Counted from the first letter of the stretch, positions 1 through 64,000 are shown. The stretch is 64,000 nucleotides of DNA from an uncultured Bdellovibrionales bacterium (GCA_964384235.1 CAYLJX010000004.1:15916-79915), one strand, 5' to 3'. Notes: generated by a model not told the origin, from the sequence alone. Translations and numbers: made by a program.

Positions 1-652
1 CGAAGTATGCGCCCGCGACCGGCCGCACGTCAAGCATCCGTTTCTCCAGATAGTGCTTGTGCATGTCGACGATCTCGAGCTCGCCGCGATCCGACGGCGT
101 GAGACCCTTGGCCACCTGCGGTGCCTCCCCGTCGAAGATGTAGATACCGGGAATGGCGAAATTGCTTTTCGGATTTTTCGGTTTCTCCTCGATGGAAACG
201 ACGTTATGATTACTGTCGAACTCGACGACACCGAAGCGCTCCGGATCCGGCACCTCCTTGGCGAAGATCCGTCCACCCTTTTCAAACGTCCGGATGGCCT
301 CACTGAAATCATCCTCGAAGATATTGTCCCCGAGGATGAGGGTCGACGGACCGCCATCAAGAAAATCCTCCGCCAGGATGAATGCGTCCGCGAGTCCCCG
401 CGGTGACGACTGCACGACGAAGGAGATGTTGATGCCGTGTTTGCGGAACATCGAACCCAGGAGGTTGAGGAAATTTCCCGAATAGTGCGGCGCCACGATG
501 ATGAGGATGTCGGTGATCCCCGCCTGGATCAGGGTATTGAGCGGATAGAAAATCATCGGCCGGTCATAGACAGGCAGGAGCTGTTTGGATGCGATGGCGG
601 TGATGGGGAGGAGCCGCGTGCCGTTCCCCCCGGCCAATATTATTCCTTTCAT
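1..652 (-). CDS. rmlA: glucose-1-phosphate thymidylyltransferase, partial (C-terminus beyond left window edge)
   Basis: Minus-strand ATG at 650-652 translates MKGIILAGGNGTRLLPIT..., the canonical RmlA N-terminus. The frame stays open to position 1; it is absent from the ORF track because there is no in-window stop. Confidence 0.85.
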   Translation of the reverse strand, partial: MKGIILAGGNGTRLLPITAIASKQLLPVYDRPMIFYPLNTLIQAGITDILIIVAPHYSGNFLNLLGSMFRKHGINISFVVQSSPRGLADAFILAEDFLDGGPSTLILGDNIFEDDFSEAIRTFEKGGRIFAKEVPDPERFGVVEFDSNHNVVSIEEKPKNPKSNFAIPGIYIFDGEAPQVAKGLTPSDRGELEIVDMHKHYLEKRMLDVRPVAGAYF

Positions 653-731
653 ACTGATTCAGTTATCCGGTTAAAAGGTTCACGAGTTAACGGGTTTGAA
701 CTTTTTAACCTGTAACTTGTTAACCCTTAAA

Positions 732-1973
732 CTATCTGTAGACAGGAAACTGCTTGCACAATCTCTTCACTTCTTTTCTGATGCTTGCGAGGACTTTTTC
801 GTTTCCTTCGGAGCGCAATGTTTCGTCGATCCAACCGGCGATCACCTTCACTTCCTGTTCCTTGAGGCCGCGCGTGGTGATGGCCGGCACGCCGATACGC
901 ACGCCGGACGGGTCCATCGGTCCGCGCGGATCGTCAGGAATCATGTTCTTGTTGATGGTGATGCCGACTTCGTCGAGGAGTTTCTCGGCCTCCTTGCCCG
1001 TGACAGAGTAGCTCTTGACCGTGTCGATGACGATCATGTGGTTCTCCGTCCCGCCGAAGAGAAGCGTCGCACCGCGCTTTTCCATTTCTTTCTGGAGTGT
1101 CTTGGCGTTCTTGAGGATCTGCTTGGCGTACTTCCTGAATTCCGGCTTCAACGCCTCGCCGAAGGCCACGGCCTTGGCTGCGATCACGTGCATGTGCGGA
1201 CCGCCCTGTGTCCCAGGGAAGATCGCCTTGTCGATCGCAGTCGCGTACTTTTCCCGACAGAGGATGAGACCGCCGCGCGGACCGCGGAGCGTCTTGTGCG
1301 TCGTCGCGGTCACGATATCGAAGTGTTCCACCGGATTGGGAAGTGCTTTCCCGGCGATGAGCCCGGCGATGTGCGCCATGTCCATCATCGTCATCGCGCC
1401 GACTTTCTTGGCAATGGCTGCGAATTTTTTGTAATCGATCTGGCGCGTGTACGACGAGAATCCCGCGAGCATGAGCTTGGGCTTTTCCTTCTTGGCGAGC
1501 GCCTCGAGCTTCTTGTAGTCGATGGTGCCGTCCGCTTCGGTCTTGTACCGGACGAAACGGTACACCTTGGCCGGGAGCGTCACCGGATGTCCGTGGGTGA
1601 GGTGTCCACCGTGCGAGAGATCCATACCAAGGACCGTGTCACCGGGATCGAGGATACCTGCGTACACCGCGAGGTTCGCCTGCGCGCCCGAGTGCGCCTG
1701 GACATTGGCGTGCTGCGCACCGAAAAGTTTCTTCACCCGCTCGATCGCGAGTGTTTCCACCTGGTCGGTGAATTCTTGTCCACCGTAATAGCGTCGTCCG
1801 GGATAGCCTTCGGAGTATTTATTGGTGAACACCGTACCGAGCGCCTCGAGCACCGCCATGGAGACATAGTTCTCCGACGCGATCATCTCGAGTCCTTCTT
1901 CCTGCCGCTTCTCCTCGCCCATCACCGTCTCGTACACCGCCTTGTCCGCCTTCTTTAGGATGTCGTGTTTCAT
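732..1973 (-). CDS. glyA: serine hydroxymethyltransferase
   Basis: 413-aa ORF. SHMT hallmarks are present: MIASENYVS, GYPGRRYYGG, TTHKTLRGPRGG. Confidence 0.9.
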   Translation of the reverse strand: MKHDILKKADKAVYETVMGEEKRQEEGLEMIASENYVSMAVLEALGTVFTNKYSEGYPGRRYYGGQEFTDQVETLAIERVKKLFGAQHANVQAHSGAQANLAVYAGILDPGDTVLGMDLSHGGHLTHGHPVTLPAKVYRFVRYKTEADGTIDYKKLEALAKKEKPKLMLAGFSSYTRQIDYKKFAAIAKKVGAMTMMDMAHIAGLIAGKALPNPVEHFDIVTATTHKTLRGPRGGLILCREKYATAIDKAIFPGTQGGPHMHVIAAKAVAFGEALKPEFRKYAKQILKNAKTLQKEMEKRGATLLFGGTENHMIVIDTVKSYSVTGKEAEKLLDEVGITINKNMIPDDPRGPMDPSGVRIGVPAITTRGLKEQEVKVIAGWIDETLRSEGNEKVLASIRKEVKRLCKQFPVYR

Positions 1974-2171
1974 AGATTTCAGAATTTGTTCAGCTAACGA
2001 GTTAACGCGTTAACGGGACTAAAACACTCAAAACTCACGAACAACTCGTGAACTCGCCAACCCGTTAACTAGAAAACTCATCTACACCATATTCGTTCCC
2101 TGATTCACAAATTCCCCCGTATTTCGGGAGGAATGTCTCCATGATACCAAAAAACCGCCCCTCCCGCACCA

Positions 2172-2200
2172 TTGACAAAAACTCTAAAAAGGTGTATACT
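2172..2200 (+). promoter_or_regulatory. sigma70-type promoter: TTGACA (2172-2177), 17-nt spacer, TATACT (2195-2200)
   Basis: Consensus -35 and near-consensus -10 with 17-nt spacing, about 90 nt upstream of the first of two tandem small membrane-protein genes. Confidence 0.5.
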
Positions 2201-2288
2201 ATATGGTTCAGTCAAACTGGACTTGTAGTACCCGAACAATTTAACCCATTCCAGAGGGTCGGATCTGGAGAGTCATAGGAGATAAAAG

Positions 2289-2573
2289 ATGTACACCATC
2301 GTCCTCAGCATCGTCATTCTCATTGCGCTCGCCATCATTTTCATCTGCGGCATGCGCACCGAGCGATCCGAAAGGATCGACGACCATGTGAACCCGAACT
2401 GGGCTTACCTGGCCGCTGCGCTGTGGTTCGTCACGATGTTTGCCTCATTGACGTTTGACGATCAGCGAACCATCGACCTCGCGGTCGCGGTCACGATGTT
2501 CGGCGGTATCGTCATCTTCGTGGCCGGCTACTGGTTCCCTAAGATCCGCAGCCGCATCCTGTTCCGGGTGTAA
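2289..2573 (+). CDS. small membrane protein (3 predicted TM helices), hypothetical
   Basis: 94-aa ORF. AGGAG RBS sits 7 nt upstream of the ATG. The protein is hydrophobic, and its size and topology resemble the next gene. Confidence 0.55.
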   Translation: MYTIVLSIVILIALAIIFICGMRTERSERIDDHVNPNWAYLAAALWFVTMFASLTFDDQRTIDLAVAVTMFGGIVIFVAGYWFPKIRSRILFRV

Positions 2574-2590
2574 CTACAAAGGAGAACTCC

Positions 2591-2857
2591 ATGAGAACAT
2601 CCGTCATTGTGCTTGCCGCATTGGCCATCAGCCTGCTCTGCGGGTGGATGATCCAGCGACCGATAACGGTGACTCGCTCGCGGACTATCGGAACAGTAGA
2701 TGTCCGCTGGTTCTTCATAGCGATCGCCGTATGGATCGTCGGCATGGTATCGGTCTCCGGTGCTTTTGCCTTGACATCCATCATCTTCGGCGTCCCAAGC
2801 GCATTCGTCGCCGGGTTCGTCCATCCGCTCATTCGGAAAACCCGGAGGAGTCGATAG
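2591..2857 (+). CDS. small membrane protein (3 predicted TM helices), hypothetical; tandem partner of 2289-2573
   Basis: 88-aa ORF. AAGGAG RBS sits 6 nt upstream of the ATG. Hydrophobic segments are present. Confidence 0.55.
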   Translation: MRTSVIVLAALAISLLCGWMIQRPITVTRSRTIGTVDVRWFFIAIAVWIVGMVSVSGAFALTSIIFGVPSAFVAGFVHPLIRKTRRSR

Positions 2858-2884
2858 GACAATCGACCGCCGACCCACCCATCG

Positions 2885-2940
2885 CCGCCCGAGATACCAC
2901 GCGTAACAGCGCGAACGTATCTGGGCGGTTTTCATTTTTC
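2885..2940 (+). terminator. rho-independent terminator
   Basis: Stem ccgcccgagatac (2885-2897) pairs with gtatctgggcgg (2917-2928) with one bulge, followed by ttttcatttttc. Confidence 0.55.
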
Positions 2941-3120
2941 TTAAAGTCGTTTCCCAGGGTGACCCCATCACCAGCAACCTTTTCTCTTTCCTCCCAAACT
3001 CGAACTGCTTTCAGTTACCGAAAAAAATCGCACCCGGTCAACGGCGGAAAAGCCATTTTTTTCGAACCGAAATCAGTTCTCAGACAGTGTGAGGATGCGA
3101 GAAAAGGTTCTGGCGAGAAG

Positions 3121-3999
3121 TCACTTGAATGTTTCTCGTGTTTCCAAAAATTCCTCCAGCGCTTCGGTGTAGGGACGAAGCGGGATGAACTTGGTATTGC
3201 GAAGCGCGGAATACTTCGGGCGCTTGGCGGGACGAGGAAAGGCGTCGGGCGACACCGGCTGCACGGTGACGTCCATGCCGGCCAGTCGGAACAGTTCCTT
3301 GGCCGCCTCGTACCACGTCACCGCTCCTTCGTTGATAATATGATAGACACCGTAGGGTTTCTGATACATCTCGAGCACCTTGCTCGCAAGCGCGAGATCC
3401 GGCGCATAGGTGAAACAGCTCTTCTCGTCGTCGATGACGGTAAGTTCTTTCTTTTCCTTTGTCACTTCAAGCATCTTTTCAAAAAAACTTTTCTTTCCCG
3501 TCGCGGATGTCGCCGGTTTTCCAAACAGTTTGGAAAGACGAACAAGATACTGTTTGCAACCAGATGCGATCACGTTCTTCTCTCCTTCCCGCTTGCTCGT
3601 CCCGTACTTCGATATCGGATTCGGTTCGGCATCCTCCGCATAGCCTTCCTGACCCTCCCCGTCAAAGACGTAGTCCGTCGAATAGTGAATGAGCGTCGCA
3701 TCGAGATCCTTAGTCAGGCGTGCGAGAAATCCTGGCACCTCGGCATTAAGGAGCATCGCCTTGTGAAACTCTTCTTCGCTCTCTTCGCACAAATCGACGG
3801 CGTTGTACGCCACGGCGTTTATGATGAGCGCCGGACCGAAACTCCGGATCTTCCCTTCCGCTGTGACAAAGTCCGCGAGGTCTATATCCTCGACATCCCA
3901 CGCCGCGACCTCGTATCCCTCGTCTTCCCGGTACACGCGTGCGAGCTCCTGCCCCAGCATCCCCTTGGCTCCCAGTATCAGCACTTTCTTTCTTTCCAT
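3121..3999 (-). CDS. rmlD: dTDP-4-dehydrorhamnose reductase
   Basis: The Rossmann N-terminus MERKKVLILGAKGMLG and the rest match RmlD. The ORF track extends to 4020 (MRKITLSM...), but the start is placed at the internal ATG at 3997-3999; 4020 is the alternative. Confidence 0.85.
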   Translation of the reverse strand: MERKKVLILGAKGMLGQELARVYREDEGYEVAAWDVEDIDLADFVTAEGKIRSFGPALIINAVAYNAVDLCEESEEEFHKAMLLNAEVPGFLARLTKDLDATLIHYSTDYVFDGEGQEGYAEDAEPNPISKYGTSKREGEKNVIASGCKQYLVRLSKLFGKPATSATGKKSFFEKMLEVTKEKKELTVIDDEKSCFTYAPDLALASKVLEMYQKPYGVYHIINEGAVTWYEAAKELFRLAGMDVTVQPVSPDAFPRPAKRPKYSALRNTKFIPLRPYTEALEEFLETRETFK

Positions 4000-4270
4000 A
4001 GATAAAGTAATTTTTCTCATTATACCATCATTCTTTCAAGTTCTCTCCTGATTTCTTTCCCTCAATCTTCCTCTCTCGACCACACTCATTTCCCCAGCGA
4101 GTCACTCGTTCCTAAAATTCCTCGCTCTCCCGACTTTCAGTCGGGAACCGTGCCCGCTCGGAATTTTAAGTGTCTCGATGAGAAAGATTTTCGGGAAAGA
4201 ATCTTTCTTCCGAACGAAAGATAAATCGTGTTCGAGGAGTCGTACAGCGAGAAAAGGGAGAGGGAGCGGA

Positions 4271-4325
4271 GGAAAAAAGAAAAAAATTTAAAGCGGATAC
4301 CTTGATGAGTCAAAGTTCCGCTTGC
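4271..4325 (-). terminator. rho-independent terminator (minus strand) downstream of gene 4479-5438
   Basis: On the minus strand, stem AAGCGGA/TCCGCTT (plus coords 4292-4298 and 4318-4324) is followed by a U-rich tract (plus-strand A-run 4271-4290). Confidence 0.45.
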
Positions 4326-4478
4326 TTTCCGAAAAAACCTTCTTCGATGCCGGATCGGTCGAGGGTGCATTCACCCCGCCGGTAAGATGCGGTGCCCGAT
4401 TCCGTTGCCCGCTCTTTTGTATCCCTTTTTATGCTCATCGAAGCCATCTGTTCCGTACGATTCCTGTCCGAGACCGCT

Positions 4479-5438
4479 CTACGTGATCTCGACGAGACTC
4501 CCGTCATCGAGCGCCCGCGCCACTGCACGCAAAAGATCGGCGTTCTCACGGGAAAATGGCGCATTGAGACATCGCCCCAGAGTCGCGTGTACATCCGAGA
4601 GGAGCTCATTTTCAGGAAGATATATGACTCCGCCTGAAACATCGCGACGAAGCGACGGGCATTTCCCGTCAGGACCCGGCTGTACCGTGTACTGGAACTT
4701 CCGAACATTCACATTCAGGTTATCCACATGCACCGTCGCCTGGACCATATCACCGATGCGTCTGACAACGTCATGCTCCTCCTGTGGCATAGCACCCCAC
4801 TCCTCCGGTCTCCCGGTGGAGACGACCGATGAGACGCGGACAGGTACTGATCCTCGACGCATGGCCGTCATTCCTGCCCGGCCGAGCGCCTCGAGCACCC
4901 AGACGAGAAGCAAGATGATGGCACAGAAAAAGACATACTGCCAGAAGCGGTGACTCTTGAGGAAAGACCACCACTCTTCCGGACTCGTCGCGCCCGACAC
5001 CACCGCGATCCGATCCGTGACGACCACCACGTGCTCGAAACGTCCCTTCATCTCCCTGACCGATGTTTCCAACGTATCGATCTTTCCCTGGAGCTGGTCG
5101 AGGTACTCTTTGGCTGCCGGACTCAAGTGACCGGCCGACTTCCATGACTCTTTGAGTTCCCGACACCGCACGTCGATCGCCTTGCCGGCCTGCATCAGCC
5201 GGTCGCTTCGGATACGGTTGGGCGTCAGGATGGAAGTCCGGACATTCGCAAGCGTCATCGGCTCCGCGCAGTAACGGGCATGCACCCCTCCCGGCGTCTC
5301 GCCGCGTTTAGGAACATCCCGTACCGCGGTCGGCACGCCCGAGGTATCGGTGACATACCCCGCGACGAGCGCCCATACCGGTACCGGCACCGACGCCAGA
5401 AGAAACAACAGGAACAACCGGATGATCCTTCTCATCAC
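4479..5438 (-). CDS. hypothetical secreted/membrane protein (N-terminal signal peptide, one internal TM segment)
   Basis: 319 aa. Strong RBS GGAGGAAAGGAG upstream. N-terminus MMRRIIRLFLLFLLASVPVPVWA. No recognisable catalytic motif. Confidence 0.55.
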   Translation of the reverse strand: MMRRIIRLFLLFLLASVPVPVWALVAGYVTDTSGVPTAVRDVPKRGETPGGVHARYCAEPMTLANVRTSILTPNRIRSDRLMQAGKAIDVRCRELKESWKSAGHLSPAAKEYLDQLQGKIDTLETSVREMKGRFEHVVVVTDRIAVVSGATSPEEWWSFLKSHRFWQYVFFCAIILLLVWVLEALGRAGMTAMRRGSVPVRVSSVVSTGRPEEWGAMPQEEHDVVRRIGDMVQATVHVDNLNVNVRKFQYTVQPGPDGKCPSLRRDVSGGVIYLPENELLSDVHATLGRCLNAPFSRENADLLRAVARALDDGSLVEIT

Positions 5439-5697
5439 ATACTCCTTTCCTCCATTGAACAGCGTTGGACAACGACGATATTCTTTTGTAAAGAACCTCC
5501 CCGCCCTTGTAATACACCGTTCGGCGTCATTTCACTCCACACGAAACCTCCCTCGTCAAACCCAAGAAAATCCCCTCCTTTTTCGTCTTTTACCTATCCA
5601 TCTTATCCATCTGCACACTATAACATACGGTCGGATAGTATAATGCGCATGAAAGAAAAACAAAAAAAGAGGCTACGGAAAGTATGAGAGTGTTTTG

Positions 5698-6354
5698 CTA
5701 TTCCAAGACAGCGGAGAAATCATGTGTCGAACCCTCAGTCATATCGACATACCTGATGCCGAGCGGCTCGAGGAGTGCTGTCGGGACGCGACGTGTCGGA
5801 CCGAGCTCGATCCCCTGCCGGAGCATGCCGTCATGCACCGGAAAGACTACCTTCGGCTTGATCGCTTTGGCGTATTCGACCGCCTCCTCCAACCGCATCC
5901 ACGGACCCGAGACCGGGAGAGCTAAGATCGAAATCTCTTTTTGCGGATCATGAAACGAATCGCCGGGATAAAAAAGTTTCTTGTCGATCAGAAACCCGGT
6001 GTTCTGCACCGGCGGCAAATCATGATGAATACAGGCGTGCTTGGTACCGGAGCTCTGTACAGATACTCCCTTCACGGTTTTCTCCTCCCCATCAGCGATC
6101 GCCTCCCATACGATACCGGCCTCATCCAGAATTTTCCCCACTCCCGCATGAGTAATGATCTTCGCTTCGGGATTCTTGGCGAGAACGATCGAGAGACTGT
6201 CTACATGACAATGGTCCTGGTGCTCATGAGTGATAAGGACCGCATCCACTCCCGTTACCATCGGCGTCTCGTTGTAATTCCCCGGATCAGTCAGGATCCG
6301 CACTCCTCCCGTCTCGATAAGGAGGCAACAGTGCCCGAATTTGGTGATATTCAT
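5698..6354 (-). CDS. metallo-beta-lactamase-fold hydrolase
   Basis: 218 aa with the HxHxDH motif (THEHQDH) and downstream His/Asp ligands. Confidence 0.8.
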   Translation of the reverse strand: MNITKFGHCCLLIETGGVRILTDPGNYNETPMVTGVDAVLITHEHQDHCHVDSLSIVLAKNPEAKIITHAGVGKILDEAGIVWEAIADGEEKTVKGVSVQSSGTKHACIHHDLPPVQNTGFLIDKKLFYPGDSFHDPQKEISILALPVSGPWMRLEEAVEYAKAIKPKVVFPVHDGMLRQGIELGPTRRVPTALLEPLGIRYVDMTEGSTHDFSAVLE

Positions 6355-6355
6355 A

Positions 6356-6817
6356 TCAAATCTTGAAGAACGAATTTAATACTTGTTCAAAACCAGGAAG
6401 GAGCTTGAGTCTCTTGGCGGCTTTCGGGGCGATCCATCGAAAATTCTGTGCCTCCCAGTCCAGGTGGACCGTGTCGGTGGCGACCGTCACCAGTACCGGG
6501 TGCACGATCCACGTCTTCTTGTACTTCGGAGCTTCCTGGTCGAAGATCTGTCCCAGACGGATGGAGAGGATATCTTTCTTCCTGAGACCGAGTTCTTCCC
6601 GCAGTTCGTCCCGCACCTTTTGTTCCAGGCTTCTCCGGTCGTCCAAAAATCCGGAGATGCCGTTCCAGTGGTTTGGATAGAGACGCATCCCGGCGCTCCT
6701 CTCCACGACCAGGATCTTTTGCTTGTACTTCACCACGCAGTTGATCACCGGACAGTAGCGCACGTCCGTAAAATCCACCTGCCCTGGCTTCGGTACGAAT
6801 TTTTCTTCTTTTCTCAT
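6356..6817 (-). CDS. NUDIX hydrolase
   Basis: 153 aa carrying the Nudix box GFLDDRRSLEQKVRDELREELG. Confidence 0.8.
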   Translation of the reverse strand: MRKEEKFVPKPGQVDFTDVRYCPVINCVVKYKQKILVVERSAGMRLYPNHWNGISGFLDDRRSLEQKVRDELREELGLRKKDILSIRLGQIFDQEAPKYKKTWIVHPVLVTVATDTVHLDWEAQNFRWIAPKAAKRLKLLPGFEQVLNSFFKI

Positions 6818-6920
6818 ACTTTACTTCTTCAGTTCCAGAAACTCTCCCTCGCTCACTATCTCGATATGATCATCGACAACCTTCAGGGCCGAATCATCAT
6901 CGAGAGAATATACCATCGGT

Positions 6921-7487
6921 CTATACCACTTTTACTTCTTTCAAATATGGAAAATCTTCCGGTGTCACCCGTAAGCGAGCCGCTGGAGTGACGGATTCAT
7001 AGGAAACCCATTCACTCGTCGACTTACCCTGATTATCCGTGGTTTGCACGAAATTTTCTTTCGGCAAGATATATACCACTCCATTTTTCCATGGATCTTT
7101 TTCCGATAATGTACCATCGATTTCGAAACTGTACGTTTTCACTCCCTGATCATCCGTACTATACCCGGAACGAACCATTCCATGAAGTCGATTCCGATCC
7201 TTAATGGCATAAAACAGCGGTAGTATCGGATCAGATACCGCATAGACTGCCTTTTGGTTTCCTGATTTTTTCGATGCGTCATTCGCTTGACGAGGCTCAA
7301 GCGCTTCCGTATCTTCGACCGAAGACCCATGAAGCAGATAGCCGTTCTCCAACAAGTAAGCTAAGAACTTATGTTTCGGGGAGTCGATACTATACTCGAC
7401 GTCTCCACCAAGACTCGCCCTCATTTCGTTCAGCAATTTCAAAAACTTTTCTTGCTCTGGATCTGAAACCGGATGTTCAAAACTCAT
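6921..7487 (-). CDS. hypothetical protein, translationally coupled downstream of rmlB
   Basis: 188 aa. The start is 9 nt after the rmlB stop. No recognisable motif. Confidence 0.5.
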   Translation of the reverse strand: MSFEHPVSDPEQEKFLKLLNEMRASLGGDVEYSIDSPKHKFLAYLLENGYLLHGSSVEDTEALEPRQANDASKKSGNQKAVYAVSDPILPLFYAIKDRNRLHGMVRSGYSTDDQGVKTYSFEIDGTLSEKDPWKNGVVYILPKENFVQTTDNQGKSTSEWVSYESVTPAARLRVTPEDFPYLKEVKVV

Positions 7488-7496
7488 AAGAGTCTC

Positions 7497-8501
7497 TTAG
7501 CGTTTTTCGTACTGCGTTTCGTAGTATTTCTGGTACTCTCCCGACTTTACGTTTCGCCACCAGGATTTGTTTTCCTGAAACCACGCGACGGTCTTCGCCA
7601 AACCCTCCTCGAGAGTCACCTGCGGTTCCCAACCGAGCTCGTTCTTGATCTTCGTATAGTCGATGGCGTAGCGGCGGTCGTGGCCGGCGCGGTCTTTGAC
7701 GAACTCGATTCTGTCTTCGCCTTTGCCGAGGAGTTTCAGAATTTCCTTGACGACGGAGAGGTTGGTCGGCTGGTTGCCGCCGCCCACGCAGTACGTCTCG
7801 CCGATCGTTCCCTTGCGCAGGACGAGATCGATCGCACGGCAGTGATCCTCGACGTAGAGCCAGTCGCGCACCTGGCCACCATCGCCGTAGACCGGGACTT
7901 TTTTTCCTTCCAGAAGGTTGGTGATGACCAACGGAAAGAGTTTCTCCGGAAAATGATAGGGCCCGTAGTTGTTGGTGCAGTTGGAAATCGTCACCGGCAA
8001 ACCGAAGGTGTGGAAGTACGCTCGCACGAGATGATCCGAAGCGGCCTTGGAAGCACTATAGGGACTCCTCGGGTCGTACGGCGTCGACTCGTCAAACGGC
8101 GGATCATCCGGCTCCAAGGCACCGAACACCTCGTCGGTCGAGACATGATGGAAACGCTTGCCGTGCTTGCGAGCCGCCTCGAGAAGGACATAGGTCCCGC
8201 GCACGTTGGTATCGACGAACGCTCCCGGATCGAGGATCGAGCGGTCCACATGCGACTCCGCCGCGAAGTGCACCACCGCGTCGCACTCCGCGACGAGCGG
8301 CTCCACCAGCTCGGCGTCCGTGATACTCCCCTTCACGAACCGGTGCCTCGGGTCGTCCTGATACGTGGCGACGTTCCCGAGATTTCCGGCATAGGTGAGC
8401 GCGTCGAGATTGATCACGCTGTCCTGTGGATAGTTATCCAGGATGTAGTGGACGAAATTCGATCCTATAAAACCAGCGCCTCCTGTTATAAGTAATTTCA
8501 T
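7497..8501 (-). CDS. rmlB: dTDP-glucose 4,6-dehydratase
   Basis: MKLLITGGAGFIGSNFV... with YxxxK; the start is placed at the internal ATG 8499-8501. The ORF track's 33-aa N-terminal extension is judged spurious. Confidence 0.9.
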   Translation of the reverse strand: MKLLITGGAGFIGSNFVHYILDNYPQDSVINLDALTYAGNLGNVATYQDDPRHRFVKGSITDAELVEPLVAECDAVVHFAAESHVDRSILDPGAFVDTNVRGTYVLLEAARKHGKRFHHVSTDEVFGALEPDDPPFDESTPYDPRSPYSASKAASDHLVRAYFHTFGLPVTISNCTNNYGPYHFPEKLFPLVITNLLEGKKVPVYGDGGQVRDWLYVEDHCRAIDLVLRKGTIGETYCVGGGNQPTNLSVVKEILKLLGKGEDRIEFVKDRAGHDRRYAIDYTKIKNELGWEPQVTLEEGLAKTVAWFQENKSWWRNVKSGEYQKYYETQYEKR

Positions 8502-8515
8502 AAAATAGAGATCAG

Positions 8516-9067
8516 CTATATATGGAATTCGGAAACAATATCCTTGAGAAGCGGCAACGCGGCATCCTTTTCCGAAACGAGCGCTTCCGAAGCCGGCCAC
8601 GCTATGCCCAAATCAGGATCATTCCAACAAACACCTCGGTCGGACGCCTTGTCATAGACATTTGTCACCTTGTACGTGAACACCGTATCATCCTCGAGTG
8701 CCATGAACGCATGCGCGAATCCTTCCGGAATCCAGAACTGCGCGTGATTTTCTTCGGAAAGTTCCACCATCACATGCTTCCCATAGGTGGGCGATCCTGT
8801 CCGGATATCCACCGCGACATCAAGGACTCGACCCCGAAGCACCGAGACGAGTTTCCCCTGCGCGAACGGCGGGGCCTGATAGTGTAATCCACGCACGACG
8901 CCCTTCTTCGATTTGGAAACGTTGTCCTGGACGAACCGTTCCGCGGGAATACCGAGTTCCTGGTACTTCTTGAGGCTGTACGACTCGAAAAAATACCCCC
9001 GGTCATCGGCATACACGTCAGGCACCAAAAGCATCGGCCCCTCGATATCGAACCGTTTCGTTTCCAT
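8516..9067 (-). CDS. rmlC: dTDP-4-dehydrorhamnose 3,5-epimerase
   Basis: 183-aa cupin with RmlC motifs: VRGLHYQ, FWIPEGFAHAF. Confidence 0.9.
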   Translation of the reverse strand: METKRFDIEGPMLLVPDVYADDRGYFFESYSLKKYQELGIPAERFVQDNVSKSKKGVVRGLHYQAPPFAQGKLVSVLRGRVLDVAVDIRTGSPTYGKHVMVELSEENHAQFWIPEGFAHAFMALEDDTVFTYKVTNVYDKASDRGVCWNDPDLGIAWPASEALVSEKDAALPLLKDIVSEFHI

Positions 9068-9104
9068 ACCGGTTTTCTCAAAAGTTATGTCCTTCCTATC
9101 CTAA

Positions 9105-9140
9105 CACAAAAGAAAGCCGCCCCACAGGGCGACTTTCTTG
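9105..9140 (-). terminator. rho-independent terminator for the KH-protein gene
   Basis: 12-bp stem (agaaagccgccc / gggcgactttct, one mismatch) with loop caca. A U-tract follows on the minus strand. Confidence 0.55.
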
Positions 9141-9160
9141 ATTCGCACACAAGAAAACTT

Positions 9161-9517
9161 TTACAGTTTGATGTCGTTCATCACGTCGTCGAGCGACCGC
9201 TTCTCCTCCTCGGCCGGGCGCTCCTCGCGAGCCTCACGCGGTTCGCGCGGCGGGCGCTCAGAACCTTCCGGTTCGTTGATCTTGAGATTGACACGGGCGT
9301 TGTTCCTCGCACCGATGACACGAAGGAGCGTTCGCAGGGCCTTGGCGGTCATGCCTTCGCGGCCGATCACCATACCCATATCCTTGGGATTGACATCGAG
9401 GGTGATGAGCACGCCCATCTCGTCGATCTTGCGTTCCACTTTCACGTCGTCGGGATTGTCGACGAGCATCTTCACGACATATTCGATAAACTCCTGGTCT
9501 CTTACATTGTCCGTCAT
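9161..9517 (-). CDS. KH-domain RNA-binding protein (KhpA/YlqC-like) with charged C-terminal tail
   Basis: Carries the KH motif VIGREGMTAKALRTLLRV, followed by an acidic/basic low-complexity tail. Confidence 0.7.
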   Translation of the reverse strand: MTDNVRDQEFIEYVVKMLVDNPDDVKVERKIDEMGVLITLDVNPKDMGMVIGREGMTAKALRTLLRVIGARNNARVNLKINEPEGSERPPREPREAREERPAEEEKRSLDDVMNDIKL

Positions 9518-9601
9518 AGACGTATTCGTTACAGGTTAACAGGAAGTCCCTCCTTCCACTCCCATATCATACTCTTTTTCCGAACCACCCGCAAGATGGG
9601 T

Positions 9602-10537
9602 TTACGGCGAGACCGTTTCCGGCATATCCCCCATCCTTCGACGCGACAGCCAGAAAAAATAACCGATGATGGCGATGGTTACAAGAGGCGAAAACCATTC
9701 CGGCACATGGTATCCGAAGCCTCCGGAAATCATCACCGCGCCGAGAATAAGGATCGAATACATGGCGCCGTTCTTGAGATAGGCGTAGCGCTTGACGCGC
9801 TCGATATTGGAGACGGTGAGCTGCCGCACCACGATCGCCCCGATGCCGTTCCCGAGAAGGATGAGCGGGACCGAGAGCGTGAAGGCGAAGGCCCCGAGCA
9901 CTCCGTCGATGGAGAAGCTCATATCGATGACTTCCAAGTAGAGGATCTTGCTCACATCGGAGAGATGGCTGTTGTGTACCATCTTCTGTTCCGCTTCCTC
10001 GGCGTGCTGACGGAAACCATGCGTGATGAAGAAAGCCGTCGAACCCACCACGGCCCCGAACGCGAGCATGGGATCGATCTTCATGGCAAACCAGACGATG
10101 ACCGAAAGTGCCACCGAGACGATGGCATAAAACCAGGCGCCCTGCTCGATGAAGAAGCATTCGGCCCGCAGTCCGATCTTCTTGGGCTCGAGAAAGAGCC
10201 AGTGGAGGAACAGGAAGAGGAGGAAGATACCGCCCCCCATGAGGAGGATCGGCGCGGAAGACTGGATAATCGCCGAGACATAGGGATCGTTGGAAAACGT
10301 GGCCGTGAGCGATCCGAACAATCCGAGCTCCGGCGCCGTCGCAAAGACGATGACCCATGGCAGAACGCCGCGCACCAGAAAGACCGCGAAGAAGATTCCC
10401 CACGTCAGGAAGAACCGCCGTGCCTTCTCCCCCATGGTGGAGAGCACTTCGGCGTTGATGACGGCGTTGTCGATGCTCGAGACCGTCTCAAAGAGGATCA
10501 GTCCCAGCACGATGAGTATCATTGAAAAGACATCCAT
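9602..10537 (-). CDS. DUF475/TerC-like integral membrane protein
   Basis: 311 aa with multiple TM helices. The N-terminal ILFETVSSIDNAVINA pattern is typical of the DUF475/TerC superfamily. Frame-shifted and antisense overlapping ORFs (9567-10403 minus, 9596-10525 plus) are judged spurious. Confidence 0.6.
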   Translation of the reverse strand: MDVFSMILIVLGLILFETVSSIDNAVINAEVLSTMGEKARRFFLTWGIFFAVFLVRGVLPWVIVFATAPELGLFGSLTATFSNDPYVSAIIQSSAPILLMGGGIFLLFLFLHWLFLEPKKIGLRAECFFIEQGAWFYAIVSVALSVIVWFAMKIDPMLAFGAVVGSTAFFITHGFRQHAEEAEQKMVHNSHLSDVSKILYLEVIDMSFSIDGVLGAFAFTLSVPLILLGNGIGAIVVRQLTVSNIERVKRYAYLKNGAMYSILILGAVMISGGFGYHVPEWFSPLVTIAIIGYFFWLSRRRMGDMPETVSP

Positions 10538-10540
10538 TCT

Positions 10541-10640
10541 GAAGAATCAGGAATTACGAATCATGAATCAAGAATAGACAAACAAGGGAAGAAATGCAAT
10601 TCCTCGCTCTTGATTCTCAATTCTTGATTCTTTATTCTGC
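10541..10640. repeat. inverted pair of 7-bp tandem-repeat arrays: (NNNGAAT)x5 at 10541-10577, 26-bp spacer, (ATTCNNN)x4-5 at 10604-10640
   Basis: Read directly from the sequence: gaagaat caggaat tacgaat catgaat caagaat ... ctcttg attctca attcttg attcttt attctgc. The element fills the gap between the murF stop and the DUF475 start. Confidence 0.6.
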
Positions 10641-10641
10641 T

Positions 10642-11949
10642 TTACTCAGTCCACTCGGCAGGCGGTACGAAGGGTTTCTTCCGCCATTCTTCCGTCTGTC
10701 GGCAGAGCAGAGCCGGCGCCTCTTTCGGATTGATGAGCAGCTGTTCGACGATCGTCTCCATGCGGAGTCCCTGCGAACCCTTGATGAGGATGAGGTCTTC
10801 CGGATGCACGATGTGGAGAAGCATCTGGATCGCCGAGAGCGGATCGGGAAGCCACAGGACCTGGAGCGGCGGAAAACCGGATGTCATGAGGGCGTCATAC
10901 AGCGCCCGACTGTGTTTGCCCACCGTCACCACCATATGAGCCCCGGAACCGAGGACGGCATCCTTGAGGGCGGCATGTTCCCGATCGGAGTCGGGGCCGA
11001 GCTCCAGCATATCCCCCAAAACTGCGATCTTGCGCGGAGCGGACAGTTCCCGAAGCGTTTCGAGAGCAGCGACTGTCGATACCGGCGAGGCGTTGTACGT
11101 ATCGTCGATCAGGATGGTACCTTCCCTTCCCGGCAAGAGCCGCAACCGTCCCGGGAGCGGTTCGAAGCGCTCCAATGTTCCGGCGATCTCGACCAGGTTC
11201 ATCTTGAGCGCGAGTCCCACGGACACCGCCGAGAGCGCCGCCGGGATATGATGACGTGCGATGAGCTTCGGCAGACGAAGCGGAATCGTCTTGCCGTCGA
11301 AGTTGAGCTTCAGACTGTACCCTTCGACCCGCTTGGCTTCTCGATGAAAAAGAATGTTATCCGCCCGTACTGCCGCACCCTCGGAAAATCCGTACGACAG
11401 CACTTTGGCCTTGGTCTTCTCCGCCATCTTCAGCGTACGCTTGTCATCCGCGTTCACGACAGCGAACCCGTCTTCTGGAAGTCCGACGATCAGGCGTCCT
11501 TTTTCTTTGGCGATATTGGTGATCGATCCGAAAAATTCCATGTGGCTCGACGACACCCCCGTCGCGACACCGACCTTCACCGGCACGAACGACAGGAGAT
11601 AGTCCATATCTCCCGGCCGATCGATTCCCATTTCCAGTACCAGTACCTGGGGATACCGCGTCGGAACCAGCATGAGCCAGAGGAAACGGAAACCCACTCC
11701 CGCCCAGCGAAAGAGGGAACTATTGCCGCTCCTGGCACCCAGGATAGTGAGCGGGATACCGACCTCGTTGTTGTAGTTCCCTTCGGATTTCCGGACATGG
11801 AACTGCGAAGAGAGCACGAGCGCGATCGCTTCCTTGGTCGAGCTTTTTCCCACCGAACCGGTCACTCCCACCACAAGCGGCTCATATTTCCGGAGTACCG
11901 CCTGGGCCATGAAGCGCAGGATCTGTTCCAACAGTTTTCTTTTTGTCAT
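10642..11949 (-). CDS. murF: UDP-N-acetylmuramoyl-tripeptide--D-alanyl-D-alanine ligase
   Basis: Mur ligase motifs are present (GVTGSVGKSSTKE, DDTYNASP). The start is placed at ATG 11949 (MTKRKLL...), giving a 4-nt overlap with the ftsI stop. The ORF track's 34-aa extension is unlikely to be real. Confidence 0.85.
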   Translation of the reverse strand: MTKRKLLEQILRFMAQAVLRKYEPLVVGVTGSVGKSSTKEAIALVLSSQFHVRKSEGNYNNEVGIPLTILGARSGNSSLFRWAGVGFRFLWLMLVPTRYPQVLVLEMGIDRPGDMDYLLSFVPVKVGVATGVSSSHMEFFGSITNIAKEKGRLIVGLPEDGFAVVNADDKRTLKMAEKTKAKVLSYGFSEGAAVRADNILFHREAKRVEGYSLKLNFDGKTIPLRLPKLIARHHIPAALSAVSVGLALKMNLVEIAGTLERFEPLPGRLRLLPGREGTILIDDTYNASPVSTVAALETLRELSAPRKIAVLGDMLELGPDSDREHAALKDAVLGSGAHMVVTVGKHSRALYDALMTSGFPPLQVLWLPDPLSAIQMLLHIVHPEDLILIKGSQGLRMETIVEQLLINPKEAPALLCRQTEEWRKKPFVPPAEWTE

Positions 11950-13724
11950 AACGGCTTTTTCTTCACTTCTTCCGTCGGCTGCACCTTGGAATACTCTAAC
12001 AGGAATTTCATGATCTGGCCAAAGGTCGGCGCGGCGCTCGACTCCGCCCATTCCACGTCCTTAGGGTTGTCGATCTTGACCAGGACGACGAACTTCGGAT
12101 CATCGATCGGAGCGTACCCGACGAACGAACCGATCGACACACCCTCCTCATACCCCTTGGCATCGCTCTTGGCTACCTGCGCCGTGCCCGTCTTGCCCCC
12201 GACGAGATATCCCGGCACATCGGCCCGCTTGCCATGGCCGTTCACGACGACGTTCCGGAGCATTTTGCCGATCTTCCGGCTCGTTTCCTCGCTTAAGACC
12301 TGGCGGATCGTCTCCGGTCGCACGTCCTCCACATCGCCGTCCGCATGGACGACACGGCTCACCAGATGGGGGCGCATGAGTCTGCCGCCGTTCGCGAGCG
12401 CCGCATAGGCCGTCACGAGCTGCAGGGGCGTCACCGTGATGCCCTGACCGAACGAGGCGGTGTAGAACTGGATATCACGCCGCGTATCCTCGAGATGGCG
12501 GATATTTCCGGAGAGCTCCGCCGGCAACTGCACGCCGGTCTTCTCACCGAAACCGAAACGTTTGAAATAATTCCTGAAGGCCGTGTTGCCGACGAGCTTT
12601 TCCACATAGATGACACCCGTATTGATGGATTCCTCCAGGACCTTGGTCATCGAGCTTTTCCCATACACCTTGTCTTCCGAGTTACGGATATGGTACCCGC
12701 CGATGCTCACCACGCCCGTATCGACATATTCCGTGTCCGGCGAGACTTTCCCTTCCTCCAGACCGATAGCCATCGTGATCGGCTTGATCACCGAGCCGGG
12801 TTCGTAGGAGAGGCTCACGGCCGGGTTGAGGAAGCGCGAGTAATCCGTCTCCTCGGAATACCGGTTCGGGTCGAACTGCGGCAGGGACGCCATCGAGAGG
12901 ACGTTCCCGGTCCCGGGATCCATGACGATCGCCGTCACCCGGTCGGCCCGGAATTTTTCCAGCGCCTCCTTGAGGATCTTTTCCGTCTCGTACTGGATGA
13001 CCCGGTCGAGCGTCAGTACGAGAGAGTCGCCGTTTTTCGCGCCGACGACCTCCCGGTCGGAAAACGGGATCCAGCGACCGGCCGCATCCTTCTCCTGGGA
13101 GAGTCGCCCGTCCTGCCCCTTGAGCGCGGCATCGAAAGACGTCTCTATGCCGTACCCGCCGGCCCCCCGCTCATCCAGACTCGCGAACCCGATCACCTGC
13201 GAAGCGAGCTCTCCCGCCGGATAATACCGGTACTTCTCGGGAAGAAGCGCCACTCCGCGGAGTCGCAGCTCTTTCACGCGCGACACCTCGTCGTCACTCA
13301 AGCGTTTCTTGACGATCTCGAACGGATCGTCGGGGCGATCGAGTTTCTCCCGGATGGTCCCGGCATCCAAGGAAAGGACCCGGGACAGTTCGATGGCGGT
13401 CCGGTCCTTCTCGGTCACGTCCTTGGGGACGACGTAGACCGTCTCGTACTCGCGATTGATGGCTATAGGATACGTTCCCTCGCTGTCGCGTATGGATATC
13501 TCTCCCCGGTCGGCGATGATGTCCTGAAAGAGGAAATGCTGGTCGCCGGCAAGCGCCGTCCACTTGTCATGCCCGTATACCTGGAGGAAATACAGCCGGA
13601 CCGTGAGTGCCGCTCCGATCAGAAGAAAAAAGACAAAAAAAAGACGAAGTCTCGTCCCTTCCCCTAATGTCCACCCGGATACCGTTTGCGGTTTGGAGCG
13701 TGAGTGAAAGGAGATCTTGCGCAT
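11946..13724 (-). CDS. ftsI: peptidoglycan D,D-transpeptidase (class B PBP, FtsI-like)
   Basis: 592 aa. N-terminal TM segment. Motifs SxxK (GSVIKP) and KTG (GKTGTA) are present. The gene sits at the ftsI position of the division/cell-wall cluster. Confidence 0.85.
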   Translation of the reverse strand: MRKISFHSRSKPQTVSGWTLGEGTRLRLFFVFFLLIGAALTVRLYFLQVYGHDKWTALAGDQHFLFQDIIADRGEISIRDSEGTYPIAINREYETVYVVPKDVTEKDRTAIELSRVLSLDAGTIREKLDRPDDPFEIVKKRLSDDEVSRVKELRLRGVALLPEKYRYYPAGELASQVIGFASLDERGAGGYGIETSFDAALKGQDGRLSQEKDAAGRWIPFSDREVVGAKNGDSLVLTLDRVIQYETEKILKEALEKFRADRVTAIVMDPGTGNVLSMASLPQFDPNRYSEETDYSRFLNPAVSLSYEPGSVIKPITMAIGLEEGKVSPDTEYVDTGVVSIGGYHIRNSEDKVYGKSSMTKVLEESINTGVIYVEKLVGNTAFRNYFKRFGFGEKTGVQLPAELSGNIRHLEDTRRDIQFYTASFGQGITVTPLQLVTAYAALANGGRLMRPHLVSRVVHADGDVEDVRPETIRQVLSEETSRKIGKMLRNVVVNGHGKRADVPGYLVGGKTGTAQVAKSDAKGYEEGVSIGSFVGYAPIDDPKFVVLVKIDNPKDVEWAESSAAPTFGQIMKFLLEYSKVQPTEEVKKKPL

Positions 13725-13756
13725 AAGGGGGAAAAGTCAGGAAACAGGAAAGGGAT

Positions 13757-14107
13757 CTACCGCAAGGCGACCTTGCCGCGCTCCTCGAGATAGATGACGT
13801 TATCGGGTTTCTGCATGTTCCCCACCTCGCCCGACGACTCCAACCGATAGAGCGAACGCAGGTCGGCTTCCGTGATCTTGAGCTCGGCATTCTCCTCCTT
13901 GAGCCGGTCAATCTCCTTTTCCAGAGTACGGATATGATAACCCTGTACCGCGCTTTGGTTGACCGAATACAGATACCACCCTCCCATGACGAAACAGGTC
14001 ATCAATACACCGATGAGGTACGGATGCACCGAACCGGAGACACTCTTCTTAGGAGACCTCGCGGGAACGGTCGGCTGGTTGTGCTGTACCATACGGCGCA
14101 TACGCAA
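13757..14107 (-). CDS. ftsL: cell division protein FtsL-like (TM anchor plus coiled coil)
   Basis: 116 aa. One TM helix followed by a heptad region (LEKEIDRLKEENAELK). Lies between rsmH and ftsI. Confidence 0.55.
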   Translation of the reverse strand: MRMRRMVQHNQPTVPARSPKKSVSGSVHPYLIGVLMTCFVMGGWYLYSVNQSAVQGYHIRTLEKEIDRLKEENAELKITEADLRSLYRLESSGEVGNMQKPDNVIYLEERGKVALR

Positions 14108-14163
14108 AAAGGATTCGATCAGGTTGTATATTGGTTTTTCTTTTCGGTCCGAAGCTTTCTGCT

Positions 14164-15171
14164 TCAGATCTTTTCCGCGACACGGAGCTTGGCGCTCCGG
14201 GCCCGTGGATTGTCCTCGATCTCTTTCTTGGTCGGAATGATCGGGCGTTTCGTGATGATCTTCAATCGCGGAGACTGCCCGCAGCGACAGACCGGGAACT
14301 CAGGGGGGCAGACGCAGCCGCGAGCCTCTTCCTGAAAGAACCGCTTCACCGCCCTGTCCTCGCCGGAATGAAACGTGATGACCGCCAACCGGCCGCCGGA
14401 TCGAAGCATCCGCATCGCCGCCGGCAGGAACCGCTCCAGACGTTCCTCCTCACGATTGACCGCGATACGGAGTGCTTGGAACGTTTTCGTCGCCGGATGG
14501 ATGCTCATCCGGAAACGCCGTCGTTTCGGATAGGCGCTCTCGATGAGATCCGCGAGCGCTCTGGTCGTCGCGATCGGTTTCTCTGTTCTCGCCGCGACGA
14601 TCGCTTTCGTAATGCGACGACTCTCCGGTTCCTCGCCGTAGTCGTGAAAGATCTTTTCGAGCTCTTCCGGAGCGTACGTATTGACAATTTCGTCCGCCGT
14701 CAACGTTTCGCTTCGATCGAGACGCATGTCGAGCGGCCCGTCCTTCTGAAAAGAAAGTCCGCGCGCATCACTCTCGATCTGATCCGACGAAAACCCCAGG
14801 TCGGCGAGGATCGCATCGACACTCGACACGCCGATCGCCGTCAATCGTTCCTCGAGATCGGCGAAGTTGCTCCGCAGCATGAGAAGTGTTCCCTCCTTGA
14901 ACGCTTCCCGTGCATACGGGACATCCGCGAGCCGATCCTGGAAACGATCGATGGCTTCCTGGTCGGTATCGAATGCGATGAGTCGACCTTCCGGCCTGCC
15001 CGAATCGCAACGCTTCGCTTGCGAATCGTTGCGGGCGGGACGGACGCGCTCGAGCATGGCGAGCGTATGCCCGCCACCGCCCAAGGTCGCATCCACCACC
15101 GTCATTCCTTTGGCAAGGTGCAGCCCTTCCACTGTCTCTTTCAGCAATACCGGAATATGTTTCGTCTTCGA
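14164..15171 (-). CDS. rsmH: 16S rRNA (cytosine1402-N4)-methyltransferase
   Basis: MSKTKHIPVLLKETVEGL..., DATLGGGGH, and the conserved RsmH/MraW C-terminus. The start is placed at ATG 15171. Confidence 0.85.
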   Translation of the reverse strand, partial: SKTKHIPVLLKETVEGLHLAKGMTVVDATLGGGGHTLAMLERVRPARNDSQAKRCDSGRPEGRLIAFDTDQEAIDRFQDRLADVPYAREAFKEGTLLMLRSNFADLEERLTAIGVSSVDAILADLGFSSDQIESDARGLSFQKDGPLDMRLDRSETLTADEIVNTYAPEELEKIFHDYGEEPESRRITKAIVAARTEKPIATTRALADLIESAYPKRRRFRMSIHPATKTFQALRIAVNREEERLERFLPAAMRMLRSGGRLAVITFHSGEDRAVKRFFQEEARGCVCPPEFPVCRCGQSPRLKIITKRPIIPTKKEIEDNPRARSAKLRVAEKI

Positions 15172-15180
15172 CATACAACC

Positions 15181-15290
15181 CAAAACTCAAAAGTCAAAAG
15201 AAATGTCACGCCTGAAAACTTTTTTCACTTTTGATTTTTGACTTGTACTTGTCTTTCGGTTTTCCCTGTTGCCTATCGCCTACTGCCTAT
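15181..15290. repeat. inverted heptamer arrays (CAAAAGT)x3 at 15181-15201, 18-bp spacer, (ACTTTTG-type)x4 at 15227-15254, then (YGCCTAY)x3 at 15270-15290
   Basis: Read directly from the sequence. The arrays fill the mraZ-rsmH intergenic gap, which is normally very short. Confidence 0.55.
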
Positions 15291-15300
15291 ATTTCCTGTC

Positions 15301-15735
15301 CTAATACACTCCCAGCTTCCCAAGCTCCTCCGCGATCTTGCCCGTGTTCTTCTCGGCGGACTGCTTGTACTTCTTCCACTTCTCTTCGCTCCAGATTTCC
15401 AATCGGTTATAGAGTCCCACCACGACCACGTCCTTCCTGAGTCCCGCGTACGACTTGAGGTATTCCGGCACGAGCACGCGGCCCTGACTGTCGAGATCGA
15501 CGTCCGTCGCGCCCGCGAGCATGAGCCGGATGAAACTGCGCGTCCCCGCCTCGCCGACCGGGAGATTGCCGAGCTTCTCGGCGAGTCCCTCCCACACCTT
15601 CATCGGATAGACAAAGAGACAGTCATCGAGACCGCGCGTCACCACCACGCGGCTCCCGAGCTCCCCGCGGAACTTCGAAGGAAGCGCGAGGCGCTTCTTG
15701 GGATCGATGGTATGTGAGTATTCGCCGATGAACAT
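15301..15735 (-). CDS. mraZ: transcriptional regulator MraZ
   Basis: MFIGEYSHTIDPKKRLALPSKFR matches the MraZ N-terminus. The start is placed at the internal ATG 15735. The ORF track's 42-aa extension to 15861 is judged spurious. Confidence 0.85.
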   Translation of the reverse strand: MFIGEYSHTIDPKKRLALPSKFRGELGSRVVVTRGLDDCLFVYPMKVWEGLAEKLGNLPVGEAGTRSFIRLMLAGATDVDLDSQGRVLVPEYLKSYAGLRKDVVVVGLYNRLEIWSEEKWKKYKQSAEKNTGKIAEELGKLGVY

Positions 15736-15931
15736 GACGCTCGGAAAAGGAATTACTCCGCGACGAAAACCAAAATGAAGAAACTTCAGAGAAAACATTT
15801 TCCCCCTGAAATGTTTCAAAGAAGATAGTGGTGCCTTTTCAAGTTCCCCACTTTCACCCACTTTGGTTCACCGTATCCCCATTGTACGCCACCCCTCCAC
15901 CCCCGTCAACATTCCGACTTATCCACAACAA

Positions 15932-15953
15932 AAACGGCTCTGCAGAGCCGTTT
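15932..15953 (-). terminator. perfect 22-bp palindrome aaacggctctgcagagccgttt; likely intrinsic terminator of pepA (minus strand)
   Basis: 11-bp perfect stem. On the minus strand it is followed by UUUUGUUGUGG. Lies about 200 nt downstream of the pepA stop. Confidence 0.45.
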
Positions 15954-16159
15954 ACCAACAAACCAAGAGTTTTCAAAACTTTCATTTTCTTTCTCCGTGT
16001 GACGTCGGTAACATTTCTCACGAACGAGCCGGTAACGGTCGAGCGTGACAGATGGTCTCGACAGGACAGCTCCCCGTTCGGCAGAGTGAGTAAGAAATGT
16101 TCGACGGAACGAAAGGGAAAGAAAATGCAAAGATTTTGAAAACGTTCCGTTAAATCTAA

Positions 16160-17563
16160 TCAGAACTTTTCTAGCAACTTCACTAATAGTCGTACCGGGG
16201 CGCCGGCAGAACCCTTGGAGAGGAACTCGTCGGGAAGCGTTTCCATGCGCGGCGCGATATCGAGATGCACCCACGGGTACGCTTTGTCCACGAACTGTTT
16301 GAGAAACGCGGCGGCCGTGATCGCTCCGCCCCATCTGGTCTTGCCAAAGTTGGAAATATCGCCGAAGGTACCCTTGATATCCTGATCGTACTCGTCCCAG
16401 AGCGGAAGCGGCCAGACATAGTCACCGCTCTCCTCGCCGAGATGACGGAAACGCCGTTCGAGTTCCTCGTTCTCCGTAAAGAGCGCGCTCGCCCGTTCGC
16501 CGAGCGCCACCATCGCCGCACCGGTAAGTGTCGCCACGTCCACGACGAGTGACGGCTTGTACCGCTTGGCATAGTGAAGCGCGTCGGCCAAGATGATGCG
16601 GCCCTCCGCATCGGTATTGTCCACCTGGATGGTCTTGCCGCTCATGGAGCGGAGCACATCACCGGGCCGGTAGCTCGATCCGGACGGCATGTTCTCGACT
16701 GCCGGAATGAGCGCGACGATATTCTTCTTCAGTTTCAGACGCGCCGCCGCCGCGAGCGCGTGGATGACCGCTGCGCCCCCTGACATGTCCATGTTCATCC
16801 CGAGGACGGCCTCGCTCGGCTTGAGGTTGATACCGCCCGTATCAAACGTCACGCCCTTGCCGACCAACACGATGGATTTTTCCTTTGCATTTTTTGCACC
16901 GAAATATTCGAGAATGATGAATCGTGGTTTCGCCTCCGATCCCTTACCGACACCGAGCACGCCACCCATCTTGAGTTTTTTCATGGCTTCCTCGTCAAGC
17001 ACCGTGAGCTTCACCGGCAGCCCCTTGACCGATGCCCTGACGTGCTTGGCCAGGAGCTCCGGCGTCATCTCGCCGCCAGGCATGGTCGCGATGTGACGCG
17101 AACGGTTCGTCTCTTCCCCGACGACTTGCCCCCGCTCGATGCCGTCACGCACTTCCTTGCCGGCCGCGTTCACCAGGACGATTTCCTCGACATGCACGAA
17201 CCCCTCCTTCGGCTCGGAGAGAAAATCCTCGAACGCGAAATCCGCCAGAAAACAATTGACTGCCAGGAGCTCCGCAAGGTCTCTATCGCTCATTCCAAGA
17301 TGCGGGAAGCGAAACGATGAAAAATCGATGACAATCGTCTTGTATTTCCTGGCGATAGCCTCACGCACGATGCGCCGCGCGAGAAGGATGAGTTTCCGTC
17401 GTGTCATCTCGTCACTCTTGCCAACGACGAGCGAGATCGTCGCCCGACCACCCTGTTCACGGAGCACTCCGTCTTTTCCTTCTTCCGCGAGTACGGCCGC
17501 AAGCGTGCCTTTCTTCTGCCAGTACGATACATTTTCCCGAGAGATCTTGAAACGCATAGGCAA
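16160..17563 (-). CDS. pepA: leucyl aminopeptidase (M17 family)
   Basis: 467 aa carrying the M17 signature NTDAEGRIILADAL and metal-binding residues. Confidence 0.85.
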   Translation of the reverse strand: MPMRFKISRENVSYWQKKGTLAAVLAEEGKDGVLREQGGRATISLVVGKSDEMTRRKLILLARRIVREAIARKYKTIVIDFSSFRFPHLGMSDRDLAELLAVNCFLADFAFEDFLSEPKEGFVHVEEIVLVNAAGKEVRDGIERGQVVGEETNRSRHIATMPGGEMTPELLAKHVRASVKGLPVKLTVLDEEAMKKLKMGGVLGVGKGSEAKPRFIILEYFGAKNAKEKSIVLVGKGVTFDTGGINLKPSEAVLGMNMDMSGGAAVIHALAAAARLKLKKNIVALIPAVENMPSGSSYRPGDVLRSMSGKTIQVDNTDAEGRIILADALHYAKRYKPSLVVDVATLTGAAMVALGERASALFTENEELERRFRHLGEESGDYVWPLPLWDEYDQDIKGTFGDISNFGKTRWGGAITAAAFLKQFVDKAYPWVHLDIAPRMETLPDEFLSKGSAGAPVRLLVKLLEKF

Positions 17564-17714
17564 AACCTTATCCGTTTATGGAAGTAGTATCCTACCATGT
17601 TTTAAAAAAAAGAAAAACCCGGGGCCATGTTGGACCGCCGGGGAAACCCGTCGAAGGTGGGAGGTTCCTTCACCAGGAAAGGGCTCGTTACATGCTTCTC
17701 AATACGAGAGACGG

Positions 17715-17861
17715 TTACTAGGAACCGTCTTCCTCGTGATCGTCGTCTCCGCCCCTTACCGGTTCATCGAGCTTCTCTTCGCTCGTTTCCGGATTCTCCG
17801 AAAAGTAACGATGACTGGTCAGCATGAACACCAGCCTTACAACAGTATCCGACACCTGCAT
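17715..17861 (-). CDS. possible small acidic protein (48 aa), speculative
   Basis: ATG preceded by GGAGAGAG. The stop codon lies in the loop of an 8-bp hairpin (17710-17731). The ORF is below the track's length cutoff. Confidence 0.25.
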
Positions 17862-18054
17862 ACTCTCTCCTTCCCATTCCAGTTGTTAAGATCCTAAAAA
17901 ACAAAAACGGCCGCGCGCAACGGTGGGTCGTTTTTCTCTGTGCCAAAATCCCCTCAGGCACCAAGAGAGTCTAGCACGGATTCCTCCCCATGTCAATTCT
18001 CACAAGAAAAGCAAAAGACCCGCGAGCAGATCTTCTGCTTACGAGCCATAGCTC

Positions 18055-18405
18055 TCACGAAACTCCCAGAAACGGGAAGATCTGGACACGTACCGGGAGA
18101 TCACGCCCACCGTCCGGAAGATGCTTCCGTACCTCCTGCACGATGAAATCCTCGCATTCAGCATGCCGCTCATGGTGTTCCGAGGAACCGCTCGTCCAAA
18201 TGACGATCTCGACGGCGGACATATTGACGTCCGCCGGCCCGGCCGCTTGCACCGCTACCCTGACATCGGACGATGCGACGCGCTTGCCCGCACCTTTCCC
18301 TTCCGGATCGAACAGTGCCGAAACGATACCGGGAAGAGCGCCCGCAAGACGCCTCAGCTGGTCGCTTTTCAATCCGTTCTTGTACCACAGCATCACCAAC
18401 GGCAT
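18055..18405 (-). CDS. tautomerase-superfamily-like protein (Met-Pro N-terminus), hypothetical
   Basis: AAGGAG RBS sits 7 nt upstream of the internal ATG 18405, giving MPLVMLWYKNG... The Pro1 position and the overall beta-alpha-beta pattern resemble 4-OT/DUF1904-type tautomerases. The ORF track's 20-aa extension is unlikely to be real. Confidence 0.45.
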   Translation of the reverse strand: MPLVMLWYKNGLKSDQLRRLAGALPGIVSALFDPEGKGAGKRVASSDVRVAVQAAGPADVNMSAVEIVIWTSGSSEHHERHAECEDFIVQEVRKHLPDGGRDLPVRVQIFPFLGVS

Positions 18406-18481
18406 GATTTCTCTCCTTGTTAAGTTTCTGTCCAAATGGACTCCCGACGATACCATGTATCCCATCTTTTGTCCGCTTCCG

Positions 18482-19705
18482 TCACTTGAAATCGATGTAC
18501 TTCCTCCCTTTCAGTCTGTCGGGGAAGTATTCCTGTTTCGTGTCTTCGGCGGTCTTGAAATCGGGAGTATATTTGTATCCTTTTCCGTATTCCAGTTCCT
18601 TCATAAGCTTCGTCGGGGCGTTGCGAAGGTGGAGCGGCACCGGTTCGTTGGGAAACTTCCGCACGTCGTCCTTGACCTGGCCGTAGGCGACATAGAGGGC
18701 GTTACTTTTCTTGGACTCGGCGAGATAGACGACCGCCTGGGCGAGATGTACCTCACATTCCGGCATACCGAGCATCTGACACGCCTGAAACGCCGCTACC
18801 GCCTGCGGCAGCGCGAACGAATTGGCCAGTCCGACATCCTCCGATGCGAAGCGCACCAGCCGACGTGCGACGTAGAGCGGATCCTCCCCTGCCTCGAGCA
18901 TCCGCCCGAGCCAGTAGAGCGCGGCATTCCCGTCGCCACCGCGCATGGATTTGTGCAGGGCCGAGATGATATTGTAGTGTTCCTCGCCGCCCTTGTCATA
19001 GAGGATGTGCGAGCGCTTCACCACCTGCTCGACGGAGCGCGTATCGATACGGTCATACTGGAGCGCACAGGCTTCCAGGGTATTGAGCGCCGTGCGCGCG
19101 TCGCCGCCGGACACCGCCGCGATGAAGGCGAGCGCCTCGTCATCGGCCGTCACGTCCTTTCCGAAATATTCCTGCGACTCAGCAAGCGCGCGCCGCAGAA
19201 GCGAGATGAGTGCCTTCTCGGAGTGTTTCTCAAGGACGAGCACACGCGTACGTGACAACAAGGCGGCGTTCACCTCGAAGCTCGGGTTCTCCGTCGTCGC
19301 CCCGATGAGAATGATCGTGCCACACTCCACGTGCGGCAGAAGCGCATCCTGCTGGGCCTTGTTCCAACGATGGATCTCATCGATGAAGAGGATGGATTTC
19401 CGACCGGCTTCCTTGTTGGCCGCGGCTTTTTCCAGAACGGATCGGAGATCCTTCACGCCGCTTCCCACGGCGGAGAGCTGGAAAAACTCCGCCTCGGTTT
19501 CTCGTGCGATGAGCAAAGCGAGCGTCGTCTTGCCGCTCCCGGGCGGTCCCCAGAAGAGAAGCGACGGTACACGATCCGAAGCGATCGCCTCGCGCAAAAA
19601 CGCCCCCTCACCGAGGATCTTCTCCTGTCCCAGAAATTCTTCCAGCACCTTCGGCCGCATCCGCTCCGCAAGCGGGATGCGCGTTTCATTTCGGTTATTC
19701 TTCAT
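18482..19705 (-). CDS. rarA: replication-associated recombination protein A (AAA+ ATPase)
   Basis: Walker A GPPGSGKTTLA, Walker B ILFIDEIHR, and the MgsA C-terminal domain. Confidence 0.9.
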   Translation of the reverse strand: MKNNRNETRIPLAERMRPKVLEEFLGQEKILGEGAFLREAIASDRVPSLLFWGPPGSGKTTLALLIARETEAEFFQLSAVGSGVKDLRSVLEKAAANKEAGRKSILFIDEIHRWNKAQQDALLPHVECGTIILIGATTENPSFEVNAALLSRTRVLVLEKHSEKALISLLRRALAESQEYFGKDVTADDEALAFIAAVSGGDARTALNTLEACALQYDRIDTRSVEQVVKRSHILYDKGGEEHYNIISALHKSMRGGDGNAALYWLGRMLEAGEDPLYVARRLVRFASEDVGLANSFALPQAVAAFQACQMLGMPECEVHLAQAVVYLAESKKSNALYVAYGQVKDDVRKFPNEPVPLHLRNAPTKLMKELEYGKGYKYTPDFKTAEDTKQEYFPDRLKGRKYIDFK

Positions 19706-19711
19706 AGCAGG

Positions 19712-19990
19712 CTATCCGGTTATTTGAAATCCCTTTTCATCCGGTATCGGTTCGATGAACTCGACTGAGATCTTTTTCACTCGTGAGAGACGCGGCCCCC
19801 GCATCATAAAGAGCACGAACTGCTCCGTCATCACCCGCTCTCCCTGCGCCTCGCACAGGACATCCTCCCCTTCGTTCTTCACCCAGCCCGAAAGACCGAG
19901 CGCATGAGCGATCTTCCGGGTCGTGTGACGGAAGAACACCTTCTGCACCCGGCCGCCGACGAGGATACGCATGCGGACGATGTGCGACAT
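19712..19990 (-). CDS. acyP: acylphosphatase
   Basis: 92 aa. VQKVFFRHTTRKIAHALGLSGWVKNEGEDV matches the acylphosphatase signatures. Confidence 0.8.
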   Translation of the reverse strand: MSHIVRMRILVGGRVQKVFFRHTTRKIAHALGLSGWVKNEGEDVLCEAQGERVMTEQFVLFMMRGPRLSRVKKISVEFIEPIPDEKGFQITG

Positions 19991-20037
19991 GGGAAAAGAT
20001 GTAAATACTTAAAGAGTGAGAGTGTATATTTACATTT

Positions 20038-20847
20038 TTAAATCTGTAGGGTGATCCCGATAGGACAGTGGTCCGAGCCGGTGACTTCGGGCAGGATGAA
20101 GGCGTCTTTGACATGCTTCCGCAGGCTCCCACTCACGAAGAAATAATCGATACGCCAACCGATATTCCGCGCCCGGGCATTGGCGAAATGGGACCACCAA
20201 GTGTAATACCCCGTTCCCTCGTGAAATATTCGGAAGGTGTCGACGAAACCGCTTGCTATTACCCTGTCGATGCCCTCGCGCTCCTCGTCCGTGAACCCGT
20301 GTTTCCCGACGTTGTCCTTGGGCCGGGCCAGATCGTCTTCCGTATGGGCCACGTTGAGGTCGCCGCAGAAGATGACGGGTTTTTTCTTTTCCAAATCCTT
20401 CACATAGGCGAGAAACGCCGGATCCCAATGCTGGTGACGAAGTTCCAACCGGCTCAGGTCCTCTTTGGAATTGGGCGTGTAGACCGTGACGACATAATAT
20501 TTCTCGAACTCAGCCGTGATGACGCGCCCTTCCCTGGCGGCATCGCGCGCCGCCCCGTCGATGAAACGGTACTTCTTGGAAAAATCGTCCGGATACCCGT
20601 TGATGACCGCGATCGGTTTCACCTTGGTAAAGATCGCCGTCCCGGAATACCCCTTCTTCTCGGCGGAGTTCCAATACTCCTCATAGCCGGAAAGATCGAT
20701 CTCCGCCTGCCCCTGAAGCGCCTTGGTTTCCTGGAGACACAGGATGTCCGGCCGGTATTTCTCGATGAACGGCAAAAAAAGACCTTTCCTATGCACGGCC
20801 CGGATGCCGTTGACATTCCAACACAAAAGCGTGAGCGGTTTGGACAT
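20038..20847 (-). CDS. xth: exodeoxyribonuclease III (AP endonuclease)
   Basis: LLCWNVNGIRA, LCLQETK and the C-terminal DHCPI motif. Confidence 0.9.
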   Translation of the reverse strand: MSKPLTLLCWNVNGIRAVHRKGLFLPFIEKYRPDILCLQETKALQGQAEIDLSGYEEYWNSAEKKGYSGTAIFTKVKPIAVINGYPDDFSKKYRFIDGAARDAAREGRVITAEFEKYYVVTVYTPNSKEDLSRLELRHQHWDPAFLAYVKDLEKKKPVIFCGDLNVAHTEDDLARPKDNVGKHGFTDEEREGIDRVIASGFVDTFRIFHEGTGYYTWWSHFANARARNIGWRIDYFFVSGSLRKHVKDAFILPEVTGSDHCPIGITLQI

Positions 20848-20859
20848 ATGATTGAAGAA

Positions 20860-20887
20860 GTGAGTAGTGGGTAGTTGGTAGTGAGTA
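20860..20887. repeat. tandem heptamer array (GTKRGTA)x4: gtgagta gtgggta gttggta gtgagta
   Basis: Read directly from the sequence, 13 nt upstream of the xth start codon. Confidence 0.5.
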
Positions 20888-20926
20888 GTCTATGAAAACC
20901 AAGGGGGCATTCCCATTGTAGCGGCA

Positions 20927-20971
20927 CGAGGAGAAAACAAAAAGGGCTAGCCGTACACGTACGCCTAGCCC
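20927..20971 (-). terminator. rho-independent terminator (minus strand) after gene 20986-21225
   Basis: Stem GGGCTAG/CTAGCCC (20944-20950 and 20965-20971). On the minus strand it is followed by CUUUUUGUUUUCUC. Confidence 0.5.
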
Positions 20972-20985
20972 CTGGCACTCTTTGA

Positions 20986-21225
20986 CTATTCGTCTAAGTG
21001 ACCCTGCAACTCCCCCAAGGTTCGGGGATTGTTAAGAGTCCGCAAATCCTCTCGGGCCTCTCTCCCTGTCAGTGCCTCCTGGAGACACCTCTGAATCTCA
21101 GCATCCAGGAGGAGACAGACGATACAACCTGCAATTGCCTGCCCCACGGGAAGATCGAGCCACATCGGCGCCGTCATGAAAAACAACAGCCCGATTGCCA
21201 CAGCAACCCAAGTATGGTCCTTCAT
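20986..21225 (-). CDS. small membrane protein, hypothetical
   Basis: 79 aa with one or two hydrophobic helices. A terminator lies immediately downstream. Confidence 0.45.
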   Translation of the reverse strand: MKDHTWVAVAIGLLFFMTAPMWLDLPVGQAIAGCIVCLLLDAEIQRCLQEALTGREAREDLRTLNNPRTLGELQGHLDE

Positions 21226-21462
21226 GATGCGCCTCCACGAGATGTAGATAAAAGGAACCGTAGTCCCCCTATGCCGTAATCATACCACTTTTCATTACAG
21301 CAACCAAGTATTATACTCCTAAAAACTCCCTCTGTCAAGGGTGATTGAGTATTTTTTGCTTTATAAAAGCCATTTTTAAGGAAAAGTAAAGCCGGCAAGT
21401 GGGTACTTGTCGGCAGGAAAGAGAAAAATGGACGTTGTCCCTCTTCCTCAAATGCTGTCTGG

Positions 21463-21933
21463 TCAGTGCAGCGACGGCTCGCGATGAAAATCTTCGGGGT
21501 AAATATTGAACAGCGCACCCCTCGACTGCAATCCCCAGGCCCGCTTTGCGATGCGAACAAACAATCTGAACTCGTCCGGATGCTGTTTTTGAAAAAGCTT
21601 CAGTATCTCTACACCGAGTTTCGGAGACACGTAGGATACGCGCTGATGAGGTATTCTGGCACGCGACCCCCCATTCCGATACCACCACGATGTCGTCTCT
21701 TTTGGAAACCCTCTCTCGGCCAGGGTTTTCAAGAGATCCTCCTTGAAAGTAAATTTCAGTACGAAATCATCTATCCTTCCATCCTCACCACGGCGCCAGC
21801 TACCCCTGAACCGGACGATATCGAACAGGCTGCCGATGCACGGCACCCGATTGTCTTCGGACGATGAAACACCTACAGCATAATTGCGTCCAAGAACCAA
21901 AACCCTCCCTTTCTGTATTGAAATATCCGTCAT
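21463..21933 (-). CDS. hypothetical protein
   Basis: The start is placed at ATG 21933 (MTDISIQKG...), which has a GGAG RBS 9 nt upstream. The AT-rich 31-aa extension in the ORF track is unlikely to be real. No motif was recognised. Confidence 0.5.
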   Translation of the reverse strand: MTDISIQKGRVLVLGRNYAVGVSSSEDNRVPCIGSLFDIVRFRGSWRRGEDGRIDDFVLKFTFKEDLLKTLAERGFPKETTSWWYRNGGSRARIPHQRVSYVSPKLGVEILKLFQKQHPDEFRLFVRIAKRAWGLQSRGALFNIYPEDFHREPSLH

Positions 21934-22067
21934 GCGGTCTCTCCTCTCTGTCAGGAAAATTTTCAGGCTTGTTTTGTTAAAGGCCTTTTTTGGGTCCGTA
22001 TATACAGACTCCCAAATATTATACACCGTATCATGATATTTTCTTCACCCCTACCGCTTCGACAGCC

Positions 22068-23225
22068 TTACTGACCAGAAAACCCCTTGAATGTCACGGC
22101 GTCAAGCTCCCGGAAGCGACGCTGCTTCTCCTCGATCGGCACGTCGTCTTGCATCCCCTTGGTCGCGGCTGTTCCGGGCCGAGGTGAATACCAGGCGATA
22201 AAGGCTTTCTCGAAATCGACGCGTTTAGCCAAGTCGATCGTCTCCTCGAACTGCTCCCTCGTCTCTCCAGGAAACCCGACGATGATATCCGTCGTAAACC
22301 GCGCGTCAGGGACACAGGCACGGATCTTGTCGACGAGCGCCATGTATTCCTCACGTGTGTACCAGCGGTTCATCCGCTTGAGCACCTCGTCGCTCCCTGC
22401 CTGGATAGGCAGGTGGAGCAGACGGTCGATATTCGGATATTTCGCGATCACATCGATGAGCTCGTCGGAAAAGTCCCATGGGTTGGAAGAGATGAAGGAA
22501 ACTTTTTTCAGTCCCTTGATCTGTGCGACACGCTCCAGGAGATACGGGAAGAGCGTCGGGATACGGTGACGGTTGAGGTGTTTCACCATGACGGGCTTCA
22601 CCTTCTTTCCGTCAGGCAAGACATACTCCCCACCTTCCTTCAAAGTGCCTAAGAGAAAGTCCGCGCCGTACGAATTGACGTTCTGACCGAGGAGCATCAC
22701 TTCCTCATAGCCCTCCCCGGCCACACGCTCCGCTTCGGCGACGATCTCCTCGAACGAACGCGAGCGTTCCTTTCCGCGGGAGAACGGCACGATACAGAAG
22801 GCGCAGTAGTTGTTGCAGCCGTTGGAGATGACGATGGACGCTATCTTCCCCTTGGCACGTCTCGGCTCGTGCTCGAAGCCGACATCCTCCATGGGGAGAA
22901 ACTCAACATCTGGGAGCCGCGCCTGCATGCGCTTCATCATCTTGCCATCCGGGACGCGGGCCGCCGCTCCCACGAGACAGCCCGTCACGACGATGTGCTG
23001 CTTCCGGCCGGTTTTCCCGAGCCTCAGACGGATATTCTTGACGAGACCGTAGACCTTTTCCTCCGCCCGATCACGCACCACGCAGGTATTGAGGATGACC
23101 GTATCCGCCTCCTCCATCGTCTCGGCCCGCCCGAAGCCGCGCGCCTCATACAGGCTCGCGATCCGCTCCGAATCCGCCACGTTCTGCTGACACCCGAACG
23201 TCTTGATGAAATATTTCTGAGACAT
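22068..23225 (-). CDS. MiaB-family radical-SAM tRNA methylthiotransferase (C-terminal TRAM domain apparently absent)
   Basis: FIKTFGCQQNVADSE (MTTase N-terminal domain) and the radical-SAM cluster CNNYCAFC. The protein ends shortly after the radical-SAM core. Confidence 0.8.
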   Translation of the reverse strand: MSQKYFIKTFGCQQNVADSERIASLYEARGFGRAETMEEADTVILNTCVVRDRAEEKVYGLVKNIRLRLGKTGRKQHIVVTGCLVGAAARVPDGKMMKRMQARLPDVEFLPMEDVGFEHEPRRAKGKIASIVISNGCNNYCAFCIVPFSRGKERSRSFEEIVAEAERVAGEGYEEVMLLGQNVNSYGADFLLGTLKEGGEYVLPDGKKVKPVMVKHLNRHRIPTLFPYLLERVAQIKGLKKVSFISSNPWDFSDELIDVIAKYPNIDRLLHLPIQAGSDEVLKRMNRWYTREEYMALVDKIRACVPDARFTTDIIVGFPGETREQFEETIDLAKRVDFEKAFIAWYSPRPGTAATKGMQDDVPIEEKQRRFRELDAVTFKGFSGQ

Positions 23226-23230
23226 ATTCT

Positions 23231-24277
23231 TTATGCCTTGTTTTTTTCTACAATTAACTGTCCGCAGGCGGCAGCAATATCGTCCCCCATGGTGCGGCGG
23301 CGGGTCACCGTCACTCCCGCCGTTTCGAGTCGTTCCTGGAACCTCGCAAAATCCCCTGGCAGACTGTCACGGTAGACCGCTCCGGTGAAATTGTACGGGA
23401 TGAGGTTGATACGGACCTTCCCGACTTTTCTCGCGAATTTGATAAGTGCCTGCGCATGCATCTCGGTATCGTTCACCTTGGAGAGCATGACGTACTCAAA
23501 GGTGAGGTGTCGGCGGCGACTGTCGAACTTCTCGAAATAGTCGGCAGTCCACGCGGCGAGCACGTCGAGGAAACCGTCATACGAACTCGGCATCATGCGC
23601 TTCCTGGTATCATTGTCCGCGCTGTGAAGCGACACCGCGAGACGCACCGGCGGCCAGTCCGGGTCATTGAGAAGTTTCTTGAGCATCGGCACGAGCCCTA
23701 CCGTCGAGACCGTGATGCGCGTCGCCCCGATATCGGTATGCGCGAGGATGGTTTTGATCACCTCTTTGACATTGTCATAGTTGGCCAAGGGTTCCCCCAT
23801 CCCCATGAAGACGATGTTACTGATGCGCTGCGGCAATTTCGGATGTTCCCGCAGGAAAATATTCCAAAATCTGTACTGATCGACGATCTCGTCGGAAGAG
23901 AGATTCCTCGTGAAGCCCATCGTACCGGTCGCACAGAACGTACAGGCCATGGCACACCCGACCTGTGACGACACGCAGACCGTCCACTGACCGCGGGCAT
24001 TTTGCATGAGCACCGTCTCGACACGCTTGCCGTCAGAGAGTTCGACTATCGCCTTGTAGGTGTCTTTCTTCTTGCTTTCGAGGATATGTGCCGGCCGAAC
24101 GGACAGCCACGGCAGTTCTTTGGCGAGCGTCTCGCGCATGGACTTCGGCATCACCGTCACATCGGAAAAACCGCCGAAGCTTTCCGAAAACAAAGCTTCC
24201 TCCATCTGCCTGAGACGGAATGCAGGAGCATCAGGAAAAAGATTCCGGAACTGCGCCCGGCGGGTAAGAGGTATCAT
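23231..24277 (-). CDS. rlmN: 23S rRNA (adenine2503-C2)-methyltransferase, radical SAM
   Basis: CAMACTFCATG cluster and the C-terminal GDDIAAACGQL with the conserved cysteine. Confidence 0.9.
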   Translation of the reverse strand: MIPLTRRAQFRNLFPDAPAFRLRQMEEALFSESFGGFSDVTVMPKSMRETLAKELPWLSVRPAHILESKKKDTYKAIVELSDGKRVETVLMQNARGQWTVCVSSQVGCAMACTFCATGTMGFTRNLSSDEIVDQYRFWNIFLREHPKLPQRISNIVFMGMGEPLANYDNVKEVIKTILAHTDIGATRITVSTVGLVPMLKKLLNDPDWPPVRLAVSLHSADNDTRKRMMPSSYDGFLDVLAAWTADYFEKFDSRRRHLTFEYVMLSKVNDTEMHAQALIKFARKVGKVRINLIPYNFTGAVYRDSLPGDFARFQERLETAGVTVTRRRTMGDDIAAACGQLIVEKNKA

Positions 24278-24326
24278 AGTCCCGATACTCTACCACGAAG
24301 ATGAGCGGATGTCCACCCGCCCCCTG

Positions 24327-24638
24327 TCACCGGAAGATATCCCGCTTCACCGAAAAGTCCTCCTTGTAGGAATCCTCGCGGGCCTTCAGCCGTTCCACGA
24401 TGTCCTGGAACTGGACTTCCTTGAAGTGCGTCTCCTTGACGTACGAGTCGAGATATTTCTTCTTCTCCTCCTCGCTCCACTGGTAGCGATAGAGGCTCTG
24501 ATACCAGTTCCATCCCCCCATCCCGAGCACGACCAGAAACAGGAAGAAAAAGAGAATCTTGTAATTCCGGTACCATGCGGAGAGCCACTCCCGCGAAGAG
24601 AAATATTTTTTCCAGTTCCTAAACGATGAGAGTTCCAT
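24327..24638 (-). CDS. hypothetical membrane protein at the distal end of the pilus block
   Basis: 103 aa. One TM helix followed by a charged coiled region. Confidence 0.5.
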   Translation of the reverse strand: MELSSFRNWKKYFSSREWLSAWYRNYKILFFFLFLVVLGMGGWNWYQSLYRYQWSEEEKKKYLDSYVKETHFKEVQFQDIVERLKAREDSYKEDFSVKRDIFR

Positions 24639-24649
24639 AAGACATCCGG

Positions 24650-25384
24650 CTATTCATTGGTTTTTTCGAGATAAACGACCGTTTCCAAGACCGCTTCCAA
24701 TCTCGCCTGCGGCGCCGATACGGATGCCGAGGCCTCGGTCCCCGAAGACGAGAACGGGTTTACCCCGCTTCCGACCGGCAGATCGGCCCGTTGTTCGCGG
24801 CTTTCCCCCTGCTGCAAGGAAACCGAGACGACATCGAGCGCGACCGGCAATTTCTCGAGTTTGTGAAGGAACGAGAGGACGTCGCGATACTCGCCGGTCA
24901 GACGGATGGAGAGCGAAAGATACGGATTGAACGGCAGGTTGCCGAGAATGGACATGTCTTTCTTTTCCTGGGCAGCGGTCGCTTCTGCGGCATCGCCCTC
25001 ATTCGCCGGTTTCGCGGCGGGCTTTTTCTTGGCCGGAGCCATGCTCATACTGTCTCCCTTGGATTCGATGGCGATCGCTACCTCCGTATCCGCCGCCACA
25101 CCCTCGAGGGTCTTGACGAAATCGACGATGCGATCCTTGGAAACGAGGATATTGAGCTTCGCCTCGTCCTTGGCGATACTCTCGAACTGGTCGCGAAGCT
25201 CCGGCAGGGTCTGGATCTGTCGCTCACGGTATTCGCGGTTGGCATGGAACTTCTGGATATCGTCCATTTTCCCTTTCAGGACGGCCTGAAGCGGCAGGAT
25301 GCCGTACCAGAGGATGGCTCCCATCCCGATGACGAGGACGCCCATGAGGACGGCCGGGATATGTTTCTTGTACTCGGTATTCAT
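24650..25384 (-). CDS. PilO-like pilus assembly protein
   Basis: The start is placed at ATG 25384 (MNTEYKK...), giving a 4-nt ATGA overlap with the upstream gene. N-terminal TM segment, coiled coil, then a C-terminal domain. Positioned after PilM/PilN. Confidence 0.5.
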   Translation of the reverse strand: MNTEYKKHIPAVLMGVLVIGMGAILWYGILPLQAVLKGKMDDIQKFHANREYRERQIQTLPELRDQFESIAKDEAKLNILVSKDRIVDFVKTLEGVAADTEVAIAIESKGDSMSMAPAKKKPAAKPANEGDAAEATAAQEKKDMSILGNLPFNPYLSLSIRLTGEYRDVLSFLHKLEKLPVALDVVSVSLQQGESREQRADLPVGSGVNPFSSSGTEASASVSAPQARLEAVLETVVYLEKTNE

Positions 25385-25944
25385 AGTCCGTTCTTCTTGA
25401 GACACTCCTGTTTCAGCGTGAAGTCGACCTGGAACTCCACGTCCTTCTGCGAGAACAGGTTCGAGATCGGCACGTTGACACCGGCGACACACGGGAGATC
25501 CTTCAGGCGGTCTTCGAAGAGGAGCAGGTCGTCGCGTGTCTTGGCATTGCCGGAAAGCAGTACCGTATAGTCCTTGGTCGAAAGACGATCGAGACGGACG
25601 TCTTCCGGAAGCGTCTCGTCCAGCAGGAGAAAGATCTCCGAAAAAAGCAGATGGTTGCGGTCGATCTGCGAAACGACCGCGATGCGTTCGTTGGTCTCCC
25701 GGAATTTCCGCTCGTACTGGTCGAGCGACCGCCCCTCCTGATAGAAAGATCCCTCGGCAGCACCCATCATCTCCAGGTTCTTGGCCTGGACATCCAGGAT
25801 GAGATAGATCCCGACGAGGATGCTCACATAGAAGAGCTCCAGCATGAGGAGGAGGAACACCTGCCAGAGAAGAAAACGGAAACGCAGCCTCCGCTGGAGG
25901 ATACCTTTCTCTTCTTCCGGCAACAGATTAAGCAAAGTCTTCAT
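25381..25944 (-). CDS. PilN-like pilus assembly protein
   Basis: 187 aa. Short cytoplasmic N-terminus, one TM helix, then a periplasmic domain. Overlaps the pilM stop. Confidence 0.5.
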   Translation of the reverse strand: MKTLLNLLPEEEKGILQRRLRFRFLLWQVFLLLMLELFYVSILVGIYLILDVQAKNLEMMGAAEGSFYQEGRSLDQYERKFRETNERIAVVSQIDRNHLLFSEIFLLLDETLPEDVRLDRLSTKDYTVLLSGNAKTRDDLLLFEDRLKDLPCVAGVNVPISNLFSQKDVEFQVDFTLKQECLKKNGL

Positions 25945-27019
25945 ATTCGTCCAAACCTCTTAGCGCGAGACCGATAGCCGTCGAATACTGCACCGAACGC
26001 TTGCGGTCGATGAGCGGAAGCGTCTTGCCGAGACGGACATTCACCCACGGATTGCCGAACTCGATGGGCCGTCCGAGACGCCGCGACAGGTACGGGAGCA
26101 ACCCGTTCATGTTCGCGCCGCCGCCGCACAGGATGATGGAATCGACCCCTTCCGAATACCCGAGATTGTTGAGATAGAAGTCGATCGATTTCTCGACTTC
26201 CACCGCGAGATTTTCCAGGACCGGCTGGGCCGCCTTGAGCACCGGACTCTTCATGGCAAGCGACCCCAGACCCTGCTTGATCTTGATGGCCTCGGCTTCC
26301 TGGAACGAGATGTGCAGTTCCTTGGAAATGGCGTCCGTAATCATCTGCGACGAGAGCGGCACGCTCGACGTGAAACACGGCGTGCTCCCCACCGAGATGA
26401 GGAAGCTCGACCGACGGTCGCCGATATCGACGATGAGCGTGGTATTCTTCTCCTTCTCCTCGGGCAAAAGACTTCTCGCCTGCGCGATGGACTCGGTCTC
26501 GAGACCCACCACTTCCAGACCGGCACTCTCGAGCACCGCCTGGAACTGATCGACGACGCTCCGCGCCACCGCCACGACGAGCACGTTGAGTTTCTTGTCC
26601 TGGGTCAACGTGAAGTCGAGCACCTGATAATCATAGTACACCTGGTCGAGCGTGAGCGGGATGTTCGCCTCGATCTCCCACTTGATCGCCTCCTTCACTT
26701 CGTCCTCGGCCATCGCCGGCAGCTTGATGACACGCAGGAACGCCTTCGTCTCAGGAAGGGAACACATCACTTTTCTGGTTTTCAGTTTCTTCGGTCCGGA
26801 CATCTTGAGGAGCTTGACGATGGCGTCGCGCACCGCGTCCGCATTGACGATCTCCCCGTCCACCACGCTCCCCTGGGCGAGCGGCACCGAGCCGAAACTC
26901 ACGAGACTGTCCTTCTTGCCTTCGCGGTCCAGCCAGACGAGCTTGATCGACAAGTCGCTCAAGTCCAATCCGAACGATCCCGGAAACAGGTCGAAGATTT
27001 TTTTCTGCAGAAAGCTCAT
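25928..27019 (-). CDS. pilM: type IV pilus assembly ATPase-like protein PilM (actin fold)
   Basis: 363 aa with an actin-like ATPase fold and PilM N-terminal pattern. GGAGG RBS sits 8 nt upstream. Confidence 0.8.
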   Translation of the reverse strand: MSFLQKKIFDLFPGSFGLDLSDLSIKLVWLDREGKKDSLVSFGSVPLAQGSVVDGEIVNADAVRDAIVKLLKMSGPKKLKTRKVMCSLPETKAFLRVIKLPAMAEDEVKEAIKWEIEANIPLTLDQVYYDYQVLDFTLTQDKKLNVLVVAVARSVVDQFQAVLESAGLEVVGLETESIAQARSLLPEEKEKNTTLIVDIGDRRSSFLISVGSTPCFTSSVPLSSQMITDAISKELHISFQEAEAIKIKQGLGSLAMKSPVLKAAQPVLENLAVEVEKSIDFYLNNLGYSEGVDSIILCGGGANMNGLLPYLSRRLGRPIEFGNPWVNVRLGKTLPLIDRKRSVQYSTAIGLALRGLDEYEDFA

Positions 27020-27101
27020 TTTGTTTTTCCTCCTTTTTTTCCTTCTTATTGTATCATACCCTCCCCTTCATCCTCTCGTCTCCCCTCTCCTCCCTCCTCA
27101 T

Positions 27102-27129
27102 TCCTGTCTCCTACTTCCTATCTCCTACC
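27102..27129. repeat. tandem heptamer array (TCCTRYY)x4: tcctgtc tcctact tcctatc tcctacc
   Basis: Read directly from the sequence. Overlaps the 3-prime end of gene 27125-28531. Preceded by a CT-rich tract (27061-27100). Confidence 0.45.
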
Positions 27130-28531
27130 TTTCCTCCCACAGGTCCATCTCGTACTGCGTCCCGGTGGGGAAGAACGGCGGCGGACAGTACAGGAGATTA
27201 TTGTCATAGGAGAGATTGCGCGTGGCATATCCGGTCCCGTCCGTCCAGGCGAATCCGTACCGCTGGTTGGTCGCGATCGCGCCGTAGACGGTGATGACGC
27301 TTTTCGTTATCCCTCCGCTATAGTGCGCCCGTCCGACACGCCCGGTCTGAGCCAGGAGCGCACCGTCGATCCGCAGATCGTCTTCGCTTCCCTTGTATAT
27401 CTCTATATCGTCCTGCCCGATGATACCGACGACGTCCGGGCAATCATTGCCGGTGATGTCGTAGTCGGTATAGCGGATGTCCTTGCCGATGTAGATACTC
27501 TTGAGCGATGACGAAATGAGATTGGCCGCCACGATCGTCACCCGCTTGTCACTCACCGTCCCCTCGAGCCAGACGTTGTTCTCGACGAAGATGACCCCCT
27601 CATCAGGAATGGTGTAGGTCGACCAGCCGCCCTGATAGTTGTTGATCTCGTTGGTAGAGGAGACGAAACTCCGCACCGTCCGGATACTGAACGTACCGTC
27701 GGCATTGAGAATGATATGCCGTCCCTGGTGCACATTGTCAAAATAGAGACTCCCGTTCGTTCCGGCCTGGGCCTCGCTCTTGATATAGGAAAGATCGCCG
27801 AGCACCCCGTTGAAGTCGGTCGAGGCGACCGGAAAGGTCCGTCCGCTCTCGAAGACGTCCGGGCGGTCCGGAACGGCCGTCGGAGGCAGAGGATCGGTCG
27901 GACTGTCATGCGTATGCACGCCGAACTCGTTCCCGCCGGTATGATCCTGATCGTTGTAGTCCGAGACGGCGCTTGAGACGACGTTGTGCGCCAACCCGTC
28001 GAACCGGATGCCCTGGTTGGAATGGATCTTGCCGAAGACTTCCGTCCCTGCCCCGAAACGGAGGTAATCATTGGCGAGCACGATATGCTCGCTCCAGGCC
28101 GGTTTGCGCAGACGCACCTCGATGATACGCGTCACGTCCGGATACCGGTAGGTCCAGCCGGTCGCCCTGACGATGACCACCGACGACCCCGTCGGCGGCG
28201 GGGTCACTTCGAGCCGGTACTTGCCGATAGCGCTTCCTCCCGGATCCTGGTATTCCACCTCATAGGGCGTGGCGACACCGTAGGGATTGCCCGTCTCCCA
28301 GAAATCAGCCACCTGCTGCGCGGTGCGGCCCTCCACCTGGTGCGCCAGGTACCAGCGGTAGAAATGGATGCCGGACTCCGCGATCTGGAAGGCCTGTTCC
28401 CTGGCGTGCACCGTGAGGGCATACTTGGTCTGCGACGCGATAAAGCTCACGATGGCCGTCAGGATGATCGCCACCATCGTCATGATGATGATCCCGTACG
28501 GCAGGATGGATCCCTTGAGCGCTCTATTCAT
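27125..28531 (-). CDS. pilus-associated large protein with N-terminal TM anchor (PilX/PilY-like role conjectural)
   Basis: The start is placed at ATG 28531 (MNRALKGSILPYGIIIMTMVAIILTAIV...), which overlaps the upstream stop by 8 nt. 469 aa. Lies between the pilin genes and pilM. Confidence 0.5.
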   Translation of the reverse strand: MNRALKGSILPYGIIIMTMVAIILTAIVSFIASQTKYALTVHAREQAFQIAESGIHFYRWYLAHQVEGRTAQQVADFWETGNPYGVATPYEVEYQDPGGSAIGKYRLEVTPPPTGSSVVIVRATGWTYRYPDVTRIIEVRLRKPAWSEHIVLANDYLRFGAGTEVFGKIHSNQGIRFDGLAHNVVSSAVSDYNDQDHTGGNEFGVHTHDSPTDPLPPTAVPDRPDVFESGRTFPVASTDFNGVLGDLSYIKSEAQAGTNGSLYFDNVHQGRHIILNADGTFSIRTVRSFVSSTNEINNYQGGWSTYTIPDEGVIFVENNVWLEGTVSDKRVTIVAANLISSSLKSIYIGKDIRYTDYDITGNDCPDVVGIIGQDDIEIYKGSEDDLRIDGALLAQTGRVGRAHYSGGITKSVITVYGAIATNQRYGFAWTDGTGYATRNLSYDNNLLYCPPPFFPTGTQYEMDLWEER

Positions 28532-29156
28532 AGAGATGGAGGTTACGTAGGTCGACAAAAGACTCGATATTGACGTTGTTCGGGGCGCGCACCGGATCGA
28601 TGTTGACGAGGAGGTGCACCTTGACCAGCTGGATGTTGCCGACGCTCGTCGGCGTGGCAAGCGGATTGTTCACCGTATCGCCGGGATAATCGTCGTTGTA
28701 ATAGTAGAACACCGGGTCGTCGCTCTCGTTCACGATATACTCGGCCATGACGGTGACGGACTGGTCGCCGGCAGGATAACTGGGCGGGACCGAGCTGTCC
28801 GGTTCGGTCACGCCGACCTTCAGCTGATCGGTGGCAAGGTCGAGGAAATAGTGCACCCGTTCCGTCACACCGTCGTCATCGATATCGATATAGGCCGTCA
28901 GGTCGAAATCGTCCGCGGACTCGACGGGGTAGTCCCCGTTGTCCGCCTGCTTCGTCCCGCGGAGACCGATGACGACTTTGTTCGTCGCGCGCGAGGCCGT
29001 GGCCGAGGCCATGCCTTCCTCGAGGATGAACTTGTTGGCATCCCAGGTCCGGACGAAGAGCAGCGTGAATCCCTCCATGGCGATGAGTGCCACCGAGATG
29101 GCGACAAGCATCTCCATGAGCGTCATCCCCTTCAGTCGTTTTCGTGAGACAGGCAT
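28524..29156 (-). CDS. prepilin-type N-terminal cleavage/methylation domain protein (pilin/pseudopilin, 210 aa)
   Basis: Leader MPVSRKRLKG followed by MTLMEMLVAISVALIA (G-1, hydrophobic, E5). Confidence 0.7.
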   Translation of the reverse strand: MPVSRKRLKGMTLMEMLVAISVALIAMEGFTLLFVRTWDANKFILEEGMASATASRATNKVVIGLRGTKQADNGDYPVESADDFDLTAYIDIDDDGVTERVHYFLDLATDQLKVGVTEPDSSVPPSYPAGDQSVTVMAEYIVNESDDPVFYYYNDDYPGDTVNNPLATPTSVGNIQLVKVHLLVNIDPVRAPNNVNIESFVDLRNLHLYE

Positions 29157-29157
29157 A

Positions 29158-30567
29158 TCAATTGGGAGTCATCTGGATATTTTCCGTCACCAAGGCACTA
29201 CCGACACCGACGGTCTTCGTCTCGGTACCGAATCCCGAAGCGGTCACCTCGACATCGTATGAACCGTTGACCAGGGCCGGGAGCGACGTCGGGAAATACG
29301 CGATACCGTACTGGTCCGTCGTGACCGTCGCATCATATGGGACGGACGTATTGGTCAGCCGGACGCTCGCCCCGGAAACGGGAGAATCGTCCGCCGAGCT
29401 CTTCACCGTCACCTTCACGGAACCGATGTTCTTGTCGAGGAGGATCGCTTCCATCGTGCCGGACGATCCCGGGACGAGATCCATGACATCGGCCGTCGAC
29501 GATGTTTCCGGATGCATCTTGTAAAACTCGTAATCAGCGTCGGAAACGGTCAGCGTATACTGACCGTAACTCTGGTCGGAGTAGGTCTTCTCGCCGGAGC
29601 TGTCCGTGGTTGACGTATCGGAAAAACCATAGACGTTCGCTCCGGTACCCGCATCCGTCCCAAGGACCCGGCCGCCGGAGAGCGTGAAGCCGATATCCGG
29701 GACATCCGTACCGAACGGATCCTTGGTCCGGAGCGGGATATCGACGTTTTGGTCCATGACGATCGTCTTCTGATTGAGGGTAGCTTCCACGACCGAGGCA
29801 TGAACATCGACCGGGTTGTACGCGGACGTCGGATAGGACGCGTATGTGGTCGCACCGTAATAGCCGCCCTTGGAAACGGTGAGAGTATAGGCTTCGACAC
29901 CGGCCGGCGCACCGGGAAGCATCACGTTGCCGGTCGAATCGGTCGTGGCGGTCGTGTCGATGCTCGCACCCGAATTGACGATGCGCACGCTCGCGCCCGA
30001 TACCCCGCTCCCGGTCGCATCCAGGACATTGATGGAAAGCGTCCCGCCGCCGCCGGACGTCTCCACGCCGTTGGGAGAGAAATTTCCGAAGATGACGACT
30101 TTCTGGTCATCCCCTCCCCCTCCCCACTCGACCGTGAGGCGGACGCGCTTATAATCGGTCGAAACCGTGTCATTGGGCGAGCCGCCGATCGTTCCGTCGA
30201 ACGAGTCGTCGACGTACTGCACGAAGGTATGCACGTCGTATCTCACCGTGTTGACACTGATCGTCTCGTCCTCCAGGAGTTCGCCGCCCGGGATACCATA
30301 GAGCCACGCCGACCCGTTCCAGCGCTTGGTACCGATGTCGTCATAGGCGATGCTCCGGATGATCTCCATCTTCTGGTTAGCGAGAGCCGTCGCGCCGAGA
30401 CGGTTCTTGGACTCGATGATCATACGCGTCCCCGTAGCATACACCTGAAAGAAGACCACCCCAATCAGAGCGAAGATGAACAGGAAAACGAGGGATTCAA
30501 TCAGGGTGAAGCCCTTTAACTTTGTATCTTGTATTTTGTATCTTGTATTTTGTATTGAAGAATTCAT
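29158..30567 (-). CDS. large prepilin-type protein (about 470 aa)
   Basis: The start is placed at ATG 30567 with leader MNSSIQNTRYKIQDTKLKG, then FTLIESLVFLFIFALIGVV. The GGAG RBS is about 10 nt upstream. The ORF track start at 30588 is less likely. Confidence 0.7.
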   Translation of the reverse strand: MNSSIQNTRYKIQDTKLKGFTLIESLVFLFIFALIGVVFFQVYATGTRMIIESKNRLGATALANQKMEIIRSIAYDDIGTKRWNGSAWLYGIPGGELLEDETISVNTVRYDVHTFVQYVDDSFDGTIGGSPNDTVSTDYKRVRLTVEWGGGGDDQKVVIFGNFSPNGVETSGGGGTLSINVLDATGSGVSGASVRIVNSGASIDTTATTDSTGNVMLPGAPAGVEAYTLTVSKGGYYGATTYASYPTSAYNPVDVHASVVEATLNQKTIVMDQNVDIPLRTKDPFGTDVPDIGFTLSGGRVLGTDAGTGANVYGFSDTSTTDSSGEKTYSDQSYGQYTLTVSDADYEFYKMHPETSSTADVMDLVPGSSGTMEAILLDKNIGSVKVTVKSSADDSPVSGASVRLTNTSVPYDATVTTDQYGIAYFPTSLPALVNGSYDVEVTASGFGTETKTVGVGSALVTENIQMTPN

Positions 30568-30618
30568 AAAAGTCCGTCTCCGCATCATACGAGATACTTG
30601 ATACAGGATACGAAATAC
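30522..30618. repeat. inverted heptamer arrays: (TTGTATY)x5 at 30522-30556, 34-bp spacer, (NNGATAC)x4 at 30591-30618
   Basis: Read directly from the sequence. The first array encodes the prepilin leader residues IQNTRYKIQDTK. The second lies immediately after the pilC stop. The spacer holds the pilin RBS and ATG. Confidence 0.55.
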
Positions 30619-31839
30619 TTACTTTATGTTCTCGAGGACGGAATACATCGGTTGGAGCATAGCGACCGCGAAAAATCCCACGCCGCCACCGATGAGGAGC
30701 ATGAGGATCGGTTCGATGATGGAGGACATGTTCTTGGTGATCTGGGAGACTTCCTCCTCGTAGAATTCCGCCAGACGCTGCAGGACGACATCCGTCTTTC
30801 CCGTCTCCTCGCCCACCTCGAGGATCTGCGGCACGAGGATGGGGAAGATGCGCGGGTACTTGGCGATGATCTTGGAAAGGTCGACACCCTTCTGGATCTC
30901 CGCGATGGCTTCGGCCAGGGCATCCTTGTAATAGACGTTCCCCAGGGTCTTGGATACGATGGTAAGGCCGTTCACGACCGATATGCCGGATTTGAGGAGC
31001 GAACTGTAGATGCGGGCGAACCGGGCGCAATTCACCTTGATGACGATGTTGCCGACGATCGGCATCCGCACGAAGAGCATACCGAAGAAGCGTTTCCCTG
31101 CCGGCGTCCCGGCGAACATCTTGACGCCGATAATCGCCGCCGCGACGATAGCGACGCTCAGGATGGCATGCTCCCGAAGGAAATCGCTCAGCTTCATGAT
31201 GAACTGCGTCGTGGCCGGCAACTCGACGTTCATGTCCTTGAAGACGCCGGTGATCTTGGGCAGGATGTAGGTGAGCATGAGGATACCGATGCCGATCATC
31301 GCCACCACGATGACCGCCGGGTAGATGAGCGCGCCGCGCACCTTGGAGAGGAGGTCGTTTTCCTTCTCGAGCTGCAGGGCCAGGATGTCGAGCACTTCCT
31401 CGAGGTTGCCGGAGACCTCGCCGACCGAGATCATGTTGACGAAGAGTTCGTTGAAAACGCCCGGGAACTTGGCGAGTCCCTCGGAAAGCTGCTTGCCGCC
31501 CTGCACGTCCTCATAGACGCTTTCCAGGACCTTCTGGAAACGGACGTTCTTGGTCTGAAGGCTCAGGTTGTGTATGGCGCGCGATACCGTGAGACCCGAC
31601 GACACCATCACGGCGAGGTTCCGGGTAAAGACCATCTTCTCCTTGAGCGGCACCGTCTTGAAACGGTCGAAGAACTTGATTTGGATGCCGGTCGACTCTT
31701 CCAGAAGACGCTGCGACGTGAGCAAGAGCCCCTCGGCGCGGAGTTCCTGCGCCAGAGCCTTCTCGTCCTTGGCGTTCATCTCTCCACCCTTGGTCTCACC
31801 GGTGGAGATGTTTTTTGCAGTATATAAATATTTCGGCAT
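30619..31839 (-). CDS. pilC: type IV pilus / type II secretion platform protein (GspF/PilC family)
   Basis: 406 aa with the two GspF-domain repeats and three TM segments. The start is MPKYLYTAKNI. Confidence 0.85.
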   Translation of the reverse strand: MPKYLYTAKNISTGETKGGEMNAKDEKALAQELRAEGLLLTSQRLLEESTGIQIKFFDRFKTVPLKEKMVFTRNLAVMVSSGLTVSRAIHNLSLQTKNVRFQKVLESVYEDVQGGKQLSEGLAKFPGVFNELFVNMISVGEVSGNLEEVLDILALQLEKENDLLSKVRGALIYPAVIVVAMIGIGILMLTYILPKITGVFKDMNVELPATTQFIMKLSDFLREHAILSVAIVAAAIIGVKMFAGTPAGKRFFGMLFVRMPIVGNIVIKVNCARFARIYSSLLKSGISVVNGLTIVSKTLGNVYYKDALAEAIAEIQKGVDLSKIIAKYPRIFPILVPQILEVGEETGKTDVVLQRLAEFYEEEVSQITKNMSSIIEPILMLLIGGGVGFFAVAMLQPMYSVLENIK

Positions 31840-31859
31840 AGCCGATTTGGTATGTGTTT

Positions 31860-31900
31860 TTGTGTGATTCCATTATATCACACACGCCGGTTCCCTTGTC
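31860..31900 (-). promoter_or_regulatory. candidate pil promoter: extended -10 TGATATAAT (plus coords 31871-31879 as attatatca) overlapped by inverted repeat gtgtgat/atcacac
   Basis: The -10 is seen on the minus strand 25-35 nt upstream of the pilC ATG. The 7-bp inverted repeat 31861-31867 and 31877-31883 flanks it. Confidence 0.4.
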
Positions 31901-31917
31901 TCTTGTCGTTTGATCCC

Positions 31918-32841
31918 TTACGCGCCGAGACGCGCCTTGAACTGCTCGAACACCCTCGGGCCACGAGGCTTGGGAAGAAAGATGAGCGCGCGATCGTGCG
32001 CCTCGATGTGACTCCCCTCGAGAGCCGTCTTGGGATTGCGACGGATCTTTTCCTTCTGCCACGAGCCGAGCCAGTCTTCGACCGGGAAGAAATCCAGCAC
32101 CTGCTCGAGGAATCGCTGCACACTCACGGCCAGACGGGACGACGGCACCGACCACGTGCTCGCAATGAGCGTCGGAGCGAAGTTCGGCTGGTATTCGCGG
32201 ATCCAGCGGTTCTTGCGTTCGAACGTCTGATAAAGCGGAAAATTGATGAGTGGGATGAGGAAGCGGTACTCATGGGCCGAGTAGAGATCCTTGATCCCGA
32301 TCTCGAGATGATCGTCCGTCACGAAGTAGTTGAGACAGGCGCGATCGGTCACCTTGTTTCCGTGACGGCGCTTGCCGATCATATGGAGGAAGCCTGTGAG
32401 AACCGTCCGTCCCGTCCAGATCCTCCCCGACTTGAGCACGACGAACATGTCCCAGTCGCTCTTTTTGCTTCCGTGCTTCATCGAGAGGCTCCCGGTCGCT
32501 CCTACCATCCGGACATACGGCACGAAGGCGAGCAATCGCGCGAGGCGACGCTCCCGCTTGAGTTTCCGGACGGAGATCTTTTCCAGGCGGATGCGTTCTT
32601 CCACCAGTCGGTCGCGACCCTTGAGAAAAAAGAAGCCGTCTTTCCGTCCGAGTTTCTCCCGGCAAAAGTCGGAATCGAGGAGTGTGACGATATCGGACAG
32701 CTTGGATGGCACGGCGCACAGGTCGTTGTCACGCTCGTATACGATGAGGTGCCGCCATATCTCGAACGCCGTGAGCGGCATATCCATCACGTCGTAGTAC
32801 GTCACCGTCGCGAGAATATTTTTGGAAAGCTGGTACGACAT
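31918..32841 (-). CDS. pol-beta-superfamily nucleotidyltransferase-like protein (orphan)
   Basis: 307 aa. GATGSLSMKHGSKKSDWDMFVV fits the G[GS]-x(9-13)-DxD NTase motif. A later VTDDHLEIG may supply the third acidic residue. Confidence 0.5.
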   Translation of the reverse strand: MSYQLSKNILATVTYYDVMDMPLTAFEIWRHLIVYERDNDLCAVPSKLSDIVTLLDSDFCREKLGRKDGFFFLKGRDRLVEERIRLEKISVRKLKRERRLARLLAFVPYVRMVGATGSLSMKHGSKKSDWDMFVVLKSGRIWTGRTVLTGFLHMIGKRRHGNKVTDRACLNYFVTDDHLEIGIKDLYSAHEYRFLIPLINFPLYQTFERKNRWIREYQPNFAPTLIASTWSVPSSRLAVSVQRFLEQVLDFFPVEDWLGSWQKEKIRRNPKTALEGSHIEAHDRALIFLPKPRGPRVFEQFKARLGA

Positions 32842-32845
32842 AAGA

Positions 32846-32933
32846 GAGGCAATAGGCAGAAGGCAGAAGGCGGTCCAGAAAGAGCATTCTTATCTCATCC
32901 CTACTGCCTCAGTATCTATTGCCTACTGCCTAT
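32846..32933. repeat. inverted heptamer arrays: (NAGGCRR)x4 at 32846-32873, 28-bp spacer, (TGCCTNN) units at 32902-32933
   Basis: gaggcaa taggcag aaggcag aaggcgg ... tgcctca ... tgcctac tgcctat. The element fills the gap between the uvrA stop and the NTase start. It shares the gcctactgcctat 13-mer with 15278-15290. Confidence 0.5.
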
Positions 32934-35735
32934 CTACAAGTATTTCGAAGTAAAGCTCTTCTTGCAAGATTTCAGTTTGTTCGGCGGACCGGCGAAGATG
33001 AGCTCGCCGCCTTTTTCACCACCCTCGGGACCGAGTTCCAGAACCCAGTCCGCCGAGCGGATGACATCGGTGTTGTGCTCCACCACAAGGACGGTATTGC
33101 CTTTATCGACGAGCGCTTCGAGCACTTCGAGCAGTCGCCGCACGTCCTCGAAGTGCAGCCCGATGGTCGGTTCGTCGAGGATGTAGAGCGTCTTGCCGGT
33201 CGATTTGCGAGCAAGCTCGGTGGCAAGCTTGATACGCTGCGCCTCACCGCCGGAGAGGTTGGTCGCACTCTGACCGAGGACGAGGTAACCGAGGCCAACT
33301 TCTTCGAGCACGCGGAGTTTCTCCTCGATCATCGGCTGATCAAGGAAAAAGCGTCTCGCCTCCGTCACGGTCATGCGCAGGATCTGGGCGATGTTCATCC
33401 CGCGGTACTCGATGGAGAGCGTCTTCATGTTGTAACGCGTCCCCTGACAGACCTCGCACGGGATATAGACGTCCGGTAGGAGGTACATCTCGATCTTTTT
33501 CAGTCCCCCACCCTGGCACGTCTCACAGCGTCCGCCGCGCATATTGAAGGAAAAGTGGCTGGCGGAATACTTTTCCCGTTCAGCCTCCGGCGTCGCGGCG
33601 AAGAGGTCGCGGATGAGCCCAAAGACCCCGGTGTAGGTGGCAGCGTTGGAGCGCGGCGTGCGACCGATCGGATCCTGCGTCACGGCGATCACCTTGTCGA
33701 TATGGTCGAGACCCGTGATCTTCTTGTGCGCGCCCGGCTCGGCCTTGGCATGATAGAAATGCTTGGAGAGCGCCCTCGAGAGGATGTCATGGACGAGGCT
33801 CGACTTGCCGGAGCCGGAGACTCCGGAGACCGCGACGAGCATCCCGAGAGGGATCTTAGCATCGACGTTTCGGAGGTTATGCTCCGTCGCGCCGACGATC
33901 TCAATGGACTTGCCGGATCCTTTGCGGACTTTTTTCTTGGAAGAGACGCTTCGCTTACCGGAGAGGTACTGGCCGGTCAGGAGTTTGGAACGCATGAGCT
34001 TTTCCGGCGTCCCTTCGAAGATGACCTCGCCGCCCTCGCTCCCCGCACCGGGACCCATGTCGATGATATAGTCCGCTCGGCGCATGATGGCGACATCGTG
34101 CTCCACGACGACGAGGGAGTTGTTGGCCGAGCGCAGTTCCTCGAGTGCATTGATGAGCTTCTCCGTATCGCGGCTATGCAGCCCCACCGACGGTTCGTCC
34201 AGGACATAGATGATGCCGGAGAGTCCCGACTTCATCTGGACCGAGAGACGGATACGCTGCGCCTCGCCGCCGGAAAGGGTGTCAGCTCCGCGGGAAAGTT
34301 CGAGATAACCGAGACCCACCTTTTCCACCGAACGCACACGCATCTCCATCTCACGGAAGAGCGGATCGACGATGTCTTTCTCCCCGACTTTGAGAAGCGC
34401 CTCGCGCAGGGGTTTCAGTTCCGTGAGAAATTTCTCGACACTCCGGTCGACGATCTCGTTCATGGAGAGGCCGTTCACCTTGACCGACAACGATTCGGGC
34501 TTGAGCCGCTTGCCCTGGCAGTCCGGGCACGTCTTGGAAAGCATGTAGGTCTCGATCTCGGCGCGCAGATGGTCGGATTTGGTATCGCGGTATTTCTGCT
34601 CGAGGATCGGGATGACGCCGGGAAAAACATTTTCTTTCCCTCCCTCCTCTCCGAAGAGGACGAGCTTCATCTGCTTCGCGGACAGTTTCTTAACCGGGAT
34701 GTCGAGGGAAAATTTAGATTTCTTGGCGAGCTCACGAAGGAGCAACATCGGACCGCTCTGGGCGTGCCGATCACCGTTCATTTTGCTCCAGGGACGGATG
34801 GCACCTTCGGAAAACGAGAGGTTCTTGTTGGGGATGACGAGCTCCGGATCGAATTCCAGTGTCCGCCCGAGACCCGAACACTTTGGACAGGCCCCTTCGG
34901 GAGAGTTAAAGGAAAAATGACTCGGGGTGAACTCGGGCAGATGCACGTCGCACTCCTCGCAGCGGTACTCCTCGTTGTAGACGCGTTCCTCACCAGAACC
35001 GTTGATGCGAAGCGTGAGCGTCCCCTGTCCGACACGAAAAGCAGTCTGCAGGGAATCCAGGATGCGCTCCTTGTCCGGACGGACGGCGGAGAGCGCCATG
35101 CGATCGATGACGATACCGATGGTCGAGATATCCGAAGGAGAGGCTTCCGCAATAGCCTCGGCGATGGGGCGGATCTCGCCATGGAAGAGCACCCGAACAT
35201 ACCCCCACCCGTCGATCTGTGAGAGCACTTCTTTCTCCGTCTTTTCCACGAGGAGCGGACTGTAGGCCAAAAACGCGAGCGGCGTCTCATCGGGCAGAAG
35301 CAGGATCTCGTCGAGGATTTCCCGCACGCTCTTGCGTGAGAGCGTCTTGCCACACTGAGGACAATGTGGGACACCAAGCTTGGCGAAGAGGATACGCAGG
35401 TAGTCGTAGACCTCGGTCATGGTGCCGACCGTCGAGCGCGGAGAGCGCGACACGCTCTTCTGATCGATGGAGATGGCCGGCGAGAGGTTGTGAATGGCGT
35501 CCACGTCCGGCTTGTCGAAGCCTTCCATGAAGTTTCTCGCGTACGAGGAGAGCGATTCGACATAACGGCGGTTGGCCTCTGCAAAGAGCGTATCGAAGGC
35601 GAGCGATGACTTGCCCGAACCGGAGAGTCCCGTGATGACGACAAGCGAATCACGCGGGATATCGACCGAAACGTTCTTGAGATTATTGACACGCGCTCCC
35701 CGGACTTCGATCACCGACTTCTTGTTGTTTGGCAT
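32934..35735 (-). CDS. uvrA: excinuclease ABC subunit A (canonical, with insertion domain)
   Basis: 933 aa. Two ABC modules ([19 protein letters not shown]), zinc-finger cysteine pairs, and about 100 aa of insertion-domain region between CPKCSGLG and CPDCQGKRL. Confidence 0.9.
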
Positions 35736-35757
35736 ACCACCTTTATGCGCTAAAAAA

Positions 35758-35774
35758 GAGAAACATTGTTTCTC
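35758..35774. promoter_or_regulatory. perfect palindrome GAGAAACA-T-TGTTTCTC, 23 nt upstream of the uvrA start codon
   Basis: 8-bp arms with a 1-nt centre. Preceded by an A-run, and followed on the minus strand by a U-tract. Candidate operator or attenuator between uvrC and uvrA. Confidence 0.4.
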
Positions 35775-35828
35775 AGTCTACTCCCTTTTCCGAGCGTGGT
35801 CAATACGAGAAGGTATGTGGATAACCTG

Positions 35829-37166
35829 CTACCGCAGGAATTCCTTACCGCGACGGCGGCGATGAAAGACGATGGCAAAACGGTGGGCTTCGCCGTTCGC
35901 GAGGAGGATGTCTTTTTTGAAACGCTTGACGAGCGACTGGTCGCCGACGAAACTTTTCGGCTGGTGTCGCTCGTCCTTGACGACACCGAGCACGGGAATG
36001 GTGAGGTGCACTTGTCGCAGGACCGAGAGCGCGACGCTCCGCTGCAGTTCCCCTCCGTCTACCACTATCATATCCGGAAGCGACCATTCGGTATGCCCGA
36101 GACGCCGCGTGAGGATTTCCCTGAGAGCCGTGAGGTCGTTTCCTTGGTGATCGCCTCGCAGACGGAATTGCCGATATTCGTCCTTGTCCGGTCGACTCCC
36201 CTCCACTACTGTCATGACCCCGACGCTCGCCACTCCCTGGAGATGTGCCACGTCATACGCCTCAATCCGAATTCTTGATTCTTGATTCTCAATTCTTGAT
36301 TCTTCCTTGATGAGCGCTATATCCTGGATATGTTGCAACCCGTAGAGGGTGTTGCGAAGCTCGGCCGCCCGTTCGAATTCCATCGCCTTCGCCGCCGCCT
36401 TCATTTCCCGCTCGAGACCCTTCACGAGTTTCTGCTTGTGCCCCTCGAAGAAGAGTCGGATATGCTGGATGGTCCGGCCGTACTCCCGTACGCTCACCTC
36501 TCCCGTACACACCCCGGGACACAGTCCGATCTGCCTGTTGAAACACGGGCGCACGCCTGTGTCCCGGACTCGATCCGGGACCCTCCCGTTACCACGAGAT
36601 CCCGAATCGCGCTTCGCTTGTCCGGGATGCTTCGCCGTTCTTTCGAACGGCTCGCATTTGTCCCTATACGGAAACAGTTTTCGCACGATCTTCATCGCCT
36701 CTTTCAGTCCCAGTCCCGAGAGGAACGGACCGAACATGTATTTCACTTTCGCGTCGAACTTCCCCTGCTCGATGTCTCGGCCGCGAACGATGAGCACCCG
36801 CGGGAACGGCTCGTCCGTGATGACGACATGGTTGTAGCTCTTGTCGTCCTTGGCGTCGGTGTTGTAGGGCGGCTGATGCTCCTTGATGAGACGCGATTCG
36901 AGGATGAGCGCCTCAAGGACCGAATCGGTCTGCCGGTAGGCGATGTACGAGACCTTGGGCAGCATGAGCGCGATCTTGGGGCCTCTCGTCTCCATCAGGT
37001 CGCTTGCGAAATAGCTCCGCACCCGGTCGCGCAAGGACGTCGCCTTGCCGATATAGAGGAGCGTTTTGGTCTCATCCAGGAAGAAGTACACCCCTGGATG
37101 CTCCGGCAGGGCGTTCTTCTTCTGAAACGACAGAAGCGTATGCGATTTTTCCCACAGTGTAGCCAT
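35829..37166 (-). CDS. uvrC: excinuclease ABC subunit C (short form, no C-terminal HhH pair evident)
   Basis: GIY-YIG motif (GVYFFLDE...[13 protein letters not shown]), UvrBC-interaction region and endonuclease domain. The start is placed at ATG 37166 (MATLWEK...). The ORF track's 24-aa extension would overlap the divergent gene. Confidence 0.8.
36271..36305. repeat. tandem heptamer array (ATTCTTG)x5 embedded in frame in uvrC coding sequence
   Basis: attcttg attcttg attctca attcttg attcttc on the plus strand encodes ...[16 protein letters not shown]... in UvrC. It is the same unit family as the 10541-10640 intergenic element. Confidence 0.5.
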
Positions 37167-37214
37167 AAATCGTGTCAGTACTATTGACTTCCAAGATAAA
37201 AAGGAGTATAATGT

Positions 37215-37583
37215 ATGAAAGTTAATTTTACAACTCACTCACAAAGAAGGAGGTTGGTTGTGGGAAACAATGTCAACACTTACGACATGATGGCGAACGA
37301 AGTGTACACCGTCATGAAGTCACCGAAGGAATTTGATCTACAACTCTACCGGGGAGCATTCGCCACCGTGGCACATAGGCACGGGATATGGCATCATCAA
37401 TACGCTCCGACGTACAACCGCTATTTCAAGCAAGTGATGGACCGGGTAAAGAACCTCATCCAAAATCCTCGCGGACTACAACCGGTGACACCCTCCGCTA
37501 CTCTCACACCTCCCCCGACACATGTCTACCACCGGCAATATGTCGATAACAAGATGCTTGCCGCCGGCGACTACGACGACTGA
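37215..37583 (+). CDS. hypothetical protein
   Basis: 122 aa. AAAAGGAG RBS sits 8 nt upstream of the ATG. A clean intrinsic terminator lies downstream. An alternative GTG start lies at about 37259 after AAGGAGG. Confidence 0.5.
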   Translation: MKVNFTTHSQRRRLVVGNNVNTYDMMANEVYTVMKSPKEFDLQLYRGAFATVAHRHGIWHHQYAPTYNRYFKQVMDRVKNLIQNPRGLQPVTPSATLTPPPTHVYHRQYVDNKMLAAGDYDD

Positions 37584-37621
37584 CCTCCCCTCGCGCAACA
37601 CCACCTCCCTGCGAGGGATTC

Positions 37622-37663
37622 ACGGATACCAAGGACCACGTGCCATGGTATCCGTCTTTTTTT
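37622..37663 (+). terminator. rho-independent terminator
   Basis: 10-bp stem acggatacca / tggtatccgt (37622-37631 and 37646-37655) followed by ttttttt. Confidence 0.6.
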
Positions 37664-37734
37664 ATTGAATTTTTTCAAAAAGAAATCGGGTCGGGAACAT
37701 TCGCTCCCGACCCTTGTTTCATACCTACGCCGTT

Positions 37735-38175
37735 TCACAGTTTTTCCTTCGGGATTCCCTCAAACACCCTCCTTGCCTCCCCGTTTCCGTCGGAAAGTTT
37801 CGTCTTGGATCCCTTGAAGGAAAAATCCGTTCGCTCGACCGCCTTATAACCGATATGCCGGCTGAACACCGTGAATGCGATTCGCATATCCGCGTTGCTC
37901 CACATGAACCTGTACAGATCGGGTATCAGATCATGCCGTATCTGCCACACATCATGAGGCATTCCTTCTCCGTCGCACACCTCGAGCAGGTCTTCGTCCG
38001 CCAGGCCGTGTTCCGCAAGCCAGACCGCCGCATGGACACTGACCGGGACATCGTTGATTTCGATAAACCATTCACATCTTTCCGGCATCGGCAGCTGCTG
38101 CCGAAGCCAGGCTTCCCCGAACAACCGACTCATCATTATGCTCCTTCTTGTTGGAAAAAATGTTAAACAACCCAA
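37735..38175 (-). CDS. hypothetical protein
   Basis: 146 aa. GGAG RBS sits 8 nt upstream of the ATG at 38175. No recognisable motif. Confidence 0.5.
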   Translation of the reverse strand: MGCLTFFPTRRSIMMSRLFGEAWLRQQLPMPERCEWFIEINDVPVSVHAAVWLAEHGLADEDLLEVCDGEGMPHDVWQIRHDLIPDLYRFMWSNADMRIAFTVFSRHIGYKAVERTDFSFKGSKTKLSDGNGEARRVFEGIPKEKL

Positions 38176-38199
38176 GACACAAGCCTACTCCGAATATAC

Positions 38200-38240
38200 A
38201 TGAAAAAACAAGAGGGTGCACCCCCTCTGATCTTTTTCTC
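38200..38240 (-). terminator. bidirectional-looking intrinsic terminator (used on minus strand after the PEBP gene)
   Basis: Stem AGAGGG/CCCTCT (38211-38216 and 38223-38228). Flanked by an A-run on the left and a T-run on the right. Confidence 0.6.
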
Positions 38241-38242
38241 TG

Positions 38243-38707
38243 TCATCTCTTCCGGTCGTAGCGACCCATCAGTTCCGCGAGACCGATGACATGCCCCTCC
38301 ATCGCCTGTTCCAGATCGATCTCGATCGCCGTCTCCGGGAGCGCGAGCGTCGTATCCAAGGCGTAGAGCTTGAAGAAATACCGATGCTCCCGATCGGGCG
38401 GACAGGGGCCACCGTACTTGGTCACGCCCGCAGTGGTCGTCCCCTGCACGGCTCCCGGCGGTACGGAATCCTCATCGATACCGGCGATTTCCGGATCGAT
38501 GTTCCACATCACCCAGTGTACCCAGAGTCCGTCTTCCCGGACGCTTCTCGGCACATCCGGATCGTCCACGAGGAGGACCAGGCTCTGCGCCGCTTCCGGT
38601 ACGCCGGCTATGACAAGCGGCGGGCTGATATCTTCCCCGTCACAGGTGTACCGTGCCGGAATCACCCCGCCCGATTCGAACGCCGGACTGGTAAGCTTGA
38701 GAGACAT
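38243..38707 (-). CDS. YbhB/YbcL-family phosphatidylethanolamine-binding protein (PEBP/Raf kinase inhibitor-like)
   Basis: MSLKLTSPAFESGGVIPARYTCDGEDISPPL..., DDPDVP and GPCPPDREHRYFFKLYALD. The start is placed at ATG 38707; the ORF track start at 38743 is a TTG codon. Confidence 0.8.
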   Translation of the reverse strand: MSLKLTSPAFESGGVIPARYTCDGEDISPPLVIAGVPEAAQSLVLLVDDPDVPRSVREDGLWVHWVMWNIDPEIAGIDEDSVPPGAVQGTTTAGVTKYGGPCPPDREHRYFFKLYALDTTLALPETAIEIDLEQAMEGHVIGLAELMGRYDRKR

Positions 38708-38761
38708 ACGCGTGCGAAAAAAATCTGGCACGCTGTAATACAACGCAAACTCCCCGGCTTT

Positions 38762-39154
38762 TCAGTGGAGCACCTCGCGGACCAGTCCGGCCACCTTGTC
38801 CGGGGTCGTGAGCGACTTGATGGCGTAGAAACGCGTCTCGAACTTCCCGACTTCCTTGAAAATCGCTTCGTCGTCGACGTTGCTCAGGACGATGACGGGA
38901 ATTCGCGAAAGCTCAGGATCCTGTTTGAGCTCCGCGAGCACATCCAGCCCGTTCTTGACCGGCATCTGGATATCCAAAAGGATGACTTCGGGCCGCGTCT
39001 CACGGACCACTCTCATTCCGACCTCCCCGTTTTCGGCGGTCGAGACCTCAAAGCCCTCCAGACTCAGTTTCATCCGGTAGATTTCCCGGATATCGTCGTC
39101 ATCGTCGATGACGCATACCTTTCTTCTTTCCCACGGACTTTCGTTTCCTGTCAT
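38762..39154 (-). CDS. stand-alone response-regulator receiver (CheY-like REC) domain protein
   Basis: KVCVIDDDDDIREIY...ILLDIQMPVKNGLDVL...IVLSN...K. The start is placed at ATG 39154. The upstream 48 codons in the ORF track are AT-rich and unlikely to be coding. Confidence 0.7.
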   Translation of the reverse strand: MTGNESPWERRKVCVIDDDDDIREIYRMKLSLEGFEVSTAENGEVGMRVVRETRPEVILLDIQMPVKNGLDVLAELKQDPELSRIPVIVLSNVDDEAIFKEVGKFETRFYAIKSLTTPDKVAGLVREVLH

Positions 39155-39330
39155 AGGCTCGATTTGTATGTTATGCCTTTCAATAGTATCATACTGATGA
39201 AAGCCTTCAGAACGGAGAGTGATGAGCCTCGCAAGAGACTCTAATTGAAACCCACCTTGATTTTCAGGGAAAAAATGTAATTTTTTTCCGTTACTCATTT
39301 TTACGGGATTCAGCCGCTTTCCTGCATTGA

Positions 39331-39435
39331 CCCCGTTACATTGTCCTCGTTTCTCTAGAAGACGTCCTCTGTAACGGGGACGGGCTTTTTTATTATGACC
39401 AAAGCTACCTGGGTCATCGAGGAATGTAACCGGGG
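39331..39435. repeat. three copies of TGTAACGGGG-type motif: ccccgttaca 39331-39340 (inverted), tgtaacgggg 39370-39379, tgtaaccgggg 39425-39435, each direct copy followed by GGGC-T-run
   Basis: Read directly from the sequence. The first two form a 10-bp stem with a 29-nt loop. Possible structured RNA or protein-binding site in the 380-bp leader region of the REC-PEBP genes. Confidence 0.35.
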
Positions 39436-39475
39436 TTGAGGGCTTTTTGTATTTTCATGACTGATGGTCCGAGGC

Positions 39476-39520
39476 CAAGAAAAAACATTCCCCCTCATCG
39501 CAGACCGCGAAGGGGGGAAA
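39476..39520 (-). terminator. rho-independent terminator (minus strand) after gene 39537-40043
   Basis: Stem ttccccc / gggggaa (39488-39494 and 39513-39519). On the minus strand it is followed by UGUUUUUUCUU. Confidence 0.55.
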
Positions 39521-39536
39521 TACATCGAAAGATACT

Positions 39537-40043
39537 TCAGGGAGGAAGGTGTTCTTCATCGCAGCCGACGTGTGTCATCGCCATCCTGACCGGCCGATAG
39601 ATACCGTAACGGAGTAAAAAATCCCGCTGTACCTTGTAGGCCTCACGTTCCAGATCGATGATCTTACCGCAACCCACGACCGCTCCGTCACTTGCTGCCA
39701 ATCCATCCCGACCGACACACTGCTTTCCGGAACTGCATTGCAGATAGTGCGTCATCTCATGGACTACGGCCGACGCTGGAAAGGTCTCGAAGTAGTCGAT
39801 CTCCTCGAGCAGATACACCTCCCGGCCGCCGCGATACCACCCGTACACCCTGCATTCCTTTCCGTTGCAGGCGTTCTGCACGAAGAACTCGTGCGGGACA
39901 AATACCACTTGCGGCAGCTCATCGGGTTTTGAGTACCCCGAAAGCGTCACAGCCCATGACAACAGGACTACGAACAGGTCTTCCACGGCAATACTCCTTC
40001 CAAAGAAAAAGAACCGGAAAAATATCTTTATGCGATACGGCAC
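39537..40043 (-). CDS. hypothetical protein with HExxH motif (putative zinc metallopeptidase-like), likely secreted
   Basis: 168 aa with a GTG start. Hydrophobic N-terminus. VVHEMTHYLQ and several cysteines are present. Confidence 0.45.
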   Translation of the reverse strand: MPYRIKIFFRFFFFGRSIAVEDLFVVLLSWAVTLSGYSKPDELPQVVFVPHEFFVQNACNGKECRVYGWYRGGREVYLLEEIDYFETFPASAVVHEMTHYLQCSSGKQCVGRDGLAASDGAVVGCGKIIDLEREAYKVQRDFLLRYGIYRPVRMAMTHVGCDEEHLPP

Positions 40044-40123
40044 GGGATTCCCCGTACCATCTCCTCTGCCAACACTCTATCGCCAAGCGACCTTTTCGTC
40101 AAAGAGAACGGGCTTGGGAGATA

Positions 40124-40735
40124 TCAGGTCTTACTCTTTCCGATCTGGGGTTTGCGGAGGACGAAGAAAGCGACAGTAGCAACGATCGCTCCGAGCGTGT
40201 CGGCGAGCATGTCTTTCTGCGCGTCCCAGACGTCGCCCTGGCTCCCGAGGTAGGCTGCGCCGGCCGCCGGATCGTTCATGATGGCAAAGATCCACTCGAC
40301 GAGCTCGTAGCCCATGGCCACCGTCGCGATGACAAAGACCGGGTAAGTAAACAAAAGAAAACGGTTCGCCACCAGACGTTTGGCGAGCAGCCACTCGGCG
40401 ATGGCAAAGGCGTAAAACCCGACCGTGAAGTGTGCCATACGGTCGTAATGGTTGCGCTCGAAGCCGAAGAAGTCCGTCACATAGTCGAACGGTACCAGGG
40501 CGAACGTCCAGTGCCCGCCGATGGTGTGGAGATAGACGAGGACGAACATAAGCGCGTAGGCCGTCCGACTGAAGCGGATCCCCGACACGTAGAGTCCGAG
40601 AATGGCCGCGAGAATAATCCATACCGTGAGATTTTCCGCGAACCACGTCGCCCGATCGACCGGATCGATGGCCAGAACAAGAAACAATACCGCATATATC
40701 ACAAGCAGCACAAACAAAAATTTGTTTTTGAACAT
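40124..40735 (-). CDS. DUF2238-like multi-pass membrane protein
   Basis: 203 aa with about 6 TM helices. The pattern resembles the YjdF/DUF2238 family. Confidence 0.5.
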   Translation of the reverse strand: MFKNKFLFVLLVIYAVLFLVLAIDPVDRATWFAENLTVWIILAAILGLYVSGIRFSRTAYALMFVLVYLHTIGGHWTFALVPFDYVTDFFGFERNHYDRMAHFTVGFYAFAIAEWLLAKRLVANRFLLFTYPVFVIATVAMGYELVEWIFAIMNDPAAGAAYLGSQGDVWDAQKDMLADTLGAIVATVAFFVLRKPQIGKSKT

Positions 40736-40799
40736 AGCGTTTGAATATTCAAAAAAGAACCGTCTCCTCGGCCCCTTATGGACATTATACCCGATTTCG

Positions 40800-41261
40800 T
40801 CACTCCTCGAACAGCTTCAGATATTCGCCGTAGCCTTCGCGTTCGAGGTCCTCTTTGGGGATGAACCGGAGCGCGGCGGAGTTCATGCAATAGCGCTTGC
40901 CGCCTTGTTCCGGCGGACCGTCATCAAACACGTGCCCCAGATGCGAGTCCGCGACGGCCGAACGTACTTCCGTCCGCGTCGAAAAGAGCCGGTCGTCCTC
41001 ATGCAGGGTCACGCTCTCCGGACGGATCGGTTGCGTAAACGACGGCCACCCCGTACCGGAGTCATACTTGTCCCGCGACGAATAGAGCGGCTCGCCTGAG
41101 ACGACATCGACATAGAGGCCCTCGGCATGATTGTCGGCATATTCGTTCGTAAACGGCGGCTCCGTCCCCTCCTCTTGCGTCACCTCATACTGCAAGGGCG
41201 TGAGCTCCGCTTCCAGCTCGGTTTCTGAGGGTTTAATAAATTTTTTCCAATCCTTTTTCAT
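40800..41261 (-). CDS. msrB: peptide-methionine (R)-S-oxide reductase
   Basis: GTGWPSF, HLGHVF and RYCMNS motifs are present. It is the form lacking the zinc-binding CxxC pairs. Confidence 0.85.
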
Positions 41262-41279
41262 AACGACCTGATTATATCC

Positions 41280-42002
41280 CTAAAAATCCCACCCCGTCTT
41301 GGGGACCTCGAAAACAAGAAAGGTCGCGTCGGAAAGCGCTTGGATCGAGACAGTTTCAGATTTCTCTATGCCGATGGCATCGCGATCAGAAAGCGTCTCA
41401 CCTTCGATCTCGACACTACCGGAAACGACGAGGATATAGAGACCGTTTTGAGGGACATGTACCGTATAATCCAACGACTGCCCTTCCTCGAGAGCGCCAC
41501 GAGAGACAAACGCATCCTGATGGATCATGAGCGACCCCTCCCGACCGTCAGGCGATACCAGGAGCTCGAGCGTATTCTTGTTCCATGTTGTCCCGAACGA
41601 TTTCTGATCGTACCGTGGCACGATGTTTCGTTCGCGCGGGAGGATCCATATCTGGAACAACTTGAGTGTGGCGTCTTTGGAGCGATTGTATTCGGCATGC
41701 GTCACGCCGGTCCCGGCCGACATGACCTGTACATCCCCGGCCGGCACGGCATACCGGTTACCCATACTGTCCTCATGCGTCACCGCCCCTTCCATCACGA
41801 GGGTGATGATTTCCATGTTGTCATGCTGGTGCGGACCAAAACCCGAATCCGGCGCGATCGTATCATCGTTTATCACCCGAAGCGTCCCGAAACCCATCCG
41901 TTCCGGATCATACCAGTGAGCGAAGCTGAAACTGAACCGCGTAGACAACCATCCGTGTTCTCCTCTGCCTCTCTCCTTCGCCCTATGAACGATGTATGAC
42001 AT
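41280..42002 (-). CDS. pirin-family bicupin protein
   Basis: N-terminal cupin with the HQHDNMEIITLVMEG metal motif, followed by a second cupin. Confidence 0.85.
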   Translation of the reverse strand: MSYIVHRAKERGRGEHGWLSTRFSFSFAHWYDPERMGFGTLRVINDDTIAPDSGFGPHQHDNMEIITLVMEGAVTHEDSMGNRYAVPAGDVQVMSAGTGVTHAEYNRSKDATLKLFQIWILPRERNIVPRYDQKSFGTTWNKNTLELLVSPDGREGSLMIHQDAFVSRGALEEGQSLDYTVHVPQNGLYILVVSGSVEIEGETLSDRDAIGIEKSETVSIQALSDATFLVFEVPKTGWDF

Positions 42003-42035
42003 ATCTCTCCTCTTTTCCTTGCTCCTTTCTACAAG

Positions 42036-42470
42036 TTACTTATCGCTCGTCTCCATATGTTCCCCTCTCTCCACTGCGGCGGGATCCATCCAAAAGTATT
42101 CCCAGATGTGACCGTCGAGGTCGCGAAGGGCCCGACCGTACATGAAGCCCATGTCCTGCGTCTCGCGTGCCTCCGTCCCGCCGGCCGCCAACCCTTTCTC
42201 GACGATCGCGTCCACCGCTTCCTTGCTCTCACATGAGAGCGCGGTCAGCACCTCCGTCACCTTGGACGTGTCGGCGATGTCGGTACCGCGCAAGAAACTC
42301 TTGAAGAACGGCTCCGTGAGAAGCATCGCGTAGATATCCTCGCCGATCACCATGCAGGTCGCCTTGTCATCAGTGAACTGCGGGTTGAACGAATAGCCCA
42401 GGCTTCCGAAAAACGCTTTCGTCTTTTCCAGATCTTTCACCGGCAGATTCACGAATATCTTCGTGGTCAT
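42036..42470 (-). CDS. VOC-family (glyoxalase/bleomycin-resistance fold) protein
   Basis: 144 aa with a paired beta-alpha-beta-beta-beta pattern and conserved E/H positions. Confidence 0.7.
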   Translation of the reverse strand: MTTKIFVNLPVKDLEKTKAFFGSLGYSFNPQFTDDKATCMVIGEDIYAMLLTEPFFKSFLRGTDIADTSKVTEVLTALSCESKEAVDAIVEKGLAAGGTEARETQDMGFMYGRALRDLDGHIWEYFWMDPAAVERGEHMETSDK

Positions 42471-42640
42471 ATGACTTTATCATCCCGAACTTACCTGTCC
42501 GCCCCAGGAGGAATCCGGGAACCTTTATGAAATTACACACGTACTACATTACGATACAACAAATCATTTCAGGAAAGAAATCAGGGAAGACGGTAGTGTC
42601 TTCCCTTGAGTATGGAGCGTGGCTCCCTGTCGTATTGTCA

Positions 42641-42994
42641 TCAGCCCTCCTGCGGTTTGGCGGCCGGCTTGGTAGGCTTCTTGACCGGCTTGTCGGCCAC
42701 TGTCGTCTTGACCGGCTTGTCGGCCACTGTCGTCTTGGCCGGCTTGGTAGGCTGGGTCGCCGGAGGGGGGACCGGCTTCTCCGCGGCTGCCTCCTGCGCG
42801 TCCTTGGCTTCCCGCTTCGCGGCGTGCTTGTCCAGCACGTCAGCGGATCCACTGGCAGCCTTGGCGCCGACCCGGGCCATGTCCGCCGACAGACTCATCA
42901 TGCTGGCACAGCCGCCGAGACCAAGGGAAATGACTGTCACCGCAAGAACGGTAAGAACTTTGTTCACGATAAACCCCCTTCGTAAAAAACGCAC
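42641..42994 (-). CDS. lipoprotein with proline/lysine-rich repetitive C-terminus
   Basis: Signal peptide plus lipobox LGLGGC. Carries the tandem KTTVADKPV repeat. Confidence 0.6.
   Translation of the reverse strand: MRFLRRGFIVNKVLTVLAVTVISLGLGGCASMMSLSADMARVGAKAASGSADVLDKHAAKREAKDAQEAAAEKPVPPPATQPTKPAKTTVADKPVKTTVADKPVKKPTKPAAKPQEG
42681..42746. repeat. exact 27-bp tandem duplication (ttgaccggcttgtcggccactgtcgtc x2) plus partial third copy inside the lipoprotein gene
   Basis: Copies at 42681-42707 and 42708-42734 are identical, followed by the partial ttggccggcttg. Confidence 0.7.
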
Positions 42995-43095
42995 TGACGG
43001 ATTGCCAGTGCTTCCCTTATACCATTTTTTTCTGAAACTGTCAACCGTTTTTACCGGTAAACAGATTATTTATGGCTTGAAAAAGGGAAATTCCA

Positions 43096-43626
43096 TCACC
43101 GGAAACGAATCGGGATGCGGATTTCAGCGGCGTTTTCCGGGAGACCGGAGGGATTGTCTTTTTCGAGGACGAGCGTGCCGGTCGCGGTTTCGGATTCCGG
43201 AAACGTGAGCACTGTTTCGAACGGGACGAATTCCGTCGTCATCCACTCGGCCAAAGCCTGGGCCGGCATGACGGCGAGCTCCTTACCATTGCCATCAAGG
43301 AGACGCACCGGAAAGGACGCCTCGAAATACCACGTTCCCCTCGCTTCCCCCGTGACCCGGAGCGGGCTCGTCACGACGCTCTCCGGGAGAGGAGAACTCA
43401 GACGGACATTGTCATCGGCGTACGGTGTAGGCGTGGCTGTCACCGGAACTGTCGGACACGATGTGAACTCGCACCGGGGCGGCACCCGTCCCACGTACGA
43501 CCCATCGGGACAGAGCCTCGCCTCCATCGTACATGCGACCTCCTGCCCCGAGAGCCGTTGATACACGAAAAACCCTATCCCCCCGATCACCAAGAGACAG
43601 AATATGACGACGAAAGAACGTTTCAT
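43096..43626 (-). CDS. Gmad2 immunoglobulin-like domain protein, membrane-anchored
   Basis: N-terminal TM segment and a cysteine-rich linker. GEARGTWYFEASFPVRLLDGNG resembles the Gmad2 pattern. Confidence 0.5.
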   Translation of the reverse strand: MKRSFVVIFCLLVIGGIGFFVYQRLSGQEVACTMEARLCPDGSYVGRVPPRCEFTSCPTVPVTATPTPYADDNVRLSSPLPESVVTSPLRVTGEARGTWYFEASFPVRLLDGNGKELAVMPAQALAEWMTTEFVPFETVLTFPESETATGTLVLEKDNPSGLPENAAEIRIPIRFR

Positions 43627-44108
43627 ACTTTCGGTTTCAATGCTGTAAGGTCCGCGAGGATGGCTTCGGCGTGAGCATCCGGTTTGACGTTCTCATAGAT
43701 TTTGGCGATCTTGCCCGCGGGATCGATGAGAAATGTCGTGCGAAGCGTCCCCATGTACTCGCGTCCCATGAATTTCTTCTTGGCCCACACGTGGTACTTC
43801 AAGACGACGGTCCTGTCCTCGTCGGAAAGCAACGTAAAGGGAAGCGAGTACTTCTCCACGAACTTGGCATGCTTCTTCACCGGATCGACCGACACTCCGA
43901 GCACTACCATACCCTGACGCTTCAGCCGCGCGAAGTTATCCCGGAACGAACAGGCCTCCGCCGTGCACCCCGGCGTATCGTCCTTGGGATAGAAATACAA
44001 GACGACCCACTTGCCGAGATAGTCTTTGAGCGCATGCGTCTTCCCCTCCTGATCCGGGAGCCGAAACCCCGGCGCCTTCGATCCGACTTTGAGCATAAGT
44101 AAAATCAT
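43623..44108 (-). CDS. bcp: thioredoxin-dependent peroxiredoxin Bcp/PrxQ
   Basis: FYPKDDTPGCTAEAC active site. The start is placed at ATG 44108 (MILLMLKVG...), which has a GAGGGA RBS. The ORF track's 65-aa extension is unlikely to be real. Confidence 0.85.
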   Translation of the reverse strand: MILLMLKVGSKAPGFRLPDQEGKTHALKDYLGKWVVLYFYPKDDTPGCTAEACSFRDNFARLKRQGMVVLGVSVDPVKKHAKFVEKYSLPFTLLSDEDRTVVLKYHVWAKKKFMGREYMGTLRTTFLIDPAGKIAKIYENVKPDAHAEAILADLTALKPKV

Positions 44109-44149
44109 TTTCGGATTATCCCTCGCTTGTTTCCTTACACTCCGAAAGA

Positions 44150-44395
44150 CTACTTCTTCCAACGCGGGGCGAAGCGGATGAGGAAGGTGAAGAATTTCGC
44201 CTTGAGCGGATTCATCCCGCCCTTTATCATGTTCTCGTAGGCGCGCTTTTGAAATTCTTTGAGGTCGTTCCCCTCGTAGCAGAGCTTGCCGTCGCGGAAA
44301 CACAGGTTACAGTACCGTTCGTTCTCCCGAGTCATCTGCCCGTGCGCCTCATCCAGCGGCATCATGCAGCTCTCGCAGTGTTTGTGCTTCGCCAT
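44150..44395 (-). CDS. putative zinc-ribbon domain protein
   Basis: 81 aa with MAKHKHCESCMMPL...CNLCF providing a Cys4 arrangement. Confidence 0.5.
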   Translation of the reverse strand: MAKHKHCESCMMPLDEAHGQMTRENERYCNLCFRDGKLCYEGNDLKEFQKRAYENMIKGGMNPLKAKFFTFLIRFAPRWKK

Positions 44396-44461
44396 AGTTT
44401 TTGCTTTATTATTACTTTTTCAGTATACACCCGAACGAAAACCGGTCCTGTTTCCGGGACT

Positions 44462-45232
44462 CTAGCGTCTTCGTTTGGCGGAGAGATCCCACACCATATC
44501 GAACTGGAGCCGCATCAGACGGGCGAAGTCCGCGCTCTGCACGACAAACCCGAAGGCCTCGGCCGCCGAACTGACGAACAGCACCTTGTCGCCATAGACC
44601 GTGTAGGCCATGTCCGGAGCGAATCCCGCCGGAGCGAAACGCCGTTCCACGTCGGCATCGCGGTCCTGCCACAGCAAGGCTTTGCCGGATGTGGGAGCCG
44701 GAGCCCAGATGGTCCGCAGACGAAGACCGTTGCGTATCCGTTTCTCGTTGAACGTGGCGAGCTCCTTGCTCCCCAGCGCCCGGATCATCTCATCATACGG
44801 CCAGAGCGCGCAGAGCGTCACCCGCTCGTCCCAGAGCATGTCGTGCATGGCGGTCACGATGGATCGGCGGCCCCGGAAAAACCGGATTCGCGGATCGACG
44901 GACTGATGACCTTTGACGAGCGACTCCTTCTTGCGGGCCAAAGTCTGACGGAGACCCTTGAGACGTTCCTCTTCATCGGAGAGCATCCGCTCCACGTCGG
45001 AAAGATCGCGCACCATGAACTCCGTCCGCCCGTCGATATCGCGCTCCACGATGAGCGTCCGGGCAACGAGGACCTTGAGCTGATCATACACCGACGGCCG
45101 GGTCATACCGAGACGCGTCGCGATCGTACGCGCCGAGGATGCCCCGTTCGCCACCAAGTCGCCAAAGACCACCCGGGCCGGAGCGGGTACGTCGAGCGCC
45201 CCCAAGATGTCGTCGAGAAGACGGTTTGCCAT
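44462..45232 (-). CDS. TrmB-family transcriptional regulator
   Basis: N-terminal wHTH (SARTIATRLGMTRPSVYDQLKVL) plus a C-terminal TrmB-like sensor domain. Confidence 0.6.
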   Translation of the reverse strand: MANRLLDDILGALDVPAPARVVFGDLVANGASSARTIATRLGMTRPSVYDQLKVLVARTLIVERDIDGRTEFMVRDLSDVERMLSDEEERLKGLRQTLARKKESLVKGHQSVDPRIRFFRGRRSIVTAMHDMLWDERVTLCALWPYDEMIRALGSKELATFNEKRIRNGLRLRTIWAPAPTSGKALLWQDRDADVERRFAPAGFAPDMAYTVYGDKVLFVSSAAEAFGFVVQSADFARLMRLQFDMVWDLSAKRRR

Positions 45233-45349
45233 ATTTGTCGAAATTCGTCGACAGTATAACAGACTGAAAAGAATCTGGCAAGATGCGGGTACAGCAGTCA
45301 GGACCGTTCATTCACAACCTTGTTCCTAACCCTTTCACAGGAGGCCATC

Positions 45350-45880
45350 ATGGCAAAGAAACCCGTCCTCGCCGTACCCAAAAACACGCTGGAAGCCAAC
45401 GCTTCCCTCTACCGGATCGGCACCATCGATCGCGACATCACCGACATCGAAGCCTCGCTCGCGGCGGCCATCGCCACCCTGCAGAACGAGGCGGTCGCGA
45501 AGCTCAAGTCGCTCGTCAATGAGCGCAAGGATCGGCTCGCCGGTCTCGAGCAGTTCGCCGTCGACAACCGTACGGACATCCTCGCAGGCGGCCGGAAGTC
45601 CGTCGAGCTCGCCGCCGGTGTCATCGGCTGGAAGATGACTCCCCCGAAGGTCGTGCTCGCCCGCGGAGGAGAAAAGAAGGCGCTCGAAACGCTCAAGCGC
45701 CTGAGACTCCAGAAGTACATCCGGACCAAGGAATCCCTCGACAAGCAGTCGCTCCTGCGCGAGCGTCCCGAGATCACAGGTATCCGGTACGTCCAGCGCG
45801 AAGCGTTCTTTGCCGAGGCCAAGACGGATACTCCTCCAGAAGCGGCCGCAAACGTCATCGCCCTGGCGCGCCCCGCCTAG
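45350..45880 (+). CDS. gam: phage Mu Gam-like host-nuclease inhibitor (Ku-like DNA-end-binding) protein
   Basis: GGAGG RBS sits 5 nt upstream. IGWKMTPPKVVLARGGEKKALETLKRLRLQKYIRTKESLDKQSL aligns closely by eye with Mu Gam (VSWRVRPPSVSIRGMDAVMETLERLGLQRFIRTKQEINKEAIL). Confidence 0.7.
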   Translation: MAKKPVLAVPKNTLEANASLYRIGTIDRDITDIEASLAAAIATLQNEAVAKLKSLVNERKDRLAGLEQFAVDNRTDILAGGRKSVELAAGVIGWKMTPPKVVLARGGEKKALETLKRLRLQKYIRTKESLDKQSLLRERPEITGIRYVQREAFFAEAKTDTPPEAAANVIALARPA

Positions 45881-45944
45881 GCACCCCACCACTACCCCGA
45901 CAGACATCGTTCTGTCGGGGTTTTCTTGTAAAAAGAATGAAGTG

Positions 45945-46430
45945 CTACAAAATCACCTTTGCAAGAAAAACGATGATCATGATGAGGCCGAGGAGGAATT
46001 TAAGAACGGTGCCACCAAGGAAACCGATGACGCTCCCCCATCCGGCCTTGAGCGAATGCTCCGTGCTCTTGCCAGCGAAGAGGAGTTCCGCGAACGCCGC
46101 ACCGAAAAAAACGCCGAGGATGAGTCCGATGACGTTGAAGACAACCATGCCGACGAGACCGCCGAGGATCGACCCCGTCACGCCCCATCTGGTCGAGCCG
46201 TACCTCTTGGCACCATAGGCACTCCCGAGATAGTCGAAAAGGAGCGACAGCGCGGCTGCGATTCCCAGCACGACGAGCGTCACCACTCCAACCGTCTCGA
46301 TGCCGAACGAAAGGGCGTAGATGAGAATCCCAAGAAAGATGAGTCCCGTCCCAGGAAGCACCGGGAGTACCGTCCCCGCCAACCCAACGAGGAGAAGTGT
46401 CGCGACAAGGATGATGACGAGAGCGGACAT
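45945..46430 (-). CDS. DUF456-family membrane protein
   Basis: 161 aa with 4 TM helices and glycine-rich helices typical of DUF456. Confidence 0.6.
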   Translation of the reverse strand: MSALVIILVATLLLVGLAGTVLPVLPGTGLIFLGILIYALSFGIETVGVVTLVVLGIAAALSLLFDYLGSAYGAKRYGSTRWGVTGSILGGLVGMVVFNVIGLILGVFFGAAFAELLFAGKSTEHSLKAGWGSVIGFLGGTVLKFLLGLIMIIVFLAKVIL

Positions 46431-46524
46431 GAGATATGAGGTATATGAGATAGGAGATATGAAATCCGTATTGCATCAGACGATGACGAACGAAACGGTG
46501 ACGAGGTCGCCGTCGGAAAATAAG

Positions 46525-46968
46525 CTATTCCAAATCGAGAGAGCGGGTCGGGCGCATGATGGATTTCGGGTCGGTCTTCCAAGCGTCGGAAACGTCGGCG
46601 TAAAGCTCGAGCTGGTTACCGTCCGGGTCGAGGATGTAGAGGCTGTGCGTCACCGCGTGGTCGCCTGAGCCGACGATGGCGACATTCCCCTTTTCCTTGA
46701 GCTCCCGGTACGCCTCTTTCACCGCATCCGGTCCGTCGCCGATCTTGAAGCCGATGTGGTACAGGCCCGGCTCCGGCAAATGCGCATCCCTCGGCTTCCC
46801 ACCCACCTCCAAGAGCATGAGTTCGTGATGCGTGCGCCCGGCAGAATAGACCGCGTATCCGCGGCCACGGTCGATCTCGTGAAAGCCGAGCGTGTCACGG
46901 TAGAAATCCGCCGACCGTGCGAGATCAGTGACATAGAGCACGACATGTCCAAGTTCGTGAATACGCAT
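46525..46968 (-). CDS. VOC-family protein (glyoxalase/extradiol dioxygenase-like)
   Basis: HVVLYVTDLARSADFYRDTLGF and a second module carrying H/E ligands. Confidence 0.7.
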   Translation of the reverse strand: MRIHELGHVVLYVTDLARSADFYRDTLGFHEIDRGRGYAVYSAGRTHHELMLLEVGGKPRDAHLPEPGLYHIGFKIGDGPDAVKEAYRELKEKGNVAIVGSGDHAVTHSLYILDPDGNQLELYADVSDAWKTDPKSIMRPTRSLDLE

Positions 46969-46973
46969 AGCAG

Positions 46974-47216
46974 TTATTGCAGCGGTATGCCGTTATCGCG
47001 TATGTCGATGATTTGGTTGATTTCCTCTTCGCGTCTTTTCTCTTCCTCTTCTTCCCTTTTGATCCTTTCCAGGTTGCCTTCGATCTGATACTCAGTATCG
47101 ATTTCCGGTGTCGGGGCGACCTCTCCTACTTCCGGTTGAACATCAGGATGTTCCGGCTTCTCAGGCTCCGGCTGATCCTCTTCCTTCCGCGGAACGAATT
47201 TTTCGATGAAATTCAT
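46974..47216 (-). CDS. small acidic hypothetical protein
   Basis: The start is placed at ATG 47216 (MNFIEKF...). This avoids an overlap with the upstream gene that the ORF track start at 47327 would create. The protein is rich in E/K/P. Confidence 0.4.
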   Translation of the reverse strand: MNFIEKFVPRKEEDQPEPEKPEHPDVQPEVGEVAPTPEIDTEYQIEGNLERIKREEEEEKRREEEINQIIDIRDNGIPLQ

Positions 47217-47265
47217 AGATGATAAGGAGTAAGAGACAAGGGACAAGTAACAAGAAAAGGGGGAG

Positions 47266-47703
47266 TCACGATTTTTTTCTTGTTTTCCACCATTCCCAAG
47301 CAAACATCGCAAGGCTGATGACAACAAAAAGCTCGCTCATCGCGATGGAAACCGACAATTTTGTCGGGCCGATACCAAGCCAACCCCCCACAGAAACCGG
47401 AACCAACGAAATCAAAACAACAGAAACAAAAAACCAACCCAAAGCGAATCGAAACCACTTTATGAAGAGTCCGTCTCGAACAAAAAAGAGAAAAAAAGAA
47501 ACAATAATCAATGCAATAGACAGCCAGTAGAGTGGCTTTCCTACAGTTTGTGAGCTCTTATCAAGACATCCTTGATAATCACCAAAATTATATTGGTTAT
47601 CACAAATACCAAACATCAGCTGATTACGAGTAATGTAGGATATTCCAAACAGCACAACGGCCAACAAAAGAACCGTTATCCTCCACCAATATGTCTTTTG
47701 CAT
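47266..47703 (-). CDS. hypothetical multi-pass membrane protein (lower-GC gene)
   Basis: 145 aa with 4 hydrophobic helices. The local GC content is clearly below the window average. Confidence 0.5.
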   Translation of the reverse strand: MQKTYWWRITVLLLAVVLFGISYITRNQLMFGICDNQYNFGDYQGCLDKSSQTVGKPLYWLSIALIIVSFFLFFVRDGLFIKWFRFALGWFFVSVVLISLVPVSVGGWLGIGPTKLSVSIAMSELFVVISLAMFAWEWWKTRKKS

Positions 47704-47712
47704 ATTTTTCTT

Positions 47713-50700
47713 TTAGTAACTTATTTTCACCTTCCCCTGCCCTGTCTGCATGAAGGGCACTACGAGTCCTGAGAGCTCCTTCTTCATCGGTCGAGTATCG
47801 ACTCTGTCATCGTCTTCTTCCTCGTCCAATTCTTCCGGTTTTTCCATGATCACTGTCACGTCTTTCTTGGGACGATAGTGCGATTCGACCTTCATCTCGC
47901 CGCTTCGGAAGAACGAGGCAAGGATGAGGTATTTCTTCTCCTTCTCATTATATACCCATTTGTACCGGAAGGCCGTATCAGAGAGCTTGGTCACTTGGCC
48001 ATCGTATGAGATGGATTCGAGCGTACGAACGATACGGTGCTCTTTATCCTTGACATCGGAGAACGTGAGCAACGTGACATGACCAGCTTCATCGATGAGG
48101 GAAACAGTCGTCTCGTCTTTTTTCTTGCGGTCTTTCTTATTGTCTTTTTTCGAAGATTCCGGATCAGAGTCCGGGACGACCACTGAGACAGTGGTCAGAT
48201 TGTCCGTACCGGTGATATCGAGCTTCTGGGTATCCTTGTTAAACTGAATCTTGGCTTCGGGAACAGTCTTGTCGATTTTGATCGTTACCGTCTTTTTCTC
48301 TTCTTTGTTCTCTTCTTTGTCGGTGGAGAAATACTGAAGTGTATCCGTGCCCTCCTTGGAAAGGATAATCGGTTCGTCATATTCCTTCCATGTCTTGCCA
48401 TCATCGAGGGAGTATTCCGTCTTGTCGATACCGCTGCCTCCTTCGTCATCCGTGGCAGTAAGCGTAACCGTGACATCGCTCACGTACCAGCCATTCTTGC
48501 CTTCCGTACCAGAAAGGAAGTGTTCCGTAACCGGAGGAACGATATCGCCGAGCGTCGCGGTACCATCCGGTACCGGGACGACCCGATAGTCTTTCCCATC
48601 ATCGCCGTCCACGTCGGCTTCCAACGGTTCGAGGTCGTCCAGACCACTCTCCGGAATATCCAACGAAACGACCGTATCGGCAGTGGTCGGCAAGTTCTCG
48701 AACGTCGTATAGGAAACGATTTCCTCGTCAGTCGCCGTCGGTTTCACTTCCTGGAGTTTGAGCGTATACGATCCGGTCGCATAGCCGTCCATCCGGACGC
48801 GGATATGCTCGCCACCGCCGAATCCGACATACTTTCGGTCGCCGAACTGGTAGTAGTAGCTGTTGGGAATACCCTCCTCGAAAGCGATGCGTTCCTCTCC
48901 ATCGATCGTCACCTTCTTTGGTCCGGTATGGCGCCCCTCATCATCGTAGAGATGGATGTCGAGCGGTGAGTAGAGAGACATACGAAGACGGGATTCATTG
49001 TCATCAGTCTCCGGTCGAGCGCTTCTTATAAACACAGATGAATAGCTGTCCTCACTGTTAGTGACAATGTTTGCAAGTAACTGCTGAACTGGACCTACTT
49101 CGGTAAGATTTCTATGCGTATAATTCTTCTCCTCTTGAGAATTAATGTAGCCATTAAGATCCACCCAATACCTCTTCACGTTTTCAGACCCTGAAAACAT
49201 GAGTGCACTCGGTGTGACTACCACTTCGTCGCCATCCACGGTGAACTTCGGTTCATAGACCGGCTCGTACTCGGTGGTCTCACCACAGAGAGGGATGAAT
49301 CCGCCATCATCATCACATTCCACCATTTTCTTTTCCGTATATTCCACACCGCTCACCGTGTCCAATCCCCAACCGGCGATCTGGATCACCTGGATATCCA
49401 AGGGCGGTGTCCATGCATCCAGACGTGCGTGCATCCCGGCCGCCTTATCCAGCAGGTCGTCGTCCAAGACGTTTTCCAGATCCGTCTCGTTCTTGCCCGG
49501 TTCGTCACGTCCATCCTCCGTCCCGAGGAGGAATTTCTTGAACTCATCGTAGTCCCCGATAGTGTCGCCGTACGCATTCTTGAAATCCTCATAGCGTGTC
49601 CGCTCCGATGAGAAGCGTATGAACGGATCGTTCATCCGGTCGAAATACGTGGCCGAAGGAAGGAGTCCGTACGCGCCCGGCATATTCTCCGCGAGCTCGC
49701 GCGCCTCTCCCTGAGACATGAGGGTCGGAATCGGCTCGTCATAGCCGTAGAGCAGCGAAAGAACCGAGAGCGGCGTGCCCATCTGTGGCGAACCGACGAA
49801 GACGATCTTGTCCACGAGACCCGTCTTGCCCTGCCGGTCGAGTTCGAGCATGATCGCCTTGGCGAGGAGGCCGCCGTTGGAATGAGCGATGATTGTCACT
49901 TTGTCACTCTTGGAACTCTCGGAGAGAGCCTGGAGCCTCTCGAGAGCGGAGCGTATCTCGCCATCAGGATACGGCGTTCCGTCCCTCGCTATGTCTTCCA
50001 CGTCCATCCGCCAGTCATAGGCAAACGCTTCGTAGTCATTGATGGTACCACCTGATTTGAGCTCAGCGAGCTTGTCGAGGAATCCTTTGTAGAGAGGCCC
50101 CCCGACCACCAGGTAATCGATTGACTTCAAGACGTCTCTCGTATACACGCTCTCGATGCTCTTGCCATCCTCATCGAGTGAGAGTTCTTCGATGTCATCA
50201 CCGAACTGGTTCGGGAGCCACAGTTGGTCCTCCGTACCGAGAGCACCGTTCTTGTAGAGCTTGCTCGCCTTGATACCAGGAAGAAAGAAGACGTTGGAAT
50301 GACAATTTTCAACGCATCCCGCAAACGGATCCTCGGTCAGAAAGTTTTCCGTATCCACGCCGTTGAAGAACTTCGTCCAATCCGGACCCTCGGGGCGCCC
50401 CCACCAGTTGGACTGAAAGTTCCAGCGGATCTGGCCGGTGAGGTTCGCGACATCGAACTTGGTGTTATTGAAAAAGCGGGAACGGTTCACCCGGATATTC
50501 GTCCCGCGTTCCGAGTAGATATCGGAAATCATGATCCCGACGGCGACCAGGCTGTCATGGAAACTCGAATGCTCCACGGTGAGATAGGCCGTATCATAGA
50601 CCATCAACGTCCCTGTGATTTCCTGGTACCAGTTGTCGAGACCGGGTACCATGACGATCCGACCGCCACCGCTCACGTCGGCATAGTCGAGATCGATCCA

Positions 50701-51042
50701 TCCCTGCTGCGTGGCTCTGAAAAAATATGTCTCGTCGGAGTTTCCGGGATTCTCTTTCCTGAAAACGATCTGCTCATCGTACGTTCCCTGCGCATCGAGC
50801 TTGCCCTGGACATCGAGGATGGCATTGTTGACGAATGAGATGACGGATCCTTTGGCGACCGTCAGCGTCACGCCGGGAGCCACCCGGACCGTCCCTGCGA
50901 TGGTCCGATTACCGGACCAGACTGTGTCCTCGGTAATCATCTGAACATCTTCAGCCTGAGCGGATTTCAGACTGAAAAGACCGAGCGTCAATACGAAAAC
51001 AACCATCCCTCCCAGGACAATCTTCCGGAGCATACCTCTCAA
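47713..51042 (-). CDS. large secreted multidomain protein with central alpha/beta-hydrolase (lipase class 2 / PGAP1-like) domain
   Basis: 1109 aa. Signal peptide, an N-terminal beta-helix-like region, and the GxSxG nucleophile elbow IIAHSNGGLLAK inside a VFVGSPQMGTP-type lipase fold. Long C-terminal beta-rich domains follow. Confidence 0.65.
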   Translation of the reverse strand: MRGMLRKIVLGGMVVFVLTLGLFSLKSAQAEDVQMITEDTVWSGNRTIAGTVRVAPGVTLTVAKGSVISFVNNAILDVQGKLDAQGTYDEQIVFRKENPGNSDETYFFRATQQGWIDLDYADVSGGGRIVMVPGLDNWYQEITGTLMVYDTAYLTVEHSSFHDSLVAVGIMISDIYSERGTNIRVNRSRFFNNTKFDVANLTGQIRWNFQSNWWGRPEGPDWTKFFNGVDTENFLTEDPFAGCVENCHSNVFFLPGIKASKLYKNGALGTEDQLWLPNQFGDDIEELSLDEDGKSIESVYTRDVLKSIDYLVVGGPLYKGFLDKLAELKSGGTINDYEAFAYDWRMDVEDIARDGTPYPDGEIRSALERLQALSESSKSDKVTIIAHSNGGLLAKAIMLELDRQGKTGLVDKIVFVGSPQMGTPLSVLSLLYGYDEPIPTLMSQGEARELAENMPGAYGLLPSATYFDRMNDPFIRFSSERTRYEDFKNAYGDTIGDYDEFKKFLLGTEDGRDEPGKNETDLENVLDDDLLDKAAGMHARLDAWTPPLDIQVIQIAGWGLDTVSGVEYTEKKMVECDDDGGFIPLCGETTEYEPVYEPKFTVDGDEVVVTPSALMFSGSENVKRYWVDLNGYINSQEEKNYTHRNLTEVGPVQQLLANIVTNSEDSYSSVFIRSARPETDDNESRLRMSLYSPLDIHLYDDEGRHTGPKKVTIDGEERIAFEEGIPNSYYYQFGDRKYVGFGGGEHIRVRMDGYATGSYTLKLQEVKPTATDEEIVSYTTFENLPTTADTVVSLDIPESGLDDLEPLEADVDGDDGKDYRVVPVPDGTATLGDIVPPVTEHFLSGTEGKNGWYVSDVTVTLTATDDEGGSGIDKTEYSLDDGKTWKEYDEPIILSKEGTDTLQYFSTDKEENKEEKKTVTIKIDKTVPEAKIQFNKDTQKLDITGTDNLTTVSVVVPDSDPESSKKDNKKDRKKKDETTVSLIDEAGHVTLLTFSDVKDKEHRIVRTLESISYDGQVTKLSDTAFRYKWVYNEKEKKYLILASFFRSGEMKVESHYRPKKDVTVIMEKPEELDEEEDDDRVDTRPMKKELSGLVVPFMQTGQGKVKISY

Positions 51043-51122
51043 GCGTCAATAATTAACGTTTTAGGATACAGGGGAAATATGGCTTCAGTCAAGGAACAGC
51101 CGATGTGTGGTAAAGTGAGAGC

Positions 51123-51812
51123 ATGGATACGTCTTTTCGGGAAAATCAGAATAAAAATCCTCTCTCGCTTGGAACGCTTCTGCCGTCGGTCATAGGGATC
51201 GGCATACTGTTCGGATTGGGACTTTTGTTCACGCGCGTGTTCCGGGAAGACATCCTCGCCACGCTTGCGGGACATGCGTACCTCGGAATCCTCGTTTTCG
51301 TAAGTACTACCGCACTCGCGGTCGTTCTCCCCTTTTGGAGCAACTTGCCCCTCATACCGGTCGCGACACTCCTCTATGGTCCGCTTGCGACGACCGGACT
51401 CCTCATCCTCGGGTGGACCATCGGGTCGGTCGTCTCGTTCGCGTTCGCACGCGGCTACCAGCACTGGATGATTCGTCGTTTTCCCACGCTCTCGCGCTAT
51501 GCTTTCGTCGACAGCCTGGTCCATCCGCGACATCCGTTCCTTTCGCTCGTGATTTTGCGCATGACGCTGCCGGTCGACATTCTTTCCTATGCTCTCGGAT
51601 GTTTCAGTTTGCGTGTCTCTCCACGGATGAACCTTTTTTCGACTCTCGTCGGTATCGCGCCGTTCTCCTTTGTCTTCGGATACTTCGGCGCGCTCTCGCC
51701 CGAGACTCAAGTCTTGGTGTCCGTGCTCGCCGCCGCCGGGTTTCTCACGTATTACTTCATGTTTCTCAAACGAATGAGAGGAAACATAGACAAAAGAGAG
51801 AAAATTCAATAA
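51123..51812 (+). CDS. TVP38/TMEM64 (DedA-superfamily) membrane protein
   Basis: 229 aa, multi-TM. The glycine-rich re-entrant pattern is typical of DedA/TVP38. The 270-aa antisense ORF 51039-51851 is low-complexity and judged spurious. Confidence 0.6.
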   Translation: MDTSFRENQNKNPLSLGTLLPSVIGIGILFGLGLLFTRVFREDILATLAGHAYLGILVFVSTTALAVVLPFWSNLPLIPVATLLYGPLATTGLLILGWTIGSVVSFAFARGYQHWMIRRFPTLSRYAFVDSLVHPRHPFLSLVILRMTLPVDILSYALGCFSLRVSPRMNLFSTLVGIAPFSFVFGYFGALSPETQVLVSVLAAAGFLTYYFMFLKRMRGNIDKREKIQ

Positions 51813-51825
51813 TGTAAAAGTACTG

Positions 51826-51857
51826 GATTCCCGCCTTCGCGGGAATGACATTTTTTA
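51826..51857 (+). terminator. rho-independent terminator
   Basis: Stem attcccgc / gcgggaat (51827-51834 and 51839-51846), loop cttc, then gacatttttt. Confidence 0.65.
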
Positions 51858-51863
51858 GGACAC

Positions 51864-52469
51864 ATGACCAAAGACAACAATCCACAATCCGAGGTGAAGC
51901 CTCTCCTTGAAAGAGTGGCGCTCGGGGCACCGAAATATGTCGGGTCGCCTGTTTCGCTCGTCCTCCACACGATCTTCTTCGTGGGGATTTTCGGCTTGCA
52001 GTTCGTCGGCTTCGGCTTCGACCAGATCATGCTCATCCTCACCACGGTCGTCTCGCTCGAGGCCATCTACCTCTCCATCTTCATCCAGATGACGGTCAAC
52101 CACCAGGCCAAGCAGATCGAGGAAGTGAGCGAGGACGTCGAGGAGATCAGCGAGGACGTGGAAGGCATCTCTGAGGACGTCGAGGAAATTTCCAAGGACA
52201 TTGATGACATCCAGGAGGACGTGGAGGACATTTCGGAAGACGTGGAAGAGATTTCCAAGGACATTGATGACATCCAGGAGGACGTCAAGGAAATCGGTGA
52301 GGACGTGGAGGAAATATCGGAAGACGTGGAAGATATCGGCGAGGAAATCGAAAAGGATGACAAGGAGTATACCGCCGACCGCACGCAGGACGTCCAAAAG
52401 ATCCAAAAAATCGAGGGCGTCCTCGAAGAGCTTCTGAAAGAGATCAGGGAGATGAAGGTACGCAAGTAG
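51864..52469 (+). CDS. DUF1003-family membrane protein with C-terminal acidic heptad-repeat tail
   Basis: The N-terminal two-TM core with LILTTVVSLEAIYLSIFIQMTVNHQ matches the DUF1003 pattern. The C-terminus carries (SEDVEEI)-type 7-aa repeats x11. Confidence 0.65.
   Translation: MTKDNNPQSEVKPLLERVALGAPKYVGSPVSLVLHTIFFVGIFGLQFVGFGFDQIMLILTTVVSLEAIYLSIFIQMTVNHQAKQIEEVSEDVEEISEDVEGISEDVEEISKDIDDIQEDVEDISEDVEEISKDIDDIQEDVKEIGEDVEEISEDVEDIGEEIEKDDKEYTADRTQDVQKIQKIEGVLEELLKEIREMKVRK
52118..52355. repeat. 21-bp (7-codon) tandem repeat x11 with a 63-bp higher-order duplication, inside gene 51864-52469
   Basis: EEVSEDV EEISEDV EGISEDV EEISKDI DDIQEDV ... The 35-nt string atttccaaggacattgatgacatccaggaggacgt occurs at both 52187-52221 and 52250-52284. 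Confidence 0.75.
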
Positions 52470-52486
52470 TCAAAAATATCTGTGTA

Positions 52487-52528
52487 AAAAAATCTCCGTG
52501 GAGAGAACGATCCTCTCCACGGATTTTC
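52487..52528. terminator. bidirectional intrinsic terminator between convergent genes
   Basis: Perfect 11-bp stem tccgtggagag / ctctccacgga (52495-52505 and 52513-52523). A-run on the left, T-run on the right. Confidence 0.6.
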
Positions 52529-52546
52529 ATTGCCTGACTGTGTGGT

Positions 52547-53638
52547 TCAGGGAGACGAGGACTGCACCACGAACTCACGCGTATCGTGATCGAAGCGAAG
52601 TTTCTTCTTCCTGTCCTCGAACGGCATATCCCACTTGTACAGCCGACCCCGTTCATCGGCGGCACGGATGATTTCCCGCATCCGCCATGGCCGCAGGAGC
52701 GCGACCGTCCCGATAGCGATGCCGCTCGCCCCGGCATGCCAGAGCTCCGCTACGTTGGCGGCATCCTGGATGCCGTTGCCGGCGATGATGGGGATCCTGA
52801 TACCGGCCTCGCGTGCCTCCCTCGCCTTTTCGCGGGTGAGGTGAAAGCACATCGGCCCGGAGAGACCTCCTTTCTTGGTAGACGTGACAGGATCCTCGTC
52901 GAAACGCCTCGGCAATGCCGAGAGGCCCCCTTGTTCCAGATAGCCCCAGTCGATCTCCGGCGTCGAACCCCACGGAATCGCGTTCGCGATCCAGAAGGCG
53001 TCCGCCAGATGTTCGACCGTCGTCAGGACTTTCACCGGAACCAGCGCATTGAGATTGACGATGAGCGGGATGCCGAGGTACCGAAGCGCTTGCAGCACTG
53101 CGCCTATCATGCCGTAAAGCGTGGCAGGATCGATGCCGGTGTTGGGACAGGCGAAGTTCACATGAAGCGCCACCGGTCCCTTGAAATGTCCGAGATGCGG
53201 TTGGAACCGCCGGACAAATTCCTCCGCCTGGAGAACCATATCCGATGAAAAATCTCCCTTGGGCATAAAGGAAAGCATGATCGGATCGGTCCGCCGCTGC
53301 CATACCCCCTTCTTGAGAAGCGCGTCCATACCGGGATTGGTCAACCCTACCGTGTTTACGATGTGGCCGCTCTTGGGATACGCCTTGATACTCCTCGGGA
53401 GCCACTCCTTAGGATGAAGGTCCGGCCGTAACGGGGTGTTGCCGACGTTTGGCTCGAGCGTCATGGTCTTGGCCACGAAACTGCAGCCGCCCCACGTATA
53501 TCCGAGAAACAACTTCCAGAGCCACGAGTACCAGTACTCATTCTCGCAGAAAAACCCACGGGCTCCGGGAGCGTTGAATGCGTATCCGAATTCCACGTCG
53601 ACGCCCGCATATCTTCCACTTCTTGGTTTCAGTTTCAC
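52547..53638 (-). CDS. dihydroorotate-dehydrogenase-like TIM-barrel flavoprotein (divergent, with N-terminal extension)
   Basis: NTVGLTNPG, FACPNTG, and the C-terminal IIAGNGIQDAANVAELWHAGASGIAIGT FMN-binding pattern. Confidence 0.55.
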   Translation of the reverse strand: MKLKPRSGRYAGVDVEFGYAFNAPGARGFFCENEYWYSWLWKLFLGYTWGGCSFVAKTMTLEPNVGNTPLRPDLHPKEWLPRSIKAYPKSGHIVNTVGLTNPGMDALLKKGVWQRRTDPIMLSFMPKGDFSSDMVLQAEEFVRRFQPHLGHFKGPVALHVNFACPNTGIDPATLYGMIGAVLQALRYLGIPLIVNLNALVPVKVLTTVEHLADAFWIANAIPWGSTPEIDWGYLEQGGLSALPRRFDEDPVTSTKKGGLSGPMCFHLTREKAREAREAGIRIPIIAGNGIQDAANVAELWHAGASGIAIGTVALLRPWRMREIIRAADERGRLYKWDMPFEDRKKKLRFDHDTREFVVQSSSP

Positions 53639-53732
53639 TGCCTGCTCCTTTCTCTTCAGGTTGTCGAGGAACTACGCCAAAACGAACGTTCTCGTTTCGA
53701 CGCAGTGTAGTACGGAAGCCGAAAAGCGTCAA

Positions 53733-53780
53733 CACAAAAAAGACGAAAGCGGGCCGTGATGTTCTACGAGCCCGCTTTTG
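53733..53780 (-). terminator. rho-independent terminator (minus strand) ending the ogt-ydjC-uvrA2-small-gene transcription unit
   Basis: Stem agcgggc / gcccgct (53748-53754 and 53770-53776). On the minus strand it is followed by UUUCGUCUUUUUUGUG. Confidence 0.55.
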
Positions 53781-53792
53781 CTACCAACTGGA

Positions 53793-54140
53793 TCAGGAAG
53801 ATAGGAAGCGTCGTTCCTTGGTATAAAGTCGTCCCTCCAACGTATCCCGCTGGAAAACGATATAGAACTCGTGTTTGCATCTGTCTCCCCTGAAACGATA
53901 GGTGACCCTTGCCAAGTACACACCCGGATGTGTTTCCGGTTTGATGGGAAACCTCCCGAAGGATATTTCCCTTCTTGCTTCCGGATCAGTCCGGCCGTAA
54001 TGATATTCCAGAACGATGGCGAGTATCTTTTCACGGAGAATTCTCTCGCACGTTTTCCTGCAGGAAGAACTCTTCTTCCGAAACTCCACTTTCTCTTCCG
54101 GAGTAAAGGAAATTCTCACGCCAGCAATTTCACGTTGCAC
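53793..54140 (-). CDS. hypothetical small protein (GTG start) downstream of uvrA paralog
   Basis: Strong RBS GGAAGGAGG sits 6 nt upstream of the GTG at 54138-54140. 115 aa. No motif was recognised. Confidence 0.5.
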   Translation of the reverse strand: MQREIAGVRISFTPEEKVEFRKKSSSCRKTCERILREKILAIVLEYHYGRTDPEARREISFGRFPIKPETHPGVYLARVTYRFRGDRCKHEFYIVFQRDTLEGRLYTKERRFLSS

Positions 54141-54202
54141 GATAGACCTCCTTCCTTGTCGCGTTGTTCAAGAACCGCCCCCAACCTATTAGTCCCCAGT
54201 CT

Positions 54203-56797
54203 CTACCCTCTTTTCCCTGTTGTCAACACCTTCTTGAGATACATACCGGTATACGAGCCGGTTTTGCGGGCGACTTCCTCGGGCGTGCCATGGGCGACGA
54301 GCTTGCCGCCGCCCGATCCGCCTTCCGGTCCGATATCGATGACATAGTCGGCGCTCTTGATGAGATCCATGTTGTGCTCAATGACGAGGACGGTATTACC
54401 CTTCACCACGAGACGTTCGAGGATCTCGATCAGTTTCTTGACATCCTCGTAGTGGAGCCCGATGGTCGGCTCATCGAGGAGATAGATGGTGCGCTCGATG
54501 TGCTGGCGGTAGAGCTCGCTCGCGATTTTCACGCGCTGCGCTTCGCCGCCGGAGAGCGTGGTCGCGGATTGGCCGAGCTTGAGATAACCGAGACCCACTT
54601 CGTTGAGCGTCTTCAGCCGGTCGGCGATGGCCGGGATGTCATGGAAGAACGCGTAGGATTCCTCGATGGTCATCTCGAGCACCTCGTAGACGTTCTTGTG
54701 CTTGTACTTGACCTCGAGGGTTTCCTTGGTGAAGCGCTTGCCATCGCAGACGTCGCACGTCACGTAGACCGTCGGGAGAAAGTGCATCTCGACGGCGATG
54801 AAGCCGTTCCCCTCGCACGTCTCGCAACGCCCGCCGGGACGATTGAAGGAAAAGCGGCCGGCGCGCCACCCCCTGACCCGCGCCTCTTCCGTCGAGGCGA
54901 AGAGGTCGCGCACGTGCGTCCACGCGCCGGTGTAGGTGGCCGGATTGGAGCGAGGCGTCCGACCGATCGGACTCTGATCGATGAGGACCGCGCGGGAGAG
55001 GTACTCGCTCCCGGTGAACGTCTTGCAATGGAAGGTCTTGTTGGATTTGTAGCGGCGGTCGAAACGGGTCTGGAGGTTCTTGTGGATGATCTCGTAGAGA
55101 AGGGTCGACTTGCCCGAGCCGGACACGCCCGTGATGACGTTGAAGCGTCCGAGTGGGATGTCGACGTTCATGTTCTTGATATTGAAGAGCTCTCCGCCGC
55201 GGACCTTGAGCTCGCCCTTTTCCTTGGTCCGGCGGGTCGCCGGGACAGGCACGCGCGTCTCGTCACGCAGGTATGAGAGCGTGAGCGACCCCGATTTGTT
55301 CTTGGGCGCGGTGAGGAGCTCATCGAGAAAACCGGAAACCACGACGCTTCCGCCATGGACGCCGGCACCGGGTCCGATATCGACGATGTAGTCCGAGGCG
55401 AAGATCGTGTCCTCGTCATGCTCCACCACGATGATGGTGTTGCCGAGGCTCCGCAGGGCCTGGAGCGTCTCGATGAGCCGCTCGTTGTCACGTTGGTGCA
55501 GACCGATGGTCGGTTCGTCGAGGACGTAGAGCGCGCCCACGAGCTGGGAGCCGAGCTGCGAAGCGAGCCGGATACGCTGGGCCTCGCCGCCGGAGAGTGT
55601 GTTGGCCCGACGATCGAGGGTGAGATAGTTGAGGCCGACATTGAGGAGAAACTGCAGCCGCGAGCCGATCTCACGGAGGACCACCGCGGCGATCTCACGC
55701 TCACGCTCGGTGAGATCGAGTCCGTCGAAAAAATTCCTCGCGTCTTCGGTGGTGAGCTTGGTCAGTTCGACAATGTTTCGTTTGCCGACGAGGACGTGGA
55801 GCGCTTCCTCGCGCAGACGCGTCCCGTGACAGACCTCACACGGCTCGTCGCCGAAAAAGTGCTTGGTCCCGAGACCGTTGCAGGCCTCACAAGCACCATA
55901 GGGAGAGTTGAAGGAGAAAAGGCGCGGCTCGACCTCCGGATAGGAGAAGCCGTCATAAGGACAGGCGAACTTGGCCGAGAGGACGAACGGATCCGCACCA
56001 AGATGGATTTTCACGAGACCTTCGCTCTCCTCGATAGCGCGCTCCACCGCTTCGGAGAGACGCTCGCCGGACGTCTCGGGAAACTTCTCGAATTCGATGA
56101 GCGGCACCTCGTCGACGATGAGGTCGATGTCATGCTTCTTGTTCTTGGAGAGGATGACCTGTTCGCGCAGGCTCTTGCGCTCGCCGTCGAGGAAGATTTC
56201 CGAGAAACCTTTGCTCAGGGCATTGTAGAGGAGCTGATAGTACTCCCCTTTGCGGCCGCGCACCACCGGTGCCGTGATGATGAGCGAATCGTTTTTTTTC
56301 TTCGGCGAAACAAGAGCTTTCTTCATCCGTTCGCGCACGATCTCGAGCATCTCCTCGGTGGAGAGCTTTTGGATCTCGCGGTTGCAGACGAGACAGTGCG
56401 GCCGGCCCAACCGTGCGAAGAGCACGCGCAGGTAGTCATAGATCTCCGTCACGGTAGCGACCGTCGACCGAGGGTTCCTGCTCGCGGACTTCTGGTCGAT
56501 GGAGATGGCCGGTGAGAGACCGACGATCTCGTCCACGTCCGGCTTCTGCATGGTATTGAGGAATTGCCTGGCATACGCAGAAAGCGACTCGACGTAGCGG
56601 CGCTGCCCCTCGGCGAAGATCGTATCGAAGGCCAGGGAGGACTTGCCGGAACCAGAAAGACCGGTGAAGACGACCATCTTGTTCCGTGGCATCTCGACGG
56701 TGATGTTCTTGAGATTGTGAGTGCGCGCGCCCTTCACGACGATCCACTCAGAGGGTTCGTGTTTCATTGGGGTCATGTTTTTCGATGATTTGGACAT
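54203..56797 (-). CDS. uvrA: excinuclease ABC subunit A paralog lacking the insertion-domain segment
   Basis: 864 aa with both ABC modules and zinc-finger cysteines. After CEACNGLG...CEVCHGTRL the sequence continues directly into the signature region. The paralog at 32934-35735 has about 100 extra residues at this position. The N-terminal start is uncertain (56797, 56776 or 56767). Confidence 0.85.
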
Positions 56798-56858
56798 ACA
56801 AAAAAAGAAGCTATTGGTCCGTCAGTATACCCCGAAGCGAGGAAAGAATCAATGTTCG

Positions 56859-57554
56859 TCAGAAATACTCTCGGATCAGACGGTACTCGTCTTCACGCTC
56901 GGGATGGACGACGAGTTCGACCGTTCCAGCGGGAACCGTCTCGAAAAAACGCTTCGGATCGGAAAGCCAATCGAGACTCATCATATAGTCGGAAGTAGGA
57001 AGCGGCATCTTTGCATGCATATCCCGTGTGCGTCGCCACAGGACTGAGAGAATTCTTCCTACGAAAGTATTCGTGTGATTGAACATGCCCTGCCGTCCGA
57101 ACCGCACATATCCTATGCCGTATTGCTCCGCCAGCCCGAGAAACACGCGAAAGAATTTCGGAAAGTAATGGATATGCTCATGGGAGTTCAATCCGTCCGG
57201 CAGACGGCCGAAGAGTTCGCGGAAACGCTCTATCTGTACCTGCCACTGCTCTTCGGCGTGCCGAGCCGTCACCTGACCGGTGAGATAGCGCCAGGTAAAA
57301 CTCATGCCACGGAAAAAAGCGCTCCCCCGGACGTTCGTTCCGCTCTTCAGGAAATCGATGAGTTCCAGATGGAGATCGATCTTGACGCCTGTCTCGAGGA
57401 GATCAGCCGCCTCTTCGGGTGTCGTGAAATGGATGAGCACCGCCACACGGTCCAGTTTTCCTTCGCGAGCCAAATGCAAAATCGGCCGGGAAGTCTCCCG
57501 GATACCGTAATCGTCCGCCGTAAGGATGAGTTTGGAACGGATGTCTGCTGTCAT
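56859..57554 (-). CDS. ChbG/YdjC-family carbohydrate deacetylase
   Basis: LILTADDYGIRETSRPILHLAREGKLDRVAVL matches the YdjC N-terminal metal site. 231 aa. Confidence 0.75.
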   Translation of the reverse strand: MTADIRSKLILTADDYGIRETSRPILHLAREGKLDRVAVLIHFTTPEEAADLLETGVKIDLHLELIDFLKSGTNVRGSAFFRGMSFTWRYLTGQVTARHAEEQWQVQIERFRELFGRLPDGLNSHEHIHYFPKFFRVFLGLAEQYGIGYVRFGRQGMFNHTNTFVGRILSVLWRRTRDMHAKMPLPTSDYMMSLDWLSDPKRFFETVPAGTVELVVHPEREDEYRLIREYF

Positions 57555-57871
57555 GAGGTAAACGTTACCCTCCCATTCTCTATCCTTACTCCCTCCTTGG
57601 CAAGACGGCGTGCCTTTTCTGTGGAACCACCGCGATTGTACTCGCCGATACGCCCGTCAGACCGGACGACCCGGTGACACGGCACCGATTCGTCGAAGTT
57701 GTCCCTCATGACGGTCCCGACGGCGCGGGCCGCTCCGGGAAAACCGGCGCGCTTCGCGACTTCTCCATAGGAGAGTGTTTGGCCGCGTGGAATCTTTCGC
57801 ACGGTATCCCGCACTGCTTCCGCGAAATCCTTCTTATTCAGTTTTTTGATATGACTTTTCATATTTTCCAC
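57551..57871 (-). CDS. MGMT-family protein (O6-alkylguanine-DNA alkyltransferase DNA-binding/active-site domain only)
   Basis: 106 aa with VPCHRVVRSDGRIGEY (active-site Cys retained) and the HTH region. 4-nt overlap with the ydjC-like gene. Confidence 0.75.
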   Translation of the reverse strand: MENMKSHIKKLNKKDFAEAVRDTVRKIPRGQTLSYGEVAKRAGFPGAARAVGTVMRDNFDESVPCHRVVRSDGRIGEYNRGGSTEKARRLAKEGVRIENGRVTFTS

Positions 57872-58018
57872 TTCAATATACGTAATACAACAGTATCATA
57901 CGGTTTTTCCGTTTGTACATAATTTCTAACGACCGCGACAAATTATGTACAGGCTTCAAGAAACAAAAAACAAAAGAGGACTCCCTCTGAAGGAAGTCCT
58001 CTTTGAAGACCTGGCTTG

Positions 58019-58870
58019 CTAATTGGTCGTTTCGGTCTCACCGAAAGCCTTCTTGAGCTCAGCTCGGGCGGCTGCGACCGTCACCTTGAAGTCATCGAGT
58101 GCCTTCTTGACAGCCGTGCGGCGCGTCTCGGCGAGCTTCTTCACCTGCTCCCCGACCTTCTCGGCATCCTGCCGATCGGCATTGAGCGTCTTTCGGGCGG
58201 ACTCGAGACTGGACTTGAACGTCGAACGGACAGTCTCGGGGTCGGTACCGGCCTCACAGTCGGACTTGGCCTTGGCGATGGCCGCATCGACCGCCGTCTT
58301 GAACTTGTCGGCGGCACTCTCCATCGAAGACTTGCGACCGGAGATGGCACTGTCTACGCCGGTCCGGAACGCAGCGATCGCCGCGTCCACGGCGGCACGC
58401 CTCGTTTCCACCGCCTTGTCGACGGTTTCCTTGAATTTCGCTACGGCAGCCTTTTGCTCATCGGTCGTCGCTTTCTCATCAAGCTTGGTATACCATCCGC
58501 TCCGCCTGGAGTCCTGATTGTCGCGCTTTTCCTCAAGCTTGCCGGTGCGCTCCTCGCGACGCTCTCCGATCTTGGCGACACGCTCCGTCTTGCGCTCCTC
58601 GAACTTGGTGTGCTTCTCACTGAGCTTCTCGGAGATGTTGGCCGCGTGTTCGGTGAAACGGGTACAGAACGCTTCCTGGCGTTTCTCCTGGCGCTCCGCC
58701 ATCCTCTCCTCTTTCTTTTCCTGGAATTCCGCCATGCGCTCCTGCTGCTTGGCTTTGACCGCCTCGGCACGCTCCTTGGCATCCGTGGCCCAATTGGCCG
58801 ATGCGGTTCCCGGCACGAGCATCACCCCGACACCGAGCACGGCAAAAAACTTATAGGCTGTTTTCATCAT
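58019..58870 (-). CDS. secreted alpha-helical coiled-coil protein, hypothetical
   Basis: Signal peptide MMKTAYKFFAVLGVGVMLVPGTASA followed by 250 aa of K/E/A-rich heptads. Confidence 0.55.
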   Translation of the reverse strand: MMKTAYKFFAVLGVGVMLVPGTASANWATDAKERAEAVKAKQQERMAEFQEKKEERMAERQEKRQEAFCTRFTEHAANISEKLSEKHTKFEERKTERVAKIGERREERTGKLEEKRDNQDSRRSGWYTKLDEKATTDEQKAAVAKFKETVDKAVETRRAAVDAAIAAFRTGVDSAISGRKSSMESAADKFKTAVDAAIAKAKSDCEAGTDPETVRSTFKSSLESARKTLNADRQDAEKVGEQVKKLAETRRTAVKKALDDFKVTVAAARAELKKAFGETETTN

Positions 58871-59195
58871 AAGAATTTCCTAAATCATTAACACTCTCGC
58901 TGTCGCTCTCGATATCGGACATTTCTCCGGCCTCCTCGTCATCGAGCGCCGAACCGTCAGCAGCCGCCTGCGCCTCGATGTTGGCAGCGACCTCGTCGAT
59001 GTTCTTCGGTTCCGGATTCTGGACCGGCGTCTGGGAAGCACCCGAAGGCATCGTCTGTTTCTTCATGGGAGCGGTCTGGGTTACCGGATTCGCAACTCCC
59101 CGCTCCGGCATCGTGAATTGTCGATAGACCAACACGAACGCCAGCACGGCTACAGCCACGCCAGCCACCACTCCTATGGCTTGTTTTTGTGACAT
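58851..59195 (-). CDS. membrane-anchored hypothetical protein with acidic C-terminus
   Basis: 114 aa. One TM helix (AIGVVAGVAVAVLAFVLVY) followed by a Pro/Gln-rich then acidic tail. Confidence 0.4.
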   Translation of the reverse strand: MSQKQAIGVVAGVAVAVLAFVLVYRQFTMPERGVANPVTQTAPMKKQTMPSGASQTPVQNPEPKNIDEVAANIEAQAAADGSALDDEEAGEMSDIESDSESVNDLGNSYDENSL

Positions 59196-59410
59196 ATCTT
59201 AAAAATGATTACGTTTGTTTAGTACGGGGGACGACCCTTTCCTCCCTGTTCGTACAGTATACCACACGATTTTTTTCCTTTTCTGAAGCGTTTTTATACC
59301 ATATTGACAAATTCTGTAGGAGGAGTATGCTCGCGGCAGAGGGGGCGGTGCCCCTTTTGTGTTTGTGTATTACAGGTCCTTAAAAACCTGGCAGCTTATG
59401 GAGGTTCGAA

Positions 59411-59761
59411 ATGAAACTGCGACTCTGCCAAACTCTCCCATCCCCTGAAGTTCCTCCCTTGCGGAGATTCGTCAGGAAATTCCACCTCAAGATCATTCCG
59501 CCAAGCATTGAACCGGGTCCCGCCCGACACTCCTGTTGGGAAGACGATATCATGGGTTTCGATGAGAACGATGCCATCATCAGAGGTATCGCCATCTGGA
59601 TCATGCAACAATACGGCGAAATAAGGCTCAGCCTGCGGCGCAATGACCGAACCGTGACAAAGCTTGGGTTCGCAAAAGAAGGACTCCCGGATGGAACGGT
59701 ATTCGACTGCCGACCGATCGGAATGTTGGAAATCCCGAAACTTGTCCTGGTACGGAACTAG
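59411..59761 (+). CDS. hypothetical protein
   Basis: GGAGG RBS sits 6 nt upstream of the ATG. Convergent with uvrB, and a hairpin plus T-run (59812-59847) lies downstream. The competing minus-strand ORF 59396-59860 would span that terminator. Confidence 0.4.
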   Translation: MKLRLCQTLPSPEVPPLRRFVRKFHLKIIPPSIEPGPARHSCWEDDIMGFDENDAIIRGIAIWIMQQYGEIRLSLRRNDRTVTKLGFAKEGLPDGTVFDCRPIGMLEIPKLVLVRN

Positions 59762-59866
59762 AACCGAACCAGAGGAGGAGACATCATGACCCCTCAACCC
59801 CAATACAGTAAGGCCCGAGTCCGCCAAAGAGCAGACCGGGCCTTTTTCTTCATCCTTCAAAATTTT

Positions 59867-61906
59867 TCAACCCCGTTTGCGGTGCGAACGTTTGCCGCCG
59901 AGACTTTCCTCCAGTGCGCGGATCTCATCGCGCAGGATAGCGGCCGTCTCGAAATCGAGCACTTTGACCGCCGCCTGCATCTCCTTTTCCTTCAGACGGA
60001 TGAGTTTCTGCGGATCCTTAGCAAAGATCTCCTGGTCCAGGACGACATTGGCACGAACCGCCTTGTCATGCTCGCTCTCGAGATGCTCGGTGATATCGTG
60101 GATGTTCTTCTTGATCGTCTGCGGCGTGATGCCGTGTTCTTGGTTGTATGCCATCTGAAGCGCCCGACGACGATTGGTCTCGTCGAGGGCATAGCGCATC
60201 GATCCGGTGACCGAATCGGCATAGAGTGTCACCCGTCCGGCGACGTTTCGCGCGGCGCGGCCGATGATCTGGATGAGTGACGTCTCGGAACGGAGAAACC
60301 CTTCCTTGTCCGCGTCGAGGATCCCGATGAAGGACACTTCCGGCAGGTCCAGTCCCTCGCGCAAGAGATTGACGCCGACGAGACAGTCGAATTCGCCCTT
60401 GCGGAAGGCGGTGAGGATCTTGATCCGTTCGATCGTCTTGATATCGCTGTGGAGGTACTCGGCTTTGAGATGTTTTTCCTTAAGATAGGTGCTCAGGTCT
60501 TCGGCCATCTTCTTGGTGAGCGTCGTCGCAATGACACGACCACCCTTTTGTATTTCCCGTTCTGCTTCCGCGATGAAGTCCTGGATCTGACCAGGATACA
60601 CTCCCTGTTCACGGATGGGGCGTACCACGACCTCCGGATCGAGGAGTCCCGTCGGACGGATGACTTGTTCGACGATCCGTGTGCTCGTTTCACGCTCCTC
60701 TTGTGAAGGCGTCGCCGAAGTGAAAACTATCTGTCCCACCCGCTCGACGAATTCCTCATAGCGGAGCGGCCGGTTGTCGAGAGCGCTCGGCAGGCGGAAT
60801 CCGTACTCGACAAGCGTCTTCTTGCGCGACTGATCGCCGGCATACATGCCCCGAAGCTGCGGCAGCGTCACGTGCGACTCGTCGATGACCGTGAGAAAAT
60901 CCGGCCGACCGTCGCTCGTGTGCGGGAAGTAGGAGAGAAGCGTCTCGGGAGGATCGCCCTGGTTCTTTCCGGAGAGGTGACGGGAATAGTTTTCGATACC
61001 GTTGCAGTAGCCGATCTCCTGGATCATGGCGAGGTCATAGTTGGTGCGACGCTTGAGGCGCTCGACTTCGAGGATCTTGCCTTCGGCTTCCAGAACCTTG
61101 AGCCGTTCGTCGAGCTCGAGACGGATCGATAGGATGGCGCGTTCCTGCTCGGCCTTGTCCGTGATGAAGTGCTTGGCCGGGAAGAGAAAGACGTTCTCGA
61201 GCGTGCCAAGGATCTTCTGTGAGACAGGATCGATCTTGGTGATCATCCCCAACTTTCCACCGACGATCTCGAGGAGGTAGATGAACTTCTCCGAGACCGG
61301 CATGATCTCGATACGGTTGCCGAGACTGCGGAACTGACCAGGACTGAGATCCGCATTGGTGCGCTCGAAGAAAATGGAGACAAGCTTGTGCAGGAGTTCA
61401 GTGCGCGAGCACGCCATCCCGACCTCGAGGTGAAGGTTTTCCTTCTTGTATTCCTCCGGGCTCCCCAATCCGTAGATGCACGACACCGACGCGACGATAA
61501 TGACATCCTGACGCGTGAGCAGGGACTGCGTGGAGGCGTGCCGCAACCGGTCGATCTCCTCGTTGATGGCGGCGTCCTTCTCGATGTAAGTATCGGTCAC
61601 GGGGAGATAGGCTTCCGGCTGGTAGTAGTCGTAGTAGGAGACGAAGTAGTGCACGGCATGATCGGGAAAGAATTCCTGGTACTCCTGGGCGAGCTGGGCG
61701 GCGAGCGTCTTGTTGTGAGCGATGACGAGGGTCGGTTTACCGACGGCCACGATGACATTGGCCATGGTGAACGTCTTGCCGGAGCCAGTGACACCGAGAA
61801 GTGTCTGACGCGGCTCGCCTTTCTTCAGGCCGTCGACGAGCGACGCGATCGCCTGAGGCTGATCACCAGAAGGACTGAACTTGTTGTGAAGATTAAACAC
61901 GGACAT
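59867..61906 (-). CDS. uvrB: excinuclease ABC subunit B
   Basis: 679 aa. GDQPQAI, Walker A GVTGSGKTFT, the helicase motifs and the C-terminal UVR domain are present. Confidence 0.9.
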   Translation of the reverse strand: MSVFNLHNKFSPSGDQPQAIASLVDGLKKGEPRQTLLGVTGSGKTFTMANVIVAVGKPTLVIAHNKTLAAQLAQEYQEFFPDHAVHYFVSYYDYYQPEAYLPVTDTYIEKDAAINEEIDRLRHASTQSLLTRQDVIIVASVSCIYGLGSPEEYKKENLHLEVGMACSRTELLHKLVSIFFERTNADLSPGQFRSLGNRIEIMPVSEKFIYLLEIVGGKLGMITKIDPVSQKILGTLENVFLFPAKHFITDKAEQERAILSIRLELDERLKVLEAEGKILEVERLKRRTNYDLAMIQEIGYCNGIENYSRHLSGKNQGDPPETLLSYFPHTSDGRPDFLTVIDESHVTLPQLRGMYAGDQSRKKTLVEYGFRLPSALDNRPLRYEEFVERVGQIVFTSATPSQEERETSTRIVEQVIRPTGLLDPEVVVRPIREQGVYPGQIQDFIAEAEREIQKGGRVIATTLTKKMAEDLSTYLKEKHLKAEYLHSDIKTIERIKILTAFRKGEFDCLVGVNLLREGLDLPEVSFIGILDADKEGFLRSETSLIQIIGRAARNVAGRVTLYADSVTGSMRYALDETNRRRALQMAYNQEHGITPQTIKKNIHDITEHLESEHDKAVRANVVLDQEIFAKDPQKLIRLKEKEMQAAVKVLDFETAAILRDEIRALEESLGGKRSHRKRG

Positions 61907-62104
61907 AGCAGTTTCAATTGTTCCTTAGCTGCTCTCGCCCCGCACCAATGCGAAGCATTCGGTGCTGGGGTCGCCAGAAGGCTTGAATTTTCCACTGAGA
62001 GTAAAAACAGACATAACTGGTATTACCCGCGGGGCAAGCCCCGCTCCCAATCCCCACGCGGCAAGCCGCGGGGTATCGACCCGATTTTACCTGCGCTCCG
62101 CTCG

Positions 62105-62128
62105 GAAACGAAAGCATGCTTTCGTTTC
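62105..62128. promoter_or_regulatory. perfect 24-bp palindrome GAAACGAAAGCA|TGCTTTCGTTTC in the uvrB / ICMT divergent promoter region
   Basis: Read directly from the sequence. Lies 28 nt upstream of a TATACT -10 (62157-62162) for the plus-strand gene, and about 200 nt upstream of uvrB. Neither side has a U-tract, so it is not a terminator. Confidence 0.5.
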
Positions 62129-62171
62129 GCTCGCTACGCTTGGTAATGAAAAATGATATACTATTGGATAT

Positions 62172-62615
62172 ATGCGCTCCCCTATCCTTTCATTTTCGCT
62201 CGTCGGTGTCCAGTTCGCGACGTTCCTGTATCTCCTCCTGACGATCCCTCTTCCTTTTGCTTCGATGGGTGCTTTGGCGTTATTCGTCGCGGGTGTGGTT
62301 GTGAGTCTCTCCGGCGTCTACGCCATACGCAAGAGCCGTTTCTCGATCATCCCCGACGTGGCCCGAGGCGCGACCCTCGTCACGAGCGGTCCTTACCAGC
62401 TTATCCGCCATCCGATGTACTCGGGCGTGCTGCTCTCCGCACTCGGACTCCTCATCGCGTCGCCGATCATGCCGCGCCTCGTCACCTTTGCGATCCTCCT
62501 CATCAATCTCAATATCAAATACCGTTACGAGGAGCGCCTCCTCTCACAGGCCTTCCCCAAGGAATACCCCGCCTATCGGAAGCGTACCAAAGCGCTCATT
62601 CCTTTTCTTTACTAG
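62172..62615 (+). CDS. isoprenylcysteine carboxyl methyltransferase (ICMT/PEMT-family) membrane methyltransferase
   Basis: 147 aa, multi-TM, with the GPYQLIRHPMYSG signature. Confidence 0.75.
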   Translation: MRSPILSFSLVGVQFATFLYLLLTIPLPFASMGALALFVAGVVVSLSGVYAIRKSRFSIIPDVARGATLVTSGPYQLIRHPMYSGVLLSALGLLIASPIMPRLVTFAILLINLNIKYRYEERLLSQAFPKEYPAYRKRTKALIPFLY

Positions 62616-63306
62616 AAAGCCGGTCCAGGAACTTCCGGCACTGTGCCCCGCAGTAACGCATGAACCGTTGCCCGCGGCCGCGATGCATATACAGGAAGAA
62701 CAGGAAAGCGACGATGCCGATCGCCACGGCGATATCGGCTCCGAATTTCAGCGGCATGAGCGTGTGCCAGAGCTTGCGAAGTGACGCGAGACCGGCATAC
62801 CCGGCGTAGATATAGAAAAGGTCCTTCACAAAATTGCCGGCATACGTCGCCACGAGGAATATCCGCAGGTCGAGCTTGATGATACCGGCGGCAAGGGAGA
62901 CCGGGGTCGTCGGGACGAAGGGAATGACCCGCAGGAAAAACAGGAGACCGCCGTCCTTCCAGTGATGTCCCTGAAACCGCTTCCCGATGCTCTCGATCTC
63001 CTTGTGCGTGACGCCCAGGAACCGGCCGATCCGACCGATGAGCAGGTCCTCGAGCTTGTCACCGAGGAAATAGTAGAGCCAGGCGCCGAGCGTCTTGCCG
63101 ATATTGCCGAAAGCAGCCAGAAAGACGAGGAACCAGAGCGGCTCACCGTGCATGAGCGCAAGCGACCCGGCCGTCCCCATGATGAGGGCCGAGGGAATGG
63201 GACTCACCACCTCCTCAAAGAACGATCCGAAAAACACGAACCATTCGAGCGGCATCTGCAGGGCGGCATCCCTCACGAAATGTTCGATGGCCTTGAAGAA
63301 ATGCAT
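62596..63306 (-). CDS. DedA-family membrane protein
   Basis: 236 aa with the DedA pattern (FFGSFFEEVVSPIP, GRFIP-like VIPFVPTTPVSLAAG). Confidence 0.75.
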   Translation of the reverse strand: MHFFKAIEHFVRDAALQMPLEWFVFFGSFFEEVVSPIPSALIMGTAGSLALMHGEPLWFLVFLAAFGNIGKTLGAWLYYFLGDKLEDLLIGRIGRFLGVTHKEIESIGKRFQGHHWKDGGLLFFLRVIPFVPTTPVSLAAGIIKLDLRIFLVATYAGNFVKDLFYIYAGYAGLASLRKLWHTLMPLKFGADIAVAIGIVAFLFFLYMHRGRGQRFMRYCGAQCRKFLDRLSSKEKE

Positions 63307-63809
63307 CAGCGGAGCATTGCCTTACCGAATCCGACTGAAAACCGTTTGCACCAGATCCAGACTTCGTCGTACTGTGTGACATCGATGCTTGACGGTACCG
63401 CGTAGTTCTGTCCGCCCGAGTTCCCTTTGAGCGGCGCGAGCAACCCCTCCGATCGATACTCTCCGGCCCTACCGAAAGACACGTAGAGGTCCGGTCCGTT
63501 GGTCACGTCAAAATCGTCATCAAGACGGACAAAGTATTTCTCCCCGTCCCGGACCAGGAGCGCCGTCCCCTTGGCACTGTGCGCTCCCACCCCTTCGAAG
63601 CTTCCTCGTTTGAGGATTTCGGGTTCGGCCGCTTTCGACATGACCGATTCCGCAGGCATAGACGTTTCCGTCGCAGGCAGAGCGTTCTGCTGTAAGACGA
63701 TGTCTTCAAGCTTCTCCGATGCTTTCTTCTGCGTGAAAAACGGATGAAAGAAATACGCGAGCGCGGAGGCGATCAGCACTCCGACGACAATCACTATGGC
63801 TTTTTTCAT
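63306..63809 (-). CDS. DM13-domain protein, membrane-anchored
   Basis: N-terminal TM segment. GSFEGVGAHSAKGTALLVRDGEKYFVRLDDDFDVTNGPDLYVS matches the DM13 consensus. Confidence 0.6.
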   Translation of the reverse strand: MKKAIVIVVGVLIASALAYFFHPFFTQKKASEKLEDIVLQQNALPATETSMPAESVMSKAAEPEILKRGSFEGVGAHSAKGTALLVRDGEKYFVRLDDDFDVTNGPDLYVSFGRAGEYRSEGLLAPLKGNSGGQNYAVPSSIDVTQYDEVWIWCKRFSVGFGKAMLR

Positions 63810-63885
63810 ATTTTCAACGTGAAGTATTACATCCTCAGATGTACTACCATCATACCACTTTCTTTCTTCGGATTCCTTCCGACCG

Positions 63886-64000
63886 TCAATCTATGAACGT
63901 GAGCGCGTTGCCGGTCTTGTGGCCGCGGCCGGTCCGGCCGATGCGATGGACGTAGTCCTCGTAGTTTTCCGGAACGTCGTAGTTGATGACGTGCGTCACG
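63886..64000 (-). CDS. DEAD-box RNA helicase, partial (C-terminal end only; N-terminus beyond right window edge)
   Basis: The minus-strand translation ends ...[37 protein letters not shown], which carries motif [10 protein letters not shown]. Confidence 0.75.

Follow-up and report, generated by a model that had tools for sequence, protein, structure and literature searches.

A DNA-repair cluster of an uncultivated Candidatus Moranbacteria bacterium with a predicted single-domain alkyltransferase and a UvrA without the insertion domain

Described relatives and layout of the locus

Alkyltransferase-like proteins (ATLs), such as S. pombe Atl1, E. coli YbaZ/eATL, and V. parahaemolyticus vpAtl, are free-standing single domains of ~100-115 aa. 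Their active-site Cys is replaced, usually by Trp, they have no transferase activity, and they bind UvrA (PMC10779285). True alkyltransferases (AGTs) of about 165-207 aa additionally carry an N-terminal alpha/beta domain, and the known active AGT forms without this domain are fusions (AGT-EndoV, C. elegans AGT-2), not free-standing proteins (PMC10779285). Class I UvrA proteins (E. coli, G. stearothermophilus 2R6F, T. maritima 3PIH) contain an insertion domain (PF17755), whereas class II proteins (D. radiodurans UvrA2, DrrC, Ecm16) keep the insertion domain and lack the UvrB-binding domain (PMC3167621; PMC10192343). The role of the insertion domain has so far been addressed only via engineered deletions, with conflicting results (PMC3025350). 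The E. coli variant UvrA delta290-400 showed poorer damage discrimination in global repair, and the deletion was tolerated when Mfd delivered UvrA to the lesion (PMC3025350).

The locus described here lies in a window of 64,000 nucleotides, the whole stretch of DNA that was analysed, from an uncultivated Candidatus Moranbacteria (Patescibacteria/CPR) bacterium. It is a real, partly conserved DNA-repair cluster, and a variant of known systems rather than a new system. Its four genes, all on the minus strand, and the surrounding features are as follows.

57551-57871, minus strand: MGMT-like alkyltransferase gene, 106 aa from GTG (PF01035, TIGR00589)
56859-57554, minus strand: YdjC-family hydrolase gene, 231 aa (PF04794), its start overlapping the MGMT-like stop by 4 nt
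54203-56797, minus strand: uvrA without insertion domain, 864 aa (NF001503; PF17760 present, PF17755 absent)
53793-54140, minus strand: orf115, 115 aa, GTG start, small basic protein with homologues found by HMMER
53733-53780, minus strand: predicted intrinsic terminator at the 3' end of the cluster (hairpin and T-run, fold energy, conserved in relative L081)
57973-58004, minus strand: predicted intrinsic terminator ending the upstream unit and bounding the cluster at its 5' side (14-bp stem, T-run)
57914-57951, no strand assigned: inverted repeat, candidate operator, perfect 12-nt arms, 43-80 nt upstream of the MGMT-like start
56824-56852, minus strand: predicted sigma-70-like promoter in the YdjC-uvrA gap (TTGATT-17-TATACT; scan and conservation)
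59867-61906, minus strand: uvrB (Pfam UvrB, UvrB_inter, and UVR domains; synteny)
32934-37238, minus strand: uvrC (35829-37238, 469 aa), then full-length uvrA (32934-35735, 933 aa)

A preliminary description of this DNA had read the four genes as a tightly packed operon with one intrinsic terminator at its end, and the packing was borne out: the MGMT-like and YdjC genes overlap by 4 nt (ATGA), and gaps of 61 nt and 62 nt separate YdjC from uvrA and uvrA from orf115, respectively. The terminator was likewise recovered at about 53778-53733 as a hairpin AAAGCGGGC...GCCCGCUUU followed by a U-run, with a 68-nt fold of -21.8 kcal/mol; its long loop had kept the consensus scan from detecting it. Its T-run extends into the -35 element of the next gene's promoter-like site (53732-53704). 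On the other side, a strong terminator (58004-57973; -21.3 kcal/mol, z = -3.1) closes an upstream unit that runs from uvrB to p114 and a secreted coiled-coil protein, and neither internal gap contains a stable fold (z = +0.75 and +1.2). The cluster thus has the layout of a single operon, with one strand, short or overlapping junctions, and terminators at both ends and none inside.

A promoter scan identified a TTGAT[A/T]-17-TATACT site in the YdjC-uvrA gap, of which TTGA and TA...T at the fixed 17-nt spacing are invariant in eight genomes with diverged flanks; the site is missing in relatives whose gap is only 9-30 nt. Since a conserved sigma-70-like promoter is predicted before uvrA, the four genes probably do not form one obligatory transcript. 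We infer two nested transcription units between the two terminators. The first would start upstream of the MGMT-like gene and could read through, while the second would start at the conserved promoter directly before uvrA, so that uvrA and orf115 are probably co-transcribed from a start of their own. No convincing promoter was identified upstream of the MGMT-like gene. The inverted repeat in that region (TGTACATAATTT-N14-AAATTATGTACA) was rejected as a conserved operator because it is not kept in relatives and has no other copy within the window.

Alkyltransferase, YdjC-family and UvrA proteins

The first protein of the cluster matched PF01035 (E=7e-28, 96.8 bits vs a cut-off of 27) and TIGR00589 (73 bits vs 46.4), and thereby corresponds to the DNA-binding and active-site domain at the C-terminus of AGT/MGMT/Ogt/Ada proteins, with M. 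tuberculosis OGT as the best PDB sequence match. Alignments to this OGT and to S. pombe Atl1 located Y35, R49, N58, C65, H66, Y78, and E93 (numbering from GTG), with Cys65 in a PCHRV active site, and all residues aligning to Tyr114, Arg128, Asn137, His146, Tyr158, and Glu172 of human AGT are kept. The AGT active site is thus complete, comprising P-C-H-R-[VI], the acceptor Cys, the Tyr, the Arg finger, the Asn hinge, and the catalytic Glu. PCHRV was found in 120/120 of the closest homologues, which have the same single-domain form (median length 89 aa), and the catalytic motifs in 113-120 of them. The MGMT-family assignment and the PCHRV motif of the preliminary description were therefore confirmed, with one change in length: the gene more likely starts at ATG 57862, giving 103 aa instead of 106, as judged from the public copy P0004, which also has 103 aa.

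At 103-106 aa, this protein differs from AGTs in that the N-terminal alpha/beta domain is wholly missing, the domain match beginning at residue 15, and in that the loop leading to PCHRV has one residue fewer and does not show the usual N-P-x-P pattern. It resembles ATLs as a free-standing single domain whose residues 15-98 align end to end with Atl1 residues 5-90, sharing the Tyr and the Arg finger. Unlike in ATLs, however, the Cys is not lost: Cys65 aligns with Atl1 Trp56, and the protein and its 120 closest relatives retain the Cys as well as the catalytic Glu and His. Of the UvrA binding known for ATLs, the only counterpart here is the genomic neighbourhood of uvrA. The protein is a predicted single-domain alkyltransferase with the domain layout of an ATL, yet it is not an ATL. 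We infer an active suicide enzyme that would repair lesions of the O6-alkylguanine type by moving the alkyl group directly onto Cys65. Since the active-site Cys and the catalytic residues are kept, such direct reversal would need no hand-off to excision repair, and the earlier suggestion of an ATL passing lesions to that pathway was not upheld.

The YdjC-family protein matched PF04794 (E=3e-26, 93.4 bits vs a gathering score of 29.7), and among solved structures it comes closest to 7vi8 (E=3e-7), with which the ADD.G and SH.H.H metal-site motifs of the YdjC/ChbG chitooligosaccharide deacetylase family align. Its scores are far under the equivalog cut-offs of ChbG (48 vs 227 bits) and HpnK (39 vs 233 bits), and it is not an equivalog of either. 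This predicted carbohydrate-deacetylase-like hydrolase is most likely a passenger in the cluster; a literature search found no published link between YdjC and DNA repair.

The 864-aa UvrA exceeded the cut-offs of the NF001503 equivalog (1236.5 vs 1147 bits) and TIGR00630 (1174 vs 730 bits), and it retains both ABC modules, the zinc modules, and the UvrB-binding domain (PF17760, E=4.7e-20, residues 167-265), with GSGKSS twice, LSGGEAQR twice, and the Cys pairs in the alignment to 2r6f. No match to PF17755 was obtained in the Pfam search. Its residues 16-312 match chain residues 21-303 of 2r6f and its residues 313-859 match chain residues 417-957, which leaves 304-416 of that chain (~110-113 aa) without a counterpart, and the deletion junction was identical in 80/80 Patescibacteria genome loci. 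The protein shares its ABC, zinc, and UvrB-binding parts with class I UvrA (1028 bits vs 2r6f) and, like these, its type sits beside uvrB and uvrC in relatives, but it cleanly lacks their insertion domain, making it the natural equivalent of the engineered UvrA delta290-400. Class II proteins resemble it as a second UvrA-family gene per genome that is shorter than canonical, yet their domain content is the reverse and the match to UvrA2 (2vf7) reached 601 bits vs 1028 for class I. With a UvrB-binding domain and no insertion domain, the protein was rejected as a class II (UvrA2/DrrC-like) paralogue. The term "UvrA paralog" in the preliminary description was thus apt in that the window holds two uvrA genes, but the gene is not of the accessory class II type.

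This is the standard Patescibacteria UvrA, usually encoded in uvrB-uvrA-uvrC clusters. As the UvrA that the uvrBAC cluster encodes throughout Patescibacteria, it would be a working, UvrB-loading damage sensor, and it may need helpers because damage discrimination was reduced in the E. coli deletion (PMC3025350). A literature search found no description of a UvrA without the insertion domain in Patescibacteria/CPR. In most Patescibacteria, uvrB lies directly upstream of this uvrA type, and here the two are parted by p114, the secreted coiled-coil protein, and the MGMT-like and YdjC genes.

The full-length UvrA, which carries the insertion domain and adjoins uvrC, is a lineage-specific extra copy carried by Moranbacteria. 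Together with uvrC it makes up the remaining half of the repair system, which in the host genome is displaced by about 17 kb; in relatives L003, L006, L011, L017, L088, L091, and L094, the pair directly follows the uvrA without insertion domain. A recent duplication as the source of the two UvrA proteins was rejected, as they scored 727 bits against each other vs ~1000 each against a Firmicutes UvrA.

The small protein encoded after uvrA

The last gene, orf115, encodes a basic protein (pI 9.9), and its GTG has a Shine-Dalgarno sequence, GGAAGGAGG, 6 nt upstream. No match was obtained in Pfam, NCBIfam, PDB sequences, or PADLOC, in agreement with the initial view of a GTG-start protein with a strong ribosome-binding site and no known family. 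A word-index search and an exact look-up were also without match, and homologues were found only by a full HMMER scan (P0001, E=3e-18; P0003, E=7e-6); a metagenome scan with the orf115 alignment A1 yielded no relative. A profile search defined a family of nine members, restricted to Moranbacteria and mostly located directly after uvrA, as in L081, L002, L004, L005, and L090. Across the nine genomes the open frame was kept together with the motif pattern G..F, EK.L..IL..HG, W.H.F, G.LYT..RR, and the strong Shine-Dalgarno sequence and GTG start are conserved too. Between genomes with 93% UvrA identity, the identity of this protein is just 42%, and most relatives lack it.

That orf115 is a spurious open reading frame was rejected, given that position, Shine-Dalgarno sequence, and motifs are conserved in nine homologues. 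By the same sequence comparisons, orf115 is a real gene of a new, fast-evolving, Moranbacteria-restricted small-protein family that is positionally linked to uvrA in several relatives. The structure prediction suggested in the preliminary description gave an AF2 model with pLDDT 76.5, for which a fold search pointed to a possible cystatin/NTF2-like fold; a single-sequence AF2 model (pLDDT 50) was uninformative. A ribbon-helix-helix or MobC-like protein, an idea drawn from the N-terminal 'VRISFTPEEK', was not supported, with no Pfam match at E<=1 in the 7 members scanned and no PDB sequence match, although the beta-alpha-alpha start of the model stays compatible with it. A role of orf115, the MGMT-like gene, YdjC, and the DHO-like gene in anti-phage defence was rejected for want of PADLOC matches. 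The product may be a fast-evolving accessory protein, possibly binding nucleic acid or UvrA.

Gene order and competing explanations

Conservation of the gene order, a point raised in the preliminary description, was assessed over 19 informative Moranbacteria loci. The MGMT-like gene was just upstream of uvrA, with YdjC between them, in 12/19, and YdjC was upstream of uvrA in 15/19; three relatives had YdjC without the MGMT-like gene, one the MGMT-like gene without YdjC, and three neither. The distant lineage L164 has a short MGMT with PCHRV directly upstream of uvrA, an independent adjacency. In other Patescibacteria, the short MGMT is operonic between a PD-(D/E)XK Cas4-like nuclease and a uracil-DNA glycosylase (UDG), and not with uvrA. 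About 140 other loci have the same UvrA type without MGMT nearby, most of them with uvrB-uvrA-uvrC.

We favour, with moderate confidence, a reading of the region as the form that the nucleotide-excision-repair cluster of Patescibacteria takes in Moranbacteria, with inserted genes and two nested transcription units. The ancestral order would have been uvrB - uvrA (without insertion domain) - uvrC. Moranbacteria would then have gained, between uvrB and uvrA, genes for two secreted or membrane proteins, the single-domain alkyltransferase, and the YdjC hydrolase, and orf115 would have been added after uvrA in some genomes. The position of the MGMT-like gene next to uvrA would most likely reflect co-location or co-expression of DNA-damage genes rather than an obligatory hand-off, and this linkage may have been inherited as synteny within a single clade. 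ATL-like cooperation of the MGMT-like protein with UvrA is possible, as L164 independently pairs a short MGMT with uvrA.

The preliminary description had gone further and proposed a dedicated module for alkylation or bulky-adduct repair, in which the MGMT-like protein would bind or flip alkylated bases and recruit the neighbouring UvrA, with YdjC and orf115 as further parts. Such a hand-off would fit the single-domain layout shared with ATLs, which bind UvrA and UvrC directly (PMC10779285; PMC7835731), the end-to-end alignment with Atl1, and the MGMT-uvrA adjacency in 12 of the 19 loci that arose again in L164. It would also fit a UvrA without its damage-specificity domain, the deletion of which is tolerated in E. 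coli with Mfd delivery (PMC3025350). However, the Cys loss that defines ATLs is not seen in any of the 120 homologues, the short MGMT elsewhere in Patescibacteria accompanies the Cas4-like nuclease and UDG away from uvrA, and some 140 loci with the same UvrA type have no MGMT nearby. Moreover, uvrA has its own conserved predicted promoter, and YdjC has no known DNA-related role. The conserved adjacency of MGMT, YdjC, and uvrA stood; a dedicated module is unlikely. It is equally doubtful that the genes have no functional relation at all, being neighbours through genome packing and inherited synteny, with orf115 a dispensable, drifting, lineage-specific reading frame. The gene content flanking uvrA does vary between close relatives, p114, the 283-aa coiled-coil protein (secreted/membrane), and YdjC likewise sit between uvrB and uvrA as insertions, and orf115 is divergent and often missing. 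But its frame, motifs, Shine-Dalgarno sequence, and position are kept across nine genomes, MGMT invariably has DNA-repair genes as neighbours, in two distinct conserved settings, and the adjacency in L164 is independent.

A bolder proposal, which we consider very improbable, is that the Patescibacteria UvrA without insertion domain is a damage sensor that is delivered instead of finding lesions itself and needs lesion-bound partners (in Moranbacteria the Cys-bearing alkyltransferase and orf115), while the full-length UvrA does global repair. Loss of the insertion domain would then mean loss of discrimination between damaged and undamaged DNA, and hence partner dependence, and the alkyltransferase would act while bound to bulky adducts that it cannot transfer, or when already alkylated. 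If true, the two UvrA proteins would share the work in a natural division of labour, and one alkyltransferase would perform both direct reversal and ATL-like recruitment.

Under the favoured explanation of an excision-repair cluster with inserted genes, the cluster itself would be ordinary DNA-repair housekeeping, and current models would change only if biochemistry showed cooperation between its proteins. Its parts are natural minimal versions of well-studied proteins. The predicted alkyltransferase, a free-standing domain with a catalytic cysteine, would bridge the distinction between AGTs and ATLs and may serve as a very small self-labelling tag scaffold, and orf115 would represent a family of small proteins, linked to uvrA, that had not been recognised before. 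The UvrA provides a natural experiment on the role of the insertion domain, which was lost across the sampled Patescibacteria lineages, while Moranbacteria have re-added a full-length copy.

Architecture and boundaries of the uvrA cluster

The four minus-strand genes of the preliminary description were re-found in the sequence with their coordinates and junctions, a 4-nt overlap followed by gaps of 61 and 62 nt. The terminator that it placed at the 3′ end was likewise seen as a hairpin with a U-run, with a folding energy of −21.8 kcal/mol within a 68-nt stretch. This hairpin was absent from the output of the consensus terminator scan, which overlooked it because of its long loop. Another terminator closes the preceding gene, and the cluster is therefore terminator-bounded on both sides. 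Folding of the internal gaps revealed no stable structure (z = +0.75 and +1.2).

Features of the cluster and its surroundings (window coordinates)
59867-61906, minus: uvrB, 3 kb upstream of uvrA
58004-57973, minus: strong terminator closing the preceding gene (scan and folding)
57914-57951: perfect 12-nt inverted repeat TGTACATAATTT-N14-AAATTATGTACA, in the stretch separating the upstream terminator from the start of the MGMT-like gene
57551-57871, minus: MGMT-like gene, 106 aa, GTG start
56859-57554, minus: YdjC gene, 231 aa
56852-56824, minus: promoter-like site TTGATT-17-TATACT within the 61-nt YdjC-uvrA gap (scan)
54203-56797, minus: uvrA without the insertion domain, 864 aa
53793-54140, minus: orf115, 115 aa, GTG start
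about 53778-53733, minus: terminator hairpin AAAGCGGGC...GCCCGCUUU then a U-run, 3′ of orf115
53732-53704: promoter-like site of the 363-aa gene
52547-53638, minus: 363-aa gene
51864-52469, plus: convergent gene, 201 aa
35829-37238, minus: uvrC, 469 aa
32934-35735, minus: second, full-length uvrA, 933 aa, directly 3′ of uvrC

The promoter-like site recurred with the same −35 and −10 elements and spacing in six relative loci (L001, L003, L005, L006, L009, and L011) and more loosely in L013. Across these loci TTGA and TA...T were invariant and the neighbouring sequence had diverged; relatives without the motif had a YdjC-uvrA gap of merely 9-30 nt. Because of this conserved site, uvrA and orf115 can probably be transcribed independently in the window genome from the predicted promoter, and read-through from upstream is possible. 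A promoter was also sought upstream of the MGMT-like gene, where none was convincing. The inverted repeat in that region overlaps the expected position of a −35; it was not conserved in the relatives and had no second copy within the window.

On the 3′ side, the 363-aa protein had a weak, partial match to dihydroorotate dehydrogenase/TIM-barrel flavoenzymes (PF01180, E = 1.6e-12, C-terminal third only). Its gene was missing at the same position in the close relatives L081, L009, and L072, so the slot between the uvrA locus and the convergent gene is variable. The convergent 201-aa protein has a membrane segment at its N terminus and an acidic tail in which E-D-V-E-E-I-S-x-D units are repeated; several relatives encode it, at 53-88% identity, on the 3′ side of their uvrA locus.

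Two forms of UvrA

At 1236 bits, the 864-aa UvrA exceeded the 1147-bit equivalog cut-off of the NCBIfam UvrA model, and its nearest relatives in the homologue search were Patescibacteria throughout, the best matches (75-86% identity) being Candidatus Moranbacteria/Moraniibacteriota MAGs. The Pfam scan found the UvrB-interaction domain (PF17760), and the insertion-domain model (PF17755) remained without a hit. When aligned with Geobacillus stearothermophilus UvrA (2r6f), residues 16-312 corresponded to 21-303 of the chain and residues 313-859 to 417-957, and the approximately 113 residues of the insertion domain were cleanly absent at the point where the halves of a zinc module join. The length of this deletion junction was identical in all 80 genome loci recovered with the protein, which span Moranbacteria, Paceibacteria, Nomura-, Taylor-, Zambryski-, Campbell-, Lloydbacteria, and others, and in most of which the gene lies in a uvrB-uvrA-uvrC cluster. 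A second, independent collection of 80 metagenome loci gave the same picture. The clean loss was common to every Patescibacteria UvrA recovered (L001-L080 and L087-L166). A description of this loss was not found in the literature searched.

The gene had been called a UvrA paralog, and the window does contain two uvrA copies; however, the copy in the cluster is the form typical of the lineage. It is also the opposite of the class II UvrA paralogues, which have lost the UvrB-binding domain and kept the insertion domain (PMC3167621; PMC10192343). An engineered E. coli UvrA with residues 290-400 deleted discriminates damage more poorly in global repair but remains functional in Mfd-coupled repair, and the equivalent Bacillus deletion is active on short substrates (PMC3025350).

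The 933-aa UvrA carried both accessory domains, including the insertion domain. Only Moranbacteria-type loci (L003, L006, L011, L017, L088, L091, and L094) had this type next to uvrC, and its best 120 homologues had 69-84% identity, the named ones being nearly all Moranbacteria. In several relatives the uvrC/full-length uvrA pair comes straight after the insertion-domain-less uvrA, so the window genome has been rearranged, with a separation of about 17 kb. A recent duplication was ruled out as the origin of the two genes, since their products scored 727 bits against each other and about 1000 bits each against Firmicutes UvrA, and thus have diverged further from one another than either has from the Firmicutes protein. 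In the 469-aa UvrC, GIY-YIG, UVR, and RNase-H-like endonuclease domains are present; its score of 290 bits is barely above the 285-bit uvrC equivalog cut-off. The protein stops about 14 residues past the last domain, leaving no space for the usual C-terminal helix-hairpin-helix domain, and its relatives matched as far as the same end point.

The MGMT-like protein and its linkage to uvrA

Residues 15-95 of the MGMT-like protein matched PF01035 (E = 7e-28) and TIGR00589 (73 vs 46.4 bits), and the Pfam and NCBIfam scans detected no N-terminal domain. The ATG at 57862 is more probably its start than the GTG, because the public copy (P0004) has 103 aa. Alignments with Mycobacterium tuberculosis OGT and Schizosaccharomyces pombe Atl1 indicated that the Tyr, the Arg finger (AARAVG), the Asn, PCHRV, the Y-x-x-G segment, and the Glu of "...EG" are kept, with Cys65 opposite Trp56 of Atl1. 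The 120 closest homologues, Patescibacteria proteins with a median of 89 aa annotated as "MGMT family protein", all contained PCHRV, and nearly all contained the other motifs. Alkyltransferase-like proteins (ATLs) by definition lack the cysteine as well as the N-terminal domain, and the N-terminal domain of O6-alkylguanine-DNA alkyltransferase (AGT) is "not strictly required" for transferase activity (PMC10779285). The protein therefore combines the architecture of an ATL with the active site of an AGT. Judged from its motifs, an active minimal alkyltransferase is the most economical inference.

Gene-order conservation, which the preliminary description had named among the checks of its repair module, was partial. 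Excluding the window, 19 Moranbacteria-type loci had enough upstream sequence. MGMT was directly upstream of uvrA in 12 of them (13/20 with the window) and YdjC in 15; three had YdjC without MGMT, one MGMT without YdjC, and three neither. The 4-nt MGMT-YdjC overlap was specific to the window genome, the gaps in relatives being about 30-100 nt. A profile search of the flanks of about 140 other Patescibacteria loci recovered an MGMT ORF only once, in L164, where a 106-aa PCHRV protein (3362-3682) is directly upstream of uvrA without YdjC and the UvrA is 67% identical. In this MGMT, encoded on a 680-kb contig of a distant Patescibacterium, extra sequence is inserted behind the active site. The adjacency in L164 appears to have arisen independently.

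In three other lineages a short MGMT was tightly operonic between a PD-(D/E)XK nuclease (PF12705, solo-Cas4-like) and a uracil-DNA glycosylase.

Loci with the order nuclease, MGMT, uracil-DNA glycosylase (partly overlapping genes)
L083, 4195-5943
L084, 4213-5947
L086, 4214-6125

In both the uvrA and the Cas4-like/uracil-DNA glycosylase contexts, the short MGMT is thus always among repair genes. Its partnership with uvrA, clade-specific with one independent recurrence, is suggestive rather than compelling. The alkyltransferase might hand lesions on to UvrA.

orf115, YdjC, and the composition of the cluster

The YdjC protein is a clear PF04794 member that scored far under the ChbG and HpnK equivalog cut-offs. 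Its nearest solved relative was the chitooligosaccharide deacetylase 7vi8 (E = 3e-7), and the metal-site motifs were retained. A literature search for a link between YdjC and DNA repair found none, and we treat the gene as a passenger in the cluster.

The strong ribosome-binding site attributed to orf115 was recovered as GGAAGGAGG 6 nt before the GTG, and the statement that the protein has no known family held in Pfam, NCBIfam, and PADLOC, none of which gave a match; a family profile found nothing significant among PDB sequences. A full HMMER scan identified P0001 (43% identity, E = 3e-18) and P0003 (E = 7e-6), both of them full-length homologues. The P0001 gene lies directly 3′ of a uvrA 93% identical to that of the window, with the same Shine-Dalgarno sequence and GTG, the same terminator, and the same convergent gene next. 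The P0003 gene (L082, 896-1528) is just upstream of a Pif1/RecD-like helicase. P0003 is the most distant full-length homologue, and the helicase, another DNA-metabolism gene, has the motifs GEAGSGKTH ... DEISML ... GDFFQLPPV. When the fetched loci were searched with a profile, further members appeared directly after uvrA in L002, L004, L005, and L090, and 0.8-1.4 kb further downstream in L007 and L089, bringing the family to nine, eight of which are basic (pI 9-10.7). The family evolves fast, retaining 42% identity between genomes whose UvrA proteins share 93%. orf115 is a real gene; our guess is that it encodes a small accessory protein that binds nucleic acid or UvrA.

The earlier interpretation was supported in part. 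The cluster is the Patescibacteria uvrBAC locus, elaborated in a lineage-specific manner and encoding known repair proteins in minimal form. Its most interesting aspects include the free-standing alkyltransferase domain bearing the cysteine, orf115 as a new family, and the insertion-domain-less UvrA at every sampled Patescibacteria locus, accompanied in Moranbacteria by a second, full-length copy.
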